The notes under the pieces: model-generated
Told to the model about the DNA's origin: nothing
Databases searched by the model: none
Seen by the model: only the letters and a program-made list of their open reading frames with translations
Shown here: piece after piece, positions 1 through 64,000 of the stretch
How positions within the stretch are numbered: the stretch's first letter is position 1
How the letters are laid out: each line of letters opens with the position of its first letter
Position numbers and translations under genes: made by a program
DNA from: Caldanaerobacter sp.
GTDB taxonomy: Bacteria > Bacillota > Thermoanaerobacteria > Thermoanaerobacterales > Thermoanaerobacteraceae
Length of the DNA stretch: 64,000 nt
Reading direction: 5' to 3'
Assembly (NCBI RefSeq): GCF_049701115.1
Contig: NZ_JBNATX010000001.1
Location: 166,698 to 230,697, forward strand

Positions 1-1
1 C

Positions 2-202
2 TATGAGTTCTTTGCATCCCAAATATATTAACTCCTCAGCAGCCGTGTATCTGCCATTATTTCGCATAATTCCTCCTACCAATCCACAACCTAATAACAT
101 ATCCGTCCTTTCTAGAAGCACAACTTCAGCACCAGCTTTTCTGGCTGCCAAAGCAGCGGCACATCCTGCCCATCCACCACCAATGACTACTACTTTAACC
201 AC
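2..202 (-). CDS. FAD-dependent oxidoreductase, N-terminal part (runs off the window edge)
   Basis: Not in the ORF track. GTG at 202 with RBS GGAAAGGAAG reads MVKVVVIGGGWAGCAAALAARKAGAEVVLLERTDMLLG, a Rossmann GxGxxG motif. Overlaps the stop of the upstream gene by 8 nt. Confidence 0.85.
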   Translation of the reverse strand, partial: MVKVVVIGGGWAGCAAALAARKAGAEVVLLERTDMLLGCGLVGGIMRNNGRYTAAEELIYLGCKELI

Positions 203-1175
203 GAGACATCTTCCTTTCCAACATCTTTCTAATATCCACTTGAACCTTGCAGGTTCTCATCTTTTGTCCATCTATCTCAATTTCACAACTTCCGCATATC
301 CCTTCTCCACAGCATATTTTATTGTTATTAGATACGGCTAAATATGCTTCACTTTCATATTTATCCATATATTCTAAAATATTTATATGCTGTTCATCAG
401 AACCGCCGCTGTATATGACAGAAATTTTTTTATCCTTTATAAATTGCTTTAAAACCTCCTGCCCTTCTTCAGACAAAAGATCTGCCTCTACCAGAGTTAC
501 ATCCGAGTTTTTAATGTAATCCTTTATAAAATTTGTTTGTACTTTACCTTTATCCAACAGCACAATTACTTTGTTTTTATTCTGAATTAATTTTAATATG
601 ACGATAACTCCGGGTGCCTGTGCTATTCCCCTTAAAACCACAAGGGCTTTAGAATTATGCATCCCTTTTATATATCGTTGTCCAAACATGCCGTTCCAGT
701 AAGGTCCTCTTAAGTAAACTTCTTCTCCTTCTTTAGCAGAGGCAATAAATTTTGTCTTTGGGCCAGTTACCTGTATAGCAATTTTTATAATCCCCTCTAT
801 TTCATCTGCCCACATTACAGACATAGGCGTATCGAAAAAAGAGGGGCTAAAATATCCTCTTACGAATACATAGGCTCCAGGCTCGTTAAGATCTCTCGCA
901 AGTTTATTTGGAACCTTGAGAGTTAGTATTACCACTTCCTCATTTATTTCTTCTTTTTTTAATATCCTGGTAAATACTGTACTTCTTGTTACTTTAGCCT
1001 TGTATCCTGCCCAGACAAACTCCTGAAATACGCACACACCTTTCCAATTACAATCACAAAATTTTTTCCCCTGAAGCTGTGAACAGACTATGCACTCATT
1101 AAGTTCTGCTAAATAGCAGGGACAATATTCTGTCCCTACATCCACGCATTCAAGCCTGTTTGCCAATTTGTTCAC
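195..1175 (-). CDS. PyrK/NfnA-like FAD/NAD-binding iron-sulfur protein with Cys-rich N-terminus
   Basis: FNR-like core (DTPMSV, LRGPYWNG) and C-terminal CCGEGICGSC...C [2Fe-2S] motif; N-terminal cluster of 8 Cys. Confidence 0.75.
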   Translation of the reverse strand: MNKLANRLECVDVGTEYCPCYLAELNECIVCSQLQGKKFCDCNWKGVCVFQEFVWAGYKAKVTRSTVFTRILKKEEINEEVVILTLKVPNKLARDLNEPGAYVFVRGYFSPSFFDTPMSVMWADEIEGIIKIAIQVTGPKTKFIASAKEGEEVYLRGPYWNGMFGQRYIKGMHNSKALVVLRGIAQAPGVIVILKLIQNKNKVIVLLDKGKVQTNFIKDYIKNSDVTLVEADLLSEEGQEVLKQFIKDKKISVIYSGGSDEQHINILEYMDKYESEAYLAVSNNNKICCGEGICGSCEIEIDGQKMRTCKVQVDIRKMLERKMSRG

Positions 1176-1194
1176 CCCCGATTTTTACATTAAT

Positions 1195-1223
1195 AAAATA
1201 TTCTCGAGGACCCAAAACTATTA
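1195..1223 (-). promoter_or_regulatory. Possible sigmaE-type promoter
   Basis: TAATA-N16-AATATTTT versus consensus ATA-N16-CATAcaaT; imperfect -10. Confidence 0.35.
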
Positions 1224-1227
1224 CAAA

Positions 1228-1260
1228 ATAAAACCCCCTGAAAAAACTCAGGAGGATTTT
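1228..1260 (-). terminator. Intrinsic terminator after dacB
   Basis: cctcctga/tcaggggg hairpin followed by a T-run on the minus strand. Confidence 0.6.
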
Positions 1261-2393
1261 AGAATCTCAACCCATTTTGTTATCACTCTTTTAAAATTGT
1301 ACACAAAATCCTGTTTACCCACTTTCTCAAGAGAAATACAGTCTAATTCACAAATTTTCTCTTCACCAATTTTTACAACAGCCCATCCCACTTTTTCTCC
1401 TTTTTCTACAGGCGCATCTAACTTATCAGGGATAAAAAGTTCGATAGAGACTCTATCTTTTTCTTCTTCTGCAACAGGTACAATGCATCCCTCTTTTACG
1501 ACAACTTCAATTTCCTTTTTCTTCCCTTTTAATATTTCTACTTTCTTAACTATTTCTCCTTTTTCAAAAACTTTAAAGGGTTTAAACTTGGAAAAAGCAT
1601 AGTCTAAAATCTTCATCGAATCTTCCCACATTAAAGGACTATTTAGTACCACTGCAATAAGCCTTCGTCCTTCTCTAGTAGCCGAAGAAACTAAACATCT
1701 CCCGGCTTTATTGGTAAAACCCGTTTTTACTCCATCGGCACCTTCGTATATCCATAAAAGCTTATTCTTATTTCTTAAATATCTGTCCCATTCTTTTCCC
1801 TCCCATGGTATGGTTTTTTCTTTTGTAGAGACAATTTCTGCAAATTTAGGATAATTCAAGAAAGCGTATCTGGTAATAAGAGCTAAATCATAAGCGGTAG
1901 TGTAATGGTCATCAATTCCTATGTCAAGACCCGAAGGGGTGACGAAATGGGTATTATAAGCTCCTATCTCTTTTGCTTTTTGATTCATCATTTCTGCAAA
2001 ATTTTCCACATTTCCTGCAATATGTTCTGCTATAGCAGTGGCTGCATCATTACCCGAACTTAACATGAGACCATAAAGCAAGCTTTCCATGTCTATTTTT
2101 TCTCCAGGGGAAAGCCATATGGATGATCCCCCAATGCTAGCTGCTTTTTGACTAACTGTTACAATGTCCTTTAAGTTGCCTTTTTCTAATGCTATGATAA
2201 GAGTCATTATCTTAGTAGTACTTGCCATTGGAAGTTTCATATGCACATTTTTCTCATAAAGGACTCTTCCTGTATTTTGATCCATGACAATAGCTGCCTT
2301 TGCAGAAACAAAAGGAACCTCATTGGCATAGGCTCTATAAAGAGGAGCAATAAAAATCAACAAAACCAAAAGTAAAAAAACATATTTTTTCAT
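1248..2393 (-). CDS. dacB: D-alanyl-D-alanine carboxypeptidase (DacB-like, spore cortex)
   Basis: Signal peptide, SxxK (STTK), SGN and KTG motifs; lies downstream of ytfIJ. Confidence 0.8.
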   Translation of the reverse strand: MKKYVFLLLVLLIFIAPLYRAYANEVPFVSAKAAIVMDQNTGRVLYEKNVHMKLPMASTTKIMTLIIALEKGNLKDIVTVSQKAASIGGSSIWLSPGEKIDMESLLYGLMLSSGNDAATAIAEHIAGNVENFAEMMNQKAKEIGAYNTHFVTPSGLDIGIDDHYTTAYDLALITRYAFLNYPKFAEIVSTKEKTIPWEGKEWDRYLRNKNKLLWIYEGADGVKTGFTNKAGRCLVSSATREGRRLIAVVLNSPLMWEDSMKILDYAFSKFKPFKVFEKGEIVKKVEILKGKKKEIEVVVKEGCIVPVAEEEKDRVSIELFIPDKLDAPVEKGEKVGWAVVKIGEEKICELDCISLEKVGKQDFVYNFKRVITKWVEILKSS

Positions 2394-2415
2394 ATTTCAA
2401 CTCCCCTGTATATAC

Positions 2416-2438
2416 AAAAAAGTGGGTTCCCCCACTTT
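2416..2438 (-). terminator. Intrinsic terminator after ytfJ
   Basis: aaagtggg/cccacttt hairpin plus T-run. Confidence 0.6.
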
Positions 2439-2883
2439 AAATATCATTTCCAGTAGTAATTATTTGACTTTGCGCTTTTTTTGTCGTCTTCCCTCTGCTA
2501 AAAAGGTTTTGAATTTCTTCTAAAAGCTTTGGAGTTAAATCTATAATTCTTTCTAACATAGCACTTTGAGTTACAGGCAAAAGCCTTATCTGTCCCTGTC
2601 CTACTACCATGAAAGCTACGGGTTGGACAGATACGCCGGCTCCACTTCCTCCTGCAAAAGGCATGCTTTGAGAAGAATCTTGATCTGACCCCTTTTTATC
2701 TCCTTTAGAAAGGTTTATTTCTCCTCCTCCTGCTGCAAATCCAAAAGTAACCTTTGAGATTGGAATTATTATTGTCCCATCCGGTGTCTCTACCGCATCT
2801 CCTACGATCGTATTAACATCGATCATATCTTTTAAGCTTTCCATCGTAGTTTTCATGAGGGCGTCTATAGGATGATCGCTCAT
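2437..2883 (-). CDS. ytfJ: GerW/YtfJ family sporulation protein
   Basis: IDVNTIVGDAVET...IIPISKVTFGFAAGG and PFAGGSGAGVSVQPVAF signatures; start placed at ATG 2883 after RBS GGAGGTG. Confidence 0.9.
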   Translation of the reverse strand: MSDHPIDALMKTTMESLKDMIDVNTIVGDAVETPDGTIIIPISKVTFGFAAGGGEINLSKGDKKGSDQDSSQSMPFAGGSGAGVSVQPVAFMVVGQGQIRLLPVTQSAMLERIIDLTPKLLEEIQNLFSRGKTTKKAQSQIITTGNDI

Positions 2884-2888
2884 CTTTT

Positions 2889-3494
2889 TCACCTCCCTTT
2901 TAAAATATGCCATAACCTCATTCCATTAATAATAATATTACCACACCTACTCTTAAATATGCAAATTAAATTGCCTTCAAAAGTCCTCTCTCCGTATAAA
3001 GGCATTATATGAACTTCAGGAGGATATAAAAATCTTGCATTGTTGTATAGCGGCATCAAAGAAGTATATACTATCCCCCATAGAGAACCTGTAGAAATAG
3101 CAGTACAAGCTGCATCTTCCATTCCAATCCTCAAAGCGATATAAAATTTATCTACAGTCGTCCTCTTTAATATATCCTTTAAAAGTTGAAAAATATCAAG
3201 AATATTTATCCTTCTTATGTCTATGTTAAATTCATCAGTTTTTTTACCTAAAAGGCTCTTTTGACCTTTCCCGCCTTTTAAATTTATCCCTAAAACCTTA
3301 AAAGTCATATTTCTCGATTCGTTCAACAGATTTAAAGCAAATTTAATAATGTTTACAAAAAATATATTTATTTCTATTTCCAGGGAAATATTTTCTTGCT
3401 CTTTTTTACCTTTTACCTTTACCTGGAGTGGCAAGAAATACAAAACAAGTAAAAAGGCAGCTACTGGGAGACCATAAAATACAAAATATTTCAT
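2889..3494 (-). CDS. DUF2953 family protein (YtfI-like)
   Basis: N-terminal TM segment, G-x-x-DAA-x-TAI-x-x-G motif, directly upstream of ytfJ. Confidence 0.75.
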   Translation of the reverse strand: MKYFVFYGLPVAAFLLVLYFLPLQVKVKGKKEQENISLEIEINIFFVNIIKFALNLLNESRNMTFKVLGINLKGGKGQKSLLGKKTDEFNIDIRRINILDIFQLLKDILKRTTVDKFYIALRIGMEDAACTAISTGSLWGIVYTSLMPLYNNARFLYPPEVHIMPLYGERTFEGNLICIFKSRCGNIIINGMRLWHILKGR

Positions 3495-3525
3495 TTTTCC
3501 ACCTCTTATAATAGCCCCTCTGTAA

Positions 3526-4032
3526 TCAGTCCTTCATATCGAGTTCGGGCAATTCTTTTATGGAAGAGATTCCAAAGTACTTCAAAAAGTCCTCAGTAGT
3601 GGAATAAAGAATAGGCCTTCCCGGTGAAGGAGCTCTTCCGCTTTCTTTTATCAAATTGTACTCAAGCAACGTGTTTATAGGCTTATCACTTCTTACGCCC
3701 CTTATTTTTTCTATTTCTGCCTTTGTGATAGGTTGATTATAAGCAATTATGGCCAGTACCTCCAATGCCGCCTGAGAAAGTCCCTGTGCTATTTCTATTT
3801 TTAAGGCCTTCCTCACCACATCTCCGTACAAATCATTTGTGCACATCTCTACTTTATCCTCAAAGACCACTATATCTATGCCTCTCTCATGTTTTGCATA
3901 ATCTTCTTTTAAATCTTTAATCAGTTCTCTTACCCTTTCCTCACTAATTTCCAGGGCTTCCGCCAAGGTCCTTATTTTTACAGCTTGTCCGGCAGCAAAA
4001 AGAATAGCCTCAATTTTGCCTAATTGTTCCAT
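3526..4032 (-). CDS. scpB: SMC-Scp complex subunit ScpB
   Basis: IEAILFAAG, LSQAALEVLAIIAYNQPITK, GRPILYSTTEDFL. Confidence 0.95.
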   Translation of the reverse strand: MEQLGKIEAILFAAGQAVKIRTLAEALEISEERVRELIKDLKEDYAKHERGIDIVVFEDKVEMCTNDLYGDVVRKALKIEIAQGLSQAALEVLAIIAYNQPITKAEIEKIRGVRSDKPINTLLEYNLIKESGRAPSPGRPILYSTTEDFLKYFGISSIKELPELDMKD

Positions 4033-4750
4033 TTTTTCTCCCTTCTTTTCTTATAAAACTTATAAATATGTCTCCATAAGAAGTCTGCTGTTCTGCCATC
4101 ACTTTGTTAAGCTTTATAAGCTCTAAAAGAGCTACAAAAGACACTACTACCTCTACTTTGCTTTTGCTTTTTTTCACGATTTCGCTAAACCATATAACAG
4201 GTTTTTTTACAAGGTAAGAAAGCAGTTCTCTGATTTTCTCTACTACAGTATATTCTTCCTTCTTTATCTCGATTTTATTTTCCTCTTCTTTATTTCTCTC
4301 GATAATTCTTTTATACGCATTTTTTATGTCTTCTATTGAATAGTTAAGAGCGACCTTCTTATCTACATATTTCACATCAGGCCCTTCTCTAAAAAACCTC
4401 TGGTTTAGTCGGGACATCTCTCTCAAAATTCGCGCGGCTTCCTTGTATTTCTTATATTCTACAAGCTGTCTTACAAGTTCTTCCCTTGGATCCTCTTCCA
4501 CTTCCTTCTCTTCTTCTGATTTAAATTTAGGTAAAAGTAGTTTAGATTTAATTTCTACTAATGTGGCCGCCATTACTATAAATTCTGATGTTATGTCAAG
4601 GTCCATTTCCTGCAAAGTCTTTATATACTCCATGTATTGGTCAAGAATAAGAGAAATTGGTATATCCATCAGATCTATTTCATTTTTTTCAATCAAATGA
4701 AATAAAAGGTCAAAAGGGCCTTCGAAAACTTCTAATTTTACAGTGTACAT
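4010..4750 (-). CDS. scpA: Segregation/condensation protein ScpA
   Basis: FEGPFDLLFHLI, EFIVMAATLVEIKSKLLLP, VVSFVALLEL. Confidence 0.95.
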   Translation of the reverse strand: MYTVKLEVFEGPFDLLFHLIEKNEIDLMDIPISLILDQYMEYIKTLQEMDLDITSEFIVMAATLVEIKSKLLLPKFKSEEEKEVEEDPREELVRQLVEYKKYKEAARILREMSRLNQRFFREGPDVKYVDKKVALNYSIEDIKNAYKRIIERNKEEENKIEIKKEEYTVVEKIRELLSYLVKKPVIWFSEIVKKSKSKVEVVVSFVALLELIKLNKVMAEQQTSYGDIFISFIRKEGRKNGTIRQN

Positions 4751-4752
4751 CT

Positions 4753-5355
4753 TTACACCCCGAAAGGTTTTAGTAAAAGATTTATAAAATAGTCAAGCCC
4801 ACTTATGAGAGGCCACATAACTTTAGAAATGATACCCGTAAAAACCAAAACCAGTAGAAGAACCTGCCCATACATCTCATACTGAGAAATAACATAGGCT
4901 TCCTTCGGAGGGAGCAAGCTCCAAAGAACTTTTGAACCGTCTAGTGGAGGAACAGGGATTATATTAAAAGCTGCAAAAATTAAGTTGTAGATGTATAATA
5001 AATACAATATAGGACCTACAATGGCAATATGTCCAAAAGGCACCATCAAAATTCTAGTAATTATTGCTAACAAAACATTGGAGAGCGGACCTGCCAGCGC
5101 TACAAGAAGTACGCCTTTTCTCGTGTCTTTAAAGTAAAGCGGATTTATTGGCACAGGTTTTGCCCATCCAAATTTTAAAATCCACAACATCAAAAGTCCA
5201 ATCGGGTCTATATGAGCTATTGGATTTAAAGTAAGCCTCCCGCTTTGACGGGGAGTAGGGTCACCTAACCTATCTGCCACATATCCATGACTGAATTCAT
5301 GAAAACTCATTGCAATCAATAAAGCAGGAATTCTGTATATAAAATCTAACAACAA
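4753..5355 (-). CDS. Site-2 protease (M50) family membrane metalloprotease
   Basis: HEFSH zinc motif, AGPLSN and NIIPVPPLDG. Confidence 0.9.
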   Translation of the reverse strand: MLLDFIYRIPALLIAMSFHEFSHGYVADRLGDPTPRQSGRLTLNPIAHIDPIGLLMLWILKFGWAKPVPINPLYFKDTRKGVLLVALAGPLSNVLLAIITRILMVPFGHIAIVGPILYLLYIYNLIFAAFNIIPVPPLDGSKVLWSLLPPKEAYVISQYEMYGQVLLLVLVFTGIISKVMWPLISGLDYFINLLLKPFGV

Positions 5356-6518
5356 CTTTTTCTCTCCTTTCTTTTATCAAGGATATCTTTTATAAACATG
5401 ACCTCTTCTTCTTTACTCTTTAACTTTCCTTCTAATTTAGCCTTAAATACCTCATCCAGCAATTCACCATACAAAGGGCCCGGAGGTACTCCCAGTTCTT
5501 TGATTTCTTTTCCTCTTATGTAGGGTCTACTTTCAAGGACTCTTTTTGCTCCTTCTCCCTCCATCACTTCAAGAACTCTAACAACCTCTTTTTTTATATG
5601 TTCTATTGCCTCTCTTAATTTTCTTATCTGTCTTTTAAATTTTATTTCGTTTTTCAAAAAAATTAGATACTTGAGAGATCTAGCATACTCCTTACTTAGC
5701 CTCAATTTATTGATTACAAGATTAACGTCTTCTTCTTCGACCTTATAAAACATTATCAAAAGGCGCAACAAAACTATATCTACATCTGTATAATAAATAT
5801 CTATTTTATCTGTATTTAAAGGAATAGTTCCAAACAGAAGTTTGCTGATGCCACATCTTATTAATTCTTCTATCATTAACTTTACTTTACCTTCTTTAAG
5901 CATTAAAAAAATCTCATTTCTTATTCTGTCTTCCGATAAAAAAGCTATATATCTTATAGCGTCTTCCATTAATGCCTGTGTAACTGGTTCAATTTTAAAA
6001 GAATATCTTACAGAATATCTTATGGCCCTAAATATTCTTGTAGGATCGTCTACAAAACTTTTCTCATGAAGAATCCTTATTATCCCTTTTCTTAAGTCTT
6101 CAATTCCCCCAAAAAAATCAAGTATCCTCTCCTGCAATACATCATAGGCCAGGGTATTTATTGTAAAATCTCTTCTTTTCATATCTTCGTATATATCGGC
6201 AAACTCAATTCTGGGTAAAGCCGCTGGATAATCGTAATATTCCTTTCTCGCAGATATCACATCAATCGAAATATTTCCCTTTCTTATAGTGGCTGTCTTA
6301 AATGGCTCGTGAGTCAGGATTTCTCCCTTTATGTATTGATTAAGGGCATAAGCAAAATCTATCCCATTTCCCTCTACCACAACATCTATGTCCCAATTTT
6401 CTACGCCAAGCAAAAAATCCCTTACTACGCCTCCTACTACATAAGACTTCACACCTTTTTGCCATGAAACTTGTTTTAAGTGATCGATCAAATCCTCACC
6501 ATTAATTTTAATCCTCAA
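5346..6518 (-). CDS. Class II tRNA nucleotidyltransferase (CCA- or A-adding)
   Basis: VGGVVRD, DIDVV, RRDFTIN and DDPTR motifs; TTG start. Confidence 0.85.
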   Translation of the reverse strand: MRIKINGEDLIDHLKQVSWQKGVKSYVVGGVVRDFLLGVENWDIDVVVEGNGIDFAYALNQYIKGEILTHEPFKTATIRKGNISIDVISARKEYYDYPAALPRIEFADIYEDMKRRDFTINTLAYDVLQERILDFFGGIEDLRKGIIRILHEKSFVDDPTRIFRAIRYSVRYSFKIEPVTQALMEDAIRYIAFLSEDRIRNEIFLMLKEGKVKLMIEELIRCGISKLLFGTIPLNTDKIDIYYTDVDIVLLRLLIMFYKVEEEDVNLVINKLRLSKEYARSLKYLIFLKNEIKFKRQIRKLREAIEHIKKEVVRVLEVMEGEGAKRVLESRPYIRGKEIKELGVPPGPLYGELLDEVFKAKLEGKLKSKEEEVMFIKDILDKRKERKSCC

Positions 6519-6557
6519 AAAACCACCCTTTTTACCTAAATTTTCTCTTACTTTTAT

Positions 6558-6566
6558 ATTATATCA
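6558..6566 (-). promoter_or_regulatory. SigmaA extended -10 promoter upstream of the tRNA nucleotidyltransferase operon
   Basis: TGaTATAAT about 40 nt upstream of the start. Confidence 0.5.
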
Positions 6567-6601
6567 TCACCCTAAAATAAAAAAAAGCTAAAACTAAGCT
6601 C

Positions 6602-6958
6602 CTATTTCTTAGTTTTAGGATTAAAGATCAAAGCAAAAATGTATCCAAAAAATACAGCTGCAGCGATTCCTCCCGCCGTAGCTGTAAGGCCACCAGTAAA
6701 AGCCCCAATTAATCCATCCTTTTCCACTGCTTTAATAACACCTTGAGCAAGAGAATTGCCAAAACCCATAAGTGGAATGGTAGCTCCTGCTCCTCCTATG
6801 TCAATCAATTTTTTATAGACTCCTATCCCTCCGAGAATAGCTCCAAGTGTAACATATGTTACAAGTATCCTCGCAGGAGTCAATTTTGTCTTATCTATCA
6901 AAATCTGTGCGATGGCACAAATTAAACCGCCCATCAAAAAAGCTCTAATATAATCCAT
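6602..6958 (-). CDS. spoVAE: Stage V sporulation protein AE
   Basis: AFLMGGLICAIAQ, GAGATIPLMGFG. Confidence 0.9.
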   Translation of the reverse strand: MDYIRAFLMGGLICAIAQILIDKTKLTPARILVTYVTLGAILGGIGVYKKLIDIGGAGATIPLMGFGNSLAQGVIKAVEKDGLIGAFTGGLTATAGGIAAAVFFGYIFALIFNPKTKK

Positions 6959-6968
6959 AAAATACCTC

Positions 6969-7985
6969 CTAAGAAAGTGTTGTAGATATTGTTATTGCAT
7001 GGGCAATCCCCGGAATAGATTCACCCTGATAGGTACTGGTAGGAGATAATAATGCTCCTGTAGCCATAAAAAGCACCCTTTTATATACGCCATTTTTTAT
7101 CTGAGAGATCAACCATCCATTTAATACAACGGCCGAACAGGCTGCTCCACTTCCTCCTGAGTGAACATCTTGTGATTCATAGAAAATTTCTATTCCACAG
7201 TCTTTATACTTATCAGAAATATCAAACCCTTCTTTATAAAGCAGTTCTAAAAGTATGTCTCTCCCTACCCTTCCTAGATCTCCCGTCATGATAAGGTCAT
7301 AATCTTCAATTGTAAATCCTGTATCTTTAAAATGAGTTATTATGGTATCTGCTGCAGCGGGTGCCATCGCAGCCCCCATATTGTTTGGATCTTTCATTCC
7401 AAGGTCCACAACTTTTCCAGTGGTGGCATGAGTTATATAAGGTCCTTCACCGGTTGAAGCTAAAATGGTAGCTCCCGCACCTGTCACAGTCCACTGAGAA
7501 GTAAAAGGTCTTTGGATGCCTTGTTCTAATGGGTACCTGTATTGCCTTTCAGCAGTAGCAAAGTGACTGGAAGTAGCTGCTATGACGTAATCAGCATAAC
7601 CCCCATCTATTAACATTGCTCCTAATGTCAGTCCTTCTGTCATTGTAGAGCAGGCGCCATAGAGCCCAAAATGAGGTACATTTAGCTGCCTTGCGGCAAA
7701 ATTTGCGCTTATTATTTGGTTTAAAAGGTCTCCACCTAAGAGATAATCAATATCCGATATTTTTAAATTAACCTTTTTTAACGCTAAATTTACTGCATCT
7801 TGAAACATTTTTGATTCGGCTTTTTCCCAGCTTTTTTCCCCATAGGTATCATCCACTAATATCATGTCAAAATAATCCTTCAAGGGACCTTCTCCTTCTT
7901 TGGGCCCTACTATTGTCCCTCCTGCAATTATAGAGGGAGGATTTCTAAACTTTACCGTCTGAGCTCCTAGTTTTTTCTCTGCCAT
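6969..7985 (-). CDS. spoVAD: Stage V sporulation protein AD
   Basis: GGDLLNQ, GLYGACST, SGGSGAACS, ESIPGIAH. Confidence 0.95.
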   Translation of the reverse strand: MAEKKLGAQTVKFRNPPSIIAGGTIVGPKEGEGPLKDYFDMILVDDTYGEKSWEKAESKMFQDAVNLALKKVNLKISDIDYLLGGDLLNQIISANFAARQLNVPHFGLYGACSTMTEGLTLGAMLIDGGYADYVIAATSSHFATAERQYRYPLEQGIQRPFTSQWTVTGAGATILASTGEGPYITHATTGKVVDLGMKDPNNMGAAMAPAAADTIITHFKDTGFTIEDYDLIMTGDLGRVGRDILLELLYKEGFDISDKYKDCGIEIFYESQDVHSGGSGAACSAVVLNGWLISQIKNGVYKRVLFMATGALLSPTSTYQGESIPGIAHAITISTTLS

Positions 7986-7997
7986 CTTCTTACCCCT

Positions 7998-8444
7998 TTA
8001 CTTAATTATATAGTAAATTATTCCTATTAGTATTGAAGTGCTTACTCCATATACTATTACAGGGCCTGCAATAGTGAACATTCTCGCACCTACCCCAAAT
8101 ACAAAGCCCTCCTTCTTAAACTCCATGGCAGGTGATACTATGGAATTGGCAAATCCGGTTATAGGAACTATACTACCAGCCCCCGCAAATTTTCCAATGT
8201 CATCGTATATTCCTATCCCGGTTAAGAATGCTCCAATAAAAACCATCGTTATAGCTACCAATGTATTTGCATCTTCCATAGAAAATCCTTTTGAAAGATA
8301 AAAATTCAAGAAAAATTGGCCTATGTCGCTTATCAATCCTCCTACTACAAAGGCCATAATCACGTTTTTTAAAAGGGTCGGTTTAGGTTCATACTTTTGT
8401 GCAATATTTTTATACTCCTGTTCTTTCTTTACATCTCTCTCCAT
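7998..8444 (-). CDS. spoVAC: Stage V sporulation protein AC
   Basis: AFVVGGLI, AGAGSIVPITGFANS, GARMFTIAGPV; start moved to ATG 8444 after RBS AGGAG. Confidence 0.92.
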   Translation of the reverse strand: MERDVKKEQEYKNIAQKYEPKPTLLKNVIMAFVVGGLISDIGQFFLNFYLSKGFSMEDANTLVAITMVFIGAFLTGIGIYDDIGKFAGAGSIVPITGFANSIVSPAMEFKKEGFVFGVGARMFTIAGPVIVYGVSTSILIGIIYYIIK

Positions 8445-8550
8445 CCTTTTTCTCCTTTCTGCTAAAAACCCCTGTACAATTTTTAACAACTTACATGCGA
8501 ACATGAAATGCGGCTTATCTATCGTTTATTTTTATCTTATTAACAGGGAA

Positions 8551-8686
8551 AGAGCACTGTAAAAAATACTTTTAGTTTGTTGACAAACTTCTTCTTATTT
8601 AGTGGCATTTTGTGTTAATGCTTGTAAGTCGCATTTACACACAAAATGCCACTTCTTTATTTTGTCAGCAGGCTGAGAGGTGCTCT
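8551..8686. repeat. Nested inverted-repeat element (MITE-like) between dodecin and spoVAC
   Basis: Outer AGAGCAC/GTGCTCT; middle TAGTTTGTTGACAAA (8573-8587) / TTTGTCAGCAGGCTG (8661-8675), 11 of 15 matching; inner perfect 15 bp AGTGGCATTTTGTGT/ACACAAAATGCCACT. Confidence 0.65.
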
Positions 8687-8690
8687 AAAA

Positions 8691-9023
8691 TTAATCTAAT
8701 TGGCCATCCGCTCTGTAAGCTATTTGTATATTGGCCTTATATTCTACTATCTTGCCATTTTTCACATTTGCCGTCTGATTTACAACTTCTATTCCTGAAA
8801 TATTTGGAACACTTTTAGAAGCTTCTTCTACAGCTTTGTGAATAGCGTCCTCCCAGCTTATTGTAGAATCCCCCACTACATTCAAAACTTTTACAACCGC
8901 CATACTACTTCCTCCTTCATAGACTAAATTTGCACTATCAGGAATTTTCTTAGGAACATTTTTTAGATAAAAAATAGCTACAATTAGAAGTAGCACTACA
9001 ACTGCAATCAATAATTTTCTCAT
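8691..9023 (-). CDS. Dodecin family protein with N-terminal hydrophobic extension
   Basis: C-terminal 70 aa (VKVLNVVGDSTISWEDAIHKAVEEASK...GKIVEYKANIQIAYR) match the dodecin pattern; residues 1-20 look like a signal or TM segment; internal ATG with its own RBS. Confidence 0.8.
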   Translation of the reverse strand: MRKLLIAVVVLLLIVAIFYLKNVPKKIPDSANLVYEGGSSMAVVKVLNVVGDSTISWEDAIHKAVEEASKSVPNISGIEVVNQTANVKNGKIVEYKANIQIAYRADGQLD

Positions 9024-9043
9024 ATCACTTCACCAACCATTAT

Positions 9044-9073
9044 TAGTATGTGAGGAAGATAATCAATTAATGC
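9044..9073 (-). promoter_or_regulatory. SigmaG-type promoter upstream of dodecin-spoVA
   Basis: GCATT-N18-CATACTA, matching the forespore sigmaG consensus. Confidence 0.7.
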
Positions 9074-9075
9074 AG

Positions 9076-9112
9076 AAAAAGTGTAGCATTCATTCCAGAT
9101 GCTACACTTTTT
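9076..9112 (-). terminator. Terminator at the end of sigF
   Basis: aaaaagtgtagcat/atgctacacttttt perfect inverted repeat. Confidence 0.75.
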
Positions 9113-9824
9113 CCAATTCATTCCTTATTTTTTCTAAGACTTTTTTTTCTATCCTTGAAACTTGAACCTGAGAAACCCCCAGGATACTTGCTACTTCCAT
9201 TTGAGTCATATCCTTAAAATATCTTAAAAATATTACCTGTTTTTCCCTTGGCGTAAGCTTGTCTATTATCATGTGAAGAGTTAATTTTTCTTCCAAGTCT
9301 ATGCTTTCTTCTTTATCGCCTAATATTTCAATGAGTTGCCTATCTTCCTCCTCATGACTTACGCTATCGTAAAGGGACTCTGCTACAAAAGCTGATTCAA
9401 AAGCCATTGCAATTTCTTCTGGACTGACATTGAGCCTTTCTGCTATCTCATTTATAGTGGGCTCTCTGTTTAGCTCACTGCTAAGCACTTCTTTTATGTA
9501 AAAAGCTTTCGAAGAGAGTTCTTTCAAGGACCTGCTTACTTTTATTAGCCCATCATCCCTTAAAAAACGCTTTATTTCTCCCATTATTATAGGAACAGCA
9601 TATGTAGAAAACCTTACGTTATAAGATTCGTCAAACTTCTGCACTGCTTTTACAAAACCTATACATCCTATTTGATACAAATCCTCCAGTTCGTATCCCC
9701 TATTTGAAAACTTTTTTACAATACTCCAAATAAGTCCACTGTTTTCTAAAATCAATTTTTCAAGGCTTTCTTTATCGCCATTTTTAGCCTTTTTTATTAG
9801 TTCAAGATTTTCTTCCTCCTTCAT
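9102..9824 (-). CDS. sigF: RNA polymerase sporulation sigma factor F
   Basis: Sigma-70 regions (EDLYQIGCIG, STYAVPIIMGEIKRFLRDDG, SQVQVSRIEK) downstream of spoIIAA-AB. Confidence 0.95.
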   Translation of the reverse strand: MKEEENLELIKKAKNGDKESLEKLILENSGLIWSIVKKFSNRGYELEDLYQIGCIGFVKAVQKFDESYNVRFSTYAVPIIMGEIKRFLRDDGLIKVSRSLKELSSKAFYIKEVLSSELNREPTINEIAERLNVSPEEIAMAFESAFVAESLYDSVSHEEEDRQLIEILGDKEESIDLEEKLTLHMIIDKLTPREKQVIFLRYFKDMTQMEVASILGVSQVQVSRIEKKVLEKIRNELEKV

Positions 9825-9837
9825 TCTCTATGTCACC

Positions 9838-10269
9838 TCATCTGTTCCGTCCTATATATTTTGTCATTCTCACCAGCGTTCCTTTTCCCGGAGCAGACTC
9901 GACCTCTAATTCATCCATAAAAGTTTGCATTACAGTAAACCCCATGCCCGCCCTTTCTTCTTCTAATCTGGTTGTAAAAAGAGGTTCCATGGCTTTTTTT
10001 ACATCTTCAATGCCTTTTCCTTCATCTATGACTTCTATTGTAATTTTGTTATTCAATATATAGGCCTTTATAGTTATAATTCCTATCTTATTTTCATAAG
10101 CATGAATTATACAATTTGTAACGGCTTCAGAAACTGCCGTCTTTATGTCGGCAATTTCCTCAATTGTTGGGTCTAACTGAGCGGCAAAAGCAGCTACTAC
10201 AGTCCTTGCAAAAGATTCGTTTTGAGATTTGCTTAAAAATTTCAGTTCCATCATATTAGAATATTCCAT
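9838..10269 (-). CDS. spoIIAB: Anti-sigma F factor
   Basis: [28 protein letters not shown] (GHKL kinase). Confidence 0.96.
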
Positions 10270-10282
10270 CTTATTATCCCCC

Positions 10283-10618
10283 TTACATGTCTTTTATAGC
10301 TTCTTCAAGGCTATTATAGCACTTAATTATTCTCAATAACCCTGAAACTTCTATTAACTTTTTTAAATGCTGACCCGTGTTCGCTATTGCAACTTTTCCT
10401 CCATTATTTTTAACCTTTTTATATCTTCCAATTATAACTCCAATTCCTGAACTATCCATAAAAGTAAGGTTCTTTAAGTCAAAAATTATATTTTTACAAT
10501 CTTTCTTTTCATACTCTTCATCAATAGTTTTTTTTACGCTTTCTGCTTGATGATGATCCAATTCACCATCGATTTTTACAATCAAAGTATAATCTTTTTT
10601 GGAAATTTTTACTCCCAT
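10283..10618 (-). CDS. spoIIAA: Anti-sigma F factor antagonist
   Basis: GELDHH and [15 protein letters not shown] (STAS domain). Confidence 0.96.
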
Positions 10619-10641
10619 TTACATCAGCCTCCCCTTATTAT

Positions 10642-10666
10642 ATTCGATATAAATTTAAAAAATCCT
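10642..10666 (-). promoter_or_regulatory. SigmaH-type promoter of spoIIA
   Basis: AGGA-N17-GAAT; spoIIA is sigmaH-dependent in B. subtilis. Confidence 0.7.
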
Positions 10667-10687
10667 CCTTTTTTAGGATATTTTTCT

Positions 10688-10728
10688 AAAAATAAGTGAG
10701 CGGTATCAAATTCCGCTCACTTATTTTT
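10688..10728 (-). terminator. Terminator after dacF
   Basis: aaaataagtgagcgg/ccgctcacttatttt perfect inverted repeat. Confidence 0.8.
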
Positions 10729-11850
10729 AAGCCAGTAGTTTATTACTTTACTAAAATTCTCGAAAAGATTGGCTTTTTTGACCTCTTCGGCCGGGTAAAT
10801 ATCAAATTTTTTTATCACTTTTCCTTCAAGCAGAATCTTTACTATTCCGATAGAAGAACTTTTATTCACAGGAGCCTTTACATAGTCTTTAAGTTCGAGT
10901 TCTTTTTTAATATTTTTCCCCTCACCCTTTTTCACAACCACATATTCATCTTTTGGTGAAATGGCTTCTACCATGTCCTTTTTCCCTTTTAAAACTTTTA
11001 TTTTCCCTAGGACTTCCCCTTTTGAGGCGACTTTTATAGATTCAAAATTTGCAAATCCATAATCCAAAAGCTTTGCAGTTTCGTTAAACCGGGTTTCTGA
11101 ATCTGGTGCCCCAAATACCACAGCAATGAGTCTTGTATCTCCTCTTTTGGCAGTAGCCGCCATGCAGTACAGGGCTTCAGAAGTGGAGCCTGTCTTTATG
11201 CCATCTGCTCCTTTGTATCTCCATAGCAATTTATTTGTATTTATAAGGCTGAATTTCCCACCTCTTAAAGAGTCAATTTTATTAGTCAGGTAGTTAAAAA
11301 TAGAGGGGTGTTTCACAAGTTCTCTTGAAATCATTGCTATATCGTATACTGTAGTCAGATGACCTTCTTCAGGTAAACCTGTAGCATTTTTAAAGGTTGT
11401 GTTCTTGGCGCCCAGCTCTTTTGCCCTTTTATTCATCATTTCTACAAAATTTTCCTCTGTACCGGCTATATACTCGGCTAAAGCCACAGAAGCATCATTA
11501 GCTGAATTCATTGCGATTGCTTTCATTAAATCATCTACTGTCATCTCTTCTCCTACTTCTAGATAAATCTGGGTACCTCCCATATCAAAGGCATGTTTAC
11601 TAGTCACAACCTTATCTGTAACCTTAATCTTGCCGGAATCTATCGCTTCAATTGCTAAAAGGAGAGTCATTACCTTAGTAACGCTGGCAGGAGGTAAAGG
11701 TTTGTGAATGTCTTTTTCATATAAAATTTCTCCAGTTTCTGCCTCCATCAGTATTGCAGATTTTGCCTTTAAATTCAACCCATCTGCGTATGCAGTATTG
11801 ATCAATAAGGATATTACAACAAGCGCTGTCACTAATAGTTTTTTTGACAT
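10717..11850 (-). CDS. dacF: D-alanyl-D-alanine carboxypeptidase DacF
   Basis: SVTK, SAN and KTG motifs; directly upstream of spoIIA. Confidence 0.88.
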   Translation of the reverse strand: MSKKLLVTALVVISLLINTAYADGLNLKAKSAILMEAETGEILYEKDIHKPLPPASVTKVMTLLLAIEAIDSGKIKVTDKVVTSKHAFDMGGTQIYLEVGEEMTVDDLMKAIAMNSANDASVALAEYIAGTEENFVEMMNKRAKELGAKNTTFKNATGLPEEGHLTTVYDIAMISRELVKHPSIFNYLTNKIDSLRGGKFSLINTNKLLWRYKGADGIKTGSTSEALYCMAATAKRGDTRLIAVVFGAPDSETRFNETAKLLDYGFANFESIKVASKGEVLGKIKVLKGKKDMVEAISPKDEYVVVKKGEGKNIKKELELKDYVKAPVNKSSSIGIVKILLEGKVIKKFDIYPAEEVKKANLFENFSKVINYWLKNK

Positions 11851-11880
11851 AAAAAATTCACCCTCCTTTGCTGCTATTTA

Positions 11881-11909
11881 TATTTTGCACAGGAGGGTAA
11901 ATTTTATGC
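11881..11909 (-). promoter_or_regulatory. SigmaG/F-type promoter of dacF
   Basis: GCATA-N17-CAAAATA. Confidence 0.55.
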
Positions 11910-11912
11910 TTT

Positions 11913-12785
11913 TTAAGCTCTCGGATGAAATTTATTATAAACTTCTTTTATTTTTGAGCGAGATATAAAGGAAAATAGATTATTCCCAAAATCCGTCTCA
12001 TAACCCAGCATTTCTTGTACAGTTTTTATATCCGCACCATTTTGAATCATATGCTGTGCAAAAGACCTTCTCAATATATTAGGAGTTAATGGTAACCCAG
12101 GGCTTATCTTGTCAGCATACTCTTTTATTATTTTCCAGCAACCCTGCCTTGTTAGCCTTTTACCTCTTAGATTGAGAAAAAGAGTACTTTCTTCTTTAGC
12201 AGGCTTCCTTCCTTTTTCAATATATTCCTTTAAAGCTTCAATTGCATGACTTCCTATTGGAATTACTCTCTCTTTCCTAGAATGTACAACCACATAGCCA
12301 CTGGCTAGGTTTACATCCTCTATCTTTAACGATATAACCTCAGATACTTTAAGACCAGAAGCGTACATGAGTTCTATCAGGGCTTTATCTCTTAAACCTT
12401 TTTCATCCTTGCCGAAATCAAAAGACAAAAGCATATCTATTTGTTCCATAGTAAGAGTAATAGGGCTTCTTTTCTCCACTTTTGGAGCATTAATACCATA
12501 TGAGGGATCTTCTTCAATTTTTTTCTTTGCAAACAAATAATGATAAAACGCCTTTATAGAAGAAAGAGCCCTGGATATAGTAGCCTGAGACTTACCCTGT
12601 TGTTTTAAATAATAGAGGTAATTCAAAATGGTAGATTTCTTAACAGAATAAAAGTTTATTTGCTGTTCCTTCATATAGGATAAAAACTGCTCTATATCAC
12701 GAGAATAGGACTCAAGAGTATTATGAGATAGCCTTTTATTTCTATTCAAAAATTCCAGAAACTCCCCAACCACATTTTCAGCCAT
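11913..12785 (-). CDS. XerD/RipX-like tyrosine recombinase homologue with degenerate active site
   Basis: XerD fold end to end (LSHNTLESYSRD...RDKALIELMYASG...KEVYNKFHPRA) but catalytic motifs are altered; start placed at ATG 12785 after RBS AAGGGT. Confidence 0.85.
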   Translation of the reverse strand: MAENVVGEFLEFLNRNKRLSHNTLESYSRDIEQFLSYMKEQQINFYSVKKSTILNYLYYLKQQGKSQATISRALSSIKAFYHYLFAKKKIEEDPSYGINAPKVEKRSPITLTMEQIDMLLSFDFGKDEKGLRDKALIELMYASGLKVSEVISLKIEDVNLASGYVVVHSRKERVIPIGSHAIEALKEYIEKGRKPAKEESTLFLNLRGKRLTRQGCWKIIKEYADKISPGLPLTPNILRRSFAQHMIQNGADIKTVQEMLGYETDFGNNLFSFISRSKIKEVYNKFHPRA

Positions 12786-12841
12786 ACCCTTTTTACCCCT
12801 ACAATTTTCTAATTTTATGTATAAGTCCATTAATTATAAAT

Positions 12842-12866
12842 ATTCAACATAAATCGTCAATTTCCT
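12842..12866 (-). promoter_or_regulatory. SigmaH-type promoter upstream of the xerD-like gene
   Basis: AGGA-N17-GAAT, same spacing as upstream of spo0A and spoIIA. Confidence 0.6.
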
Positions 12867-12872
12867 TCTTTT

Positions 12873-13496
12873 TTACGACGAAAAAATAGGAAGAAATAGT
12901 ACATGGGGAGTAACATAGGATTCTATTAAACAACCCAGCATTATAAAAAGAAAACCCGCATATACCGCAAAACTGTAAGAAATGAATTGTGAAATGAGCT
13001 CTTCGAAAAAAAATTTTTTGTTTTTAAGAAGGTATAAAGAAAAATTGATTGCTGTTACAGAAGTAAAAAGTATTCCTAAAAGTATGAAAATATTCTGAGG
13101 AAGCAACCCTAAAATAGTCAACAGTACTCCTTTAAGCTGCATCTCTTTTATCATTATTCCTATTGAGAATCCAAGAGTAAACCCTCTAACTCCAACAATA
13201 AGGAAGATAAAAGGAATTCCAACTATGGTAGCTCCCAAAATCCACAGCAAAAAAACTGTAACAAAATTATTTAAAAGGGACTGTTTGAAAATCTGGACAG
13301 GATTTAATTCTACGGACTTTGCAATCTGGTAGAACTTGTCTATATATTCTTTTATCTGTTCCCTCTGAACCTCGGTGATATTATTTACGGTAAAAGTTCC
13401 TACAACAATGCCAATCATCAGAGCAGTTAAAACCAGAATATATAGAGAAAAATTTCCTTTTACATGAGAAGAAAATCCTGCTTTTATAAATTTCAA
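12873..13496 (-). CDS. spoIIM: Stage II sporulation protein M
   Basis: Multi-TM protein; GIPFIFLIVGVRGFTLGFSIG, LPQN and ESYVTP motifs. Confidence 0.92.
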   Translation of the reverse strand: MKFIKAGFSSHVKGNFSLYILVLTALMIGIVVGTFTVNNITEVQREQIKEYIDKFYQIAKSVELNPVQIFKQSLLNNFVTVFLLWILGATIVGIPFIFLIVGVRGFTLGFSIGIMIKEMQLKGVLLTILGLLPQNIFILLGILFTSVTAINFSLYLLKNKKFFFEELISQFISYSFAVYAGFLFIMLGCLIESYVTPHVLFLPIFSS

Positions 13497-13530
13497 GGCT
13501 ATTGCCCCCTATTCAATCCTTGCTAATTTA

Positions 13531-13559
13531 AATTTATGAATTAAAAGGGGACAATATTC
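13531..13559 (-). promoter_or_regulatory. SigmaE-type promoter of spoIIM
   Basis: GAATA-N16-CATAAATT. Confidence 0.7.
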
Positions 13560-13563
13560 CTTT

Positions 13564-14739
13564 TTAGTTTTCCAAAAACACCTTTCCATATATTCCGCCT
13601 CCCCCTGAGGCAATAGATATTTCTCCATTTCTCGCTTTCAAAATATTAAGAGCAATTTTTTCCCCAACAGCTTTTTTCAATTCCTCATAAGGTGCTTCAT
13701 GAAGCGCGTATATTTCGCTTCCAAAATAATCTACAAGTTTTTTAATAGTTTTTTTACCTATATTGGGAATAAATTCTAGTGGAATTTGATATATATAAGG
13801 GGGCCTAAAAAAAGGGTGCACTGTATCATGGTCTTTTATTTGCTCTATTCTGTCCTTCACTCCCATAACGATCTTATCACTACCACATTTCGGGCACCTT
13901 GTAACAGGGGGAGATTCTTTAGCAATATAGCCACATTCAAGACAAAAAGTTCTGTGATACTTTCCCAATTTCGGGTCTAATCCATAATTTTTTAAAATTC
14001 TTCTACCCCTCACTCTTTTTAAAGCTAACAAAATTTCCTCTAAATTTGGTTCTTCCACCTCTAAGACATTAAACTCTCTCGCAATTTTCCCTAAAGAATG
14101 CGCATCAGAATTAGAAAGAAAAGTTTTTGAAGAAAGCTCTGCTATTTGATCTGCCATATCTGAGTCGGCACTCAATCCCAGTTCTATTGCATCAATTTCA
14201 TTGCAGAAGTTATTAAAGATTTTACTCAGCCTATCTGTAGAACTTCCATAATAGCTTTTAAAAGGAGTAAAAACGTGGGCAGGCACTGGTATTCCATTAC
14301 AGCTTTTTATAACCTCAACCGCTTCTTTACTATTTAGGTTGACTCTTTGAGAACTTAAACTAACATTTTTCATATACTTACTTATTTTTTCAGAAAACAA
14401 GGAAATATCTTCTAAGGTCTTAAAATAGGCAATTAAATGGGGTGAACCCTTTTTTTCACCCCCAATTTCGATTTCACTTCCTAAAATCAGAGTCACTCTA
14501 TCTTTATAGCGCATTCCACCGCCTTCAAGCGGAGATAAAATTCCTTCTTCCTGATATTTTTTTATCTCATATATGAGATGAGGAGATGCACAATCCACTA
14601 CACCAACGATGTCTATACCTTTGAAAATGCTTTTTTCCAGGATGTTAAGAAGTGTCAAATCTCTTGAAGCAGATACTTTTATAAAAACTCCTCCCTCAGT
14701 ACGCCCTACGTGAATGTGAAGGTCTGCATAAACCTTCAT
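13564..14739 (-). CDS. Endonuclease Q family (YqxK/TIGR00375) PHP-domain nuclease
   Basis: DLHIH, PAHVFTP, SNSDAHS, GKYH and CxxC...CxxC zinc finger; real start at ATG 14739 overlapping the nudF stop (ATGA). Confidence 0.85.
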   Translation of the reverse strand: MKVYADLHIHVGRTEGGVFIKVSASRDLTLLNILEKSIFKGIDIVGVVDCASPHLIYEIKKYQEEGILSPLEGGGMRYKDRVTLILGSEIEIGGEKKGSPHLIAYFKTLEDISLFSEKISKYMKNVSLSSQRVNLNSKEAVEVIKSCNGIPVPAHVFTPFKSYYGSSTDRLSKIFNNFCNEIDAIELGLSADSDMADQIAELSSKTFLSNSDAHSLGKIAREFNVLEVEEPNLEEILLALKRVRGRRILKNYGLDPKLGKYHRTFCLECGYIAKESPPVTRCPKCGSDKIVMGVKDRIEQIKDHDTVHPFFRPPYIYQIPLEFIPNIGKKTIKKLVDYFGSEIYALHEAPYEELKKAVGEKIALNILKARNGEISIASGGGGIYGKVFLEN

Positions 14740-15284
14740 AACAAGCCTTCCTTCCCCAATTTCAAGTAATAAAGAACACCTATTACCGTCTTGGAATCTT
14801 TTATCATGTTTTTTAGAATCATTTGCCAAAGTTCCTCAGGAGAATACTCTACCACCTCTAAAAATTCATCTTCATCAGGATGAACTTTAACCTTTTTCAA
14901 GTCTTTTGCAAAGTAAAGATACATTTTTTCGTTTGAAAAGCCTGGAGTGGTATAAAAAGTCAGTAAATGCTTCAAATAACCTGCTTCATATCCCGTCTCT
15001 TCTGAGAGCTCTCTTTTTGCACACTCTTTTGGATCTTCTCCCTTCTCCAACTTGCCAGCAGGTATTTCTAATAGAATTTCTTCTGCGGGTTTTCTGTACT
15101 GTTTTACCAGAAGCAGTTTCCCTTCATTTGTAACTGCGACTATTGACACTCCACCGGGATGTTCGACTACCTCTCTTGTAGTTACTTTACCATTAGGTAG
15201 TTTTACTTCATCAACTCTCAAATTTATGATTTTTCCTTCAAATATCCTTTTACTGCTTACTGTTTCCTCTTTTACATCCATCAT
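14736..15284 (-). CDS. nudF: ADP-ribose pyrophosphatase (NUDIX)
   Basis: Nudix box EIPAGKLEKGEDPKECAKRELSEETG; REVVEHPGG. Confidence 0.9.
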   Translation of the reverse strand: MMDVKEETVSSKRIFEGKIINLRVDEVKLPNGKVTTREVVEHPGGVSIVAVTNEGKLLLVKQYRKPAEEILLEIPAGKLEKGEDPKECAKRELSEETGYEAGYLKHLLTFYTTPGFSNEKMYLYFAKDLKKVKVHPDEDEFLEVVEYSPEELWQMILKNMIKDSKTVIGVLYYLKLGKEGLL

Positions 15285-15302
15285 TTATATCTTCCTTTCT
15301 AT

Positions 15303-15331
15303 GTATAAATTTTACTCTAAATACATATTAT
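15303..15331 (+). promoter_or_regulatory. SigmaE-type promoter of the plus-strand small ORF, overlapping a divergent sigmaA -10 (TATAAT, minus strand, 15327-15332) for nudF
   Basis: GTATA-N16-CATATTAT. Confidence 0.65.
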
Positions 15332-15349
15332 AAAAATGAGGTGAGGAAA

Positions 15350-15451
15350 ATGCTAGTGTTTCTATATGTAGGAAAATTTTCAACTCTTATATCCCTTTTA
15401 AATAAGCTCGCAAAACAAAAATTAACCTTAAAAGATCTATTAAATTCCTAA
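15350..15451 (+). CDS. MciZ-like small protein (33 aa, putative FtsZ inhibitor)
   Basis: RBS GAGGTGAGG; MLVFLYVGKFSTLISLLNKLAKQKLTLKDLLNS; divergent from nudF like B. subtilis mciZ; gap-free VGK...L...KD register with MciZ. Confidence 0.65.
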   Translation: MLVFLYVGKFSTLISLLNKLAKQKLTLKDLLNS

Positions 15452-16516
15452 TAGTTCAGTAGCTACATAAATAGAAGCTGCACCACAAGCATTAAAAAAC
15501 TCTTTTTCTTCCTCGTAGCCTCTTCCCATAGTAGTCACATCAAAGTCCATTTCTCGCAAACAATCACCGGTTAACTCTGAATCTATAAAGCGTACATCAA
15601 ACCTTGAAAAAACTGGATTTGAAGCTATCTGATTCCTTACCAGTCTTTCCTTTTCTTCTTCCATGTTGGGAAAAGTTATGACAGAGGAAGAATAGCAGAG
15701 TTCTAAAACAGTTATGGTATGATGGCTTATCCCTTGATGCCTTCCTCTCGCATCTTTAAAACTTATCCTTGGAATAAGGACAGGCTTCCCTCCCATTTTA
15801 TTGACAGCATCTATTATGTAAGCCTGCTCAACGCCCGAAAAACCATACTTTGTACCCGTTCCCACTATTCCTGGCCCCATAGAAACTATTGCCACATCTG
15901 ACTTCAAAATTTCCTTAGAAGCTATAAGAGCGGTGTAGATATTGACACACTCATAGTCTCCGCCAAAGGCATGGCCAATAGTTATTGTAGCATCAAGAAC
16001 TCCCATGCCTTTAAGTTTATACACTGTATTGCTAATAGGAAGAGGTAATGCTCCTCCATCCGTCATTATATAAGTAATCTTAATGTCTGGCAGAAGTTTT
16101 TTTAACACCAGTGCCGAGGGAGTTACCATGCTGTGAAGTTCTCCTATTATTACAGGAAACCCGTTTAAATTCTTAAATTTATCAAACTCTTGGTGATATG
16201 GACTTGTTTCTTCTTCCATGGTCAGCAAATTCACCTGAAGAGGAGTATACCTTAGTTTCATTATATGACCTTTCCCAATGTTATCAAACTTATTATATTT
16301 CAAATTTGCGATAATAAAGTCATACCCACCCGTCCCTAAATTCAAAAGTCTAGCAGTCCTGTTAACATACACTAGATCTCCCTCTTCAACCTCTCCCGTT
16401 ATTTCATTGTAATTTATAGCTGCAGCCTTTTCACCTTCAGCCTCTATTTCTACTATAGAAATTTTGCCTCTTTTCGAAATTATTTTGCTTATTTGCCCAA
16501 GGTATATACTTATCAT
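15440..16516 (-). CDS. DUF3866 family protein
   Basis: LNLGTGGYDF, GHIMKLRYTPLQ, GELHS, MTDGGALP, MGPGIVGTGTKYGFSG. Confidence 0.8.
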   Translation of the reverse strand: MISIYLGQISKIISKRGKISIVEIEAEGEKAAAINYNEITGEVEEGDLVYVNRTARLLNLGTGGYDFIIANLKYNKFDNIGKGHIMKLRYTPLQVNLLTMEEETSPYHQEFDKFKNLNGFPVIIGELHSMVTPSALVLKKLLPDIKITYIMTDGGALPLPISNTVYKLKGMGVLDATITIGHAFGGDYECVNIYTALIASKEILKSDVAIVSMGPGIVGTGTKYGFSGVEQAYIIDAVNKMGGKPVLIPRISFKDARGRHQGISHHTITVLELCYSSSVITFPNMEEEKERLVRNQIASNPVFSRFDVRFIDSELTGDCLREMDFDVTTMGRGYEEEKEFFNACGAASIYVATELLGI

Positions 16517-17340
16517 TCCTCTTCTCCTCTTCTCCCCAGCATATCTAAATAATTTAAAAATTTGTTTTTCTCGATTAAAGCCGTCAAAGAATATCTCTCG
16601 GTAAAAAGATGAAACATTATAAGAAGAAGCAGTATAGCCAGTTTGCCATAAAAATCAAACAGTAAAATCGATGAAATACCTAAAGCCATGCCCAAGACAT
16701 TGGAACCTGTATCTCCCATCATGACACGGGCCTTCAAATCTTCTGGCATATACACAAGGACAATCACGAAAAGGATAAATAAGAACTCAGGCTTTCCCCT
16801 GCCAACCAATAAAAATAAGACAGAAAGCAACAAAAAAACTTTAGCACATCTTCCAGGCCTCAAATCAAAAAGATTCAAAAGATTGGTAAAAAGCGCTATT
16901 ATAAGTGAATCTATCACCAATTCAATCAAACCAATCCCTGCAATTTCACAACTGACAAAGGCAGCAATCAAAAGCCCTCCCAAAGCCTTAAGACTTCCAG
17001 TAGTGGGTTTCATCTTCAAAAGACTTGAAAGATGGCCTTTTAAGCCCTTTACCTTAGTATCACCTATAATGTCGTCTATAAAACCTAAAAATGAAATAAG
17101 CGAAAAAGCAACTAAGATAATTTCTTGGTACTCTACCGTGTAACCTAAAAAATTAATCAAGAAAATCGAGGTTAAAAAACTGGGAACGAAAACTATACCT
17201 CCACAGACCGGAATTATTTTTTTCCTGTAGTTTTCCCTTAAACAATAGGGGTGCTTAAAAATCTCCGTAAGAAATTTCTTTACAATAACCGTTACAACAA
17301 AGGGCACTAACAAATAAATAAGCCATTTCACTTCTTCCAC
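16513..17340 (-). CDS. MraY/WecA-like polyprenyl-phosphate sugar-1-phosphate transferase (glycosyltransferase family 4, Pfam sense)
   Basis: Multi-TM protein; GFIDD, NLLNLFD and MGDTGS motifs. Confidence 0.85.
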   Translation of the reverse strand: MEEVKWLIYLLVPFVVTVIVKKFLTEIFKHPYCLRENYRKKIIPVCGGIVFVPSFLTSIFLINFLGYTVEYQEIILVAFSLISFLGFIDDIIGDTKVKGLKGHLSSLLKMKPTTGSLKALGGLLIAAFVSCEIAGIGLIELVIDSLIIALFTNLLNLFDLRPGRCAKVFLLLSVLFLLVGRGKPEFLFILFVIVLVYMPEDLKARVMMGDTGSNVLGMALGISSILLFDFYGKLAILLLLIMFHLFTERYSLTALIEKNKFLNYLDMLGRRGEEE

Positions 17341-18026
17341 CTGCTTTTAAAAAATTTATATGTCAATACCTTTAATATATCTAAAAACTGCCTCCCCCTA
17401 TGCAGAAACCCCTTTAAATCCCTGCTTGTAAAGGAATGAGTCATATTGACTTCTACTTCTTTTACCCGATAACCTTTTTGCAAAATATCTATGGTCATCC
17501 CTACTTCTATTCCAAAACCACTATAGAAAGTATCTAAGCTTTCTAAAACCTCCCTTTTAAAAGCCCTTTGTCCAGAGAGGACAGACTCAAGTTCCTTTCC
17601 TGTAAAATATTTTACCCCTTTTCTTGCCAATCTCTTTACAATGCCAAATCCCCCTTTTACTGGGGCTTTTGGAAATTTTGCAATAACTACATCAGCTTCA
17701 TTTAAAATTATAGGGCTTATCAATTTTTCGACTTCCTTTGAAGAAAGCCCCACATCTGCATCAAGAAATACTATAATATTATTTTTTGCATATTTGAGAC
17801 CTTCTTTCAAAGCCGCTGCCTTCCCCATGTTTTTTTTCATGTTCACCAATTTTGCGCCCGCTTTTTTCGCTCTCTCGGCTGTTTGATCTGTAGAACCATC
17901 ATTTATTACGATTATCTCTTCTACTTGTTCTACAGCCTCCAAGCCCCTTATCGTATCAATTATCCTATCTTGTTCGTTATAAGCTGGTATCAACACACTC
18001 ACTTTTTCATCCATCTGTAATCTCAC
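17328..18026 (-). CDS. GT2 family glycosyltransferase
   Basis: LIPAYNE, INDGSTD, GKAAAL, DAD motif, SGQRAF. Confidence 0.9.
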   Translation of the reverse strand: MRLQMDEKVSVLIPAYNEQDRIIDTIRGLEAVEQVEEIIVINDGSTDQTAERAKKAGAKLVNMKKNMGKAAALKEGLKYAKNNIIVFLDADVGLSSKEVEKLISPIILNEADVVIAKFPKAPVKGGFGIVKRLARKGVKYFTGKELESVLSGQRAFKREVLESLDTFYSGFGIEVGMTIDILQKGYRVKEVEVNMTHSFTSRDLKGFLHRGRQFLDILKVLTYKFFKSRWKK

Positions 18027-18934
18027 CTTTTCTGAGTTATGTTGGAAGGAGCATTTCCAAAAGAATCTGGCATGAGGCTCATGGCTCCTTGTTTAATGCC
18101 ATAATTGCCTTCTTTTCCTTCCATCACCATTATAAGAGCAGTTTGTCCTATTATGCTATCTACATCGTCTACTGTAGAGATATGCTGTTTTTTGTACACA
18201 TCGATGTAAGAATACTTAGCATCGCTTTGTTCAACCCCAACTATAGGAATATTCAAAAGCTTGACTTCTTTTATGATAGGAACATCTATAGTATTTGCGT
18301 TGTTGTCCTTATTGTTACTACCTCCGGCTATAATTACAAAATCTACATTTCCAGGCACTCCTGTAAAATCTATATAGCCATTTGACTTTAAATAATTTAT
18401 GAGATCCACATCTTCTCCTGTGACAATGGCATGAGATAATTTCTGAGCTACAAATTCATTCAACCTTTTTAAGTCAACCGAAACCCCATATTTTGAAGAT
18501 AGAAAACTCGTTAAATTTTCTACCTGTATGTCACTTCCTGAATCAAAACTTTCTTTTATTATGGTTATAGATTGAATTGTGGCTCCCGCCTTTAAAAGTG
18601 CATTTCTCATGCCAGAAAATATAAACTCATTAGTCGTCTCAATTATGGCTACCTTCACACCAGCGAGTCTATTGGCTATAAGTTCAGGAAAGATTATTTG
18701 ATGATACTGATTATAATAATTTATCTCTTTATTTAGGTCTTGTATGGTATTTTTCAAATTGGCATTTTCAGCCTGTAAATCTTTAAATTTTTGTTCCAGC
18801 TCGTTTATTATGGCAGTTTGCTGCTCAGAAAAAATTTTTTGCCCATCTAGCATAAACCCAATAAAAATTCCTACCCCTAATGCTACAAATATAGAGGCAA
18901 TTGTGAGAACATAGTACTTTATGTTTATATTCAT
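18023..18934 (-). CDS. SteB/MctB (DUF3186, 'copper transporter') family protein
   Basis: KYYVLTIASIFVALGVGIFIG TM segment, coiled coil, and ISTVDDVDSIIGQ motif. Confidence 0.85.
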   Translation of the reverse strand: MNINIKYYVLTIASIFVALGVGIFIGFMLDGQKIFSEQQTAIINELEQKFKDLQAENANLKNTIQDLNKEINYYNQYHQIIFPELIANRLAGVKVAIIETTNEFIFSGMRNALLKAGATIQSITIIKESFDSGSDIQVENLTSFLSSKYGVSVDLKRLNEFVAQKLSHAIVTGEDVDLINYLKSNGYIDFTGVPGNVDFVIIAGGSNNKDNNANTIDVPIIKEVKLLNIPIVGVEQSDAKYSYIDVYKKQHISTVDDVDSIIGQTALIMVMEGKEGNYGIKQGAMSLMPDSFGNAPSNITQKR

Positions 18935-18948
18935 AGAAAATCATCTCC

Positions 18949-20070
18949 CTAAAAACCAATTAAAAGCCTAATCCTTAATTGCAGGAGTCTAAGAAGCTGC
19001 TGCATTGGAGGTGAAAAGTAAGCTAGCACTCCCAATGGAACTAATGCTGCAATTATTATGCTAAAAATATATGAAAGTTTAAAATTTTCCCTATAGAGTT
19101 TGTTAACCCCTTTGGCATCGATCAGTTTTTCCCCTACTTTTAATCGAACTAAAAATGTGCTTGCCATCCCTTTTCTTCCTTTTTCTAAAAAATCGATCAT
19201 ACTAGAATGAGTCCCTACAGCTACAATAAGGTCCGCTCCTTTTTCAAAAGCTAAAAGCATTGCTATGTCTTCGCTGGTACCTGGTGCTTTAAAAACTTCT
19301 GCATTAAGCCCCAATTTCTGCACCCTTTCAAGCCCTGGCGCCCTTCCATCCGGATAAGCGTGCACTATGATCTCTTTTGCTTTTTTTAAAGCTTCATCAC
19401 TAACACTGTCCATGTCTCCTATCACTATGTCAGGAACTAACCCGAATTCTAAAAGAGCGTCCGCTCCCCCGTCTACTCCTATTAGAATCGGTTTTACGTC
19501 AGTTATATACTGTTTTATAGTAAAAAGGTCCTCCTTGTAGTCCTTCCCGCGCACCACTACAAGAGCATGTCTTCCTTTAAAGCGGACCTTTGTAGGAGGA
19601 AGTTCAACTCCCCCTAGAATGAAATACTTTTCTTTCTTGGCGTATTCTAAGGTGTTTTCAATAAATTTATCCAGCTCTTCTCCTATATTTTCTCTGCTCT
19701 CTTGAAGTTTGTATTCGACTACTTCTTTGGTAAGTAACTTCCCTCTTTTTAACAAAATCCCATCTTTGTATATCTCATTATCTACTATAGTAATTTTATC
19801 ATTTTCCTTAAGTAAGTCGAATATATCTTTCCCTACATCATCTATTATCGGAATTCCCGCCTCACACAGAATATAAGGTCCCATATTGGGGTACCTTCCG
19901 CTTATGGACCTATCTGCGTTTATCACGGCCAGTACCTTTTTTTCAACAAGAGATTCAGCAGCCACCTCATCCAAATCTCTATGGTCTATCACTGCTATAT
20001 CGCCCGGCTTCAATCTTTTTACCAGGTTTTTAGTTCTTTTATCCAATTTTACAAATCCTGTTATTTCCAT
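18949..20070 (-). CDS. steA: SteA family putative cytokinetic ring protein (thiamine pyrophosphokinase-like fold)
   Basis: DKRTKNLVKRLKPGDIAVIDHRDLD, SGRYPNMGP, IGVDGGAD, GTSEDIAML, GMASTFLVRLKVG; C-terminal TM. Confidence 0.88.
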   Translation of the reverse strand: MEITGFVKLDKRTKNLVKRLKPGDIAVIDHRDLDEVAAESLVEKKVLAVINADRSISGRYPNMGPYILCEAGIPIIDDVGKDIFDLLKENDKITIVDNEIYKDGILLKRGKLLTKEVVEYKLQESRENIGEELDKFIENTLEYAKKEKYFILGGVELPPTKVRFKGRHALVVVRGKDYKEDLFTIKQYITDVKPILIGVDGGADALLEFGLVPDIVIGDMDSVSDEALKKAKEIIVHAYPDGRAPGLERVQKLGLNAEVFKAPGTSEDIAMLLAFEKGADLIVAVGTHSSMIDFLEKGRKGMASTFLVRLKVGEKLIDAKGVNKLYRENFKLSYIFSIIIAALVPLGVLAYFSPPMQQLLRLLQLRIRLLIGF

Positions 20071-20104
20071 AAAAGCTCACCCACCAACTTTCGCTTCCCT
20101 GTCT

Positions 20105-20113
20105 ATTATAACA
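20105..20113 (-). promoter_or_regulatory. SigmaA extended -10 promoter of the steA operon
   Basis: TGtTATAAT about 35 nt upstream of the steA start. Confidence 0.55.
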
Positions 20114-20139
20114 CAAAAAAAATTTACATAAAATAAACA

Positions 20140-20178
20140 AAAAATAAAAAGCAGGAAATAGAAAATCATCCTGCTTTC
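20140..20178 (-). terminator. Terminator after spo0A
   Basis: aagcagga/tcctgctt stem followed by a long T-rich tract. Confidence 0.55.
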
Positions 20179-20948
20179 ATTCCTAACCTCAGTTTGTCAG
20201 CAATAAGCGCGATGAACTCTGAGTTGGTAGGTTTCCCTTTTTCATCGTTTATTGTATATCCGAAAAGTTCATTCAGTACCTCCGTCCTTCCCCTGCTCCA
20301 CGCCACTTCTATCGCATGTCTTATGGCTCTTTCTACTCTGCTGGGTGTAGTGTTATACTTTTCAGCTATTTTGGGGTATAGCATTTTTGTCACGGAATTC
20401 AAGTAATCCATATTGCTTATAACAAGAGAAATTGCATCCCGTAGATACATATACCCTTTTATATGAGCTGGTACTCCGACTTCATGGATTATCTCTGTAA
20501 TCATAGCTTCTAAATCGTAGTCCTTTTTTGCCTTTACAACAGGAAAAACTGTTCTTGATACGATGTCTAAATCGGGTTCCATTAGCTCTGTAATTCTTTT
20601 TGAAAGCATTGCAAGGTCAAAAGGCTTGAGCACGTAATAATCTGCACCTAATGCTATGGCCCTTTGTGTAATTTTTTCCTGTCCTACTGCAGACAGAATG
20701 AGAATTTTGGGCTTTTTAAGCTGTTCTTCATTTATTCTTTCCAGCACACCTATCCCATCTAAATAGGGCATTATGATGTCTAGAATCAAAAGGTCCAGCG
20801 ATTGATTTTTTATGATTTCGATAGCTTGATTGCCATCATTGGCAACACCTACTACTTCGAAATTCTGCTGAGCCGACAAATACTCAGCTAAAATGTTAGC
20901 AAACTCTTTATTGTCGTCTGCAATGGCTATTCTAATCTTCTTAATCAA
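20166..20948 (-). CDS. spo0A: Sporulation master regulator Spo0A
   Basis: Receiver domain (IADD, LDIIMP) plus GVPAHIKGY...[15 protein letters not shown]...KPTNSEFIA; TTG start. Confidence 0.98.
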
Positions 20949-20989
20949 TTACTCTTACCTCCCGTTGCTAATATTAGTATATAATATTT

Positions 20990-21014
20990 ATTCTACATAA
21001 TAGTTGAATTTCCT
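20990..21014 (-). promoter_or_regulatory. SigmaH-type promoter of spo0A
   Basis: AGGA-N17-GAAT. Confidence 0.72.
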
Positions 21015-21031
21015 CCTTTTTGGTAAAAAAT

Positions 21032-22321
21032 TTATTCATTTGTGAAAACCTGCTTATCATCAAGCAGACTGTTAACTTCGTTTACCATCCATTCTGCATA
21101 AACAGCATATCCTTTTGAAGGGTCGTTTACAAAAACGTGGGTTATGGCTCCTACAAGTTTCCCATCTTGAATTATAGGGCTTCCACTCATGCCTTGAATA
21201 ATTCCGCCAGTTTTTTCTAAAAGCCTTCTGTCAGTGATTTTCACTATCATCCCCTTGGGAGTCGGAGATTCTTGATAAGCTTTTTTTACGATCTCTACAT
21301 CAAACTCCTGTACTCCTTTATTGTCAATGGTAGCAAGTATCTTAGCGGGTCCTTCTTTTATCTGACTTTGATATGCTATAGGAACCTCTCCGTAAAATCC
21401 ATTTTCGAAATCTCTGTATATATATCCGTATATTCCAAATGGAGTATTTTTTAGAATATTTCCTATGGCATCTACTTCCTCAAAAAACACCCCCTTCAAT
21501 TCGCCAGGTTTGCTTCTACGCCCTTGGTCTATAGATGTTATTCGAGTGTTCATTATTTCTCCATTCTCTACAGATAAGACATGACCTGTATCGATATCTG
21601 TTATAGCGTGTCCCAGCGCAGCATATACCTTTTTAGAAGGATAATAAAATGTTAAGGTACCAATACCTGCAGTGTGGTCCCTCACCCAAAGCCCAATTCT
21701 GTACTGTTTGTCTTCTTTAGATTTTACAGGATGAATCACAGCATAAACTATTGAATTTTTTCTATTAATTTTAAGCTTTAGTGGGTCTCCCTTTAACTTA
21801 TTAGCAATTTCTGTTATGTCTTCTGCCTGCTTTATCTCAAGCCCATTGACTTCTAAAATTATGTCTCCAATCTGAATTCTCCCTTCTTTATAAGGGCTGT
21901 AGATTTTCCCATCTTCTCCTATTATATCTGAATATCCTACTACTAGGGCTCCCTTTGTATTAAGCTTTACTCCTATTGCCTGCCCTCCAGGCACTACTTT
22001 TATGGTGGGCACTACATCCACACTTATGTGCTTTAAAGGAAAGAGTCCAAAAAGCTTTAAGTTTAAACTTGCTGTGCCCGTAGTCACTGCTTCGATGGTA
22101 GTCGCATCTTTTTCACTTATTTTTAAAGGTCCCTCTTTGTCCGTTTCAAAGGTAACTTTAAAAGGGAATGGAAAACTATAGTTTAACTTTTCGCCTTGGA
22201 AAATTTTGAAATTAGAAGGTATCTTTGTTATTTCTTGAATAGGAGCAGAATAATTTACAAATACTAAAATAAAGCTTAGCAAAGAAAATAAAACTAATTT
22301 AGTTAGCTTGTTGTTCATCAT
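21032..22321 (-). CDS. spoIVB: SpoIVB peptidase
   Basis: PDZ region, GLWVRDHTAGIGTLTF, ALGHAITD, TGGIIQGMSGSPIIQ. Confidence 0.96.
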   Translation of the reverse strand: MMNNKLTKLVLFSLLSFILVFVNYSAPIQEITKIPSNFKIFQGEKLNYSFPFPFKVTFETDKEGPLKISEKDATTIEAVTTGTASLNLKLFGLFPLKHISVDVVPTIKVVPGGQAIGVKLNTKGALVVGYSDIIGEDGKIYSPYKEGRIQIGDIILEVNGLEIKQAEDITEIANKLKGDPLKLKINRKNSIVYAVIHPVKSKEDKQYRIGLWVRDHTAGIGTLTFYYPSKKVYAALGHAITDIDTGHVLSVENGEIMNTRITSIDQGRRSKPGELKGVFFEEVDAIGNILKNTPFGIYGYIYRDFENGFYGEVPIAYQSQIKEGPAKILATIDNKGVQEFDVEIVKKAYQESPTPKGMIVKITDRRLLEKTGGIIQGMSGSPIIQDGKLVGAITHVFVNDPSKGYAVYAEWMVNEVNSLLDDKQVFTNE

Positions 22322-22359
22322 CTCACTTCCTTTTTCAAAACTTAAGCTGAGTCTAAATT

Positions 22360-22389
22360 TAAATTAACCTTTTTAAAGCGCTTATATAC
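22360..22389 (-). promoter_or_regulatory. SigmaF-type promoter of spoIVB
   Basis: GTATA-N15-GGTTAATTTA. Confidence 0.6.
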
Positions 22390-22439
22390 TGTAAATAAAT
22401 TATTGGAATAGTAAAAGGAAGCGAGATGAGTATAAAGTT

Positions 22440-24140
22440 TTAAAGGGTTTTTTTAAACCTTGCGGCCATTTCTAAAAGTTCTTTAGCATGCTCAAGAGTC
22501 GTGAAGGTTATATTTTCCCCTCCCATAATTCTGGCTAATTCTCTTATTCTTCCTTCGTAATCAAGCTCTGTAAGTTTAATATAGGTCCTGTTTTCATTGG
22601 AAATTTTTGAAATAAGGTAGTGCGCATCTGCCATACAAGCTATCTGTGGAAGATGAGTCACACAAATAAGCTGATGTCTTTTGGAAAGGTAAGCCATTTT
22701 TTCTGCCACCCGCTGAGCCGTTTTACCGCTTATTCCTGTATCTACTTCATCAAAGATTAAGGTAGAAATCTCATCGGACGAAGCCAAAACACTCTTCAAA
22801 GCCAGCATTATCCTAGATAATTCTCCACCAGAAGCAATTTTAGCAAGTGGTTTTAAAGGTTCCCCAACATTAGTAGAAATCAAAAATTCTACCTTATCAA
22901 ACCCATTCTCATTTGGCATTTCTTCTTTTGTTATATCTACTTTGAACAGAGCATTAGGCATATTAAGCTCTTTTAAAACTTTATTTACCTCCTCTTCAAT
23001 GTGCAAAGCCAAATTTTCTCTTTCTTTATGAATTTTATCTCCTATTTCCTTGATATCTTTCCATAATAAGGCTTCTTTTTTTTCTAATTCTTTCTGCCTC
23101 TCTTCAAAATGAAGTATATCCTCGAGTTCTTTTTTCTTTTCTTTTTTAAAAAGTAAAATATGAGAAATTGTAGGACCATATTTTCTCTTTAAAAAATTTA
23201 TCAAATTAAGTCTTTCCTCTATCATATCAAGGTCTTTTTGATTAAAATCAATGCTTCCCAAATATTCTCTTAACTGCAATGCTAAATCTTCGGCTTCATA
23301 TAAAATATTTTCAAGCTTTTCTTTTAAATTTTTAAGCTTTCCATCTATAGAAAAAGCTATGTCCAAGTTCTTTACTACCTTGTGGAGGTTGTCCAGTACA
23401 GAAAATCCTCCATCTCCTTCATAAAGAATTTTGTAAGATAAATTTACAGCATTAAACAGCCTTTCGTAATTCATTAAAATATTTCTTCTCTCTAAAAGTT
23501 CTTCCTCTTCTTCTTCACTTAAATTAGCTTTTTCTATTTCTTCAATCTGATACCTTAACAAATCAATCTTTTGTTCCTTTTCCCTATCATCTTTAAAAAG
23601 GCTATTCTTTTCTCTTACGACAGTTCTATATTCTTCTAACAACTGTTTAAACTTTTCCTTTAAACCCTTAAAATCTTCTCCTCCAAAATTGTCTAAAATA
23701 GAGAGGTGTCGAGAAGGGTCAAGAAGAAATTGATGTTCATGCTGTCCTAAAATATCTACAAGAAATGTCCCCACTTTTTCTAAAAAAGAAAGAGGGACTA
23801 TTCTTCCATTTATTCTTGAATAACTTCGGCCACTTTTAGTTATTTCCCTGCTTACTATAAGAGTATCGTCCTTTTCTGGCTGAATTCCCATTTCTTCTAA
23901 GAGTTTTACAATTTTTTCTTTATTGCTGTCAAGCAAAAAAACTCCCTCTACAAAAGCTTTTTCTTCTCCCGTTCTTATTATATCCCTATTTGCACGAGCA
24001 CCAATTAAAAGAAGTACAGAGTCAATAACTATGGACTTCCCCGCTCCTGTCTCCCCCGTTAAAACGTTAAATCCTTCTTTGAACTCTACTTCAAGTCTAT
24101 CAATTATAGCCACATTCTCTATCTTTATGTTCAAAAGCAT
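22440..24140 (-). CDS. recN: DNA repair protein RecN
   Basis: LTGETGAGKS, ASGGELSR, LIFDEVDTGISG, VTHLPQIA. Confidence 0.97.
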   Translation of the reverse strand: MLLNIKIENVAIIDRLEVEFKEGFNVLTGETGAGKSIVIDSVLLLIGARANRDIIRTGEEKAFVEGVFLLDSNKEKIVKLLEEMGIQPEKDDTLIVSREITKSGRSYSRINGRIVPLSFLEKVGTFLVDILGQHEHQFLLDPSRHLSILDNFGGEDFKGLKEKFKQLLEEYRTVVREKNSLFKDDREKEQKIDLLRYQIEEIEKANLSEEEEEELLERRNILMNYERLFNAVNLSYKILYEGDGGFSVLDNLHKVVKNLDIAFSIDGKLKNLKEKLENILYEAEDLALQLREYLGSIDFNQKDLDMIEERLNLINFLKRKYGPTISHILLFKKEKKKELEDILHFEERQKELEKKEALLWKDIKEIGDKIHKERENLALHIEEEVNKVLKELNMPNALFKVDITKEEMPNENGFDKVEFLISTNVGEPLKPLAKIASGGELSRIMLALKSVLASSDEISTLIFDEVDTGISGKTAQRVAEKMAYLSKRHQLICVTHLPQIACMADAHYLISKISNENRTYIKLTELDYEGRIRELARIMGGENITFTTLEHAKELLEMAARFKKTL

Positions 24141-24156
24141 GTCAAGACCTCCATAG

Positions 24157-24612
24157 TTACTTCATCAATTTTCTAAACTTTTCAACCAGTTCTTGAATAT
24201 CTTCTTGGTTCCTAACAAGGACAAAGATAGTATTATCTCCAGCTATAGTACCTACAATATTTTTCCAATTAAGAGTATCGATTGCTTCGGCGGCTGCTGA
24301 AGCACTCCCTGATAACGTTTTTATAACTATGATGTTTCCAGCATAATCTACATTGACTATCGATTCAGAAAGCAAGGTCATGAGTCTTTCACTTATGTTG
24401 GCATCTACCCGTGTCATTGGTGCATACTTGTATCGTTTCCCGTCTTCTGTAAGAACTTTTATGAGGCGAAGTTCTTTTATATCTCTAGATACCGTGGCTT
24501 GTGTAACATCTATTCCTCTTTTTTGTAGTTCCGCCGCCAGTTCTTCCTGTGTCTCTATTTCTTTTTCAGAAATTATCTCTAAAATCTTGGCGTGCCTTGC
24601 CAGTTTCATCAC
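24157..24612 (-). CDS. argR: Arginine repressor
   Basis: [26 protein letters not shown]. Confidence 0.96.
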
Positions 24613-24628
24613 TTTACCTCACCTCTTT

Positions 24629-25486
24629 TCACCTTTCTGTAAGTTTATCTCTCAAAAGGTCAAAAAAATTGCTGTTCTTCACTTTAATAAGATTAGTGTA
24701 TTCGTGACTCTTCTTTATATATATGACGTCTCTGTAATCTATCTTATACCCCTGCTGTCCATCAGTTGTTATCATCAAGTCTTGATTTTCTTCTGCTATC
24801 TCTAAGCGTATTATATCATTTGGAGAAACAACTATGGACCTAGAATACAGTGTATGAGGACATATGGGCGTTATTATAATGACTTCCACTGTAGGATAGA
24901 CTATCGGTCCTCCAGCAGAAAGTGAATAAGCAGTAGAACCAGTAGGAGTAGCTACAATAACTCCATCTGCTAAGTAAGTATCCACATAATTATCATTTAC
25001 AAAGGTTTTGATGCGAGCCATCCTTGAAAAAGCTCCTCTTGTTATAACTATGTCATTTAAAGCTCTAAAATTTATGACTTCCATGTCGTTTTTGACTACG
25101 TTTGCTTCTAACATCATTCTCTTCTCTATAGTATACTCGCCTTTGTATATTTTTTCTAGGGAAGAGAAAAGTTCAGAAACATCTATTTCTGTTAAAAAAC
25201 CCAAATGCCCCAAATTAACCGCTAAAATAGGAGTACCAAAAGGAGCACACAAACGGGCTACATTGAGTATTGTTCCGTCTCCTCCCAATGCGACAATAAA
25301 ATCCGAATTACTATATATTTCATTTGTTTTTTTGCCATGTTTTTCATAACCGATTCGAGCTGCTACTATCTCATTCAAATAAGGTTCAGAACCTCGATCA
25401 ATAAGCCAATCCACTACAGATTTGGTTACTTCCAAGTCCTTATCTTTATTTATATTTGGAATTACCCCAACTTTTTTCATTATCAT
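24629..25486 (-). CDS. nadK: NAD kinase
   Basis: GGDGT, ALND, DGVIVATPTGSTAYSLSAGGP. Confidence 0.96.
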   Translation of the reverse strand: MIMKKVGVIPNINKDKDLEVTKSVVDWLIDRGSEPYLNEIVAARIGYEKHGKKTNEIYSNSDFIVALGGDGTILNVARLCAPFGTPILAVNLGHLGFLTEIDVSELFSSLEKIYKGEYTIEKRMMLEANVVKNDMEVINFRALNDIVITRGAFSRMARIKTFVNDNYVDTYLADGVIVATPTGSTAYSLSAGGPIVYPTVEVIIITPICPHTLYSRSIVVSPNDIIRLEIAEENQDLMITTDGQQGYKIDYRDVIYIKKSHEYTNLIKVKNSNFFDLLRDKLTER

Positions 25487-25517
25487 ACCACCACATTTAT
25501 TTTATTCTACATAAAAT

Positions 25518-26315
25518 TTATTTTTCCTGCCACAAATTTTTGAAAGCTTCTTCTACTATTTTTTCAACCTCTATTTCAATTTCGTCAGATTTCCCCTTTA
25601 TTCCATAAATAAGATACTCTATATTTCCTTCCGCTCCTTTTATAGGAGAATAAGTGATTCCACACACCCCGTAATTTATATTTTTAAACAATTTTATTAT
25701 TTTTTCAAGAACTTCTTTGTGTACGGCTTTATCCTTAACAATCCCCTTTTTGCCTACTTTTCCTCTTCCAGCTTCAAATTGGGGTTTTATCAAGGCTACA
25801 ATTTCTCCACCTACTTTTAAGAACTTGTCAGTTGATGGCACCACAAGCTCTAAAGAAATAAACGACACATCTATAGTAACTATATCCACTATTTCGGGTA
25901 ATGTATTCAAAAATCTTATATTAGTTTTTTCCATTACAAAGACTCTCGGATCATTTCTCAAACTCCAGTGGAGTTGCCCATAGCCTACATCCACAGCATA
26001 AACTTTTTTAGCACCATGCTTCAAAAGACAGTCAGTAAAGCCTCCGGTAGAAGCTCCTACATCTAAGGCAATTTTCTCCTTCACGTCAATCTGAAAAAAC
26101 TTGAGAGCTTTCTCCAGCTTTAGTCCTCCTCTACTCACATATGGGAGAGAATCCCTTTTTATCTCTATCTTAACATCTTCTCTTACCATTTCACCGGCTT
26201 TTTCGGCTCTTCTGTCGTCTACGTAAACTTCTCCTGCCATTATAGCTGCTTTTGCCTTTTCTCTTGAAGAGAAAAAACCTCTTTTTACAAGAAGTATATC
26301 TATTCTCTCCTTCAT
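25518..26315 (-). CDS. tlyA: TlyA family rRNA methyltransferase
   Basis: S4 domain, YVSRGGLKL, DVGASTGGFTD, LIKPQFE. Confidence 0.95.
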   Translation of the reverse strand: MKERIDILLVKRGFFSSREKAKAAIMAGEVYVDDRRAEKAGEMVREDVKIEIKRDSLPYVSRGGLKLEKALKFFQIDVKEKIALDVGASTGGFTDCLLKHGAKKVYAVDVGYGQLHWSLRNDPRVFVMEKTNIRFLNTLPEIVDIVTIDVSFISLELVVPSTDKFLKVGGEIVALIKPQFEAGRGKVGKKGIVKDKAVHKEVLEKIIKLFKNINYGVCGITYSPIKGAEGNIEYLIYGIKGKSDEIEIEVEKIVEEAFKNLWQEK

Positions 26316-28180
26316 GACTCCCTCATTTCCTTATATCTTTGTAAAATAGTATTAGCTATCGATTGTGAATCTAAACCATATCTTTTAAATAAGCTTTCTA
26401 CATCTCCGTGCTCTATGAACCTATCTGGAAATCCTAATCTGACCATAGGCTTATAAATTTTTTTATCGTTTAAAAATTCCAATATAGCGCTACCTACTCC
26501 TCCCGCTATGACATTATCCTCCACAGTCACGACAAGGTCTACTTTGTTAGAAATTTTTAAAATAAGTTCTTCATCAAGAGGCTTAACAAATCTCAAATTT
26601 ACAACAAAAGGATTAATACCATGTCCTTTTAAAATTTGTGCTGCTTCAATTGACTTTGACACCATTCTACCCAAAGCAAAAATAGCTATTTTTTCTCCTT
26701 CCAAAAGCACTTCCCCTTTGCCAAATGGAAAACTTGGCTTTCTTGAAATATCATACTCACCGGCTTTGCCTCTTGGATACCTTATGGCTACAGGGAAATC
26801 TAGATTTCTCGATAACTTTACCATTTCAACTAATTCGTTAGCATCTTTTGGTGACATTATAGCGATATTTGGAATTGCCCTTAAGAAAGATATATCAAAC
26901 ACCCCTTGATGGGTTTCTCCGTCTTCCCCTACAATCCCTGCTCTGTCAACGGCAAAAACTACTGGGATTTTTTGTATACACACATCGTGGATTACTTGAT
27001 CATAAGCTCTTTGCAAAAAAGTAGAATATACAGCAAAATAAGGCTTGTATCCTTCAATAGCAAGCCCTGCAGCAAAAGTAGTAGCATGTTGTTCGGCTAT
27101 CCCCACGTCAAAAAATCTATCCGGTATTAACTTCGCAAAATGAATAAGCCCGGTACCTTCTGGCATGGCTGCAGTTATCGCAACGATCTTCTCATCTTTT
27201 AACGCCATTTCAGCAAGTGTTTTGCCAAAAACGTCAGAATAGCTGTCTTTTCCTTCTCCTACGAATTTACCTGTTTCTATATCAAAAGGAGCTGCAGAGT
27301 GGAATTTATCCGGCCTTTTTTCCGCAAATACATATCCTTTCCCTTTTTTTGTAACAACATGTATAAGCAAAGGCCCTTTCATTTTTTTAGACCTTTCTAA
27401 AACTTCAATGAGTTCTTCTACATTATGACCATCAATAGGTCCTAAATAGGTAAAGCCCATCTCTTCAAAAAACATGCCCGGAACTACTAACTGCTTTACA
27501 GAATCTTTAACTTTTTCGATATACTTGTGAAGACTTTTTCCTATTGGAGGTATAATATTTAACAGGTTGTCTATCTCTTGCTTCACTTTATTATAAGTGG
27601 GATCTGTTCTCAATCTGCTCAAATAAAGAGAAAGACTCCCCACATTTTCAGAAATAGACATTTCATTATGATTTAAAATAACGATAATATCTTTTTGAGC
27701 CCTTCCAATATTGTTCAAAGCTTCTAAAGCCATGCCACCTGTGAGGGCTCCATCACCGATTACTGCTATGACATGGTATTTTTCCCCCTTTAAATCTCTA
27801 GCAGTTGCAATCCCCAATGCTGCAGAAAGAGATGTACTGCTATGACCCGCCCCAAATATATCATGAACGCTTTCTGTCCTTTTAGCGTAACCAGAAAGAC
27901 CGTCAAGCTGTCTTAAAGTATCAAACCTATCCTTCCTTCCCGTTATAATTTTATGTACATAGCATTGATGGCTGACATCCCAAATTATTTTATCAACAGG
28001 CGAATTAAAGACATAGTGAAGGGCAAGTGTAAGCTCCACAATTCCCAAATTAGAAGCCAAGTGCCCGCCAGTTTTTGAAACTTTTTCAACCAAAAAACTC
28101 CTTATCTCCTCTGAAAGTTTTGGAAGTTCTTTTGCATCAAGTTTTTTTAAATCGTAAGGGCTGTTAATCTGTTCAAGCAT
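26312..28180 (-). CDS. dxs: 1-deoxy-D-xylulose-5-phosphate synthase
   Basis: GGHLASNLG, GHSSTS, GDGALTGG, IAEQHA, DGETHQG; start placed at ATG 28180. Confidence 0.97.
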   Translation of the reverse strand: MLEQINSPYDLKKLDAKELPKLSEEIRSFLVEKVSKTGGHLASNLGIVELTLALHYVFNSPVDKIIWDVSHQCYVHKIITGRKDRFDTLRQLDGLSGYAKRTESVHDIFGAGHSSTSLSAALGIATARDLKGEKYHVIAVIGDGALTGGMALEALNNIGRAQKDIIVILNHNEMSISENVGSLSLYLSRLRTDPTYNKVKQEIDNLLNIIPPIGKSLHKYIEKVKDSVKQLVVPGMFFEEMGFTYLGPIDGHNVEELIEVLERSKKMKGPLLIHVVTKKGKGYVFAEKRPDKFHSAAPFDIETGKFVGEGKDSYSDVFGKTLAEMALKDEKIVAITAAMPEGTGLIHFAKLIPDRFFDVGIAEQHATTFAAGLAIEGYKPYFAVYSTFLQRAYDQVIHDVCIQKIPVVFAVDRAGIVGEDGETHQGVFDISFLRAIPNIAIMSPKDANELVEMVKLSRNLDFPVAIRYPRGKAGEYDISRKPSFPFGKGEVLLEGEKIAIFALGRMVSKSIEAAQILKGHGINPFVVNLRFVKPLDEELILKISNKVDLVVTVEDNVIAGGVGSAILEFLNDKKIYKPMVRLGFPDRFIEHGDVESLFKRYGLDSQSIANTILQRYKEMRES

Positions 28181-28191
28181 ATAATAGACCC

Positions 28192-28779
28192 TCACTTTCT
28201 TTTTTTCTTTTTATTATTTTTATAGTCAGGCAATATATTTATGCCTAAATTTTTTTCCATCCAGGCCAGTACAACACCTGTCCAATAAACTATAGTTTGG
28301 CTCTTTAACATACCAATACTTTTGGCAATAGCCTTACCTCCTATTATGACTGAGGAAAGAATTCCTGCGAAAAAAGCCGTATATATTGAAGCTTTAGTTC
28401 CTGAAAGGGGAAATTTCATGATTATGGACATCAAGGCAGCACCAGAAATTATAGCAGAAATGTCACCTATTAGGTCATAACAAAAGGTGGCTACCAGATT
28501 TGCATTTCTTAAAAGCTTTATGGCATGCTTTGCACCGTACACTTTTTTCGCCGCCATGGCATGAAATGGCTCTTCTTTACCCGACATAACAGCAGTTCCT
28601 ATAATTTCAAAGACTATACCTATCGCTACTATTCCCGCTAAAATAAAGAATGCAACAAAAGTTGTACTTTTCTTTAAAGACACATCAGAAAAAAAATTCA
28701 GAAAAGTTGCCATAAAAAATGTGATCAATGTAATATGTAAAATCCACCTGTAATCCGTATTTATGTTTCTTGTCTTCAT
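28192..28779 (-). CDS. oapA: OLE-associated protein A (DUF21/CNNM-like membrane protein)
   Basis: Directly downstream of OLE RNA; PFHAMAAKK, DxxxD (DLIGD) and GGKAIAK motifs; about 4 TM segments. Confidence 0.85.
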   Translation of the reverse strand: MKTRNINTDYRWILHITLITFFMATFLNFFSDVSLKKSTTFVAFFILAGIVAIGIVFEIIGTAVMSGKEEPFHAMAAKKVYGAKHAIKLLRNANLVATFCYDLIGDISAIISGAALMSIIMKFPLSGTKASIYTAFFAGILSSVIIGGKAIAKSIGMLKSQTIVYWTGVVLAWMEKNLGINILPDYKNNKKKKRK

Positions 28780-28803
28780 AATAAAAAAATCCTCCTAGAA
28801 AAA

Positions 28804-29353
28804 GGCGAAGTGGTAACATGCTGGGTAAACCTTGCGGCTTAGGTCCAGTAGGATTTCCCAAGCAGGCACTGAACGTCGCCGTTCAGCGGTTCCCCTTTAA
28901 GCCCGCTTCTGCCTTGTCGCCATAGGCAGGACTGGACTGCCACTTAGACCGCACTGTAATCCCCAGCATGCCGCCCTTTCGGGCACAGCCTAGGAGCTTT
29001 CCTCACCAGAGGGCCCAATCCCTAGCCTCTTTTGCAACCCGGGTTTCATCAGCCAAAGGCTGATTTCCCCCCGGATCACTCAAGGCGGGCTACACTGTCC
29101 GCAGCTTGATGGCCACGAGACAGGTTCAGCCTACCCCATAGCTCTCGAAGAGAGCCACAGCAGTAGGTCTCCGCGGAGGAAGGGTCAACGCCCACATGCC
29201 CTTGTGGATCGCCCCCCCTCCTTAACTCCCAGCACCAGCCCCCAACTGGGCGTCAGAAGCCAGCACCAGGAACTTCATCGATGTGCCCTTGACGGATTTT
29301 TAGGCCCGTCTTCAGGATTGGCACCTCCGACTAGGATACTGCACCACTTCGCC
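28804..29353 (-). ncRNA. ole: OLE RNA (ornate, large, extremophilic), about 550 nt
   Basis: GC-rich, ORF-free; ends pair (GGCGAAGUGGU/ACCACUUCGCC); recalled OLE motifs GGUGCAGUAU, AAGGGCACAUCGAUGAAGUUCCUGGUGCUGG, GUGCUGGGAGUUAA, CAGUGUAGCC, GUUGCAAAAGAGGCUA, GGGAAAxCCUACUG; canonical ispA-ole-oapA-dxs position. Confidence 0.93.
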
Positions 29354-29373
29354 TATCTTTTCAAGGTAATTAC

Positions 29374-29382
29374 ATTATAACA
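29374..29382 (-). promoter_or_regulatory. SigmaA extended -10 promoter of ole
   Basis: TGtTATAAT about 20 nt upstream of the OLE terminal helix. Confidence 0.6.
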
Positions 29383-29446
29383 GAGAAAGTCAGTAATATC
29401 AAACACAGCTTAAAACCGTAAAAGCCTGTTACAGTCTCTTAAGGCC

Positions 29447-29470
29447 AAAAAAACCAGTTTCTATCCCGGT
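29447..29470 (-). terminator. Possible terminator after ispA
   Basis: accgg/ctggt stem followed by a T-run. Confidence 0.45.
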
Positions 29471-29494
29471 ACATTGTCAATGCTCTTTCAATCT

Positions 29495-30379
29495 TCAGTT
29501 TACTCTCTCAATCAAATAATTAGAGAGATCTTTAAGAAACTGCGCCCTTTCGCCAAAAGTGTCCAAAATCTTTATGGCTTCCTCTGTAAGCTCCTTTACC
29601 ATTTCCTGAGATTTTTCGATGCCAAAAATATTGACAAAAGTGAACTTGCCCTTTTCCCTGTCGCTCCCTACTTTTTTGCCAAGCGTTTCTTCATTACCTG
29701 TTACATCCAGTATGTCGTCTTTTATTTGAAATGCTAATCCTATCAAACTAGCATATTCTCTTAAAAGCTCCACTTCTTTTTCACTAGCCCCAGCCATATG
29801 GGCTCCTGCACAGACAGAAGCCTCTATCAAAGCCGCAGTCTTGTGCTCGTGAATGTATTTTAAGTCTTCATAGGTAAGTTCTGTGTTTTGAGAAAGTATG
29901 TCTTCTACCTGCCCTCCTATGATCCCTTTGCAGCCCGAAGCAGTAGCTATTTCATTAGCAGCTTTCAAGATTTTTTCATAATCTTCGGGATTTTCCAGAG
30001 CATGCCTTATCAAAACCTCATATCCCAGGTTTAAAAGTCCATCCCCGGCAAGAATGGCTATAGCCTCTCCAAATACTTTGTGATTTGTAGGCTTACCTCT
30101 TCTCAAGTCGTCATTGTCCATAGCAGGAAGGTCATCGTGAATAAGAGAATAAGTGTGTATGAGTTCAATAGAGCAGGCTACTGGCAAAGCTTTTTTTAAA
30201 CCCCCTCCCAAAAGTTCACAGGCAGAAAGGCATAAAATAGGTCTTAACCTTTTTCCTCCCGCAAAAACACTGTATCTCATCGCCTCATATATTATCTCTG
30301 GCTTTTCCTGTACATCTAGTATCCTATGAAGTTCCTCTTCTATCATCTGTTGAAAGTGTTTAAGTTTTTCTTTAAACAT
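29495..30379 (-). CDS. ispA: Geranylgeranyl/farnesyl diphosphate synthase
   Basis: [35 protein letters not shown]; start at ATG 30379. Confidence 0.95.
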
Positions 30380-30599
30380 TATTTTCCTCCTCTTTAAACT
30401 CAATTTCCTCATCTTCACTTATCAGCATTGTTATCTTCCCTTCGACTTCTTTTAGCATCTTTTCTAGCCTTCTTGATATTTCTATGCCCTCTTTGAACAA
30501 ATTAAAAGACTCTTCCAACATTAAATTGCCTTTTTCTAACGTATTTACAATTTCCTCTAATCTTTTTAAGTCTTCTTCAAAATTAAATTCTTTCTCCAT
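30372..30599 (-). CDS. xseB: Exodeoxyribonuclease VII small subunit
   Basis: [18 protein letters not shown]...LEES...EG. Confidence 0.93.
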
Positions 30600-31797
30600 C
30601 TTCTTTCACCTCTTTCACTACTGCTGCCGCTTTTCCGTCTTTGAATAAGATATCTATCTCTTCAAAGACTGCGACTTTTTGGGCAGAGGTTATTATCTTA
30701 CCTTCTTTATCGAGCACAATGGTATATCCTCTTGTTAGTACCTTCAAAGGACTTAGAGAATCCAACTTTTCCTTAAGGACCAAAAACTCACTTTTCTTTT
30801 GATTATAAAAAGAAAGGACCTCTTTTATCAAGGACTTTTTTAGGCTTAAGACCCTGTGTTTTAAAACTTCGTTTTTCTTGATAGGGTTATTTAGATAGAG
30901 GGCTCTTTTTAACCCCTCAAATTCTTTCCTGGTCTGAAGTAAATGAGCCTTCATTATATTTTTTATCTTAGTCTTTAATAAAAACAGCTCTCTTTGGTAT
31001 ACTCTTATATCTGGAACCACCAACTCCGCAGCAGCAGATGGAGTGGGAGCTCTCAAATCTGCTACAAAATCAGCAATAGTAAAATCGGTTTCATGCCCTA
31101 CAGCAGAAACCACAGGGATTCGAGAATCAAAAATGCTGCGAGCCACTTTTTCTTCATTAAAAGGCCATATTTCCTCTAAAGACCCGCCTCCTCTGGCCAC
31201 TATTATAACATCTATATCCTTTCTCTTGTTTAAAATGCGAAGAGCATTTGAAATTTCATCCGCAGCAGAGCTCCCCTGCACTAAAACAGGTACTACCATT
31301 ATGTTAACAGTTGGATTCCTTCTCCTTGAAATCGTTATTATATCGCGTATCACAGCACCCGTCGGGGATGTAACTACGGCAATCTTCTTCGGATGTTTTG
31401 GAATAGGTTTTTTCTTATCAATATCAAATAGGCCTTCTTTTTGGAGCTTTTCTTTTAATTTGTTAAAAGCAATGTACAATGCTCCTATTCCATCCATCTG
31501 CACAGACTGAACGTACAGTTGATAAAGTCCGCCCTTTTCGTACACTGTTATCCTACCCGTAGCAATTACGGACATTCCATCCTGCAAAGTAAATTCAAGG
31601 GACCTGCTGTAGTCATTAAACATTACACATTTTAAAGCTGCTCCTTCGTCTTTTAGGGTAAAGTACACTGCTGTAGAGTGGTATTTTAAATTAGAGATTT
31701 CTCCTCTTACTCTTACATTCCTCAATATTATGTCATTGTCCATTACTTTCTTTATGTATTCCGTCACTTCACTAACACTAAAGGCTTTTAATTGCAT
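30583..31797 (-). CDS. xseA: Exodeoxyribonuclease VII large subunit
   Basis: [39 protein letters not shown]. Confidence 0.96.
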
Positions 31798-32611
31798 ACT
31801 TAAAGGCCTCCAAAGTGTTTTTGAGGATCATCGCTGTTGTTACAGGGCCAACGCCTCCCGGAACAGGGGTTATGTAAGAAGCCTTGTCCTTAATCGAATC
31901 AAAGTCAGCGTCACCATATATTTTCCCTTCATGTACGTTTATACCTGCATCTATTAAAACTACTCCCTCTTTAACCATGTCCCCTTTAACCAAGTTCATT
32001 TTTCCTGCTGCTACCACCAAAATATCTGCCTGTTTTGTGTGATAAACCAAATCTTTTGTCTTGGAATGGCACACCGTTACAGTGCAGTTTTTGTCAAGCA
32101 AAAGCTTGGCAACAGGTTTGCCTAAAATATTGCTCCTTCCTATCACCACAGCATGTTTTCCTTCCAAGTCAACACCTGTATTTTCTAATATATGGATAAT
32201 GGCCTTGGGAGTGCAAGGAACAAAAAGAGGCTTCCCCGCAAAAAGCCTTCCCATATTGTAATTAGATATACAATCTACATCTTTATACGGATTTATCATG
32301 TCATAAACCCTATCCACATCAAAGCCTTTCGGAAGAGGCATTTCTATCATTATGCCGTGGGTCTTCTCATCTTCATTCAACCTATTTAACGTTTCAAAAA
32401 ATTTGTCTTCTTCATCTTCTGAAAAATAATAGACCTCTGCCTTCATTCCCACACTCTCACAGGCCTTTACTTTTGAGTTGGCGTAGACCTTTGAAGATTC
32501 ATCATCCCCCGCCATTAATATTGCCAATCTTGGTTTTTCATGAAGCTTTTCTACTTCTTTCTTTACCTCTTCCTTTATCTTATTAGCAATTTCTTTTCCA
32601 TCAATTATCAT
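31778..32611 (-). CDS. folD: Methylenetetrahydrofolate dehydrogenase/cyclohydrolase
   Basis: [27 protein letters not shown]. Confidence 0.95.
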
Positions 32612-33023
32612 TTGCTTCACCTTCCTCTAATCTTTTTTCTCTGACGAATGCTCCTAAAAGTCCATTTATAAAAGAAGGAGAATCGTCAGTACTGTACTTT
32701 TTCGCTATTTCCACTGCTTCGTTTATAGAAACACTGACAGGAATGTTCCCATACAGCATCTCGTATATACTGCATCTTAAAATAGCCAAATCTATTTTAG
32801 GCATTCTGTAGAGAGGCCAATCTTTAGAATATTTTTCTATTTCACGGTCAATCTCTTCTAAATGTGAAATCGCTCCTCTCACAGTTTCCTCAATATAATC
32901 TCTCTGAGCACCCGGATCGTTTTCTTCATAAAAATGCTCAAAAATTTTTTCAATAGGAAGTTTCGAAACGTCATACTGGTACAAAATTTTTACAACCCAT
33001 TCTCTCGCTTCAGTTCTGTTCAC
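32601..33023 (-). CDS. nusB: Transcription antitermination factor NusB
   Basis: [27 protein letters not shown]; GTG start at 33023. Confidence 0.95.
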
Positions 33024-33077
33024 TTTCTCAACTCCTTGCAAATCCAATTCTTTATTTATTGTACCAAAGTTTTACCT

Positions 33078-33110
33078 AAACTAACCCTCTGGCTAGCAGA
33101 GGGTTAGTTT
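33078..33110 (-). terminator. Terminator after the asp23-family gene
   Basis: aaactaaccctctg/cagagggttagttt perfect inverted repeat. Confidence 0.75.
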
Positions 33111-33117
33111 AGAAGAT

Positions 33118-33528
33118 TTAATTTTCTCCTTCTTTTTCTGCGGTCTCTTGCTGTTTTTTGTTTTCCTTTTCCATGCTGACCCCTTGCACATGTATATTGA
33201 CTTCTACAACTTTAAGCCCTGTCATATTTTCTACAGCATTTTTAACATTTTCTTGTACATTCCAAGCAACTTCAGGAATTCTAACGCCATAGTCCACAAT
33301 TAAGTACAAGTCTATAGTTGCTTCTTTTTCCCCTACTTCCACTTTCACACCTTTACTCAGATTCTTTCTGCCCAAAATTTCTGAAATGCCATTCACGACT
33401 CCCCCGCTCATTCCAGCAACACCAGGCACTTCTGTAGCAGCAAGACCGGCAATTATGCTAACTACCTCTTCAGAAATTTTTACAGAACCTAACTCCTGAT
33501 TTTCTAAATTCTTTACATTTTCTTCCAT
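33118..33528 (-). CDS. Asp23/Gls24 family protein (YqhY-like)
   Basis: VKISEEVVSIIAG, KNLSKGVKVEV, MTGLKVVEVNIHVQGV. Confidence 0.92.
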   Translation of the reverse strand: MEENVKNLENQELGSVKISEEVVSIIAGLAATEVPGVAGMSGGVVNGISEILGRKNLSKGVKVEVGEKEATIDLYLIVDYGVRIPEVAWNVQENVKNAVENMTGLKVVEVNIHVQGVSMEKENKKQQETAEKEGEN

Positions 33529-33570
33529 AAAATCACCCCCTTAAAAGTAAAAGCAAAAGCTTTTAAGTAC

Positions 33571-33579
33571 ATTATACCA
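33571..33579 (-). promoter_or_regulatory. SigmaA extended -10 promoter of asp23-nusB operon
   Basis: TGgTATAAT. Confidence 0.55.
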
Positions 33580-33601
33580 TAATCTGTTGTATGAAAACAA
33601 T

Positions 33602-34138
33602 CTAATCCAATCTGGTCATAATTTTTATATTGTCAAGAGATACACCTGTTTGCCTTGAGACAATTTCTACAATCTGGGCAACTTCTTCTTCCGACAACTT
33701 ATCCGCTTGGACTATAACATTAACAATCCCATTGTCTATCATAACGATAGCGTCTTGAAATCCCTTCGCTTTTATCAGATTTTCTATTACCATCTCCTTA
33801 TTTGTAATTTCAGTTAGTTTGATTATCTGCTTTTGTGCTTCTTCTTTAGTTTCTTTGCTGGTATTCTTGTTATCCACTATTTCCTTTAAAGCATCTATGC
33901 TTCTGCTTCTATTTACCTCTCTTTCCTCTCTATAGGCAGTGAATATATCAGAAGCAAAAGAACTCTTACCCTTGTACGAAGAAGTTTCAATAGCTTTTGA
34001 ATCGACATTTTCCGTTGAAGAAGTCTTTTGAGCATTATTTGTTTTTTTCTCCATATACCCATTATTCAATACAAAAGCTATGGCAATAAGTAAAATCAAG
34101 GAAACAATGGCTATAATTTTTTTTCTCATATAAACCAT
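33602..34138 (-). CDS. spoIIIAH: SpoIIIAH
   Basis: N-terminal TM, FTAYREERE, ENLIKAKGFQDAIV; last gene of the spoIIIA operon. Confidence 0.9.
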   Translation of the reverse strand: MVYMRKKIIAIVSLILLIAIAFVLNNGYMEKKTNNAQKTSSTENVDSKAIETSSYKGKSSFASDIFTAYREEREVNRSRSIDALKEIVDNKNTSKETKEEAQKQIIKLTEITNKEMVIENLIKAKGFQDAIVMIDNGIVNVIVQADKLSEEEVAQIVEIVSRQTGVSLDNIKIMTRLD

Positions 34139-34149
34139 AAAACCCCTCC

Positions 34150-34722
34150 TCACTTAGAAGATATTACTTTTACTTTATAGGCAGGGACCCCTAATGCTGT
34201 CTGTACCGCTGAAGAAATTTCATACCTTAATCTAGCATCTCTCGCTCCATCAGCTACTACAATCACACCTCTTATTTCAGGCATTATCCGTTTTAACACA
34301 ATGGGAGTATTTTGACCGGACATGTTCTGAGAAGTAACTATTTTATTGTTAGACTCTTTTTGTACTACTTCCCTCACCGTTCCATTGTTGTCCTTTTCAT
34401 TAGTAGTGGTACTGGACTCTACTACATCCATAGCTGCTACTACTTCTTCATCGGAATCCAAGGTTATTAAGACTTCTACATTCCCCACCCCGTCAATCTT
34501 TGAGAGTATGTTTTTTAAATCTCTTTCCAACCTTTTTGCATAATCCTCCTGCTTATCGGTTAATACCAACTCCTTATTATTGCTTTCATTAGAAGGGCGA
34601 GGCTTAGAAAAGGTACTCGCGCCTATCAAAAGTATCAAACCTATTAAAAAAATTACTGTCAAATTTTCTAAAAGCTTTTTATGGTCTTTTAGGAATTTAT
34701 CTTTGAGTTTATTAAAGTCCAC
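34150..34722 (-). CDS. spoIIIAG: SpoIIIAG
   Basis: LKNILSKIDGVGNVEVLIT, PEIRGVIVVADGA. Confidence 0.92.
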   Translation of the reverse strand: MDFNKLKDKFLKDHKKLLENLTVIFLIGLILLIGASTFSKPRPSNESNNKELVLTDKQEDYAKRLERDLKNILSKIDGVGNVEVLITLDSDEEVVAAMDVVESSTTTNEKDNNGTVREVVQKESNNKIVTSQNMSGQNTPIVLKRIMPEIRGVIVVADGARDARLRYEISSAVQTALGVPAYKVKVISSK

Positions 34723-34737
34723 CCAAGTACCCCCTTT

Positions 34738-35265
34738 CTACTCCTCTTTTATAGTTATATTCTTTAAGGGGACATTATAGAATGCACTTATCAATTTTTT
34801 TACTTCTTCTTTGTTTAAGTCTTTACCGCCCTTTATTTGCAAAACCAGAGACTTGATTTTACCAAAATCTTTTTTATCCAAGTCTTCTTCTATTACAGTC
34901 TCTACCTCGATCTCTTTTAAATCGTATAGACTTTTTAGCTTCTCTTCTATCTCTTTTGCAACCCTTCTTTTATATTCTTTTGCTACTAGATATTTCGTAT
35001 TTTCCTTTGCTTTTTCGGAAAGAGTATCAATAGAGGGATTTCTTAGCAGATAATCGCTTTTGAAAATCTGTGCCTCTAGCGAAGGTGCTTCTTTCAAAAA
35101 GCTTAAAATAGGATTTAGAATCACTGTAATTATGACAAGTCCAATGGCTACTTTTGCATACTTTTTCAGACTGGAAGAGGGTATAAGCATTTCTAAAATC
35201 AATGCTAAAATTGCTATATTGACTATCTGCATCACCCAGTTTTTAAAAAAATCCAAAGGCATCAC
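34738..35265 (-). CDS. spoIIIAF: SpoIIIAF
   Basis: LEMLIPSSSLKKYAKVAIGL..ILNP. Confidence 0.9.
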   Translation of the reverse strand: MMPLDFFKNWVMQIVNIAILALILEMLIPSSSLKKYAKVAIGLVIITVILNPILSFLKEAPSLEAQIFKSDYLLRNPSIDTLSEKAKENTKYLVAKEYKRRVAKEIEEKLKSLYDLKEIEVETVIEEDLDKKDFGKIKSLVLQIKGGKDLNKEEVKKLISAFYNVPLKNITIKEE

Positions 35266-36429
35266 CTACCTTAACATGGTAGTTATATTGGCACTTCCTA
35301 TCACGGCAGTTATTGTAAAAAACATCATCACGGTTATGGAAGCTAAAACCGCCAAAATGTAAGTCATAGAATTTGCTACTTCTGATAGAGAATTAACTAT
35401 TCGCTTATCTGAAATCGGTTCAATGAGCGCAGCAACAAATCTATATATGATCACTAAGGAAAAGATTTTTATTAATGGAAAAGCAGCAATTGCCAATATT
35501 ACCAGAAGACCGTAACTTCCTATAGCGCCTTTTATCAAAAGAGAAGCTCCTATTACTGCATCCACACTGTCTGCTAAAAGGCCCCCTACCACTGGCAGAA
35601 AAGTCCCTACGGTGTATTTTGCAGTTCTGGAGATTACTCCATCAGCTATAGAAGAACTGAAACCTTGTACGGTTATAACTCCTAAAAATATGCTCAGTAA
35701 AACGGAAATTGAAGCCGTTGACAATGTCTTTAAGAAATCTCCCATCTTGTTTAAACTGAATTTATCAGAAATATTCCCCACTATCTTTACAGCCGTCATG
35801 AAAAGAATTAACGGGATTATAAAATCCCTCATCACGTGAGCCGTAAACTGAACTGTTACTATAACAAGCGGCTTTAAAAAGGCAGCAGAAGTGAAAGAAC
35901 CTACGGATACTAACATAGTTATCAAAACAGGCAATATGGACTGCATAAAATCTACCATACTGTCAATAGCTTGTCTTCCTATTCCCATCGCTTCACTAAA
36001 ACTTTTTACAGCAATTATTATAAAAATGAGATAAATAGCTAAAAAAGCAATCTCTGATATACTTTCCTTTTCAAAGGAACTATGCAAATTCATTAATATA
36101 CTACCTATCACACCTAATACAAGAAGCTGGATCAAAAGATTAAATGAAGAATACAGTTCCTTAAAAAACAATTTTAAAATTCCGGCAAAAATTTTGTTTA
36201 GATCAAAGGGCTGTTGTCCTTTTAGCACTTGAAGCAAGTAAGTTTTAAGGTCTACAATTAGAAAATCACTTCCCGTCTTCTGGTTAATTTCTTTTACAAA
36301 TCGATCAATTTGGACAATATTCTCCTCACTCAATTTTTCTATCTCTTCCTGTATAACATCGGCTTTTGCCGTTCCAAACAAACTTAGGACAATCACTATA
36401 ACAAAAAGTATTTTTTTCAACTTTTCCAC
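35266..36429 (-). CDS. spoIIIAE: SpoIIIAE
   Basis: Multi-TM; KYTVGTFLPVVGGLLADS, EPISDKR. Confidence 0.93.
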   Translation of the reverse strand: MEKLKKILFVIVIVLSLFGTAKADVIQEEIEKLSEENIVQIDRFVKEINQKTGSDFLIVDLKTYLLQVLKGQQPFDLNKIFAGILKLFFKELYSSFNLLIQLLVLGVIGSILMNLHSSFEKESISEIAFLAIYLIFIIIAVKSFSEAMGIGRQAIDSMVDFMQSILPVLITMLVSVGSFTSAAFLKPLVIVTVQFTAHVMRDFIIPLILFMTAVKIVGNISDKFSLNKMGDFLKTLSTASISVLLSIFLGVITVQGFSSSIADGVISRTAKYTVGTFLPVVGGLLADSVDAVIGASLLIKGAIGSYGLLVILAIAAFPLIKIFSLVIIYRFVAALIEPISDKRIVNSLSEVANSMTYILAVLASITVMMFFTITAVIGSANITTMLR

Positions 36430-36430
36430 C

Positions 36431-36817
36431 TCACGGCATTATAGAAAGTATGGCTTCTACAAGCCCTATTATTATAGGAATGGATAAAAAAATTATCATT
36501 ATCTTCCCTGCAATTTCAATTTTTGAGGCGAGATTTTTTTCATTTGCATCCTGACAAAGCTGCGAACCAAATTCAGTTATGTACGCAATACCTATGATTT
36601 TTAAAGTTGTAACAAAATATATGGTATCAAGGCCACTCTTTCTCGCAAGACTATTTAAAACCTCTACTACACTGCTCAACTTTGGTAAAATTGATACAAA
36701 AATTATAATACCCGTAACAAGGCTTAAAATAACGGCAACCTCTGGATTTGTCTCTCTTAATACTGTCAGTATGATCAAAACCACAATACCTAAAATCACA
36801 ATTTGAAATATCTCCAT
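36431..36817 (-). CDS. spoIIIAD: SpoIIIAD
   Basis: LKIIGIAYITEFGSQLCQDA, KIEIAGK. Confidence 0.93.
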   Translation of the reverse strand: MEIFQIVILGIVVLIILTVLRETNPEVAVILSLVTGIIIFVSILPKLSSVVEVLNSLARKSGLDTIYFVTTLKIIGIAYITEFGSQLCQDANEKNLASKIEIAGKIMIIFLSIPIIIGLVEAILSIMP

Positions 36818-36825
36818 TCTATCAC

Positions 36826-37023
36826 CTAATATAAATGAAATATGGTTTTTACGGTATTAAAAAGATTATTGATAAGGTGGATTACCATCATGAGAACTAC
36901 TACTATTCCCGCAAGAGTAACCATCATGGCTTGTTCCTCCCTACCTGAACGTATGAGAATTTGATTTAGAACCGTCACCAAAATACCTATTGCCGCAATT
37001 TTGAAGATTATGTCTATGTTCAT
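36826..37023 (-). CDS. spoIIIAC: SpoIIIAC
   Basis: IFKIAAIGILVTVLNQILIRSGREEQA. Confidence 0.93.
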   Translation of the reverse strand: MNIDIIFKIAAIGILVTVLNQILIRSGREEQAMMVTLAGIVVVLMMVIHLINNLFNTVKTIFHLY

Positions 37024-37035
37024 TCTAATCCTCCT

Positions 37036-37548
37036 TCATAAAAACAATATGACTATAGCAAGCCCTAATAAAAATCCCAGGTTGTTATACAGTTTCTCGT
37101 TTCTCCTACCCTCCTCTTCTGCGAAATCGAGCTGTCTTTTTAAAAGGTCCAACGTCATGTTAAAGTTCTTTTCTTGGTTTTCAACATCTGAACTCCCTAA
37201 CGAATTCCCAAAGGCAATCAATATTTCTTTATCCTCCTTTGTCAGGTAACCTCTATCCCACTCTTTTAACCCCTTTTCCCAGGCCTCTGCTGCAGTCAAA
37301 CCAATCTGCTCCCCTAAATAGAAAGAAGCTTTATAAAACAGTTCTGATACCAACTTGTCTGAGGAGGAAGCCACTTTTTTAAACGCTCTTTCAAGAGGTG
37401 TTCTTGAATAAGTTATTTCTATTTTTAAAATATTGAGGGCGGTTATAAAGCTTTTTATAATCCATCTTCTCGCTCTGAATTTCATTGCCATCAAATATCC
37501 TATAGAAGTCGTAGATATAAGGGTAAGAACCATTCCTATAACCTTCAA
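37036..37548 (-). CDS. spoIIIAB: SpoIIIAB
   Basis: EITYSRTPL, LGSSDVENQEK, LGFLLGLAIVILF. Confidence 0.92.
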   Translation of the reverse strand: MKVIGMVLTLISTTSIGYLMAMKFRARRWIIKSFITALNILKIEITYSRTPLERAFKKVASSSDKLVSELFYKASFYLGEQIGLTAAEAWEKGLKEWDRGYLTKEDKEILIAFGNSLGSSDVENQEKNFNMTLDLLKRQLDFAEEEGRRNEKLYNNLGFLLGLAIVILFL

Positions 37549-38543
37549 TTAAACTTCAACTCCTTTTTATAAGGCCCTTTAAAAATTGGCTTCATCTCCT
37601 CATCCAGTATTTCTTCTATCGTGCCTGCTCCAAAGCGCTTGCTCAATATTATATACCTTTCAAAGTACTTACCTTCCACCAAATCTTTTAAATAAGGTCT
37701 TTTCTTAAGGTCCTCAATGTTTTTAGCGTGGACTGTTGTAATTATTTTGACTCCTGCATTCAAAACATGCCTTAAAGCTTCTATATCTTCTTCCCTCCCA
37801 ATTTCATCTGTAACAACTACCTGTGGAGACATAGACCTTATCGCCATTATCATCCCATGCGCCTTAGGACATCTATCTAAAACGTCCGTCCTTATACCTA
37901 CATCAAGTTGAGGTATTCCATTGTAACAACCTGCAATTTCAGACCTTTCATCTATGATGCAGACCTTCTTCCCGCTAACCCCCATGAAACCATTGCTTAA
38001 AGTTCTGGCTACATCCCTCAATAGAGTAGTCTTGCCGCACTGAGGAGGCGAAATTATCAAAAGATTGTACACCTCTTTGCTGCTATCCACTAAATACTTT
38101 ATTATTTCTTCTGCTACTCCTTTTACCTCTTTGGATACACGATAATTAAATCCTGAAACATTTTTAATAATTTTTATCCCTTTATCTTCTACTATGCATT
38201 CTCCCGCAAGCCCCACCCTGTATCCTCCTTTTAAGGTTATATAACCACCTTTTATCTCCTCTTCAAAGGCATACAAGGAAGACTGGGATACCAACTGAAA
38301 AGCCTTTTCGCAATCCTCCGGTGTTACAATATAGGCTGAAGAAAAAGAACCTGAAATTTTACCAGATGCAGAAACAAATTTTTCTTCTCCATCTAAGTAA
38401 ACTACAAGAGGCCTGTTGACTCTCAATCTCACTTCTTCTATCTTTTCAAGAGTTCCCTCCGGCAATTTAATCAATAAATTTCTCAACGAAGGTGGGAAAG
38501 CGTAGAGTAAGCCTTTAATCCCTTCTCTTCCGTTCATATACAT
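37545..38543 (-). CDS. spoIIIAA: SpoIIIAA ATPase
   Basis: EEVRLR, SPPQCGKTTLLRD, DERSEIAG, RSMSPQVVVTDEIG. Confidence 0.95.
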   Translation of the reverse strand: MYMNGREGIKGLLYAFPPSLRNLLIKLPEGTLEKIEEVRLRVNRPLVVYLDGEEKFVSASGKISGSFSSAYIVTPEDCEKAFQLVSQSSLYAFEEEIKGGYITLKGGYRVGLAGECIVEDKGIKIIKNVSGFNYRVSKEVKGVAEEIIKYLVDSSKEVYNLLIISPPQCGKTTLLRDVARTLSNGFMGVSGKKVCIIDERSEIAGCYNGIPQLDVGIRTDVLDRCPKAHGMIMAIRSMSPQVVVTDEIGREEDIEALRHVLNAGVKIITTVHAKNIEDLKKRPYLKDLVEGKYFERYIILSKRFGAGTIEEILDEEMKPIFKGPYKKELKFN

Positions 38544-38562
38544 GTCCCTCCTCTTTGTAACA

Positions 38563-38591
38563 ATTATATTTTTGCACCTTCCCATTTATGA
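38563..38591 (-). promoter_or_regulatory. SigmaE-type promoter of spoIIIA
   Basis: TCATA-N16-AATATAAT. Confidence 0.5.
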
Positions 38592-38593
38592 AT

Positions 38594-38634
38594 AAAAAAA
38601 TCCCCGCTGATTTAAAATCAGCGAGGATTTTTTT
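38594..38634 (-). terminator. Terminator upstream of spoIIIAA
   Basis: aaaaaaatcc(c)cgctgat/atcagcg(a)ggattttttt inverted repeat. Confidence 0.75.
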
Positions 38635-39110
38635 CAGTCTTCATCATCATCTACAATTTTCAAATCTTTTACTTTTATAGTAGCATTGCAGTGAGGACAA
38701 ACCAGCTCCGCATCTTCATCTTCCAAAAGTTCTTCTTCTACACTCATCAACATATGGCAATTAGGACATTCAACTTCTACATATTCTTCATAATCTTCGT
38801 CTTCGTCTTCTTCATCATCTTCATCGTAATCATAGTCATAATCCTCATCGTCCTCGTCATATTCATAGTCCTCTTCCTCGTCCTCATCGCCATAAAGTGT
38901 ATCCTCAATCTCTGAAAGGTCCTCATCCAGTTCCTCTACGTAATTGTTAAGTTCGGATTGGGAAGCCTCTAATTCATTTATTGCATCAGCAAAGTCTTCA
39001 AGAGCATCAAGAATAGCTAATATGAGCTTGCCTTCTTTAGTGCTGTCATCTATGCCTAAGCCGTCTGCTAGCCCTCTTAAATAGGAAACTCTCTCGTTTA
39101 AGTACTCCAT
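38634..39110 (-). CDS. CD1247-like highly acidic protein with C-terminal zinc ribbon
   Basis: ERVSYLRGLADGL N-terminus, long D/E/Y tract, CPNC...CPHC. Confidence 0.8.
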   Translation of the reverse strand: MEYLNERVSYLRGLADGLGIDDSTKEGKLILAILDALEDFADAINELEASQSELNNYVEELDEDLSEIEDTLYGDEDEEEDYEYDEDDEDYDYDYDEDDEEDEDEDYEEYVEVECPNCHMLMSVEEELLEDEDAELVCPHCNATIKVKDLKIVDDDED

Positions 39111-39157
39111 TTTAAACTACCCTCCTTCACAAAATAGTATTTGAAATTTTGCTGCGT

Positions 39158-39715
39158 TTATACTCTTTCTATGTATTCCCCAGTGCGTGTATCGATTTTT
39201 ATTTTGTCTCCTACATTTATAAAAAGTGGCACCTGGATGACAGCCCCAGTTTCTACAGTTGCTGGCTTTGAACCTCCTGTAACGGTATCTCCTCTCACGC
39301 CCGGTTCCGTGTCTATTACTTCAAGCTCCACGAAGGTTGGAGGCTCTACTGAAAAAGCTTCGCCTTTATAAAATTTTACAGTAACTACCATATTCTCTTT
39401 TACATACTTCATCGCTTCTTCTACTTTATCATAACTTAAAGGAATCTGTTCATAAGTCTCCGTGTCCATAAAATAATAGAATTCTCCATCGTTATAGAGA
39501 TACTGCATCTCCCTTCTCTCTATCTGTGCTTCTTCAAACTTTTCAGTAGGGCTAAAAGTCCTCTCTATAACAGCACCAGTCATTATATTTTTGAGCTTTG
39601 TTCTGACAAATGCTGCACCTTTTCCGGGCTTTACATGCATAAAGTCTACAACTGTAAAAATCTGGCCGTCAACCTCAATAGTTACTCCTTTTCTGAAATC
39701 CCCTGCTGCTATCAA
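39158..39715 (-). CDS. efp: Elongation factor P
   Basis: [29 protein letters not shown]. Confidence 0.98.
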
Positions 39716-39733
39716 AAAAATCCCTCCATGACT

Positions 39734-40801
39734 TTAGTTTATTTCAATTAATTGTTTAGGTGAATTGGTTAAATTTATAACACCATCTTCTTTTAATAAT
39801 ACCATATCTTCGATTCTTACGCCACCGAAATCAGGAATATATATTCCCGGTTCTACTGTAACAACCGCGCCTTCTTTTAAAATTTCTTCTTTTCTGAAAG
39901 TCAGACTTGGCGCCTCATGTACTTCGAGTCCGACACCATGCCCCAAAGAATGGCTAAAATACGGGCCATAACCTTTTTCTTCTATCACAGACCTTGCTAA
40001 ATAATCAGCCTCTTTGGAGCTAATCCCTGCTTTTAAATTTTTAATGGCATTTTCCTGAGCTTCTAAAACTATATTGTATATTTCTTTTTGCTTTTCACTG
40101 GCTTTCCCAATTACTATAGTCCTCGTCATGTCAGAGCAGTAGCCTGAGACTTTGCATCCAAAGTCGATTGTGACAAAATCTCCCTTTTCAATTACTTTAT
40201 CTGAAGCTTTTCCATGAGGGAGAGAAGACCTCTTTCCGGAAGCCACGATAGTTTCAAAGGCTAGGTCCTCCGCTCCATTCTTTTTCATGAAATATTCAAG
40301 TTCTAGTGCCACTTCTTTTTCTGTCATGCCAGGTTTTATAAAATTCAAAATGTGCTCAAAAGCTCTATCAGTTATGCTCTGCGCCTTTTTTATGAGATTT
40401 ATCTCTTCTTTATCTTTTACCATCCTTAAATTCTCAACTAAACCTGCCTGAGGTATAAGCTCTACCCCTTCTAAAGCTTCTTTCAATTCTCTATACTGCC
40501 CGTATGTCACATTTTCTTCAAAAGCCAATCTCTTTATTCCCAATTTCTTAATGTATTCTTTCAAGACATCTTTTATTCCAGTTTTGTGTTCCACAATCTC
40601 AAAATCTTTGACTTCCTTTTGTGCCTGCTCCGTATACCTCCCATCGGTGATAAAAATAGCGGCATCATCAGTTATCAAGGCTACGCTGTCATCCCCAGTA
40701 AAACCTGTTATGTAGGTAACATTTACAAATTTGTAAATTACAAAAGCTTCTATATTTTTTTCTCTCATTGACTTACGCAAATTGCTAAGCCTAGTGTTCA
40801 C
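39734..40801 (-). CDS. Xaa-Pro peptidase (M24)
   Basis: SLPHG, DFG...YCSDMTRT, HSLGHGVG, EPGIY, GGVRIED; GTG start at 40801. Confidence 0.92.
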   Translation of the reverse strand: MNTRLSNLRKSMREKNIEAFVIYKFVNVTYITGFTGDDSVALITDDAAIFITDGRYTEQAQKEVKDFEIVEHKTGIKDVLKEYIKKLGIKRLAFEENVTYGQYRELKEALEGVELIPQAGLVENLRMVKDKEEINLIKKAQSITDRAFEHILNFIKPGMTEKEVALELEYFMKKNGAEDLAFETIVASGKRSSLPHGKASDKVIEKGDFVTIDFGCKVSGYCSDMTRTIVIGKASEKQKEIYNIVLEAQENAIKNLKAGISSKEADYLARSVIEEKGYGPYFSHSLGHGVGLEVHEAPSLTFRKEEILKEGAVVTVEPGIYIPDFGGVRIEDMVLLKEDGVINLTNSPKQLIEIN

Positions 40802-40805
40802 TATT

Positions 40806-41252
40806 CTACCCCCCAATTGAATCCTCTAAAAATTTTACAGCGTAAAGAGCCAGTATGTAGCTATATGGCCCAAAGCCCGTAATCACTCCCTTGCAGCGAG
40901 AAGCAGTGACAGATACCCTTCTGAATTCCTCCCTTCCAAAAATATTAGATATGTGCACTTCAATCACAGGGACAGAAACAGAGGCAATTGCATCCATTAT
41001 AGCCAAGCTGTAATGGGTATAAGCTGCTGGATTTATTATTATGGCATCGAAATTGTTTTCGGCAGAGTGAATGAGGTTTATTATCTCTCCTTCACTGTTG
41101 GACTGCTGAATTTTTACTGCAATGTCGAGTTTCGCAGCTTCTCTTTTTATCATGTTGTTTATCTCTTCAAAAGTGATTTCTCCATAGACTTCTTTTTCCC
41201 TCTTCCCAGTGAGATTCACATTGGGGCCATGAATTACGAGCACCCTTTTCAT
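40806..41252 (-). CDS. aroQ: Type II 3-dehydroquinate dehydratase
   Basis: [28 protein letters not shown]. Confidence 0.95.
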
Positions 41253-41281
41253 AATATCACCTCACGTTACTATAATACACC

Positions 41282-42526
41282 TTACTTCCTTATTTGTCCA
41301 CTGCCCAAAATCACATATTTGTAGGTCGTAAGCTCTTTAAGCCCCATAGGCCCTCTTGCGTGCATTTTTTGAGTGCTTATACCTATTTCCGCCCCAAATC
41401 CAAATTCTCCTCCGTCGGTAAACCTAGTAGAAGCGTTCACATATACTGCAGCAGAATCTACAGATTTTAAAAATCTCATGGCATTAGTGTAATTTTCAGT
41501 TACAATGCTCTCAGAATGACCTGTAGAATACTTAGAAATGTGCTCCAATGCCTCATCTATATTCTCTACAACTTTTACCGCTAATATGAGGTCAAGGTAC
41601 TCTGTAGCCCAGTCCTCTTCTGTGGCTTCTTTTACATCAGGGCATATCCTTTTTGTAAGCTCACAGCCTCTTATTTCTACCCCATGAGATGACAGTTCTT
41701 TTACCATAACAGGCAGGAATTTTTCTGCTATGCTCTTATGCACCAAAACAGTCTCTACTGCATTGCACACCCCAGGCCTTTGAACCTTCGCATTTACAAT
41801 TATGTCCTTTGCCATTTCAAAATTTGCACTCTCATCCACAAAAATGTGGCAATTTCCAACTCCCGTTTCTATAACAGGTACAGTAGAATTTTCAATAACA
41901 TTTTTGATAAGGCTTGCCCCACCTCTTGGGATGATAAGGTCAATCAAGCCGTTTAACTTCATCATCCTATTTACTTCTTCCCTGTCAGTATTTTCAATAA
42001 GCTGTATCGCTCCTTCCGGAATACCACTTTTGTAAGCAGCTTCTGCCAGAATAGAAGCAATAGCGATATTAGAATTTATAGCATCACTTCCTCCTCTTAA
42101 AATCACAGCATTTCCTGCTTTAAGGCAAAGGCCTGCGGCATCAGCTGTGACATTGGGGCGTGATTCGTATATAATGCCTATGACGCCTATGGGAACGCGC
42201 ATCTTTCCTATTTGAAGTCCATTGGGCCTTATCCACATTTCCTCTATATCTCCGACAGGGTCTTTCAAAGAAGCCACTTCTTTTAATCCTTCTGCCATAG
42301 CCTTTATCCTTTTTTCATCCAATTTTAGCCTGTCTACAAGAGAGGCTTTTAAATTTCTCTTTTCTGCTTCTAAAACGTCTTTTTCATTGGCTTTCAAAAT
42401 TTTATCCGTACTTCCCAAAAGAGCTTCTGCCATATTAATAAGAGCCCTATTTTTAGTATCAGTATCTATAACAGCCATTTTTCTTGACGCTTCTTTCGCC
42501 TTTTTAGCCTTTACTTCAACTTCCAT
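41282..42526 (-). CDS. proA: Gamma-glutamyl phosphate reductase
   Basis: [37 protein letters not shown]. Confidence 0.96.
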
Positions 42527-43634
42527 ACTTTTCACCCCTCTCAAGAACTACAAGGTTGTCCCTGTGAATCACCTCATCGTAGTATTTATATCCCAGTATT
42601 GATTCTATGTCATGGGTCTTACAGCCTTTTATTTTTTCGACTTCTTCGGAAGAATAATTGACAAGCCCTCTAGCTATTTCCCTGCCCTGGTGGTCCACCA
42701 CCGCCACGCAGTCCCCCACGTCATACTGGCCTTCTGTCTTTACAACACCACTTGGCAGCAAGCTTTTTCCATGTTTGACTAAAGCCTTCGCCGCACCCTC
42801 ATCCACAAACAAAAAACCATTCACCTTCGCATTGAAGGCAATCCAGATTTTTCTACTGCTTATGGGATTTTTCATTGGAAGAAAAGTAGTCCCAATCTTT
42901 TCTCCTGCGGCAAGTCTATTTAATATATTGTCAATTTTGCCATTTGCAATGACCATCTTGACTCCTGAATTATAACATATCTTAGCAGCCTGGATCTTTG
43001 TGTACATTCCCCCTGTGCCTCTCTTTGTACCTGCCCCGCCAGCAATTTTAAAAAGGTCATCAGAAAACTCCTCAACCACTTCTATAACTTTAGCATCCCT
43101 ATGGATTCTCGGGTCCTTGTCAAAAAGACCATCGATATCAGTCAGAATAATCAAAAGGTCTGCCTCAACAAGGCTTGCCACAAGAGCCGCTAAGGTATCA
43201 TTATCCCCAATTTTTATTTCCTCCACTGCCACAGTGTCATTTTCATTTATGATAGGTATGACCCCCCAATTAAGAAGGTTAGAGAGGGTGTAACTCATAT
43301 TTAAATACCTTTTTCTGTCACTAAAGTCCTCCCTTGTCAAAAGAAGCTGGGCAGTTATTTTCCCGTATTCGTTGAAAAATTTCTCGTAAATCTCTATAAG
43401 AAGACCTTGCCCAATGGCTGCCAGTGCTTGCTTTTGCGGAAGGTTTTTGGGCTTTTCTGTCAAGTTTAATTTTCCCATTCCAGCTCCAATCGCCCCAGAC
43501 GTCACAAGTATAACTTCTTCGCCTTTATTTGACAAATTTGCAATTTGTCTTACTAATTTCTCCATTATTTCTAAATTCAATTTCCCATTTTCATGAGTCA
43601 AAGTGCTAGTCCCAACCTTAACCACAATCCTCAT
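42516..43634 (-). CDS. proB: Glutamate 5-kinase with PUA domain
   Basis: [28 protein letters not shown]. Confidence 0.96.
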
Positions 43635-44497
43635 GTTTTTGACACCCTTTTTGCCACCTCTTGATATATTCTCTTAAGTTCCAATGCGTCTTCCGCCATT
43701 CTCTCGCGAGATTCACAGATAACTATAGGCTCCATATTCCTTTCATAAAAAAGCTGAGCCAGTGGCTCAAATTCGGGCCCGTATTCTTTATCAAGCAATG
43801 TCCAGTGCCTCTTCTCCCCCTGCTCTGTAAATTCAATTCTGCTAAAATGAACGTGTATAATTTTTGCCCTATCTTTTCCTAGATACTTTTCTATCGTGTT
43901 TAAAACTTCTTCATAATCTTCCATAGATTTAAACCTTCCATTGTCTCTTGCATGCAAATGAGCAAAATCCACGGTAGGAAGAAGTCTTTCATCTAGCTGA
44001 CAGAGTTCCAAGACTTCCTCCAAAGTGCCCAGCTGATTTTTCTTGCCCATCGTCTCGGGACACAAGGTTATATGACCCAGTCCCAAGTCATCAGCTTCTT
44101 TTATAACCTCCTTCAAAACCTTTTTTGCTCTATCAAGTGCTTCTCTTCTGTCTAAAGATGCAGAACCGGGGTGAAACGTAACTCTTTTTGCCCCCATTAA
44201 ATTTCCTGCGGTCAAACTTTCAATTATGTACCTTTTAGAGTTTTTTATCTTTTCCTCTTCTTCTGCGGCAAGGTTTATGTAATAAGGAGCATGAATTGTA
44301 ATTGTAATATTAAATTTTTCTGCATTCTCTTTGAGCTGCAAAGCCAATTTTTCGCTTATTCTCACCCCTCTAGAAAAAGAGTATTCATAAGCCTCAAGTC
44401 CCATTTTATGAAGCCATTCTGGCATCTCAGCGGAAGACTTATGTCCCTCGTCGTAAAAGCTCTGTGAGATCCCAGAGGGTCCAAACTTAATCCCCAA
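43631..44497 (-). CDS. Endonuclease IV-like TIM-barrel protein
   Basis: HAPYYINL, FHPG, ETMGK, DFAHLHAR, HVHFS. Confidence 0.75.
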   Translation of the reverse strand: MGIKFGPSGISQSFYDEGHKSSAEMPEWLHKMGLEAYEYSFSRGVRISEKLALQLKENAEKFNITITIHAPYYINLAAEEEEKIKNSKRYIIESLTAGNLMGAKRVTFHPGSASLDRREALDRAKKVLKEVIKEADDLGLGHITLCPETMGKKNQLGTLEEVLELCQLDERLLPTVDFAHLHARDNGRFKSMEDYEEVLNTIEKYLGKDRAKIIHVHFSRIEFTEQGEKRHWTLLDKEYGPEFEPLAQLFYERNMEPIVICESRERMAEDALELKRIYQEVAKRVSKT

Positions 44498-44503
44498 CTT
44501 TTA

Positions 44504-45019
44504 TCATCTCCCCTTGAGCTTTATATATGCTCTTATGACTTCTTCAGCAACTTCCTCTATTGTCTTGTCAGAGACGTCTATGGTATAATCTGCAAATCTG
44601 TAAAAAGGTTCTCTTTCCTCTAAAAGTTCTCTTATCCTCTTTTCAGGGTCTTCCACCGCAAGAAGAGGCCTATCTTTTGTTTTGGATATATTCCTTAAAA
44701 TTACTTCCGGCCTTGCTTTTAAGAGAATAACCACTCCATTTTTTCTTAATTGTACAATATTTGAAGGGTTTAATACAACCCCGCCTCCTGTAGCTATTAC
44801 GTGATTTTTTAGGCGAGAGGCTTTTATGACAGCCGCTTTTTCCAACTTTCTAAAGTATTCTTCCCCATGCTTTTCAAATATTTCCGCCACACTCATGCCT
44901 GCCATTTTCTCAACCAGCTTGTCAGTGTCAATAAAACTAAAATGAAGAGTAGTTGCTACTTTTTTCCCTACAGTAGTTTTTCCTGTTCCCATGAATCCTG
45001 TCAAAACTATGTTTTTCAT
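44504..45019 (-). CDS. aroK: Shikimate kinase
   Basis: [26 protein letters not shown]. Confidence 0.95.
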
Positions 45020-45033
45020 TCACCATCCCCCTT

Positions 45034-45759
45034 TTATGGTTTGGAAGGTATAGCCTCTTTTAAAATTTTTTCTAAAGTATCAGATATTACCTTGTTCACA
45101 TCTACTGGAGGGGGACTTTCAGTGATACTTTCCTCACTAGCTTTTCCCTCCAATGGTTGAAAAGGATTGGCTTTCCCTTTTGGTGCATTTATCTCAGCCT
45201 TTTTTGCTCCGCTGTCTTTCATGGAATAGGCAAAAAGCAATACATTTAAAAACAAATTTTCGGAATTCGGGTCTTTCTGCATTTCAAAAGACTGAATAGT
45301 TAGAAGCCTCCTAGACTCCTGTAAAGATTTCATGAAGGAAATAAGACCATCATAGGTTCCAAAAGCTGTAACTGATATGGGAGTCACTGTAAATTCTTCT
45401 TTCTGTTCTTTATTTTTTTCCTCTTGACTTGCATTTTCAAAATTAATACTTCTTATTTTTACGCCGGAATCATTTGCTATTCTTTGTAAATCAAGAATTG
45501 CAAATTCAACGTCTTTTTCATCTGGAAGTATTGTGTCCAATTCTTCGACTTCTTTTTCCCACTTCGCCAGACTTTTTTGTAAATTTTCTCCTTTTAAAGA
45601 AGAGAGCTGTGAAAGAATTTGCCTTTTAAGCTTTATCTCTTGTGATAAATTGTCTATCTCTGAAAGCTTTGGAATCAGGTAAAACTGATAGTAAATCGCA
45701 AAAAATGCAAAAACCAGAGCAAAATAGATTAAAAATTTTTCTCTCTTTGTAAGTTTCAT
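45034..45759 (-). CDS. pilO: Type IV pilus assembly protein PilO
   Basis: TM plus coiled coil plus GTYDGLISFM; follows pilM-pilN. Confidence 0.8.
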   Translation of the reverse strand: MKLTKREKFLIYFALVFAFFAIYYQFYLIPKLSEIDNLSQEIKLKRQILSQLSSLKGENLQKSLAKWEKEVEELDTILPDEKDVEFAILDLQRIANDSGVKIRSINFENASQEEKNKEQKEEFTVTPISVTAFGTYDGLISFMKSLQESRRLLTIQSFEMQKDPNSENLFLNVLLFAYSMKDSGAKKAEINAPKGKANPFQPLEGKASEESITESPPPVDVNKVISDTLEKILKEAIPSKP

Positions 45760-46293
45760 CTATGATACCACCCTGACCTTTACTTGAACCACATATTTAT
45801 ATACATTTTTTTCATTAAGCTCTACTGAAAGCACTTTTACATCTTCGACATAATTTATGCTTCTTAAATTTAGCATAAAAACTGCAATATCGCCTTCATG
45901 AAGGGCTTCCCCTTCAATTTCAAGCACCTCGTTGTCATATTTCAAATGAGTTACCGAAACATCTTGAGGAAGATTAGAAGCGACATCTTCAGAAAGCTTG
46001 ACTAAATCAATTTTCTTCTTATTTACCTTATCAATTATGCTTTTTTTCTTTTCTAAATATAAAGATATGTCCTTTATATTCTGCTGAAGCTCTGATACAT
46101 TCCTGTATTTATTGAGCTCTTCGTTGACAATTTTAAGCTCCCCATAAAGCCTGTTCATATAGGCTAAAGGCAAAGCTATTAAGAGGGATATAAAGCCTAA
46201 AAGAAAGGCGGCGGAAAAAAGTTTTAAAGCCACTTTTTTCTTCTTTTGCCTTTCTTCTTTTAATTCTGGCGGTATGAGGTTTATGTCCTTCAA
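45760..46293 (-). CDS. pilN: Type IV pilus assembly protein PilN
   Basis: INLIP motif, TM, coiled coil, LPQDV. Confidence 0.85.
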   Translation of the reverse strand: MKDINLIPPELKEERQKKKKVALKLFSAAFLLGFISLLIALPLAYMNRLYGELKIVNEELNKYRNVSELQQNIKDISLYLEKKKSIIDKVNKKKIDLVKLSEDVASNLPQDVSVTHLKYDNEVLEIEGEALHEGDIAVFMLNLRSINYVEDVKVLSVELNEKNVYKYVVQVKVRVVS

Positions 46294-46294
46294 C

Positions 46295-47236
46295 TTATTC
46301 CCCCCTTAAAAGGCAGCCATAGGCAGGCAAGAAGTATAGATATCTTTCATCCTCTGGAACAATAACTTCAACCTTAAAATAGTCCTTCACATACTCTTTT
46401 AAACCCTTCAATTTTGCATTTCCACCTATCAATAAAATCTTATCTACAGTTTTGTGGTATGTAGCATAGAAAAAGTCAAATATTCGGCTTACCATTTGAA
46501 ACTCTTCGGAAAAATTTTCCCTAAGAATCCCCTCAATATTTTCAATTTCCCTTGTCTCTTTATACTCTTCCGCTGTATCAAAGTCCAAATTAAAAGAACC
46601 TGCGATTGCTCGTGTCAATTTTTTGCCACCAAACTCCAAAAGCTTATTGAGAACAAAATTTCCATGAGATATAATAGTCACATTTGTGATAGAAGAGCCA
46701 AAATCTATTATCGCAACTGTGCCATCTTTTTCTCCGATTTTTTTAAAAGCTTTGTATAAAGAATTTGCGTAAATATCAATGGCTTCCAAGTACAACTTCA
46801 AAGCTTCTGAAAGCTTTACATATTTTTCGACTATTTCCTTTGGGGAAGAAGCTACAAGTACTCTCAATTTTTCTCCATTGCCTTCTAAAGGGGGTAAAAA
46901 TTTAAAGTCAATTACATAATTATACGTATCAGGAATATACTGTTCTATTTCATACTCCAGTGCCTTTTCAACTTCTTCTTCTTTCATCTTGGGCAGCGTA
47001 ATTTCTCTTAAAATGTTCTGTGAACTTGAAATAGAAAAGCATACCCTTTTTTCTCTTATATTGTTTTCCCTTAAAACCTCTCTGATTGCTTCAGCGACCG
47101 TGTTTATGTCCATTATTTTGCCATCGGTTATAACATTAGAAGGGGTCTTCACAAGATATGTACTTCCTAAAAGTTTATTTTTCCTATCTTTTAAAACTAT
47201 CTTTATATTGGCATTCCCTATCTCAATTCCCAGCAT
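46295..47236 (-). CDS. pilM: Type IV pilus assembly protein PilM
   Basis: Actin-like fold: GIEIG, IDFGSSIT, LIGGNAKLKGL. Confidence 0.88.
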   Translation of the reverse strand: MLGIEIGNANIKIVLKDRKNKLLGSTYLVKTPSNVITDGKIMDINTVAEAIREVLRENNIREKRVCFSISSSQNILREITLPKMKEEEVEKALEYEIEQYIPDTYNYVIDFKFLPPLEGNGEKLRVLVASSPKEIVEKYVKLSEALKLYLEAIDIYANSLYKAFKKIGEKDGTVAIIDFGSSITNVTIISHGNFVLNKLLEFGGKKLTRAIAGSFNLDFDTAEEYKETREIENIEGILRENFSEEFQMVSRIFDFFYATYHKTVDKILLIGGNAKLKGLKEYVKDYFKVEVIVPEDERYLYFLPAYGCLLRGE

Positions 47237-47246
47237 CTTTGCACCC

Positions 47247-47507
47247 CTAATGGCGAGGATTTTCTTTCACTTTCATAGCAGCCATAGTTATAGCTTTTAT
47301 TATGTCCACTTCAAACTGCCTCACAAGTTCATTAGTCTTCACATAAAGCTCTCCTTCCTCTGTAACGACATACTTAGGAGGCAAATTATTTAAAGCTAAA
47401 GCTTTTATGTCCATCCTGCACCTTTCGCATTTACAAACGTCAATGTCCTTCAAAACCCTGTCCATCATCTGTTCAACCGCATCTTCCATGTAATTTTTAA
47501 GTTGCAT
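47247..47507 (-). CDS. ComFB family protein
   Basis: KNYME, CKCERCRMDIKALALNNLPPKYVV, NPRH. Confidence 0.9.
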   Translation of the reverse strand: MQLKNYMEDAVEQMMDRVLKDIDVCKCERCRMDIKALALNNLPPKYVVTEEGELYVKTNELVRQFEVDIIKAITMAAMKVKENPRH

Positions 47508-47522
47508 AAAAACCTCTCCTCA

Positions 47523-48053
47523 TCATTTTATTTCCCACTCAGCAACTGTCAAAGGATTTGCTGATTCAAGATTTAGAATAAGCTTTGCATATCCTTCTCT
47601 TTTAATGTTTTTATACTCCCCTTCAGAATAAATGTGAATGGTATATATAAGTCGTTGATACCCACTGTCCATATACATGTTTACCGTATACTTCTGTCCC
47701 ACATCTCCTAAGTATCCGGTTTTTGGATATTTACTAAAAACAGCATTATCGAGGTAATTTTGAACAAAATAGTAAACACTTTTATACAAAAAATCCTTAG
47801 GCACTTTTGGATCAGCATTGTATATGATCAACTGAGCCCTTTGAGCTATATCTGAGAGTAAAGCTTCGTTAAATTCACTCTTCGCAATCTCCAGACCTGC
47901 TTCAGAAGCATATGCAGCAGAAGATGAATCAGCATAGGCTTTAGAAACTCTATAATTTGTAATTGTAACCTCCAAAACAGCAGTTGCCAGCACAGTGAGT
48001 ACCAAAATGACCAACAATGTAAAGATTAAGGCTGATCCCTTCTCATTTAACAC
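47523..48053 (-). CDS. PilX/GspK-like minor pilin
   Basis: KG|SALIFTLLV (no Glu5), AAYASEAGLE. Confidence 0.8.
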   Translation of the reverse strand: MLNEKGSALIFTLLVILVLTVLATAVLEVTITNYRVSKAYADSSSAAYASEAGLEIAKSEFNEALLSDIAQRAQLIIYNADPKVPKDFLYKSVYYFVQNYLDNAVFSKYPKTGYLGDVGQKYTVNMYMDSGYQRLIYTIHIYSEGEYKNIKREGYAKLILNLESANPLTVAEWEIK

Positions 48054-48546
48054 TTACATCACTCTTTCTCAAAAAGAAATCGTTAGAAAGAGAAAACTCA
48101 TTAAGTCCCCTATCATTCCTCTGACCTTTTATATAGATATTTATCATAGAAGGTCCTTTTTGAGTAACTTTAAAATCGTAAATTTTAGTGGCCAGCTCAT
48201 GTCCTTTATTATCATCAAGATAAAGGGTATGTTTCTTCTCATCCAATTTTATAATAACCGATTTTACAGTATTGGCACTACTATCCTTCCAGTTTATCTG
48301 CAAACCCTTTCCCCCGTTTAAAATTACAACTTCATCTGGGCCTTTGTTTAATTGAGACATTATATAGTTCATAGCAAATCTTACGTTCTGTTCAACTTCC
48401 ACACTGCTTTCAGTGCTTTCAAAAGACTTATAACCCGAATAATAGAGAGAAGAGTAGACAGAAAGCACTATCCCCAGTATGGCAAGAGTAACTATGAGTT
48501 CTATCAGAGTAAAACCGCCTTCTTTTTTCACCACCATCTTAACCAC
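48043..48546 (-). CDS. Minor pilin (PilW-like)
   Basis: GG|FTLIELIVTLAILG. Confidence 0.85.
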   Translation of the reverse strand: MVKMVVKKEGGFTLIELIVTLAILGIVLSVYSSLYYSGYKSFESTESSVEVEQNVRFAMNYIMSQLNKGPDEVVILNGGKGLQINWKDSSANTVKSVIIKLDEKKHTLYLDDNKGHELATKIYDFKVTQKGPSMINIYIKGQRNDRGLNEFSLSNDFFLRKSDVSVK

Positions 48547-49187
48547 CCTGGGATAGCAAGTCCAATCCTATTGGCAGCCGTTGTAGCAATGTCTTTTAAT
48601 CTTCTGTAACCAGAATTTATGGCTTCAATAACGTAAGTAACAAATTGCGGCCCTTTTACAATAGATTCCCATCCAAAAGCTGGAATGATAACAAATAAGA
48701 TAAAAAGCACGCTCCAAACAGCAACAAGTATTATGGTTATAAGATTTAAAACATAGTTAAGTATTTTATAAAATAGATTGTCTCCTCCACCAGGAGTAGA
48801 AGGTACTACAACAGGAGTGTAATTAGTAATACTCGTTTGAGGCCCTACTATGTAGAAAGAATACAAAGAATCAGAACCTATTTTCCCAACCGATATTTTG
48901 TATTGCGTTATCCCATTCTTTTCTATCTTTTCAATATAAGGCAGAAAACCCTCTTTTTCGTAATCTTCCAGTATTCTCTTTAAATCAGCCTCGTTTTTTA
49001 CATTTCCTGCTTTTATATTTTCTGCCACTGTTCGAGCAATAGCTACTTCCTTTGTTTTTATCCTCGAATCTGCCGAAGTTATAGCTGATTGACTGAAAAT
49101 CCCCAGTAAAGGAACCGCCACTACTGCAAAGATTGCAATAGAGACCAAAACTTCTATTAATGTCATGCCTTTTTCGCTATTCAACAC
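48528..49187 (-). CDS. Minor pilin (PilV-like) with C-terminal hydrophobic extension
   Basis: KG|MTLIEVLVSIAIF; Pro/Thr linker and a second long hydrophobic segment. Confidence 0.8.
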   Translation of the reverse strand: MLNSEKGMTLIEVLVSIAIFAVVAVPLLGIFSQSAITSADSRIKTKEVAIARTVAENIKAGNVKNEADLKRILEDYEKEGFLPYIEKIEKNGITQYKISVGKIGSDSLYSFYIVGPQTSITNYTPVVVPSTPGGGDNLFYKILNYVLNLITIILVAVWSVLFILFVIIPAFGWESIVKGPQFVTYVIEAINSGYRRLKDIATTAANRIGLAIPGWLRWW

Positions 49188-49202
49188 CCCATAATATCAC
49201 CC

Positions 49203-49652
49203 TCAGTAAATTCCTTTCATCATAATACGCCCTGTCGCCGGAAGAATAGTTATTTCTATTTTCTTATTTTCATTTTTTAAAGTAATAGTGCAACCCCCGC
49301 TGGAAGGTACCCCTGTTTCCTTGAAACTTATCTCTTTTGATATATTTTTCTCTATTGTCACGCCCTGAGGAAATTTTCGTTCCTTAATAATTCTATTGTC
49401 ATTATAAGCAATTAAATAATATCCCCTTCCACCCTCCGCAACATCAAAATAAAGAATCTCTCTTTCAAAAATGCTCTTCTGCTGTATATACCTTAAATCT
49501 TTTACAACTTCTTCTGCCAGCACTTTAAGACTTAAATTGGATTTAGAAGCGTCAAGAAAACTCGTAGAAGGGATAACTAGTAAAAAAATTAAAAACAAAA
49601 TAGCTAAAGTCGATATGAGCTCTATTAAAGTTAACCCCTCTTCCCCCTTCAT
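49203..49652 (-). CDS. Minor pilin (FimU/ComGD-like)
   Basis: EG|LTLIELIST; FKETGVPSSGG..ITL...ITILPATGRI. Confidence 0.8.
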   Translation of the reverse strand: MKGEEGLTLIELISTLAILFLIFLLVIPSTSFLDASKSNLSLKVLAEEVVKDLRYIQQKSIFEREILYFDVAEGGRGYYLIAYNDNRIIKERKFPQGVTIEKNISKEISFKETGVPSSGGCTITLKNENKKIEITILPATGRIMMKGIY

Positions 49653-49656
49653 AAGC

Positions 49657-50415
49657 TTAGCCCCTTATGAGTTTTAAATAGTAATTTAAAATCTCATATC
49701 CGTATAAGATTGAAATAAGCCATCCTAAAGATAGATAAGGTGCAAAAGGTATGTAGTCCTTTCTGCTCTTTATCTTAAAAAGTACAAGTAAAACACCTGC
49801 CAAAGCTCCCAACACAACACCCAGCAACAAATTTAAAAGCACAAGCTTCCATCCTATAAAAAAGCCTATAAGAGCCATTAATTTTACATCTCCTCCCCCC
49901 ATTTCCCCTCCTGAGAGAAAAGAGATGAGAAGGAGTATGCCCCCACCCAGTAAAAGCCCCAGAATGTAGTCTAAAAAGCCATAACTATACATGAGTAGTC
50001 TAAAAATTAAAGCACCTATAAATCCAGTTATTATTATGCTATTGGGTATGATTTTGTGTTCCGAATCTATAAAACTTGCTGAAATCAGCACAGAAGAAAG
50101 AAACATGTAAGAAAAAGCCTTTACATCCAGCCCAAATTTAGAGTAAATTATTACAAATGCAATTCCTGTAAGCAGCTCCACAACAGGGTATCTTATTGAA
50201 ATTTTTTCTCCACAGTACCTGCATCTTCCTTTAAGTAAAATATAACTCAATATTGGTATTAAATCAATACCATTTAATTCATGGCCACATCTGGGACAAT
50301 GGGAAGGAGGGTATATTATGGACTCTTTTCTGGGAACTCTATATATGACCACATTTAAAAAACTTCCTATAACTGTGCCGAATAAAAATATGAGTATGTA
50401 AATTAGCATTTTCAT
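49657..50415 (-). CDS. pilD: Prepilin peptidase
   Basis: GSFLNVVIYR, SHCPRC, GRCRYC, GGGDVKL, IPFAPYL. Confidence 0.95.
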   Translation of the reverse strand: MKMLIYILIFLFGTVIGSFLNVVIYRVPRKESIIYPPSHCPRCGHELNGIDLIPILSYILLKGRCRYCGEKISIRYPVVELLTGIAFVIIYSKFGLDVKAFSYMFLSSVLISASFIDSEHKIIPNSIIITGFIGALIFRLLMYSYGFLDYILGLLLGGGILLLISFLSGGEMGGGDVKLMALIGFFIGWKLVLLNLLLGVVLGALAGVLLVLFKIKSRKDYIPFAPYLSLGWLISILYGYEILNYYLKLIRG

Positions 50416-50440
50416 GAAAACTTCCTCCTAAAAAATATTA

Positions 50441-50466
50441 AGGAGGGCACAAAAATGTGCCCTTTA
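50441..50466 (-). terminator. Hairpin or partial terminator after the major pilin
   Basis: gggcac/gtgccc stem overlapping the pilA stop. Confidence 0.45.
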
Positions 50467-50856
50467 TTTGATTATTTCGTATGTAGCAGTAGCTAATACA
50501 CTGCCCTCATCAATATATACTTCTACTTTATTGTTAGTAGTATCAAATTTAATTTTAAAAGAAGCATTCTCTTTAGATTGCGGTTTATATTCATCAGCTA
50601 GATAACCTTCACTTTTCAGGGTTCCAACATCTAAACTTGTTGGTACACTTCCTTTATCCATTACATATCTTGCAGCTGCTTCAGCTATAATTTGTGCTGA
50701 AGCTTTATCAGCTTTTTCTTTAGCAGAAGAGAGAGTTCCCGCAAATCTCGGCACAGCAATTGCTGCTAATATTCCTAATATTGCAATTACAACAATCAAC
50801 TCAATTAGTGTAAAACCTCTTTCATCCTTATTGAGTGCCTTTACAAACCATTCCAT
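50464..50856 (-). CDS. pilA: Major type IVa pilin
   Basis: RG|FTLIELIVVIAILGILAAIAVPRF. Confidence 0.88.
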   Translation of the reverse strand: MEWFVKALNKDERGFTLIELIVVIAILGILAAIAVPRFAGTLSSAKEKADKASAQIIAEAAARYVMDKGSVPTSLDVGTLKSEGYLADEYKPQSKENASFKIKFDTTNNKVEVYIDEGSVLATATYEIIK

Positions 50857-50886
50857 ACTCCTTTTTCACCCCCTTTCCCCTTGAAT

Positions 50887-52098
50887 TTACCTTCCAATGA
50901 AATTGTATAACTCAAACAGTGGCATTATTATTGAGACGACTATGAAGCCTACCACTGTTGCAAGCATTAGAATTATAATTGGCTCTAACAAAGTTGTCAT
51001 CTGTGATACTGCTGTGTCAACTTCTCTGTCAAAAAAATTTGCCGTCTTCTCAAGTATTGTATCCAAAGCGCCAGAGCTTTCTCCAACACTTATCATCTGA
51101 ATCACCATGGGAGGGAAAATTCCAATTCTTCTCAAGGGTTCAGATAAAGGTAGTCCCTTTTTCACATCTTCCTGTGCCCTTTTTATGCCCTCTGCGACTA
51201 CTGCATTGCCCACTACCTTCTCTACTACCTCCAGTGCTTTGACAAGCGGGATGCCCGCTCCAATCAAAGTCCCTAAAGTCCTTGCAAACCTTGATGTTAT
51301 TATCTTTCTATTAAGTACTCCAAAAATAGGCATTTCAAGAAGCATTCTGTCAAAAATTCGCCTTCCCTGAGAAGTCTTTGAAAATCTATATAGGACATAA
51401 GTTAAAATGAAGATAAATCCTATGTAAACATACCAATAGTTGGATATTGAACTAGCAATTAAGAGCAAAATTCTCGTAGGGAGAGGTAGCTCGACTCCTG
51501 CATTCTCAAACATCGCTATAAATATTGGAAGCACATTTGTCAATAAAAACACTACGACAAAAACTGCCACAATGCTCACAATTGCGGGATATGTCAGTGC
51601 CGATTTTACTTTCTGATTGAGGTCATTTTCCTTTTCATAGTGGTCTGCCATCTCATTCATTATCCTGTCAAGAGTACCACTGACTTCTCCCGCCTCCACC
51701 ATGTTATACAAAAGCATTGGAAAGACGTCTTCTCTCTTCCTCATAGCATCAGAAAGGGTACGTCCTTTCTGCACTTCTTCGTACACTTCTGATAAAGCCG
51801 TTTTGAGCTTTTTATTACTAACCTGTTCTTTCACTGTCGAAAGAGAAGTCAGAATAGGAATTCCTGCATTTATCAAAGTAGCAAACTGGCGGCAAAAAAC
51901 TGCAATGTCTTTGACTTTCACCCTTCTAAAAGAGCTAAAATCCAGGATGTCTTTTTTCACTACTTCTTCTTTTATGTCGATTATGTAATAATTTCTCCCC
52001 TTCAATATGTCTATGCACTGGGACTTTGAATCTACCTCCAGAGTCCCTGTAATTAAGTTGCCCCCCATGTCCCTTGCTTTGTAAAAGTACAAAGGCAT
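50887..52098 (-). CDS. pilC: Type IV pilus platform protein PilC (GspF family)
   Basis: RQFATLINAGIP, AGEVSGTL, VGESSGALD, LEPIII. Confidence 0.93.
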   Translation of the reverse strand: MPLYFYKARDMGGNLITGTLEVDSKSQCIDILKGRNYYIIDIKEEVVKKDILDFSSFRRVKVKDIAVFCRQFATLINAGIPILTSLSTVKEQVSNKKLKTALSEVYEEVQKGRTLSDAMRKREDVFPMLLYNMVEAGEVSGTLDRIMNEMADHYEKENDLNQKVKSALTYPAIVSIVAVFVVVFLLTNVLPIFIAMFENAGVELPLPTRILLLIASSISNYWYVYIGFIFILTYVLYRFSKTSQGRRIFDRMLLEMPIFGVLNRKIITSRFARTLGTLIGAGIPLVKALEVVEKVVGNAVVAEGIKRAQEDVKKGLPLSEPLRRIGIFPPMVIQMISVGESSGALDTILEKTANFFDREVDTAVSQMTTLLEPIIILMLATVVGFIVVSIIMPLFELYNFIGR

Positions 52099-52108
52099 AA
52101 AATCACCC

Positions 52109-53167
52109 CTATATCATGCGTGAAAAGCTCTCCTGGTCAACGCAGTAAGTTAAGGCGTCTTCCAAAGAGATAACCCCTGATTTTAAAAGGTGCAAAATGG
52201 ACATGTCCATAGTAATCATTCCAAATTTACTACCTGTTTGAACTGCCGACTGTATTTGGTAAGTCTTCCCTTCCCTTATGAGATTTCTTATAGCAGGGGT
52301 TGCAATCATAACTTCCGTGGCAACAACTCTTCCGCTTCCATCTTTTTTAGGAATAAGCTGCTGAGATATAATCCCTTCTAATACGTTGGAAAGCTGTATC
52401 CTTATTTGCTGTTGCTGATGAGGTGGAAACACATCAATAATCCTATCAATCGTCTTTACAGCTCCTATCGTGTGAAGAGTGGAAAGAACAAGATGGCCTG
52501 TCTCGGCAGCAGTTATTGCGATCTGTATAGTCTCCAAATCCCTCATCTCACCGACAAGTATCACATCCGGGTCTTCTCTTAATGCAGCCCTTAAAGCCGA
52601 TGCAAAGGATGTAGCATCGTGCCCAATTTCTCTTTGATTTACTATACTTTTATTGTGCTTGTGCAAATACTCTATGGGGTCTTCCAATGTAAGAATGTGA
52701 CAAGTCCTTTTAGAATTTATCCAGTCCACCATAGCCGCCAGTGTGGTGGACTTTCCACTTCCTGTAGGTCCTGTAACAAGTATCAATCCCCTTGTTTTCA
52801 AAGCCAAATCTTTAAGTATGAGTGGAAGTCCCAGCTCCTCTATAGTAGGTATTCTCAAGGCAACAGACCTGATGGCAAGGCTATAACTTCCTCTCTGCTT
52901 GTACACATTTATTCTAAACCTTCCCAAACCTGTCACAGAATAGGAAAGGTCAATGTCGCCATTTTCCTCCAGCTTTTTTAGCTGCTCGCTTGTAAGCAGG
53001 TCTTTCACTATCTCCTCTGTATCTTTAGGTGTAAAAGGCTCCCCTTCCAATTTCTGGAGAGAACCGTTAATTCTTACAACAGGCGGAACTCCCACTGTGA
53101 TATGCAAATCTGAAGCTTTTTTCTCCACAACCAATTTCAAAAGTTCAATAGTCTCCATCATCATCAT
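52109..53167 (-). CDS. pilT: Retraction ATPase PilT
   Basis: GPTGSGKSTT, EDPIE, ALREDPDVILVGEMRD, AIRNLIRE. Confidence 0.96.
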   Translation of the reverse strand: MMMMETIELLKLVVEKKASDLHITVGVPPVVRINGSLQKLEGEPFTPKDTEEIVKDLLTSEQLKKLEENGDIDLSYSVTGLGRFRINVYKQRGSYSLAIRSVALRIPTIEELGLPLILKDLALKTRGLILVTGPTGSGKSTTLAAMVDWINSKRTCHILTLEDPIEYLHKHNKSIVNQREIGHDATSFASALRAALREDPDVILVGEMRDLETIQIAITAAETGHLVLSTLHTIGAVKTIDRIIDVFPPHQQQQIRIQLSNVLEGIISQQLIPKKDGSGRVVATEVMIATPAIRNLIREGKTYQIQSAVQTGSKFGMITMDMSILHLLKSGVISLEDALTYCVDQESFSRMI

Positions 53168-54834
53168 TCCTCATAAGTTAGTCTCACCATCTCTTCGATA
53201 GTAGTTTTGCCCTGTAAAATAAGTTTTTTCGCGCTTTCTCTCAAAGTCTTCATGCCATTTTTTATAGCTTTTTCTTCAATCACATCTGAGGAAACCTTTG
53301 CATTTATGAGTTCTCTTATGTCAGAAGTCACGGGCATTATCTCGTATATAGGGATACGCCCCCTGTAGCCTGTTCTATTGCAGACAGGACAGCCTTTGCC
53401 CTTGAAAAGTGTGACCTCTTCATCTTCCGGAATCCCCAAAATCTCCTTTTCTTCCTTTGAAGCCTTATAGGGAACCTTGCAATTGTCGCACACCTTTCTA
53501 GCAAGCCTTTGAGCTATTACTCCCACTACAGAAGAAGCCACCAAATAAGGCTCAATCCCCATATCTATCAGTCTCGTTATCGCACCTGCAGCGTTATTGG
53601 TGTGAAGCGTCGAAAGCACCAGATGGCCTGTTATCGCTGCTCTTATGGCGATTTCAGCTGTCTCTGTATCTCTTATCTCCCCAATCATTATTATATCAGG
53701 ATCCTGCCTTAAGATAGACTTTAGTGCAGTAGCAAATGTAAGCCCTGCTTTTTCATTCACCTGCACTTGATTTATGCCCTCCAGCGAATATTCAACAGGA
53801 TCTTCTACTGTTATTATGTTCACATTGGGCTTATTGAGCTCTCTTAGCATTGCATAAAGAGTAGTAGTTTTACCACTTCCCGTAGGACCTGTTAAAAGCA
53901 CGATTCCATTGGGTCTTTTTATCAGTTTATCAAAAAGAGGCAAATCCTCCTCATCAAATCCAAGTTGTTCTTTTGTCATCACAAAGTTTTCCTTGTCAAG
54001 AAGCCTTAAAACTATCTTTTCGCCAAACACAGTAGGAAGGGAAGAAACCCTTACATCTACGGTTCTGCCTGACACTGTGAAATCAAATCTTCCGTCTTGT
54101 GGAAGCCTTCTTTCGGCGATATTCATATTGGCCATTATCTTTATTCTAGTCACAACAGGAGCATGCGTGCTTTTTATAGTCCTCATGGCTTCTGTAAGTT
54201 GCCCATCTACTCTGAAGCGAATCCTTAAGTCCTTTTCTGTCGGCTCAATGTGTATATCTGAGGCCCTGCTTTTCACAGCCTGCTCAATTATAGAATTGAC
54301 AAATCGCACAGCAGGAGCATTTTGGATTTCTTCCAGCACTTCTTGAGGTAGGCTTTCCTCTTCTTTAAATTCCTTTTTAAATTCCTGAGCTGCTTTTTCT
54401 GCCTGTTCTTTGCCATAGATTCTATCTATAGCTTTTAGAATGCTGCTTTCAGATGCAATCAAAGGTTTTACATTTTGTTTAGTTATAATTCTCACATCGT
54501 CCAAGGCAAAAATATTGAGGGGGTCTGCCATTGCTACATAAAGGCCGTCTTCGGCTTTTTTAACAGGAATGAGTATATGCCTTTTGGCCACAGATTCAGG
54601 AACAAGCTTTGCAACCTCAGGGTCAATGTAGTATTTATGAAGGTCCACATGGGGTATTCCGAGCTGAAATTCAAGAGCTTCTAATATCTGATTTTCTGTC
54701 ACATACCCGAGCTTTGTAAGGACTTTCCCCAATTTTTCCCCTGTTTTGCTCTGCACTTCCATGGCATGTTTCAGTTGTTGTTCCGTGATAAGCCCCACTT
54801 CCACTAGAAGTTCCCCGAGTTTTTTCTTGGCCAT
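53164..54834 (-). CDS. pilB: Assembly ATPase PilB with N-terminal MshEN domain
   Basis: KLGELLVEVGLI...Q repeats, GPTGSGKTTT, LRQDPD, CDNC...CPVC. Confidence 0.95.
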   Translation of the reverse strand: MAKKKLGELLVEVGLITEQQLKHAMEVQSKTGEKLGKVLTKLGYVTENQILEALEFQLGIPHVDLHKYYIDPEVAKLVPESVAKRHILIPVKKAEDGLYVAMADPLNIFALDDVRIITKQNVKPLIASESSILKAIDRIYGKEQAEKAAQEFKKEFKEEESLPQEVLEEIQNAPAVRFVNSIIEQAVKSRASDIHIEPTEKDLRIRFRVDGQLTEAMRTIKSTHAPVVTRIKIMANMNIAERRLPQDGRFDFTVSGRTVDVRVSSLPTVFGEKIVLRLLDKENFVMTKEQLGFDEEDLPLFDKLIKRPNGIVLLTGPTGSGKTTTLYAMLRELNKPNVNIITVEDPVEYSLEGINQVQVNEKAGLTFATALKSILRQDPDIIMIGEIRDTETAEIAIRAAITGHLVLSTLHTNNAAGAITRLIDMGIEPYLVASSVVGVIAQRLARKVCDNCKVPYKASKEEKEILGIPEDEEVTLFKGKGCPVCNRTGYRGRIPIYEIMPVTSDIRELINAKVSSDVIEEKAIKNGMKTLRESAKKLILQGKTTIEEMVRLTYEE

Positions 54835-54852
54835 AAAAATAACCTCTTCCCT

Positions 54853-55704
54853 CTACATTTCTCCCCTTATTTTCTCATACACAAAGTCTTTGTCAAAAAA
54901 CTCTCCTGTCCAGAGGTAGAAGGCATAGTTAGCCTGATTCACAAGCATTGAGAGGCCATTTGCACTTTTTACACCGTTTTTTCTTGCGTACTTTAAAAAA
55001 AGCGTCTCAGAGGGATTGTATATTAAATCATACACAAAATTAGCCTTTGCCACTACCGCCTCAGAGACTGGAGAGTTATTCACTTCAGGGTGCATACCCA
55101 CAGAAGTTGTGTTTATGAGAATATCAATTTCGTTAAATTTTTCTACTTCTTCTATACTGCAGTAATCGCATTTCACCTTAAATTCTTCCCTTATGTATTC
55201 TGCCAGCGCTTTCGCTTTATTTAAAGTCCTATTGGCTATTACAATTGATTCTACTCCTTCCCTTGCAAGGGCAAAACATATAGCTTTTGATGCTCCTCCT
55301 GCTCCCAGTACAAAGGCTTTTCTTCCTCTCACATCCTCTTTCAACTCTTTTAAGGAATCTATAAATCCCTGTACGTCTGTATTGTAGCCTTTTAAAATCC
55401 CATTTTCATTGACAACTGTATTCACAGCTCCAATTTTTTCTGCCTCTTCCGTTACAAAATCCAAATAATTCATTACGCTCTCTTTATGAGGGACAGTCAC
55501 ATTAAATCCTTTTATACCTAAAGCTTTTAGTCCTTTTACAGCATTTTCTAATAACTCAGGGGCTACATCAAAAACCACGTACACTCCATTGAAATTGAGC
55601 TTTTCAAAGGAGGAGTTGTGTATCAAAGGAGAAAGGCTATGTCTTACTGGATGCCCAATTAGTCCAAAAATCGCTGTGGTGCTATCAATTTTCATATTCC
55701 TCAA
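54853..55704 (-). CDS. aroE: Shikimate dehydrogenase
   Basis: HSLSP, NVTVPHK, GAVNTV, GYNTD, GAGGAS. Confidence 0.95.
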   Translation of the reverse strand: MRNMKIDSTTAIFGLIGHPVRHSLSPLIHNSSFEKLNFNGVYVVFDVAPELLENAVKGLKALGIKGFNVTVPHKESVMNYLDFVTEEAEKIGAVNTVVNENGILKGYNTDVQGFIDSLKELKEDVRGRKAFVLGAGGASKAICFALAREGVESIVIANRTLNKAKALAEYIREEFKVKCDYCSIEEVEKFNEIDILINTTSVGMHPEVNNSPVSEAVVAKANFVYDLIYNPSETLFLKYARKNGVKSANGLSMLVNQANYAFYLWTGEFFDKDFVYEKIRGEM

Positions 55705-56185
55705 TCCTTTTCAAAATGATTCTTTCCGCCCTTCTCACGATTTTTGTCCAGGCAAGCTCATCATCAGACAAAGGCTTTACTAAAATAGTAAAAAGCCCTA
55801 CTCTTTTCCCACCTAAAATATCTGTGAATATCTGGTCTCCAATAATAGCCGTCTCGTGGGGCTTTGCGTCCAAAAGCTTTAAAGCCTTTTTAAAAGCACC
55901 TTTTCTCGGTTTGATTGCCCAGGCAATACCTGGTATACCAGTTTTTTCTTTAAGTTGATTAACCCTTTTTCTCGTATTATTTGAAACCAGACAGATTTTA
56001 AAACCTTCCTTCTTTGCTATTTCCAGCCATTCAACAGTGTATTTATCAAGAAATTTTTCTTTTTTGGGCAAAAGGGTGTTGTCTATATCCAATATAAGGC
56101 TTGTAATGCCTTTATTTTTCAAAAAATTCAAGTCGATTTTATGTACACTTTCTACAATCATGTCAGGAATTAGTTTTTTGTACAT
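55685..56185 (-). CDS. yqeG: YqeG family HAD IIIA phosphatase
   Basis: DIDNTL, SNN, KP, GDQIFTDILGG. Confidence 0.92.
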   Translation of the reverse strand: MYKKLIPDMIVESVHKIDLNFLKNKGITSLILDIDNTLLPKKEKFLDKYTVEWLEIAKKEGFKICLVSNNTRKRVNQLKEKTGIPGIAWAIKPRKGAFKKALKLLDAKPHETAIIGDQIFTDILGGKRVGLFTILVKPLSDDELAWTKIVRRAERIILKRIEEYEN

Positions 56186-56207
56186 AAGCCCACCTCATTT
56201 AGTTAAA

Positions 56208-56237
56208 ATTATATACTACAAAAAAATAGACTGTCAA
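56208..56237 (-). promoter_or_regulatory. SigmaA consensus promoter for yqeG-aroE-pil
   Basis: TTGACA-N18-TATAAT. Confidence 0.8.
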
Positions 56238-56246
56238 TAAGACAGT

Positions 56247-56951
56247 TCACATTGAAAGCTCTTTATAAAGTTTAGTCAGCGCTTTCTTCTCAATCCTTGA
56301 GACATAAGAACGAGAAATCCCAAGCATTTTTGCAATTTCCCTCTGGGTCCTTACCTTACCATTGTAAAGTCCGTACCTCATCTCTATTATAATGCGCTCT
56401 CTGTTTTTCAAAACGCTATTTAATTTATTGTAAAGCTTTTTAATCTGTATCTTTTTTTCCACCTGATCAGATATTTCATCCTCTTCTGTTCCAAGTACAT
56501 CCATAAGTGAAATCTCATTGCCTTCCTTATCTACCCCTATTGGGTCTTGAAGAAAAACCTCTCCCCTCATCTTCTTTTCGGCCCTTATAGACATGAGAAT
56601 TTCATTTTCTATACACTTGGCAGCATATGTGGCAAGGTGAGTACCCTTTTCAAAGTCGTAAGTATCTATGGCCTTAATTAGTCCGATTGTCCCTATAGAG
56701 ATAAGGTCATCTAAATCTCTCCCCGTCCCACTGTACTTTTTCACTACATGTGCCACAAGCCTCAAATTTCTTTCAATCAGCACGTTTCTTGCCTCTTCAT
56801 CTCCGTTCTTATAGGCTTCCAAATATTTTTTTTCTTCTTCTGGAGTCAGAGGATTAGGAAAGGAATTTGTATTGCTTAAGTAACCCAAATTTATTATCTC
56901 TCTTACAACTGCCCCTAAAAGTGCAGCAACGACTTCCCACATGGCCGCCAC
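56247..56951 (-). CDS. sigK: Pro-sigma K, uninterrupted
   Basis: Hydrophobic pro-sequence, SFPNPL, RNLRLVAHVVKKY, ISRSYVSRIEK. Confidence 0.95.
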   Translation of the reverse strand: MAAMWEVVAALLGAVVREIINLGYLSNTNSFPNPLTPEEEKKYLEAYKNGDEEARNVLIERNLRLVAHVVKKYSGTGRDLDDLISIGTIGLIKAIDTYDFEKGTHLATYAAKCIENEILMSIRAEKKMRGEVFLQDPIGVDKEGNEISLMDVLGTEEDEISDQVEKKIQIKKLYNKLNSVLKNRERIIIEMRYGLYNGKVRTQREIAKMLGISRSYVSRIEKKALTKLYKELSM

Positions 56952-56977
56952 CTCTTTTTTTATAAATTACACATTTT

Positions 56978-57006
56978 ATTATATGGTTTTGCCTGAAAAA
57001 GGTGCC
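56978..57006 (-). promoter_or_regulatory. SigmaK/E-type promoter of sigK
   Basis: GGCAC-N16-CATATAAT. Confidence 0.6.
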
Positions 57007-57012
57007 TGTACA

Positions 57013-58611
57013 TCAGTATTTAATTATTTCCTCGGCTATTTCTTTAAAAATAGGGGCAGCCTTTACTCCTCCTGTATCTCCGTTTTTAACAAATACAGCA
57101 ATAGAATACTTTGGATTTTCATAAGGCACAAAGCCCACAAACCAAGCATGATATATATTTAATTCTTTGTTGACCTCTGCAGAACCTGTTTTCCCAGCAC
57201 TTTTGCAAAAAGTCTCTGCTCTTTTCCCTGTCCCTTCCGGGTCAACCACCACTTGCCTCATCATATACCTCAAAATTTGAGCCGTATCGCTTTTCAAAAC
57301 CCTATAGGGTTCACGGGGTAAAAATCTCTTGATTTCTTTTCCATCGTCATCTACTATTGCCTCCACGAGTCGGGGAATGTTTCTTACACCCCCATTTGCA
57401 ATAGTAGCTACTATATCGGCAGCCTGAAGCGGAGTCATAAGTACCTCTCCCTGACCTATCGAAAGATTTCCAATGCCAGCACCGTACGTGTCAGAAAGCT
57501 TTGGAAGCCTTCCTACATGTTCGGGTATTGGAAGTCCATCATCTTTTTCTATACCAAACTTTCTTGCCATCTCCAAAATAGCATTTGCACCTGTTATCTC
57601 ACCTATCCTTATGAAAGTTGTATTGCAGGACACAGCAAAACCTTTGACTATGTTTATAAAGCCATGACTCTCTCCTCTAAAATCGTGAAAAATAACTCCA
57701 TTTATATCATAGCTTCCACTGCAGTAAAAGGTATCTTCTAAGCTGACTTTCCCAGATTCTAAAGCTGCTGCAGCAACTATGATTTTAAAAATAGATCCAG
57801 GAGGATAGCCAGATACGGCTTTATTTATAAACTCTTCATTAGTGCTTTCCAGATAATCTTCTATCCTGTTCTGATCAAAATTGGGTCTACTAGCCATTGC
57901 CAGTATATCACCTGTCGTCACTTCTAACACAACTGCCGCTCCTTCTATACCATGCCTATCAAGTACGTCTTCTACTACTTTCTGTATATGGTAGTCAAGG
58001 GTAGTCTTTATGCCAAAAACTTTCTCTTGAGCAGTTTGTATTTTCACTCCCAACCCTTTTATATAATCACTTCTGCTGCCATCAGTAAAAACCGCGATGC
58101 TGTCGCTGGCATCCGTAGTCAAAACTTTATCGAAAGTCTCCTCAAGCCCCATTTTTTTATCTCCAATGTATCCTATGACATGTCTTGCGAGAGAATTTGA
58201 AGAATATCTTTGAGGAAGTTCAAGTGTAAAAATCCCTACAGGCAGGTTCAAATTTAAATCCTTTTTAACCTCATATTTAAGGTAATCTTTATTTTTTTTA
58301 AAATCTTCTTTAATTTTTTCTAGAGGAAGTTCTGTAATTTTGCTGATAATCTCTATGGCTTTCCCTTTATCCTCCATCATCTTTGGTATGGCAAATACAT
58401 ATCTCCTGTAGTCCCTATCTGTAAAGGGAATCATGTGTCTATCGTAGATTTCTCCTCTTCTATTCAATAATTTGAAACTCTTAATCCTTTGCTCCATAGC
58501 TTTTGAAGAGTAAAAGTTGTAATTTATAATCTGTATATAAAAAAGTCTCGCAACCAATGCAAAAATCAGAAAAGCCATAACCGCTCGCAGAAACACTATC
58601 CTTTTCCCCAT
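57013..58611 (-). CDS. Class B penicillin-binding protein (PbpI/SpoVD-like)
   Basis: N-terminal TM, PGSIFK, SCN and KTG motifs. Confidence 0.88.
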   Translation of the reverse strand: MGKRIVFLRAVMAFLIFALVARLFYIQIINYNFYSSKAMEQRIKSFKLLNRRGEIYDRHMIPFTDRDYRRYVFAIPKMMEDKGKAIEIISKITELPLEKIKEDFKKNKDYLKYEVKKDLNLNLPVGIFTLELPQRYSSNSLARHVIGYIGDKKMGLEETFDKVLTTDASDSIAVFTDGSRSDYIKGLGVKIQTAQEKVFGIKTTLDYHIQKVVEDVLDRHGIEGAAVVLEVTTGDILAMASRPNFDQNRIEDYLESTNEEFINKAVSGYPPGSIFKIIVAAAALESGKVSLEDTFYCSGSYDINGVIFHDFRGESHGFINIVKGFAVSCNTTFIRIGEITGANAILEMARKFGIEKDDGLPIPEHVGRLPKLSDTYGAGIGNLSIGQGEVLMTPLQAADIVATIANGGVRNIPRLVEAIVDDDGKEIKRFLPREPYRVLKSDTAQILRYMMRQVVVDPEGTGKRAETFCKSAGKTGSAEVNKELNIYHAWFVGFVPYENPKYSIAVFVKNGDTGGVKAAPIFKEIAEEIIKY

Positions 58612-58633
58612 AAAAATAGCTCCTTTCAGGAAC

Positions 58634-58662
58634 CATTATTCCCAAAAGGAGCTTTTTTAAAC
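58634..58662 (-). promoter_or_regulatory. SigmaF-type promoter of the PBP gene, embedded in a hairpin
   Basis: GTTTA-N14-GGGAATAATG inside the agctccttt/aaaggagct inverted repeat. Confidence 0.45.
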
Positions 58663-59880
58663 ATTGCTTTTAGCTTCTCTTCTTAAAATATAAAGCTCTT
58701 CAACAGGATTAATAACCGGAATTTTCACTATCATCTGCGGATGGGGAGCTACCTCTATCTTTTTTCCTTCCTCATCCCACATCTTTTCAATCTTCTGCTT
58801 AAATTGAACTTTAGGTCCTATAATTTCCACTTCGTCTCCAACAAACATCCTGTTCCTCTGCTCTACAACCGCTATCCTCGCCTCAGGGTCATATCTCTTG
58901 ACAATGCCCACAAAGTCATGGGTGCGGATGTATTTAGAAGACTCATAATTTTGAGCATCCGCTCCTGGCCTGCCAAAATAAAAACCTGTGGTAAATCCTC
59001 TGTGGCTTGCCTTCCCCACTTCCTCAAGAAGGCTCCTGTCAAAAACGTAATCCTTCCCTTTTTCAAGGTAATCGTCAATTGCCTTCCTATAAGCCCGTGT
59101 AACTACCGCAACATAATATGCACTCTTGTTTCTCCCCTCAATTTTAAAACTTGTAACTCCAGCTTCTACCAATTGAGGAATGTACTCTATCATGCACAGG
59201 TCTTTTGAATTCAAAATGTAGGTACCTCGCCCGTCCTCCTCAATAGGAAAATATTCGCCCGGCCTTTTTTCCTCCATCAGGTAATATTTCCACCGGCAGG
59301 GCTGCGCACATTCCCCTTTATTAGCGTCTCTTCCCGTCAGGTAATTGCTCAAAAGGCATCGCCCTGAATAGGATATGCACATAGCACCGTGCACAAAAGC
59401 CTCCAATTCTAAAGAAGGAGGTGTCTTATCCCTTATTTCTCTTATTTCCTTTAAAGAGAGCTCTCTTGCTAAGATTATCCTCTTTGCTCCTAATTTGTGC
59501 CAGAAGTTTGCAGTCAAATAATTTACAGTATTAGCTTGTGTGCTTATGTGTACATCTATCTCAGGAGCAATTTCTTTAACTATAGAAAAAACTCCTAAAT
59601 CAGAGACAATAAAAGCATCTACTCCGAGGTCTGCAACCTTTTTTATATAATCTGGAAGTTCTTCTAAATCCTCATTACGAGGGTATATATTTATGGTTAT
59701 ATAAGCTTTTTTATTGCTTTTCTTAAGAATTTTTATTCCTTCCTTTATTTCATCAAGAGTGAGTCCCACATAAGCCCTTAAACTGTAATTTTGACCACCA
59801 AAGTAGACAGCGTCTGCCCCATATTTTACGGCGACCTTTAGCCTTTCCAAATCCCCAACTGGCGCCAAAAGCTCTAACAT
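58657..59880 (-). CDS. U32 family peptidase (TrhP/YrrO-like tRNA hydroxylation protein)
   Basis: ELLAPVG, HISTQ, HGAMCISYSGRC, GECAQPCRW, FKIEGR. Confidence 0.88.
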   Translation of the reverse strand: MLELLAPVGDLERLKVAVKYGADAVYFGGQNYSLRAYVGLTLDEIKEGIKILKKSNKKAYITINIYPRNEDLEELPDYIKKVADLGVDAFIVSDLGVFSIVKEIAPEIDVHISTQANTVNYLTANFWHKLGAKRIILARELSLKEIREIRDKTPPSLELEAFVHGAMCISYSGRCLLSNYLTGRDANKGECAQPCRWKYYLMEEKRPGEYFPIEEDGRGTYILNSKDLCMIEYIPQLVEAGVTSFKIEGRNKSAYYVAVVTRAYRKAIDDYLEKGKDYVFDRSLLEEVGKASHRGFTTGFYFGRPGADAQNYESSKYIRTHDFVGIVKRYDPEARIAVVEQRNRMFVGDEVEIIGPKVQFKQKIEKMWDEEGKKIEVAPHPQMIVKIPVINPVEELYILRREAKSNV

Positions 59881-59883
59881 AAA

Positions 59884-60522
59884 TCACTCCTCCCTAATGC
59901 TTAAAGCCAATCCATCTCCTAAAGGCAAAATAACCGTGTAAAAATGCTTATCTTTTTTTAACACTTCTATAAATTCTCTCATCCTGTACACAATCGTCCT
60001 TCTCTTGTGCTTCACGTGTTTTTCTCCAACCACATACCCTTTATAAAGGATGTTATCCCAGAGGACAATCCCATCTTGTGGAATAAATTCTCTTATCTTT
60101 TTGTAAAACTCAAAATACTGGCCCTTTGCTGCATCTACAAAAATAAAATCATATTTTTTTGTCAGATTCTCCAGTACCTCTTCTGCTTGTCCGCAGATTA
60201 AATCAATCCTTTCCTCTAGATCAGCTATTTTAAAGTTTTTCTTTGCAATCTCAGCAAGGTTTATATCCCTTTCAATTGTAACAATTTTAGACTTTTGATA
60301 GGACCTTGCCATTATTATGGTGGAATATCCTATGGCTGTTCCTATCTCCAGTATATTAAGAGGTTTTTTAAGCCTCACCATAAAGCTCAAAAAAGCAGCC
60401 ACTTCAGGCTTTGCTATAGGAATGTAATTTTCTTCTGCAAATTTTCTCAGTGGCTTTAAGTCTTCATACAACTCCTCGTGAAAAGACCTTATAAACTGTA
60501 TATCATGATAGGTTATCTCCAT
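59884..60522 (-). CDS. O-methyltransferase (TrmR/YrrM-like)
   Basis: LEIGTAIGYS, FVDAAKGQY, GDGL. Confidence 0.88.
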   Translation of the reverse strand: MEITYHDIQFIRSFHEELYEDLKPLRKFAEENYIPIAKPEVAAFLSFMVRLKKPLNILEIGTAIGYSTIIMARSYQKSKIVTIERDINLAEIAKKNFKIADLEERIDLICGQAEEVLENLTKKYDFIFVDAAKGQYFEFYKKIREFIPQDGIVLWDNILYKGYVVGEKHVKHKRRTIVYRMREFIEVLKKDKHFYTVILPLGDGLALSIREE

Positions 60523-60534
60523 CGCCTCAACCCT

Positions 60535-61581
60535 TCATTTCCTGTTTTTCTCTTGTTCAATTTCTCTTTGGGCTTTTAGATGGTCTTCATAAGTTTTAGT
60601 AAAAATATGCGTACCATCTCCCTTGGCCACAAAATAATAATAATCATGCTCAGAAGGGTTTAAAGCAGCCTCAATGGATTTTAAACCAGGATTACAAATG
60701 GGCCCAATCGGAAGTCCGTAATGTTCATAGGTATTATAAGGAGAATCAACTTTTAAATCTTGGTATGAAAGCACTTCCTTATGAGTTCCCAGGGCATATT
60801 CAACTGTAGGACAAAGTTCCAGTTTCATTTTTTTCTTCAACCTGTTATAAATAACCCCTGCGATAATAGGCCTTTCCTTATCCACCACTGCCTCTTTCTC
60901 TACGATAGAAGCCACGATGACAACCTCATCGGGAGTCATTCCAACTTTTTGAGCTTTATCCTTAATCACACTCTCATAAACCTCATTAAATCTTTTTAGC
61001 ATCATATCTATTATCTCTTTTTCATTATAATTCACAGGGATAAAATAAGTGTCAGGGAAAAGATATCCTTCTAACCTATTTGGCCTATCCTTTGGGATAT
61101 TTTTTAAGAAAGAATACTCAAAATCTCCATTCTGCGCTACTTCTAAAAACTTTTTCTCATCGACAAGCCCTGTTTGAGCCAATTTTTTTGCTATATCTTT
61201 AACAGTATACCCTTCGGGAATTGTGACTTTAAAAACATCCATTTCGGATTTTCCTGCTGCTATTTTTTCAATAATCTGATCAACCGTCATATTCTGACTT
61301 AACAAATATTTCCCAGCCTTAAGCTTGCCATCTGCTTTTAATATTTTTGCCCTCCAAACAAAAAACCACTCATTTTTAATCAAATTTTTTTCCTTTAAAA
61401 GCTTTGCTATCTGGTGAGCAGAATAACCACTAGGTATATTAACAACCACTTCCTCTGATGCCCTTATAGACACTGGCTTAAAAAGGCTTTGATAATAAAA
61501 AGAAGCAGAAACAAAAAGGAAAATTAAAGCAGCTATAAGTATAAAAAATTTACTTTTGCCTTTTGTTTCGACTTTATTCAT
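60535..61581 (-). CDS. mltG: Endolytic transglycosylase MltG
   Basis: LEGYLFPDTY, ASIVEKE, SPYNTY...GLPIGPICNPG; start at ATG 61581. Confidence 0.94.
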   Translation of the reverse strand: MNKVETKGKSKFFILIAALIFLFVSASFYYQSLFKPVSIRASEEVVVNIPSGYSAHQIAKLLKEKNLIKNEWFFVWRAKILKADGKLKAGKYLLSQNMTVDQIIEKIAAGKSEMDVFKVTIPEGYTVKDIAKKLAQTGLVDEKKFLEVAQNGDFEYSFLKNIPKDRPNRLEGYLFPDTYFIPVNYNEKEIIDMMLKRFNEVYESVIKDKAQKVGMTPDEVVIVASIVEKEAVVDKERPIIAGVIYNRLKKKMKLELCPTVEYALGTHKEVLSYQDLKVDSPYNTYEHYGLPIGPICNPGLKSIEAALNPSEHDYYYFVAKGDGTHIFTKTYEDHLKAQREIEQEKNRK

Positions 61582-61663
61582 CTTATTTCTCTCCTTACAG
61601 GGGTATACATAAATTATATAATTAATCAAAAATAAAAACAAGTAAGCCTAAAAAGCTTACTTG

Positions 61664-62134
61664 TCAGAGAGAATATCTATCTTTTATCCTTTTATAAGCG
61701 ACTAGAACAGCGTAACCAAATACACCCGTCACAATCGCCTCACTCAATGCAATGTCGATTGCAACAATGTAATAAGGCATTTTTAGAAAATAGCTCACCC
61801 ATATCGAAACAAACAAAGCATTCAAAATGATAGGGGGCAAAATAGCCTGATAAAACTTTTTTGCTTTTGATGTAAGGTACGCAGCTATAAGAGTTACAAA
61901 ACTCCCTCCTAAAATATCTATAATGCCAAAGGGACTCCCTATATTCGCCAAAAGACATCCAATGAAAACCCCCCAGATGGCAGCCGGTTCTATCATCGGC
62001 AAAACCACTAAAGCCTCTGAAAGCCTAAACTGAATAGGGCCATAGGAGACACTGCCGAGCAAAAAAGTCACTGCAAAATAAATTGCTGCAATAACCCCCG
62101 CCTTTACAATGTATCTTACATCGATTTTACCCAT
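61664..62134 (-). CDS. queT: QueT transporter family protein
   Basis: SYGPIQFRLSEAL, GCLLANIGSPFG..D. Confidence 0.85.
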   Translation of the reverse strand: MGKIDVRYIVKAGVIAAIYFAVTFLLGSVSYGPIQFRLSEALVVLPMIEPAAIWGVFIGCLLANIGSPFGIIDILGGSFVTLIAAYLTSKAKKFYQAILPPIILNALFVSIWVSYFLKMPYYIVAIDIALSEAIVTGVFGYAVLVAYKRIKDRYSL

Positions 62135-62156
62135 TTCCCTCTCTCCATTCTTTGTG

Positions 62157-63821
62157 TTAAATTTCCATTATAATAGGCAGTATCATTGGATTTCTTTTAG
62201 TTTTCTCATACAGGAAATTGCTTAAATTATCCTTTATCATGGATTTTATAGTAGCCCATTCGTTTATCTCTTCTTTTTCGCATTTTGCCAAAACTTCCCG
62301 CACAACATTCTTTGACTCTTCCATCAAATCCTCGGATTCTCTAACATACACAAATCCACGAGAAATAATGTCTGGACCTGCTATTACCGCTCCCGTCTCT
62401 TTGGAAATGGTCACAACCACAACCAAAAGACCATCTTGAGCCAGATGCTTCCTATCTCTTAATACAATATTACCCACATCTCCTACGCCCAATCCATCTA
62501 CTAACACCTTACCAGCCGTTACCGTACCCGCAATTCTGCCTGAATCCTTTGTAAACTCAAGCACAGTCCCATTATCCACGACAAAGATGTTTTCTGGCGG
62601 CATTCCAAGACTTTCAGCAAGCTTTGCGTGTTGCACAAGATGTCTGTACTCTCCATGGACTGGTATAAAAAATTTCGGTTTTATAAGGGTGTGCAAAAGT
62701 TTAATCTCTTCCTGGCAGGCATGTCCAGAAACATGTATATCTGCTAAAGCTTCATAAATTACATTGGCACCCTTTTTAAAAAGCTGATTTATCACCCTTG
62801 AAATTAGCCTTTCATTACCAGGGATTGGAGAAGCAGAGATTATCACCGTGTCACCCGGCACAATTTCAACTTTCTTATGTTCAGAAGAAGCCATCCTGGT
62901 GAGAGCCGACATGGGTTCTCCTTGACTTCCAGTAGTTACTATGACTACTTTATTGTGGGGAAGTTTATTTGCTTCATCTAAATCTATCAAAAGTCCCTCT
63001 GGAACCGTCAAATATCCAAGCTCCATGGCTACATTTACTACGTTTATCATACTCCTTCCAGATATTGCTACTTTCCTCCCGTATTTCTGAGCAGAATTTA
63101 TTATCTGTTGGACTCTGTGAATATTTGATGCAAAAGTCGCTACAATTATCCTTTGTTCGGCCTTTCTGAAAAGATTATCAAAAGTTTCTCCTACAGTTCT
63201 TTCGGACATCGTATAGCCCGGTCTTTCAATGTTTGTGCTGTCGCAAAGCATAACCAGTACGCCTTTTTCTCCAAGTTGAGCAAAACGGTGTAAATCCGGT
63301 ACTTCCCCATCTATTGGAGTAAAGTCGATTTTAAAATCCCCTGAATGAAAAACCGTTCCTATCGGAGTGTGAATAGCCAGAGCCGCCGAATCCGCAATGC
63401 TGTGAGACGTCCTTATAAATTCCACTTTAAACTGCCCGATTTCTACTGTCTCTCTTGGTTTTACAGTGATTAGTTTGCTGTCTCGTAAAAGGCCGTGCTC
63501 TTTTAATTTATACTCCACAAGACCTATCGTGAGTCTCGTGCCATAAATTGGGACGTTGAGCTGCTTCAACACGTAGGGCAGAGCCCCTATATGGTCTTCA
63601 TGCCCATGGGTGAGCACAATAGCTTTAACTTTTTCCCTATTTTTCAATAAATAAGTAATGTCGGGAATGACGAGGTCAATTCCCAACATCTCATCGTCAG
63701 GGAAAGCGAGGCCACAGTCTACTACAATAATGTCATTTCCATACTCGAATACAGTCATATTTTTGCCAATCTCATTTAACCCGCCCAAAGGAATTATCTT
63801 CAGTTTTGCCTTGTGTGCCAA
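62157..63821 (-). CDS. rnj: Ribonuclease J
   Basis: GGLNEIGKNM, THGHEDHIG, HVSGH, RNPMILP; TTG start. Confidence 0.97.
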   Translation of the reverse strand: MAHKAKLKIIPLGGLNEIGKNMTVFEYGNDIIVVDCGLAFPDDEMLGIDLVIPDITYLLKNREKVKAIVLTHGHEDHIGALPYVLKQLNVPIYGTRLTIGLVEYKLKEHGLLRDSKLITVKPRETVEIGQFKVEFIRTSHSIADSAALAIHTPIGTVFHSGDFKIDFTPIDGEVPDLHRFAQLGEKGVLVMLCDSTNIERPGYTMSERTVGETFDNLFRKAEQRIIVATFASNIHRVQQIINSAQKYGRKVAISGRSMINVVNVAMELGYLTVPEGLLIDLDEANKLPHNKVVIVTTGSQGEPMSALTRMASSEHKKVEIVPGDTVIISASPIPGNERLISRVINQLFKKGANVIYEALADIHVSGHACQEEIKLLHTLIKPKFFIPVHGEYRHLVQHAKLAESLGMPPENIFVVDNGTVLEFTKDSGRIAGTVTAGKVLVDGLGVGDVGNIVLRDRKHLAQDGLLVVVVTISKETGAVIAGPDIISRGFVYVRESEDLMEESKNVVREVLAKCEKEEINEWATIKSMIKDNLSNFLYEKTKRNPMILPIIMEI

Positions 63822-63908
63822 ATACCTTTCTCCTTTCGTTTATATATTTTCTACCCCTCTCCCCTTTTTAAATAAAAATAGACCCGTACCTTACACCAGT
63901 TAATATAA

Positions 63909-63937
63909 ATTATACTTTATTTCTACACTTACTGCAA
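63909..63937 (-). promoter_or_regulatory. SigmaA promoter of rnj
   Basis: TTGCAG-N17-TATAAT. Confidence 0.7.
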
Positions 63938-64000
63938 TAACCATAAAACTTTACATTGTGATCAACAATCTTAAAATCTTTTGTTTTTTCAATAAGTTTT

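Follow-up and report, generated by a model that had tools for sequence, protein, structure and literature searches.

XerD is, by textbook account, one half of the XerCD dimer resolvase; a further role, the unloading of SMC through site-specific binding in B. subtilis, has been proposed for it just recently. The locus described here raises the question of why a sporulation gene neighborhood should harbor a full-length XerD homologue whose catalytic residues have been replaced, and which enzyme cuts at the chromosome terminus of such a bacterium. We addressed this question in the window, that is, the whole 64,000-nucleotide stretch of Caldanaerobacter sp. DNA that begins above, and in the genome to which it belongs (2.13 Mb in 68 contigs). 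The gene, the region from which its translation would start and its upstream neighbor are as follows.

11913-12785, minus strand: coding sequence of the xerD-like gene, 290 aa plus stop, with a two-domain tyrosine-recombinase fold and a degenerate active site
12787-12800, minus strand: ribosome-binding region AGGGGTAAAAAGGG, preceding the ATG at 12785
12873-13496, minus strand: spoIIM, the upstream neighbor of the xerD-like gene (TIGR02831, 218 bits)

The longest open reading frame in the ORF listing at this locus spans 11913-12830 on the minus strand and would encode 305 aa. We rejected the 305-aa product, as its ATG at 12830 is unconserved and lies within the promoter, at the predicted transcript start; the Met at 12785 is the start common to all orthologues and yields a 290-aa product, and TAGGGGTAA upstream of this start is kept in all of them. 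The full-length 290-aa frame with an HPRA C-terminus, as described in an earlier note that was made from the letters alone (hereafter, the sequence-only reading), was accordingly borne out by both the ORF and the orthologue alignment.

Pfam searches identified an N-terminal SAM-like domain (Phage_int_SAM_1) and a Phage_integrase catalytic domain in the product. Among the NCBIfam families, XerD (TIGR02225) scored best, with 322.7 bits, which is just below its equivalog cut-off of 329.6, and the XerC model reached 243 bits. E. coli XerD (1A0P) could be aligned with the protein from end to end (E = 3e-44). An AlphaFold2 model based on a 90-sequence alignment had a mean pLDDT of 88.3, with values below 50 only at about residues 264-271, the former Tyr-bearing segment, and confident prediction elsewhere; its best Foldseek matches were XerA (4a8e) and XerD (1a0p). 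Domain assignment, structural model and structural matches thus agree on a two-domain Xer fold. The neighboring genes encode SpoIIM, a D,D-carboxypeptidase, SpoIIAA, SpoIIAB, SigF, a NUDIX hydrolase and a DUF3866 protein, and the order DUF3866-NUDIX-spoIIM-xerD also surrounds a canonical, catalytically intact xerD in three other spore-forming Clostridia.

Alignment with E. coli XerD located the positions of the active site in the window.

12348-12350, minus strand: codon of K146 at the Arg-I position (E. coli XerD R148)
12078-12080, minus strand: codon of N236 at the His-I position (E. coli H244)
12069-12071, minus strand: codon of R239, the retained Arg-II (E. coli R247)
12000-12002, minus strand: codon of Y262 at the His-II position (E. 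coli H270; LGH changed to LGY)
11973-11975, minus strand: codon of F271, which replaces the nucleophilic Tyr (E. coli Y279)

The catalytic set R-K-H-R-H-Y has therefore been changed by R to K, H to N, H to Y and Y to F, with Arg-II kept and the hairpin Lys ambiguous. Every one of the aberrant motifs that the sequence-only reading had quoted (GLKVSE, HSRK, PNILRR, LGY and NNLF) is present, in the forms GLKVSE, VVVHSRKER, TPNILRR, LGY and NNLFSF, and the degenerate catalytic set of a full-length XerD homologue is confirmed. Its statement that only the second Arg remains was right in that R239 is retained but went slightly too far, as the KER Lys is also kept and position 146 still carries a positive charge. 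The GKG lysine is missing; because canonical clostridial XerDs lack it as well, the beta-hairpin Lys cannot be assigned.

The same replacements characterize the related proteins that we refer to as the degenerate clade. The Arg-I column contains R in 99% of canonical XerDs, whereas the degenerate clade has K in 10 of 14 sequences and R in the other 4. At His-I, H (96% of canonical XerDs) is replaced with N, S or K; at His-II, H (100%) is replaced with Y in 14 of 14; and at the nucleophile, Y (100%) is replaced with F, L or I. Arg-II (R239) is invariant in the clade. More broadly, 112 alignment columns are at least 90% conserved in canonical XerD, and 78 of them are unchanged in the degenerate clade; the consensus residue differs in 25 columns, which are concentrated on the catalytic motifs. 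Positions from about 264 to 271 have turned variable, Y262, C216 and M246 have become newly fixed, and the C-terminal helix KIKEVYxKxHPRA is conserved in the clade, with the protein studied here ending in ...KEVYNKFHPRA. Such a pattern appears to be the signature of a protein that has given up the chemistry but retains the fold, the surfaces that bind DNA and the docking helix at the C-terminus, and judging from the replaced residues, the protein would no longer be able to cleave DNA.

A GTDB family search found an intact orthologue in 10 of 10 genomes of the same genus (75-87% identity in the nine others) and in 9 of 9 genomes of a second genus, Thermoanaerobacterium according to the names of the matches (57-62% identity). 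Stop-bearing copies were found in 0 of these 19 genomes. The catalytic loss is common to all 19 genomes of the two genera (Thermoanaerobacter-like and Thermoanaerobacterium-like) and to related metagenome proteins. In a maximum-likelihood tree, 22 degenerate sequences formed one clade (support 100/100, stem branch 0.87), which was nested among the canonical clostridial XerDs. With this nested position and the shared DUF3866-NUDIX-spoIIM-xerD context, the xerD-like gene is a vertical, positional orthologue of clostridial xerD. Because the degenerate sequences form a single clade, the active site was lost once, being dismantled in the common ancestor of the two genera; both alignment and tree show the degeneration to be old and common to the clade.

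The sequence-only reading had proposed an orthologue alignment with dN/dS as a check on its claim that the locus does not represent simple decay. Pairwise dN/dS values, computed by the Nei-Gojobori method from unsaturated pairs, ranged from 0.02 to 0.22, mostly from 0.04 to 0.10, and were similarly low in both domains and over the final 60 residues; synonymous divergence across the two genera was saturated. Strong purifying selection holds the protein over its full length, N-terminal DNA-binding domain and HPRA helix included. The claim withstood this comparison: low dN/dS and the lack of stops among 19 intact copies in 19 genomes refute neutral decay.

An enzyme with intact chemistry might exist elsewhere in the genome, as the sequence-only reading had also suggested looking for. 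The genome contains five Phage_integrase matches: the xerD-like protein, a prophage integrase, two pieces of a single broken integrase, and a protein of 317 aa that possesses the complete R-K-H-R-H-Y set. The 317-aa recombinase scored about equally against the XerC, XerD and XerA models, in all cases below the cut-offs; it is named XerC in the database and shows 60-69% identity across many clostridial orders.

C1:136,988-137,941, on the contig of the window: gene of the XerC-type recombinase

This gene is present in 21 of 21 family genomes (78-95% identity), and the cumulative GC skew of contig C1 peaks at 137,000, the mark of a replication terminus. A perfect 30-bp palindrome, AATTATACGAAATA-GA-TATTTCGTATAATT, is situated some 50 bp upstream of the gene. 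All 21 family genomes have the palindrome in front of the orthologous gene, with variation only in its central 2-4 bases. When up to 2 mismatches are allowed, it occurs as a single copy in each of 27 genomes from the order, with a second, imperfect copy in 3; reversed-pattern controls gave 0 matches. In eight complete genomes, it is located at 49-53% of the chromosome from dnaA. Homologous palindromes occur in a sister order (ATTGCACAAAAT-AAAA-ATTTTGTGCAAT), in a Proteiniborus genome and on a Mahella-like contig, where the palindrome lies beyond lexA and does not adjoin the XerC-type gene. That sister order looks non-sporulating.

We considered whether the palindrome could be a LexA box, or simply serve the recombinase gene as an operator, and rejected this for three reasons: there is one copy in a genome, its sequence changes from order to order in step with the recombinase, and in some genomes it lies 1-7 kb from the gene. 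Read as 11-6-11, the palindrome shows the architecture of dif. The criteria by which XerS/difSL was discovered (PMC1914069) provide the standard by which such a module counts as single-recombinase dimer resolution, and by this comparison the XerC-type gene and its palindrome look like a single-recombinase dif module. As in XerS/difSL, XerH/difH and XerA/dif (PMC1914069, PMC2965235 and PMC5357621), an intact recombinase is linked to a palindromic site that occurs once in the genome, where the GC skew switches; the module found here differs from these systems in that its recombinase belongs to another lineage (annotated XerC) and the arms of its site are perfectly symmetric. The XerC-type enzyme acting at the terminus palindrome probably does the cutting.

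A conventional site was not found. Fuzzy consensus searches of the genome for B. subtilis- or E. coli-type dif, including Firmicute and core patterns, gave best matches with 7-8 mismatches, and at the terminus, no dif of the XerC/XerD type with an arm for XerD was found in this genome-wide search. The two most dif-like matches, one being the best of the B. subtilis type and the other coming from the core patterns, were inspected; they fell within recX and a gene for an M16 peptidase and were rejected as chance.

Two genera of the order have a degenerate xerD; in six more, which keep the palindrome module and spoIIM, no xerD could be detected. In two xerD-less genomes, spoIIM directly abuts dacF, and in a third, the gap between spoIIM and dacF holds an unrelated 203-aa membrane ORF. 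Since these sporulating relatives keep spoIIM, dacF and spoIIA and do without xerD, the function of the gene is dispensable or replaceable; the degenerate XerD itself, to judge from these gene contents, appears nonessential for sporulation as such. In the sister order, a canonical XerD occurs together with the XerC-plus-palindrome module, and the module therefore permits, but does not force, the loss of XerD catalysis.

The upstream region contains two overlapping promoter-like elements.

12842-12868, minus strand: sigmaH-type motif GAAGGAAAT-N-GTTGAAT (RNAGGAWWW-N12-RNNGAAT), ending 56 nt before the ATG
12833-12860, minus strand: overlapping sigmaA-like element TTGACG-N16-TATAAT, 11 of 12 matches, lineage-specific

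The pattern AGGA-N17-GAAT that the sequence-only reading had reported upstream of the gene is found at 12842-12866 on the minus strand, and the layout is indeed shared with spo0A (20990-21014) and with spoIIA (10642-10666, before spoIIAA). In the window, AGGAWWW-N11-12-RNNGAAT has 6 matches compared with 1.4 expected. Genome-wide, the strict form RNAGGAWWW-N11-12-RNNGAAT has 89 matches compared with approximately 19 in shuffles, and it precedes spo0A and spoIIAA, as well as ORFs that, from their N-terminal sequences alone, we take to be spoVG, two spoVS paralogues, dnaG, mraZ, parB and hbs. A sigH gene is present in the genome (TIGR02859, 386.9 bits). At the orthologous loci, the motif occurs in 19 of 19, 34-56 nt before the start codon, and its spacer and flanks vary between genera. 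As a member of this motif class, the predicted sigmaH-type promoter of the xerD-like gene is well supported. The sigmaA-like element was found in only 3 of the 19 loci (at least 5/6 matches in both hexamers).

The strict sigmaH-type motif is also present in the equivalent place at three canonical clostridial xerD genes. Because all three of the canonical genes examined have it, the motif is ancestral to clostridial xerD. We consequently rejected the promoter as a marker of repurposing: the promoter claim of the sequence-only reading stands with respect to conservation and to a class that precedes classical sigmaH targets, but the promoter is unconnected with the degeneration of the active site. 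At the sister-order xerD, the motif was not found, and the upstream neighbor there is not recognizably SpoIIM.

We propose, with a confidence that stands about midway between doubt and assurance, that the non-catalytic XerD has been kept because it does something at the terminus that requires no catalysis, for example unloading SMC or handling a translocase. According to this proposal, dimer resolution in the order would be assigned to the intact XerC-type enzyme, which would act as a homomer on the palindromic 11-6-11-type terminus site. Because this other recombinase would resolve dimers, XerD catalysis would become dispensable, and the gene could either be lost, as in several sister lineages, or be kept for work other than cutting. 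The job most likely retained would be to handle the terminus region in a DNA-bound state as cells pass into stationary phase and sporulation; Lys/Arg146 and Arg239, together with the Lys of KER and the fixed Tyr262, would still grip a DNA phosphate without attacking it. The role of XerD in SMC unloading is reportedly independent of recombination and catalysis. One candidate for the retained job would be unloading of SMC-ScpAB, as XerD of B. subtilis has been described as unloading SMC-ScpAB in a sequence-specific manner at dif-like XDS sites of the terminus (Karaboja 2021, cited in PMC11840125 and PMC12322038). Both ScpAB genes are found in the window.

4010-4750, minus strand: scpA, the SMC kleisin subunit (PF02616, 131 bits)
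3526-4032, minus strand: scpB, the SMC accessory subunit (PF04079, 197 bits)

They occupy 3526-4750, 7 kb downstream of the xerD-like gene and on the same strand. The likeness to the B. subtilis case lies in a proposed function through site-specific binding of terminus DNA instead of dimer resolution, and in the nearby scpA and scpB; the difference is that XerD is also an active recombinase there, whereas here no XDS-like sites were found and the link to SMC is one that we infer. A search for the XDS centre plus XerD arm with up to 3 mismatches returned 6 matches outside ORFs, none of them near the terminus, although the specificity of this protein may differ. Half-sites of the palindrome, considered as targets of the XerD-like protein, were not enriched on the terminus contig. 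As another candidate, the DNA-bound protein might signal the FtsK/SpoIIIE translocase to stop or to hand over, and FtsK has been described to stop at XerCD-dif (PMC2800217). In E. coli XerD, the contacts with FtsK-gamma have been mapped to residues (PMC5052618), and the mapping proved uninformative here since these residues are unconserved even in canonical clostridial XerDs.

Other explanations could account for a conserved but nucleophile-less XerD. The C-terminal helix of Xer proteins docks into the partner, and its conservation here as KIKEVYxKxHPRA would fit a non-catalytic subunit or regulator that enters or touches the synaptic complex at the palindromic dif through this helix and gates the XerC-type recombinase, for example by coupling XerC to FtsK/SpoIIIE or by blocking it during asymmetric division. 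In line with this, a hand comparison of the palindrome arms with the arm that belongs to XerD in canonical dif showed a resemblance, with 7-8 of 11 matches to TTATGTAAACT, and the xerD-like gene lies just 41 kb from the palindrome. However, the palindrome is perfect and remains unchanged in genomes without any xerD, and a second protein is therefore unneeded; the C-terminus of the XerC-type enzyme, inspected by eye, also looked similar whether the genomes read had XerD or lacked it. We regard such a partnership as unlikely. Still less probable, in our estimate, is a function that has nothing to do with the terminus, as a transcription factor with sequence specificity or as a nucleoid protein. 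Purifying selection on both DNA-binding domains and the failure of the XDS and half-site searches to find terminus-linked sites would be compatible with it, but the gene has kept its ancestral context and ancestral sigmaH-type promoter.

The fixation of Y262 in 14 of 14 degenerate sequences, at a position that is His in 100% of canonical XerDs, could also point to a remodeled active enzyme, with Tyr262 as a new nucleophile in a nicking or topoisomerase-like reaction. The His-II residue contacts the scissile phosphate in canonical enzymes, and the degenerate proteins have kept Arg-II, the Lys of KER and a basic side chain at the Arg-I position. Yet the general-acid/base His-I is now N, S or K, the helix of the normal nucleophile is variable and poorly predicted, and we know of no precedent for a relocated nucleophile of this type. 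Moreover, the change from Arg-I to Lys is crippling: according to the title of PDB 6en2, for example, it was used to trap the Tn1549 integrase complex. We therefore consider this possibility highly improbable. The least credible explanation, to which we attach hardly any weight, is a functionless pseudogene-in-waiting. The missing catalytic residues and the outright loss of xerD in sister lineages would suit it, but it is already refuted by 19 of 19 intact copies across two genera with saturated synonymous divergence, and dN/dS of about 0.05-0.1 and the conserved promoter and ribosome-binding site likewise argue against it.

The xerD-like protein can also be compared with known relatives. It shares with canonical XerD/RipX (TIGR02225; E. 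coli 1A0P; B. subtilis RipX) the fold, the length, the HPRA C-terminus and the LTRQGxWKIIK signature, as well as the clostridial gene context and a position inside the XerD tree; it differs in lacking the Tyr, both His and, in most members, Arg-I, and in belonging to a genome without XerCD-type dif. The sequence-only reading had drawn a parallel with a streptococcal XerD-like protein that has atypical active-site motifs. That protein, the streptococcal and lactococcal YnbA (Le Bourgeois 2007, PMC1914069), is missing catalytic residues and takes no part in XerS/difSL recombination; it is approximately 245 aa long, lacks the extreme C-terminus and groups nearer to phage integrases. The two cases are alike in that a recombinase homologue without catalytic residues is conserved beside a single-recombinase dif module, which is XerS/difSL there. 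As a statement of family membership, the parallel fails: the protein studied here scores 65.3 bits against NF002685/PRK02436, for which the cut-off is 178. Because it fails this model, is full length (290 aa) and arose inside XerD, the case is independent of YnbA.

The parallel with the streptococcal pair of XerS and a degenerate XerD suggests a rule in which takeover by a single-recombinase dif is followed by XerD being lost or being retained as a DNA-binding protein. Purifying selection across two genera on a full-length XerD without a nucleophile provides independent evolutionary evidence for a function beyond cutting, and the protein may represent a natural version of XerD that only handles DNA. 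It also offers a clean system for the non-cutting role, free of confounding by recombination, and several of these thermophiles are genetically tractable. These findings also draw attention to the widespread clostridial terminus module of recombinase plus palindrome; a search of open-access papers and preprints returned no published description of this module or of the dead XerD. As a tentative extension that we hold with considerable doubt, xerD might generally serve in spore-forming Clostridia as a sigmaH-controlled terminus factor and not as a dimer resolvase, marking the terminus when sporulation begins for SMC-ScpAB unloading and for the end of DNA pumping by SpoIIIE/FtsK, with the lexA-linked XerC-type enzyme resolving dimers alone on a palindromic dif. 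If so, the XerD of Thermoanaerobacter and Thermoanaerobacterium would be a natural, catalytically dead separation-of-function allele in which the second role is under selection.

The region downstream of the gene contains one further element.

11847-11909, minus strand: hairpin followed by a U-run, between the stop codon of the xerD-like gene and the start of dacF (-26.4 kcal/mol)

The hairpin is far more stable than expected by chance (z = -5.5), with equally stable structures in 0 of 200 shuffles, and it is likely to be the terminator of the xerD-like transcript. Because this strong hairpin and U-run follow the stop codon, the xerD-like gene looks monocistronic. The 3' arm of the same hairpin covers the Shine-Dalgarno sequence of dacF.

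We found that the GC-skew maximum of C1, the contig that carries the window, coincided exactly with an XerC-type recombinase gene and a 30-bp perfect palindrome beside it:

L001 (recombinase locus of the source genome, G000):1453-2406, (-) strand: XerC-type recombinase gene, intact, 317 aa, annotated 'XerC'
L001:2451-2488 (G000 C1:137,986-138,023): dif-like palindrome, ~28.7 kb before the window start

An order-wide search showed the palindrome to be single-copy in 27/27 genomes, at a distance from dnaA of 49–53% of the chromosome in the eight complete genomes measured, and the neighbourhood of the recombinase gene, proC-rnhA-xerC-(lysM)-lexA-ynbB-like, was conserved across Clostridia. The recombinase and palindrome look like a single-recombinase dif module, apparently undescribed.

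The centre of the palindrome is asymmetric (AGTT or AACT; AGAT or ATCT), and its orientation relative to the recombinase gene was flipped between close relatives, although the arms were identical (L033 versus L034, two of the extracted loci, and other loci compared). Such a flip could result from inversion of the site or from symmetric inversions around the terminus. Three relatives carried a second, imperfect palindrome on another contig, and one window segment resembled a single arm:

G009 C29:15011-15034: second copy, two mismatches, separate contig
G010 C29:24467-24490: second copy, two mismatches, separate contig
G015 C17:38562-38585: second copy, two mismatches, separate contig
window 58-71 (C1:166,755): single arm with one mismatch (TATTTCGCATAATT), 29 kb from the dif-like site

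The second copies might serve plasmids as sites of dimer resolution, or might mark the junctions of elements that lack an integrase and exploit the Xer system; the single arm is probably a chance match.

A whole-genome scan of G000 yielded 89 matches to the sigmaH-type motif RNAGGAWWW-N11-12-RNNGAAT compared with ~19 in shuffled sequence, an over-representation of ~4.7-fold. The motif lay upstream of spo0A and spoIIAA, as listed here with a further window match:

window 25504-25528, (-) strand: sigmaH-type motif
window 20990-21014, (-) strand: sigmaH-type motif preceding spo0A
window 10642-10666, (-) strand: sigmaH-type motif preceding spoIIAA

It also occurred before ORFs presumed, from N-terminal reading alone, to be spoVG, two spoVS, dnaG, mraZ, minC-like, hfq, hbs, parB and ppnK. 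This motif set constitutes a ready-made predicted sigmaH regulon. In Proteiniborus sp., a motif of this type directly preceded the palindrome and the XerC-type gene:

L099 (CP127161.1):1420-1500: region with sigmaH-type motif AGGATTT-N12-CGTAGAAT

Accordingly, the resolvase gene itself may be under sigmaH control in some Clostridia, in which case its transcript would begin at the site.

At the degenerate xerD-like gene, two features concern the interval between spoIIM and dacF:

window 11847-11909, (-) strand: highly stable hairpin with U-run between the xerD-like stop and dacF (–26.4 kcal/mol, z = –5.5)
L089:691-1302 (G001, sister genus), (-) strand: 203-aa membrane-protein ORF between spoIIM and dacF

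The 3΄ arm of the hairpin holds the dacF Shine-Dalgarno sequence and abuts its start codon; the hairpin may terminate xerD-like transcription and also mask dacF translation. The G001 ORF had no NCBIfam match and is unrelated to xerD, which fills the same slot elsewhere. In the sister order, one otherwise canonical XerD (L064, genome G031) carried Lys in place of Arg-I (GIKVSE) with the Tyr and both His intact; this substitution may represent an initial step towards the same degeneration, or simply a variant that is tolerated.

What the first reader, a model, noticed from the sequence alone, without database searches (positions are those of the whole stretch)
15303..15451. Unannotated 33 aa MciZ-like peptide with a sigmaE promoter, the only plus-strand gene
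Seen: GTATA-N16-CATATTAT, then RBS GAGGTGAGG, then ATG 15350 encoding MLVFLYVGKFSTLISLLNKLAKQKLTLKDLLNS; it is below the ORF-track cutoff, divergent from nudF and overlaps the DUF3866 stop by 12 nt. Established: B. subtilis mciZ is a sigmaE-controlled 40 aa FtsZ inhibitor next to nudF. Its recalled sequence aligns without gaps from VGK to KD (VGKAWEIRAKLKEYGRTFQYVKDWI vs VGKFSTLISLLNKLAKQKLTLKDLL). The N-terminus is shorter and the Trp17/Arg20 equivalents differ, so this is a divergent member or has a different target.
Basis: partly seen in the sequence, partly recalled or inferred. Interest (0 to 1): 0.8.

Follow-up and report, generated by a model that had tools for sequence, protein, structure and literature searches.

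The report
Shortened MciZ-like sporulation peptide gene
The uncalled 33-codon reading frame is a real, conserved gene: a shortened, divergent relative of MciZ, the small Bacillus peptide that stops the mother cell dividing again during spore formation, and relatives of it sit in the same slot in many clostridial genomes.

Summary
The ORF runs divergently from nudF and overlaps the DUF3866 stop by 12 nt.

The ORF is not chance. All 21 genomes of the same family carry a 33-40 aa ORF in the same nudF/DUF3866 gap, with synonymous changes in excess (median dN/dS 0.33). A profile of the family finds end-to-end matches in 106 of 401 genomes of the phylum, and 103 of those have SpoIVA.

The window peptide alone does not hit Pfam MciZ. 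Six of ten tested clostridial peptides from this slot exceed the Pfam cut-off. Profile-profile comparison with Bacillus MciZ gives 96.8% probability, E 3e-10. B. subtilis has the same gene arrangement: EndoQ-like yqxK, nudF, then divergent mciZ.

A mother-cell sigma promoter motif (ATA-N15-17-CATANNNT) lies upstream in 28 of 38 members. sigE, spoIIGA and spoIVA are present in this genome.

The window copy is the most divergent one. It has a 4-aa deletion that removes the predicted beta-hairpin, and a conserved Tyr is replaced by Lys.

Verdict: a new, divergent member of a known kind. FtsZ inhibition is inferred, not shown. Interest is moderate.

The parts
15303..15307 (+). -35-like element GTATA (ATA core at 15305-15307) of a mother-cell sigma (sigmaE-type) promoter
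   Evidence: Sequence read. An ATA core 15-17 nt upstream of CATA is conserved in 28 of 38 family members. PMC3789822 gives ATA as the sigmaE -35 motif and AC as the sigmaK one.
15324..15331 (+). -10 element CATATTAT
   Evidence: [quoted passage not shown] The position is conserved in the DNA alignment of 21 relatives.
15338..15346 (+). Ribosome-binding site GAGGTGAGG, 3 nt before the ATG
   Evidence: GAGGTG or GGAGG is conserved at this position in the relatives.
15350..15451 (+). 33-aa ORF (with stop): a shortened MciZ-family peptide, MLVFLYVGKFSTLISLLNKLAKQKLTLKDLLNS
   Evidence: ORF. It is conserved in frame in all family genomes. Synonymous changes are in excess. It scores 31.8 bits against a family HMM built without it and its nearest relative, and 22.0 bits against an HMM of non-family clostridial members. 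The family links to Bacillus MciZ by hhalign. AF2 predicts helices at 10-23 and 27-31.
14736..15284 (-). nudF (NUDIX hydrolase), divergent neighbour; its start is 65 nt from the peptide ATG
   Evidence: Pfam NUDIX at 80.5 bits. It is 48% identical to B. subtilis NudF, which sits next to mciZ.
13564..14829 (-). EndoQ-like / YqxK-like gene downstream of nudF (synteny marker; the true start is probably the ATG at 14739)
   Evidence: Pfam PHP_C and HHH hits. It is 45% identical to the B. subtilis gene next to nudF over residues 32-417 (L034).
15440..16516 (-). DUF3866 gene, convergent with the peptide gene; the two overlap by 12 nt at their stop codons
   Evidence: Pfam DUF3866 at 436.7 bits. The same convergent arrangement is seen in most clostridial loci.
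13531..13560 (-). Internal comparison: spoIIM promoter region GGAATATT-N14-CATAAATT, with the same ATA-N16-CATA geometry
   Evidence: Sequence. spoIIM is sigmaE-dependent in B. subtilis (PMC6126333).

Best explanation
The 33-codon ORF at 15350-15451 is a genuine small gene. [quoted passage not shown]

Proposed mechanism. After asymmetric division, sigmaE-RNA polymerase in the mother cell would start at the ATA-N16-CATATTAT promoter. That gives a very short leader that begins about at the RBS. The peptide would bind the C-terminal polymerisation face of FtsZ, with its N-terminal strand joining the FtsZ beta-sheet and its helix packing beside it. This would cap filaments and prevent a second Z ring.

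Shown here: the ORF, its conservation and purifying selection, its homology to MciZ through clostridial intermediates, its synteny with B. subtilis mciZ, the conserved promoter motif, and the presence of sigE, spoIIGA, spoIVA and a B. subtilis-like FtsZ in this genome.

Inferred: transcription by sigmaE, translation, and binding to and inhibition of FtsZ.

The window copy, like that of Caldanaerobacter subterraneus, lacks 4 residues that form the hairpin turn, so at most one strand could be added to FtsZ. I put homology at about 0.9 and retained FtsZ inhibition at about 0.6.
For: - ORF, RBS and promoter sit exactly as described.
- The ORF is conserved in frame in all 21 family genomes, in a nudF/DUF3866 gap of 156-193 bp (342 bp in the one copy with a repeat insertion). 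Other families of the order and class have a gap of only 16-53 bp, apart from one 506-bp gap in a more distant genome.
- Invariant G-K-F carries synonymous variation. Mean pS is 0.67 against pN 0.29, and median dN/dS is 0.33. Window versus its nearest relative gives sd/S = 15.2/22.8 against nd/N = 21.8/73.2, Fisher p = 0.0035.
- The B. subtilis locus has the same order and orientation: yqxK-like (-), nudF (-), mciZ (+), with 73 bp between nudF and mciZ against 65 bp here.
- hhalign of 31 clostridial peptides against 13 Bacillus MciZ: 96.8% probability, E 3.1e-10, 40 gapless columns.
- With the window copy left out, the chain still holds. Family versus other clostridia: 99.0% probability, E 5.7e-18. 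Other clostridia versus Bacillus: 97.2% probability, E 3.4e-11. The bridging HMM scores the window peptide at 22.0 bits and B. subtilis MciZ at 23.4 bits.
- 18 of the 31 hit Pfam MciZ at E <= 1, and 6 of 10 tested are over the 22.2-bit cut-off.
- The top two of 177,635 PDB sequences for the family profile are MciZ entries 2MRW and 4U39.
- The promoter motif is present in 28 of 38 upstream regions, against a mean of 0.7 and a maximum of 5 in shuffles. spoIIM in the window has the same geometry. The published motif is in PMC3789822.
- sigE scores 441.7 bits, over its cut-off. spoIIGA lies next to ftsZ. spoIVA is present.
- The genome's FtsZ aligns without gaps to the FtsZ chain of 4U39 at 452 bits.
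- The family is tied to sporulation genes: 103 of 106 positive genomes have SpoIVA, against 220 of 295 negative ones, Fisher p = 2e-8.
- AF2 gives the 40-aa relative a hairpin plus two helices at pLDDT 89, which fits the fold described for MciZ bound to FtsZ (PMC4929429; PMC10730256).
Against: - The window peptide alone has no Pfam MciZ hit at E <= 10 and scores -0.8 bits against a Bacillus-only HMM.
- It is the most divergent copy. A 12-nt in-frame deletion removes the hairpin turn. AF2 predicts no strand, at pLDDT 75.5. The Tyr conserved in at least 90% of the family is Lys here.
- The equivalents of B. subtilis W17 and R20 are Ser and Ile. That R20 matters for FtsZ binding is from my memory only.
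- No binding evidence could be obtained, and Foldseek returns nothing for peptides this short.
- From memory, Caldanaerobacter subterraneus, the nearest relative carrying the same deletion, has not been seen to form spores. The gene could therefore be under weakening selection.
Confidence: 0.65

Rival explanations
1. It is a real, selected small protein of MciZ descent, but the shortened Caldanaerobacter-type form no longer caps FtsZ as MciZ does. It would bind more weakly, bind in a different way, or act on another partner.
For: The hairpin turn is deleted and AF2 predicts no strands. The conserved Tyr is Lys here. The peptide is only 55% identical to its nearest relative, while the flanking DUF3866 and nudF are 80% and 84% identical. 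Selection is still purifying, so some function is kept.
Against: The GK motif, the following helix and the TLKDL segment are kept in register with MciZ. The promoter and position are unchanged. No alternative partner is suggested by any data.
Confidence: 0.2
2. It is a decaying gene, a relic of mciZ in a lineage whose sporulation is weak or lost. The ORF is still open but no longer useful.
For: It is the most divergent copy and is truncated. The exact protein has never been called by any annotation. From memory, the nearest relatives are described as non-sporulating.
Against: The deletion is shared with C. subterraneus. Since that split the ORF, RBS and a perfect -10 box have been kept, and synonymous changes exceed non-synonymous ones (p = 0.0035). 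sigE, spoIIGA, spoIVA, spoIIM and a sigma-K-like gene are intact.
Confidence: 0.08
3. The main product is the RNA. A sigmaE-driven transcript antisense to the DUF3866-nudF operon would interfere with that operon in the mother cell, and the peptide would be secondary.
For: The gene sits antisense between two co-oriented genes that are only 16-53 bp apart in other families. It converges on DUF3866 with overlapping stops, and no terminator-like site was found.
Against: The conservation is at the protein level: codon-position pattern and dN/dS. B. subtilis mciZ has no such antisense arrangement. There is no Rfam match.
Confidence: 0.05
4. It is a chance ORF in the AT-rich nudF promoter region and is not a gene.
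For: The ORF is short and gets no direct Pfam, NCBIfam or PDB hit on its own.
Against: In-frame conservation across 21 family genomes and about 100 genomes of the phylum, a conserved RBS, excess synonymous change, and Pfam-level MciZ membership of peptides found in the same slot in other clostridia.
Confidence: 0.02

Closest known systems
MciZ of Bacillus subtilis (Pfam PF13072; PDB 4U39 with FtsZ, 2MRW alone)
   Same: - Both are small cytosolic peptides.
- Same position and orientation: divergent from nudF, next to the EndoQ-like yqxK.
- Both have a very short leader behind a mother-cell sigma promoter.
- Gapless alignment over the GK motif, the helix and the C-terminal segment.
- Full-length relatives are predicted as a hairpin plus helices.
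   Different: - 33 aa rather than 40 aa, with the hairpin turn deleted.
- W17, R20, Y26 and W36 of Bacillus MciZ are not conserved.
- Below the Pfam cut-off on its own.
- It converges on DUF3866, whereas in B. subtilis the next gene is a co-oriented aldo-keto reductase.
- Activity on FtsZ is untested.
Clostridial MciZ-like peptides in the DUF3866/nudF slot (e.g. MKVYVNHNRIFFVGKVFQLRKYLSDYALKYATVKEMITKSLN, at 37.3 bits to PF13072)
   Same: Same slot, same promoter motif, same length class. hhalign gives 99% probability against the Thermoanaerobacteraceae clade.
   Different: They keep the full hairpin. Many have Arg at the position of B. subtilis R20, and most end in xL[NH]. The window copy has none of these features.
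Thermoanaerobacter / Thermoanaerobacterium 37-40 aa 'hypothetical proteins' (e.g. Tmath_1159, Thethe_01291, TKV_c12300)
   Same: These are the direct orthologs, with invariant G-K-F, L, L, L and T positions.
   Different: They are full length with the hairpin and a conserved Tyr. They are annotated only as hypothetical. None reaches the Pfam cut-off (best 13.3 bits).

Membership tests
MciZ (Pfam PF13072) | Scores at or above the Pfam gathering cut-off (22.2 bits) | tested here: not met
   The window peptide gets no hit at E <= 10, and the best Thermoanaerobacteraceae member reaches 13.3 bits. Six of ten clostridial peptides from the same slot do pass, at 22.3-37.3 bits. The window copy is therefore outside Pfam's operational boundary, but it is the positional ortholog of sequences inside it.
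MciZ (Pfam PF13072) | Detectable sequence homology to Bacillus MciZ over the whole peptide | tested here: met
   hhalign of the clostridial family against Bacillus MciZ gives 96.8% probability, E 3.1e-10, 40 columns. The chain holds without the window copy (99.0% and 97.2%). The PDB profile search ranks 2MRW and 4U39 first. The Thermoanaerobacteraceae clade alone gives only 23% probability, P = 8.7e-4.
MciZ (Pfam PF13072) | Genomic position: divergent from nudF, beside the EndoQ-like yqxK | tested here: met
   B. subtilis loci L034 and L035 compared with window genes at 13564-15451.
MciZ (Pfam PF13072) | Peptide of about 40 aa with an N-terminal beta-hairpin followed by a helix | tested here: not met
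   The 40-aa relative is predicted with strands 2-4 and 7-9 and helices 14-24 and 31-39, at pLDDT 89. The window 33-mer has helices 10-23 and 27-31 but no hairpin, at pLDDT 75.5, because 4 residues of the turn are deleted. The helical part is kept and the hairpin is not.
MciZ (Pfam PF13072) | Expression from a sigmaE-dependent promoter in the mother cell | tested here: inconclusive
   The motif ATA-N16-CATATTAT is present and conserved and matches the published consensus. sigE and spoIIGA are present.
MciZ (Pfam PF13072) | Binds the C-terminal polymerisation face of FtsZ and inhibits Z-ring assembly | not testable with these tools
   Only the presence of a B. subtilis-like FtsZ was shown (452 bits, gapless alignment to 4U39 chain A). 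A complex could not be predicted with the tools available.
MciZ (Pfam PF13072) | Residues invariant or nearly so in Bacillus MciZ (A16, E18, R20, K22, Y26, D35, W36) | tested here: not met
   Only G-K, one Leu and the Asp of KD are shared with the window peptide. Arg at the R20 position is kept in many other clostridial members but not in Thermoanaerobacteraceae.

The most novel reading that the evidence does not exclude
The 33-aa Caldanaerobacter-type form is a naturally minimised MciZ. It has lost the beta-hairpin and the Trp, Arg and Tyr positions of the Bacillus protein, yet remains under purifying selection. It would therefore inhibit a thermophile's FtsZ through a single-strand-plus-helix mode not seen in 4U39, or it has been retargeted to another partner. 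More broadly, mciZ would be an ancient part of the endospore programme that predates the Bacilli/Clostridia split and is fixed in the DUF3866-nudF slot, not a Bacillus-specific addition.
Probability: 0.25. Interest if true: 0.6.

Novelty: new member of a known kind. Interest (0 to 1): 0.45.

Why it matters
MciZ is discussed in the searchable literature only as a Bacillus protein. Of 177 papers that mention it, 9 also mention Clostridium, and the ones I opened do so only in passing.

Here a peptide in the same position, with a mother-cell promoter motif, is found in about a quarter of sampled genomes of the clostridial phylum, almost only in those with SpoIVA. It mostly goes uncalled or is labelled hypothetical. 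This suggests that blocking FtsZ in the mother cell with a small peptide is an old and widespread part of endospore formation.

It also provides a natural series of variants for studying how short peptides cap FtsZ: full hairpin, shortened, with and without the Arg. Some come from genetically tractable thermophiles. For annotation, it shows a real gene that current Pfam and NCBIfam models miss in Thermoanaerobacteraceae.

Tried and rejected
- Direct Pfam scan of the 33-aa and 36-aa peptides: no hit.
- PF13072 against the whole genome: only chance matches inside long ORFs, best E 0.2.
- NCBIfam: it has no MciZ model; even B. subtilis MciZ finds nothing.
With a 40-aa first row it reached only Thermoanaerobacteraceae 'hypothetical proteins'.
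- Foldseek of both AF2 models against the PDB: 0 matches, because the peptides are too short.
- Rfam on the intergenic region and on the L011 insertion: nothing, so a known RNA element is rejected.
- The generic sigma-70 and terminator scan found nothing relevant.
- Handler 2008 and Bisson-Filho 2015 are not held, and no paper with 'R20D' was found. Contact residues therefore rest on memory and were not used as evidence.
- GTG 15341 as the start was rejected. It lies inside the conserved Shine-Dalgarno sequence and has no RBS of its own, although one C. subterraneus record uses the equivalent start (38 aa).
- The -35 element was checked for the sigmaK 'AC' motif. It is absent, so sigmaE is preferred, though the -10 box fits both sigma factors.

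Full report
**1. The observation.**
Reading window 15000-15800 confirms every element:
- GTATA at 15303-15307, followed by a 16-nt spacer
- CATATTAT at 15324-15331
- GAGGTGAGG at 15338-15346
- ATG at 15350, 33 codons, and TAA at 15449-15451

The ORF lister extends the frame to GTG 15341 (36 aa). That GTG lies inside the Shine-Dalgarno sequence, so ATG 15350 is the likely start.

The neighbours on the minus strand are:
- nudF at 14736-15284 (NUDIX, 80.5 bits)
- DUF3866 at 15440-16516 (436.7 bits), whose stop overlaps the small ORF by 12 nt
- an EndoQ-like gene at 13564-14829, spoIIM at 12873-13496 and a xerD-like gene further on

All long ORFs of the window that are not overlapped by a longer one are on the minus strand. 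The exact 33-aa and 36-aa sequences are absent from a collection of about 15 billion predicted proteins, so the gene has not been called anywhere.

**2. It is a gene, not a chance ORF.**
I used DUF3866 as an anchor in 40 related genomes and located nudF in each locus.
- All 21 genomes of the same family have a DUF3866-nudF gap of 156-193 bp (342 bp in the one copy, L011, that carries a repeat insertion).
- The other families of the order and class have a gap of 16-53 bp. One more distant genome has a 506-bp gap.
- Every one of the 21 long gaps holds an ORF of 33-40 aa on the opposite strand, in the same register. The consensus is MIIxxNKIYYxGKFSxLLKLLNELSxKYKTLxELINxx, and G-K-F, three Leu and a Thr are invariant.
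- The DNA alignment shows synonymous variation at the invariant residues (GGA/GGG/GGT/GGC, AAA/AAG, TTT/TTC) and a conserved RBS.
- Across 171 pairs, mean pS is 0.67 against pN 0.29, median dN/dS is 0.33, and third codon positions vary most.
- For the window against its nearest relative, 15.2 of 22.8 synonymous sites differ against 21.8 of 73.2 non-synonymous sites (Fisher p = 0.0035).
- No Rfam family matches the region.

**3. What it is related to.**
The window peptide alone has no Pfam hit, and the genome has no PF13072 match above chance. One family member hits MciZ end to end at 13.3 bits, E 0.074.

The link comes from intermediates.
- Searching 401 genomes of the phylum with the family profile found about 30 end-to-end matches in short open frames.
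- Nearly all of these lie between DUF3866 and nudF, or next to the EndoQ-like gene.
- These sequences look much more like MciZ. An example is MLYEIVVKNRIYLVGKMQEVLAQLKQYEKQCVTLKEFINRKLD.
- An alignment of 31 clostridial peptides against Bacillus MciZ gives 96.8% probability, E 3.1e-10, over 40 gapless columns.
- 18 of the 31 hit PF13072 at E <= 1, and 6 of 10 tested exceed the 22.2-bit gathering score, the best at 37.3 bits.
- The profile's two best matches among 177,635 PDB sequences are MciZ itself, 2MRW and 4U39.

Leave-out tests show the result does not depend on the window sequence.
- An HMM of the 22 non-family clostridial members scores the window peptide at 22.0 bits and B. subtilis MciZ at 23.4 bits.
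- Family (without the window) versus the others: 99.0% probability, E 5.7e-18.
- The others versus Bacillus: 97.2% probability, E 3.4e-11.

**4. Synteny.**
The B. subtilis mciZ locus reads: a 387-aa HHH-domain gene (-), NUDIX nudF (-), then mciZ (+) starting 73 bp from the nudF start. The window reads: EndoQ-like (-), nudF (-), then the peptide (+) 65 bp from the nudF start. The window genes are 45% (EndoQ-like) and 48% (NudF) identical to the B. subtilis genes. This evidence is independent of the peptide sequence.

**5. Promoter and sporulation context.**
- In 28 of 38 upstream regions, from many families, ATA-N15-17-CATANNNT lies upstream of the start. Shuffles give a mean of 0.7 and a maximum of 5. 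Several of the misses differ by one base.
- PMC3789822 states that sigmaE and sigmaK share the -10 sequence, that the -35 is ATA for sigmaE and AC for sigmaK, and it calls CATATTAT 'a canonical -10 box for mother cell sigma factors'. The window has exactly that box, with ATA 16 nt upstream.
- spoIIM in the window, a sigmaE gene in B. subtilis (PMC6126333), has GGAATATT-N14-CATAAATT with the same geometry.
- The genome encodes sigE (441.7 bits, over the cut-off), spoIIGA next to ftsZ (245.6 bits) and spoIVA.
- Its FtsZ aligns without gaps to the FtsZ of the MciZ complex 4U39 (452 bits).
- With the broader profile, 106 of 401 genomes (82 of 277 genera) have a match. Of these, 103 have SpoIVA, against 220 of the 295 without a match (Fisher p = 2e-8).

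**6. How the window copy differs.**
- A 12-nt in-frame deletion, shared with Caldanaerobacter subterraneus (hypothetical protein O163_08075), turns MIIVGNTLYYAGKF into MLVFLYVGKF.
- AF2 predicts a hairpin (2-4, 7-9) and helices 14-24 and 31-39 for the 40-aa Thermoanaerobacter protein, at pLDDT 89.2.
- For the window 33-mer it predicts only helices 10-23 and 27-31 after an extended N-terminus, at pLDDT 75.5.
- In 4U39 the MciZ hairpin adds two strands to the FtsZ C-terminal sheet (PMC4929429). The N-terminus is unstructured without FtsZ (PMC10730256). The window form could add at most one strand.
- The Tyr conserved in at least 90% of the family is Lys here.
- The Bacillus W17 and R20 positions are Ser and Ile. 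Many other clostridial members keep Arg at the R20 position.
- The peptide is 55% identical to its nearest relative, while the flanking proteins are 80-84% identical.

**7. Mechanism.**
Most likely, sigmaE-RNA polymerase transcribes the gene in the mother cell from a start about 7 nt after the -10 box, giving a leader of roughly 12 nt. B. subtilis mciZ has a similarly short distance. The peptide would then bind the C-terminal polymerisation face of FtsZ and cap filaments. Homology, position, promoter motif and selection are shown here. Transcription, translation and FtsZ binding are inferred.

Rival readings:
- altered or lost FtsZ binding in the shortened form (0.2)
- a decaying relic (0.08)
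- a mainly antisense-RNA role (0.05)
- a chance ORF (0.02)

**8. Comparison and novelty.**
This is a divergent positional ortholog of MciZ. It works like an MciZ by inference only. It fails Pfam's score threshold and lacks the hairpin, so I file it as a homolog outside the current model rather than a model-defined member.

In the searchable literature MciZ is treated as a B. subtilis or Bacillus protein. The Thermoanaerobacter and Thermoanaerobacterium orthologs are named only 'hypothetical protein'. Some clostridial members pass Pfam's cut-off, so databases may already list them; I could not check Pfam's taxonomic range.

Novelty class: new member of a known kind. Interest: 0.45.

**9. Limits.**
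- The key MciZ papers are not held.
- No complex prediction was possible.
- Foldseek is uninformative for peptides this short.

Noticed in passing
L011 (G009), about 1340-1500 in window orientation: In one Thermoanaerobacter genome the 3' end of the mciZ-like gene is interrupted by an insertion of about 135-160 bp flanked by a duplicated GAAGTAAT..AAATCAG. The ORF now ends ...GEVIRVKN. The insert belongs to a dispersed repeat with 11 partial or full copies in G001, 3 in G009, 1 in G003 and none in this genome. It has no Rfam match.
   Followed up: partly
L057 and L059 (G344, G206): Two clostridial MciZ-like ORFs run on for 60-100 further codons after the conserved ...DLLSS end (open frames of 145 and 108 aa). 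This could be a lost stop or a fusion.
   Followed up: no
Alignment A4/A5 (loci L041-L065): Most non-Thermoanaerobacteraceae clostridial members end in a conserved x-L-[N/H] C-terminus (KLN, NLH, KLH, ELN and others). Bacillus MciZ and the Thermoanaerobacteraceae clade lack it.
   Followed up: no
G021, G027-G033 (other families of the same order and class); loci L025-L033: The nearest other families have DUF3866 and nudF only 16-53 bp apart. Those included in the phylum-wide profile search (G021, G027-G033) have no MciZ-like match anywhere in the genome, although they have SpoIVA. The gene is either lost there or diverged beyond recognition.
   Followed up: partly
window 13531-13560 (-): spoIIM has a sigmaE-type promoter, GGAATATT-N14-CATAAATT, starting a few bases after the stop of the EndoQ-like gene.
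   Followed up: partly
window 14737-14829 (-): The listed TTG start of the EndoQ-like ORF (14829) overlaps nudF by 94 nt. All homolog alignments begin near residue 26-35, so the true start is probably the ATG at 14739 (MKVYADLHIH...), overlapping the nudF stop by 4 nt.
   Followed up: partly
window 56247-56951 (-): This 234-aa ORF matches the sigmaE model at 244 bits, below the equivalog cut-off. It is probably sigK. The true sigE is on another contig, next to spoIIGA and ftsZ.
   Followed up: no
cluster of P0027: Two 1139-aa ENA 'proteins' (P0033, P0035) are clustered at 90% identity with the 40-aa Thermoanaerobacter peptide. This looks like a gene-calling or clustering artefact.
   Followed up: no

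Follow-up and report, generated by a model that had tools for sequence, protein, structure and literature searches.

The closest described relatives of the genes considered here are SteA and SteB of the Mycobacteriales (Rv1697-Rv1698/MctB; Cg1603-Cg1604), which regulate the cell-separation hydrolase RipA. SteA of Corynebacterium (CgSteA) is stabilised by GDP and UDP, nucleotide triphosphates gave no stabilisation, and on superposition its pocket coincides with the nucleotide sites of TPK and the sialyltransferase CstII (PMC12977500). Carloni et al. 2026 pointed out that in Clostridia steAB lies downstream of spo0A (PMC12977500). A second counterpart is found in C. difficile, where the cluster cdr20291_1053-1057 (373, 291, 230, 274 and 355 aa) is essential and tied to no pathway. 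Knock-down yields chaining, short, swollen, phase-bright cells, all four genes that were knocked down giving the same phenotype, with polarity possible; the first two genes are not named SteA/SteB and no pathway is proposed (PMC12157513).

The window, a 64,000-nucleotide stretch of Caldanaerobacter sp. DNA, carries on its minus strand spo0A followed by steA, steB, GT2, a short MraY/WecA-like transferase (PNPT) and DUF3866. The features of this locus are:

20150-20175, minus strand: terminator-like hairpin and U-run of spo0A (7-bp stem, 12-nt loop)
20105-20113, minus strand: extended -10 promoter-like element TGTTATAAT (TGnTATAAT), read directly from the sequence
18949-20070, minus strand: steA, open reading frame of 373 aa
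18023-18934, minus strand: steB, open reading frame of 303 aa
17328-18026, minus strand: GT2, open reading frame of 232 aa
16513-17340, minus strand: short MraY/WecA-like transferase (PNPT; MraY-like GT4/PNPT), open reading frame of 275 aa
15440-16516, minus strand: DUF3866, open reading frame of 358 aa
14736-15284, minus strand: nudF-type NUDIX hydrolase, NudE/YffH-like (PF00293, 80.5 bits)

The open reading frames bear out the five gene calls of the sequence-only reading and the junctions it gave: a 14-nt gap between steA and steB, and overlaps of 4 nt (steB/GT2), 13 nt (GT2/PNPT) and 4 nt (ATGA; PNPT/DUF3866). The extended -10 that it placed ahead of steA is likewise present; TGTTATAAT is a consensus match 35 nt upstream of the steA ATG, with a weak -35, and a GGTGG ribosome-binding site lies between it and steA. 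The hairpin sits past the spo0A stop codon and parts spo0A from the five-gene block. It folds at -10.6 kcal/mol (z = -3.66; 0 of 200 shuffles fold equally well) and was passed over by the consensus terminator scan because its loop exceeds 8 nt; the same scan, which such loops escape, called no terminator-like site within the block. The putative operon contains no flippase, polymerase or ligase gene.

Like the C. difficile cluster, the block consists of five consecutive genes with the same order and annotations and near-identical sizes (373, 303, 232, 275 and 358 aa here), and it is from order, size and annotation that we infer orthology. With the essential C. difficile cluster (PMC12157513) and the spo0A-steAB link (PMC12977500) already in print, the earlier description of the locus as an undescribed system is only partly apt.

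The family names given to the five proteins (SteA, SteB/MctB, GT2, MraY-like and DUF3866) hold in profile searches. SteA matches NF040608 at 534.6 bits (cut-off 150), along with PF12555 and PF04263, and the solved M. tuberculosis SteA (9hmy) at 249 bits and 38% identity; it is TPK-like, carries a GDMDS motif and is predicted to be cytoplasmic with a single C-terminal TM helix (332-350). SteB (PF11382, MctB, 131.9 bits) is modelled with an N-terminal TM helix, a long coiled-coil helix and an alpha/beta ectodomain (AF2, pLDDT 84). The seven best Foldseek matches of this model in the PDB are all M. tuberculosis SteB/MctB (E ~1e-12, TM 0.57-0.66), and the next reaches a TM of only 0.26. We conclude that the window's SteA and SteB are genuinely homologous to the SteAB transmembrane complex of mycobacteria. 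Gene order, adjacency and the recN...nudix-xerD neighbourhood are also the same as in Mycobacteriales; the window and most non-mycobacterial lineages differ in adding GT2, the short PNPT and (near or far) DUF3866. A further difference lies in the hydrolase, for the window's genome has no RipA-like coiled-coil NlpC/P60 protein, its sole NlpC/P60 protein having SH3 domains.

GT2 is a soluble GT-A enzyme (PF00535, 100.6 bits). Its DxD motif reads LDAD, its C-terminus (HRGRQFLDILK) is basic and amphipathic, and its motifs are kept in 58 orthologues. Among solved structures it comes closest to GpgS (60 bits), Dol-P-Man synthase (56 bits), ArnC and GtrB. With GpgS and the DPM1 clade (DPMS, GtrB, ArnC, PpgS) it has in common the GT-A fold, the DxD motif and a similarity of 40-60 bits, and its C-terminal helix resembles the interface helices of these enzymes; unlike them it is itself free of TM helices, falls below all equivalog cut-offs and is hard-wired to PNPT. 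These likenesses mark GT2 as a DPMS/GpgS-like GT-A enzyme.

The PNPT match to PF00953 is marginal (34.8 bits, cut-off 27), and against the MraY equivalog the protein reaches 24.7 bits, far short of the cut-off of 192. It has about 8-9 TM segments, is some 50-90 aa shorter than MraY/WecA, seems to be without the final cytoplasmic loop and TM segment, by which those enzymes recognise the nucleotide-sugar, and has D-L-RPGR rather than D-G-x-D-G-L as its second motif. In 62 orthologues, and across two phyla, the motifs DD(89-90), N153xxN156xxD159-L-RPGR and MGDxGSN vary little or not at all, and DD, N..N..D, K167 and GD.G are invariant between the phyla at an overall identity of 27-48%. An orthologue profile separates these proteins cleanly from their MraY/WecA paralogues (244-325 versus at most 41 bits). 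The alignments argue strongly that the PNPT retains the catalytic Asp motifs of MraY/WecA-type enzymes. A polytopic PNPT with Asp motifs is likewise paired with a cytoplasmic glycosyltransferase in MraY-MurG (lipid I to lipid II), WecA/TagO-TagA and Alg7-Alg13/14; the likeness extends to the fusion of the partners in some lineages and to the MurJ-type flippase that some genomes carry in the block. The pair described here departs from these in the length, number of TM segments and distinct D-L-RPGR motif of its PNPT, and in having a GT-A (GT2) partner instead of one from GT28 or GT26.

One locus (L192) encodes GT2::PNPT as a single open reading frame of 471 aa; in three others (L236, L237, an Armatimonadetes MAG, and L239) the fusion directly follows steA-steB, both halves being 30-38% identical to the window's proteins with motifs intact. 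Nearly all of the best 120 database matches are 395-606 aa in length, longer than GT2 or PNPT alone. GT2 and PNPT are, we conclude, one polypeptide in many lineages.

DUF3866 (PF12982, 436.7 bits) is modelled as a soluble protein that has a beta-barrel at its N-terminus and, in addition, an alpha/beta domain (AF2 pLDDT 87, pTM 0.85). Many of its His, Arg, Asp and Gly positions are invariant, and the model has no convincing fold match in the PDB (best TM 0.32). The gene adjoins that for PNPT in no more than roughly half of the families sampled, often lies 10-130 kb away from steA, and in high-GC Actinomycetota is located in the Pup-proteasome locus. Its most constant neighbour in both phyla is a NUDIX hydrolase (40 of 64 loci in the window's phylum and 16 of 40 in Actinomycetota), although membership of the hydrolase in the five-gene system is uncertain.

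In the window's phylum (Bacillota) DUF3866 is present in 184 of 301 genomes. SteA accompanies it in all 59 DUF3866-positive genomes examined (28 at the same locus, 31 of 31 elsewhere in the genome), whereas 20 DUF3866-negative genomes contain no full SteA, only one contig-end fragment, and the short PNPT is missing from all five of the negative genomes tested. The arrangement steA-[steB]-GT2-PNPT is contiguous in 57 of 57 Clostridia-type loci sampled from many families, with GT2/PNPT junctions mostly of -4, +4 or -8 nt; steB lies outside the block in ten, steA-GT2-PNPT remaining unbroken, and is found elsewhere in nine of those ten genomes. Among Actinomycetota, DUF3866 occurs in 127 of 251 genomes, and 24 of 40 DUF3866 loci show the order recN-steA-steB-GT2-PNPT-pyrG-(M20)-DUF3866-nudix-xerD. 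All 19 Actinomycetota genomes checked have SteA, including the 16 with DUF3866 detached from steA, and 18 have PNPT next to it; in 20 DUF3866-negative genomes PNPT is absent and SteA occurs only in a Mycobacterium. The 60 Mycobacteriales loci with steA-steB-pyrG all lack GT2, PNPT and DUF3866. Between steB and PNPT some Actinomycetota carry genes for a MurJ flippase (256 bits), GT-B enzymes, a large polytopic protein and an enzyme of the PMT_2 (GT-C) type, and in some a GT-B enzyme replaces GT2 while PNPT is kept.

Presence and absence of SteA, PNPT and DUF3866 track family lines, so that independent losses may be few, and where the three are lost together recN, nudix and xerD persist. We conclude that these genes have been gained and lost together in both phyla. 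The sequence-only reading had staked itself beforehand on co-occurrence across genomes, and in both phyla the five genes do co-occur. Its inclusion of DUF3866 in the unit stands as regards co-inheritance with SteA and PNPT, but not as regards tight attachment. Its picture of genes of actinobacterial type that had become coupled anew in a spore-forming thermophile has to be abandoned: the set is common to Bacillota and Actinomycetota, and its core is present in the Armatimonadetes MAG.

Most likely, PNPT and GT2 would assemble a polyprenyl-linked sugar on the cytoplasmic side of the membrane, with SteAB coupling this pathway to septal wall processing. PNPT would take a UDP-sugar as donor and place its sugar-1-phosphate on undecaprenyl phosphate; GT2, either docked on PNPT or tethered to it, would add the next sugar and free UDP or GDP; and a MOP/MurJ-type flippase, whose gene some Actinomycetota have within the block and the window's genome has elsewhere, would flip the product. 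That an MraY-like enzyme primes and a second glycosyltransferase extends, as the sequence-only reading proposed, is supported indirectly by the GT2::PNPT fusions after steA-steB, the replacement of GT2 by GT-B and the in-block MurJ. The conserved pocket of SteA, a predicted carbohydrate-binding site that takes UDP or GDP in Corynebacterium, could read the nucleotide or nucleotide-sugar of the pathway, and SteA2-SteB2 would link it to septal wall processing and cell separation. DUF3866 would be a cytoplasmic enzyme, co-inherited with PNPT; its usual place beside a NUDIX hydrolase makes the donor, or a related nucleotide-sugar, its probable substrate. As no more than a working analogy we take FtsEX-CwlO/SweCD, FtsEX-RipC and FtsEX-PcsB, in which TM helices and a coiled coil join a nucleotide-binding module in the cytoplasm to an extracytoplasmic wall hydrolase; SteAB differs in having no ABC ATPase, the TPK-like pocket of SteA binding UDP/GDP and not ATP.

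Adjacency by itself carries little weight, since unrelated housekeeping genes have long kept their order along the syntenic backbone recN...xerD. SteAB and the transferases might serve unrelated pathways and merely sit together on this backbone (tlyA-nadK-recN ... pyrG/nudix-xerD), which is common to the window, Actinomycetota and Mycobacteriales. The distance at which DUF3866 often lies from steA would fit, as would the fact that SteAB of Mycobacteriales functions without GT genes (PMC12977500), from which it follows that coupling to a sugar pathway is not obligatory. We nevertheless hold this unlikely: the Bacillota run from steA to PNPT is unbroken in all 57 loci sampled, with overlapping stop and start codons; PNPT stays in the Actinomycetota block even where other envelope genes separate it from steB; the fusions still stand behind steA-steB in a third phylum; the co-loss spares the backbone; and the four C. 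difficile genes share one phenotype, polarity being possible. It is doubtful, too, that SteA is itself a pathway enzyme (a TPK-like pyrophosphokinase or CstII/Maf-like transferase whose substrate is the lipid-linked sugar or its donor), with SteB-mediated hydrolase regulation secondary or specific to Mycobacteriales. Its TPK_catalytic match, an MptE-like match under Pfam's cut-off, a metal-binding-type GDxDS motif conserved between phyla, the superposition on TPK and CstII sites, the ten loci that steB has left and a cross-phylum identity far above that of SteB (38-49% versus 17-29%) all point that way. No catalytic activity has been reported for SteA, however, triphosphates did not stabilise CgSteA, SteB is kept elsewhere in nine of those ten genomes, and SteA-SteB fusions exist in Nocardioidaceae.

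The truncated C-terminus, altered second motif and marginal Pfam score of the PNPT could mark a degenerate MraY serving as non-catalytic scaffold or lipid-carrier sensor, leaving GT2 as sole enzyme and a polyprenyl-monophosphate sugar or GpgS-like soluble glycoside as product; the solved relatives of GT2 (GpgS and polyprenyl-P sugar synthases) and the DPMS/GtrB-like layout of the fusions, a GT-A plus a membrane domain, are in keeping with this. Invariance of what is a conserved active-site signature across two phyla, and retention of PNPT where some Actinomycetota swap GT2 for GT-B plus MurJ, make it very unlikely. We give hardly any credence to a sporulation module for asymmetric septation, engulfment or cortex synthesis, despite the position of the block immediately downstream of spo0A in 24 of 31 loci of the window's phylum, spoIVB and spoIIM nearby in the window, and the possible sporulation role suggested by Carloni et al. 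The same genes occur in Actinomycetota and the Armatimonadetes MAG, with no spo0A/spoIVB match in the loci fetched; a bona fide Spo0A persists in 12 of 20 genomes that lack both SteA and DUF3866; C. difficile cannot grow vegetatively without its cluster (PMC12157513); and the spo0A-steA spacer has an extended -10 of the sigma-A type and lacks any exact Spo0A box (TGTCGAA/TTCGACA).

On balance we think it likely that the block is the local copy of an ancient envelope module, present in several Gram-positive-type phyla, in which a lipid-sugar pathway is coupled to SteAB. The module is housekeeping rather than sporulation-specific; in the window's phylum and in Actinomycetota the full set is widespread and has an ancestral look, and the GT-less steAB of Mycobacteriales is a reduced form.

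The block comprises five minus-strand open reading frames spanning 15440-20070. Their order and their junctions (from steA to DUF3866, a 14-nt gap followed by overlaps of 4, 13 and 4 nt) proved, on reading of the ORFs, to be those given by the sequence-only reading, and family searches backed each of the five family names that it had assigned. The features are these, the genes called from ORFs and family searches and the promoter-like element read from the sequence.

20105-20113, minus strand: promoter-like element TGTTATAAT, after the spo0A hairpin
18949-20070, minus strand: steA
18023-18934, minus strand: steB
17328-18026, minus strand: GT2, a GT-A glycosyltransferase
16513-17340, minus strand: PNPT, a short MraY/WecA-like membrane transferase
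15440-16516, minus strand: DUF3866

Along the minus strand the genes run dxs-tlyA-nadK-argR-recN-spoIVB-spo0A, the five genes, then nudF-PHP protein-spoIIM-xerD. A hairpin with a U-run lies 3' of the spo0A stop (-10.6 kcal/mol, z = -3.7 by folding), a GGTGG ribosome-binding site is found downstream of TGTTATAAT, and a terminator scan called no terminator-like sites within the five-gene block. The copy in the window is ordinary and intact, with nothing unusual about it. Among the neighbors, the PHP-domain protein between nudF and spoIIM (TIGR00375 family, 13564-14829, minus strand) shows helix-hairpin-helix motifs and a CxxC pair of zinc-ribbon-like character; the TTG start listed for it falls within the nudF ORF, giving an overlap of 94 nt, so that translation probably begins further downstream, and the gene travels with the block in 24 of 64 loci.

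SteA matches NF040608 (putative cytokinetic ring protein) over residues 3-370 with 534.6 bits against a cut-off of 150, and the M. tuberculosis SteA structure 9hmy with 249 bits (38% identity over 324 residues). It carries a TPK-like C-terminal domain (PF04263, 37.8 bits), whose GDxDS-type motif reads GDMDS as against GDPDQ in 9hmy, and a SteA-like_C segment (PF12555, 58.1 bits); the C-terminal hydrophobic segment at 332-350 is a predicted TM helix. Septal localization, complex formation with SteB and UDP/GDP binding are known for the Corynebacterium and Mycobacterium proteins only (PMC12977500, PMC6705760). SteB is a full-length match to MctB (PF11382, 131.9 bits, gathering score 25.6). By sequence it matched nothing in the PDB; its AF2 model (pLDDT 84) has an N-terminal TM helix, a long coiled-coil helix and an alpha/beta ectodomain like that of MtSteB, and the top seven Foldseek matches are M. 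tuberculosis SteB/MctB structures (9hle, 9m9z, 9hmx, 9ma1; E 1e-10 to 1e-12; TM 0.56-0.66), the next match having a TM of 0.26. A RipA-type coiled-coil NlpC/P60 hydrolase was sought across the window's genome with PF00877 and not found. The single match is a 306-aa protein without a coiled coil (G000:C20 in the window's own genome; fetched locus L235:913-1833), composed of a signal peptide, two SH3-like repeats (judged by eye) and an NlpC/P60 domain. This layout resembles that of C. difficile CwlA, and the protein is a candidate SteB partner.

GT2 scores 100.6 bits against PF00535 and its motifs LDAD (DxD), DGS.D.T, GK..A, GGFG and SGQRAF are kept in 58 orthologues. The nearest solved relatives are GpgS, archaeal Dol-P-Man synthase, ArnC and GtrB; however, GT2 falls under every named equivalog cut-off (AglJ, GpgS, PpgS, Dol-P-hexose transferase, ArnC), the best scores being 118 bits against 325 (AglJ), 89 against 262 (GpgS) and 84.5 against 370 (PpgS).

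PNPT, at 275 aa and about 8-9 hydrophobic segments by hydropathy, is a marginal match to Glycos_transf_4 (PF00953, 34.8 bits, cut-off 27), and its sequence found no match among PDB sequences; a separate MraY/WecA paralogue lies elsewhere in the window's genome. Eight catalytic-motif residues (D89, D90, N153, N156, D159, G209, D210, G212) do not vary among 16 sequences drawn from two phyla, and each reaches at least 95% conservation in 62 orthologues. The fuller motifs (D89-D90, N153..N156..D159-L-RPGR, K167 and MGDxGSN) are likewise kept in 62 orthologues and invariant in two phyla; the second motif reads D-L-RPGR, with another residue at the place of the second Asp in DGxDGL. In the PNPT superfamily the last cytoplasmic loop (HHH/HIHH region) reads the nucleotide-sugar. 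The protein does not show this loop together with the 10-11 TM segments expected of a member. With 24.7 bits against a cut-off of 192 for the MraY equivalog TIGR00445, and only about 45 residues after the GDxGS motif, it seems to have no counterpart of the last loop and the last TM segment that MraY/WecA possess, an absence deduced from length and hydropathy rather than from structure.

The fifth protein matches PF12982 with 436.7 bits (gathering score 25) and is single-copy in nearly all genomes searched. Its model (pLDDT 87, pTM 0.85) consists of an N-terminal beta-barrel and a two-lobed alpha/beta domain; a profile search of PDB sequences found nothing, and Foldseek comparison of the model with the PDB returned generic Rossmann/SIMIBI-like and OB-like matches with TM 0.32 or less, none convincing. 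A likeness to the CTP synthase N-domain, taken with the adjacency to pyrG in Actinomycetota, was set aside as too weak (TM ~0.25). The invariant His, Arg and Asp residues and Gly-rich loops of DUF3866 suggest an enzyme with a phosphorylated ligand. The gene found most constantly beside it encodes a NudF/YffH-type NUDIX hydrolase.

DUF3866 is present in all 21 relatives, and in 184 of 301 genomes of the phylum (Bacillota); the 14 control genomes searched all lack it. Sixty DUF3866 and 31 steA neighborhoods from the phylum were fetched and searched with the window's proteins. In each of the 57 loci showing these genes, steA, GT2 and PNPT are contiguous, with steB present or absent between steA and GT2; the run usually follows spo0A directly, and the spacing between GT2 and PNPT is for the most part -4, +4 or -8 nt. 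Ten of the 57 have no steB-like ORF in the block, steB being a gene that tblastn with the window's proteins under-detects. Loss of steB where steA abuts GT2 was considered and rejected: nine of the ten genomes have an MctB-family gene elsewhere, which means that steB has been relocated, not lost. In the tenth (genome G116, locus L091) steA has an internal TAA stop (model positions 1-330 matched) and there is no MctB-family gene; GT2, PNPT and DUF3866 are retained. These features may mean that the SteAB arm is decaying in this genome, or that the sequence contains an error.

Adjacency of PNPT and DUF3866 holds in only about half of families; in the others DUF3866 lies 10-130 kb off, beside nudF-spoIIM-xerD. 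SteA is present in all 31 genomes with a detached DUF3866. Among 20 DUF3866-negative genomes there was no full SteA, the one match being a contig-end fragment beside spo0A, and short PNPT was found in none of the five DUF3866-negative genomes of the phylum searched for it. The co-occurrence of the five genes anticipated by the sequence-only reading is thus borne out within the phylum, where presence and absence of DUF3866, SteA and PNPT match, in a pattern that runs along family lines, so that the counts are inflated by shared ancestry. It is because of this match, and not because of adjacency, that we count DUF3866 in the system.

In Actinomycetota, sampled around a Mycobacterium, DUF3866 occurs in 127 of 251 genomes. 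The arrangement recN-steA-steB-GT2-PNPT-pyrG-(M20 peptidase)-DUF3866-NUDIX-xerD was found in 24 of 40 neighborhoods (with ORF starts only roughly placed where GC is high), with overlapping junctions in locus L183. SteA is present in 19 of 19 genomes of a set that includes all 16 in which DUF3866 sits in the Pup-proteasome locus, and PNPT and pyrG lie beside SteA in 18 of these. Twenty DUF3866-negative genomes yielded no PNPT, and SteA in one Mycobacterium only; these counts, too, follow family lines and are inflated by shared ancestry.

Several DUF3866 neighborhoods in this phylum merit description in their own right. The 16 Pup-locus genomes, all high-GC, have DUF3866 between pafA and pafB/pafC, detached from steAB, in the order dop-prcB-prcA-pafA-DUF3866-pafB-pafC (L205:6861-15318 and L185, similarly L200, L201 and L203); nothing obvious connects this location with the envelope module. 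An M20/DapE-ArgE-like peptidase gene stands between pyrG and DUF3866 in L183 (8281-9408, overlapping each by 1-4 nt) and in 13 other Actinomycetota loci, and is present also in the metagenome contig L239; it may hint at an amide- or peptide-bearing DUF3866 substrate. In L207 and L208 the order is DUF3866-PNPT-pyrG-NUDIX, with DUF3866 directly upstream of PNPT, in the usual place of GT2.

As a GT-less comparison we used the Mycobacteriales, the sole matches of a contig profile search with a two-phylum SteA alignment. The 60 loci read recN-steA-steB-pyrG-NUDIX-xerD, without GT2, PNPT or DUF3866, and whole-genome checks agree with this. The lineage in which SteAB was characterized therefore carries a reduced form. 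The full set occurs in both phyla, and the notion of SteA/SteB as an actinobacterial-type pair has to be given up.

In locus L192 GT2 and PNPT form a single ORF of 471 aa. Used as a database query, this fusion gave 594 significant matches; among the best 120 of these nearly all are 395-606 aa, more than GT2 or PNPT by itself would give, and many carry annotations for PF00535 as well as PF00953. An Armatimonadetes MAG (L237) has nadK-steA-steB followed by a fusion of 529 aa, another contig (L236) has a near-identical arrangement with a fusion of 533 aa, and L239 reads tlyA-nadK-recN-steA-SRPBCC-steB, a fusion of 403 aa, then pyrG...M20-DUF3866...NUDIX. The SRPBCC (Polyketide_cyc2) protein wedged between steA and steB in L239 has 140 aa (6686-7108). 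All motifs are retained in the fusions, each half is 30-38% identical to the window's proteins, and one fusion is present in two independent assemblies. Two linker solutions were seen, two extra TM segments or deletion of TM1, and they fit a GT2 that lies in the cytoplasm, attached to the loop which follows TM1 of PNPT on that side of the membrane.

Occasional blocks contain further envelope enzymes. Between steB and PNPT some Actinomycetota have a MurJ-family flippase (256 bits), a GT-B glycosyltransferase and a protein of 730-880 aa; one block combines GT2, a GT-B and a PMT_2 (GT-C) enzyme, and several extended blocks keep PNPT and have no GT2. The 730-880-aa proteins beside PNPT and MurJ (L229:7264-9456, L227:6924-9569, L218:8741-11038) had no Pfam match; all three consist of an extracytoplasmic domain of ~350-500 aa followed by multiple C-terminal TM segments, and at least one has a signal peptide.

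Parts of this module have been published. SteAB was reported in 2019 as a regulator of cell separation in Mycobacteriales, and its structure was solved in 2026; SteA2-SteB2 spans the membrane as a complex and puts the RipA hydrolase in position (Carloni et al. 2026, PMC12977500). The pocket of SteA is similar to the sites that hold the nucleotide in TPK and CstII, carbohydrate binding is predicted, and Corynebacterium SteA is stabilized by GDP/UDP (PMC12977500). According to the same paper some Bacillota, for the most part Clostridia, carry steAB directly after spo0A; its main text makes no mention of glycosyltransferases, pyrG or DUF families. In C. difficile, cdr20291_1053-1057 are essential by CRISPRi/Tn-seq and have no assigned pathway; they are annotated as a pyrophosphokinase (373 aa), an exported protein (291), a family 2 GT (230), a GT (274) and DUF3866 (355) in Table 2 of PMC12157513, and knock-down gives chaining, short, swollen, phase-bright cells (PMC12157513). 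Compared on order, sizes and annotations rather than on sequence identity, this cluster matches the window's block, whereas Mycobacteriales SteAB differs from it by the absence of GT2, PNPT and DUF3866. The genes and families of the sequence-only reading stand, and its interpretation is supported in part; what it named as its best candidate for an undescribed system is widespread and not wholly undescribed, both the C. difficile cluster and steAB being published. The module, partly published and with its mechanism unexplained, can best be regarded as a more complete version of the SteAB system.

What is shown is the homology of every part, the retained catalytic motifs, the operon-like packing, the co-inheritance, the fusion of GT2 with PNPT and, in some blocks, a flippase or GT-C enzyme; the way the module works is inferred. 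PNPT would load a sugar-1-phosphate onto undecaprenyl phosphate as the priming step; GT2, tethered to it, or in some Actinomycetota a GT-B instead, would add the next sugar with release of UDP or GDP; and a MOP-type flippase would export the lipid-linked product. SteAB would tie the pathway to septal wall cleavage, plausibly through the UDP/GDP(-sugar) pocket of SteA. The chaining, swelling and lethality seen in C. difficile fit a module that acts on both separation and envelope integrity. It is possible that SteA is itself an enzyme of the pathway, and possible also that PNPT serves as a non-catalytic scaffold.

Two further explanations compete with this one. The five genes might stand together through inherited synteny and nothing else; the GT2-PNPT fusions, the gene overlaps and the pattern of co-loss weaken this account, which may nonetheless apply to DUF3866. 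Alternatively, the position after spo0A might reflect a role in sporulation. This is unlikely: genuine Spo0A is present in 12 of the 20 DUF3866-negative genomes, so the block does not track sporulation; it is found outside Bacillota, in Actinomycetota and in the Armatimonadetes MAG; and the C. difficile genes are essential in vegetative cells.

Taking the lipid-linked glycan pathway as the preferred reading, we offer a further proposal that we hold tentatively and consider rather doubtful: that SteAB was ancestrally the sensor and output arm of an unrecognized pathway of this kind, begun by a new minimal class of PNPT acting as a unit with GT2; that SteA's UDP/GDP-type ligand is the nucleotide-sugar or nucleotide by-product of the pathway; and that mycobacterial SteAB is what was left after later reduction, the essential C. 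difficile cluster being the intact machine. Were the SteA ligand to come from the pathway, septal wall cleavage would be licensed by pathway flux.

In most lineages, then, SteAB comes firmly coupled to two enzymes, a short MraY-like transferase and a further glycosyltransferase, which are fused to one another in some and joined by MurJ in some blocks, and this tie provides a concrete candidate source of the SteA ligand. The analysis defines a distinct minimal PNPT subfamily and gives the orphan family DUF3866 a testable context. For five essential C. difficile genes that have had no pathway, and are potential narrow-spectrum targets, it supplies a pathway hypothesis.
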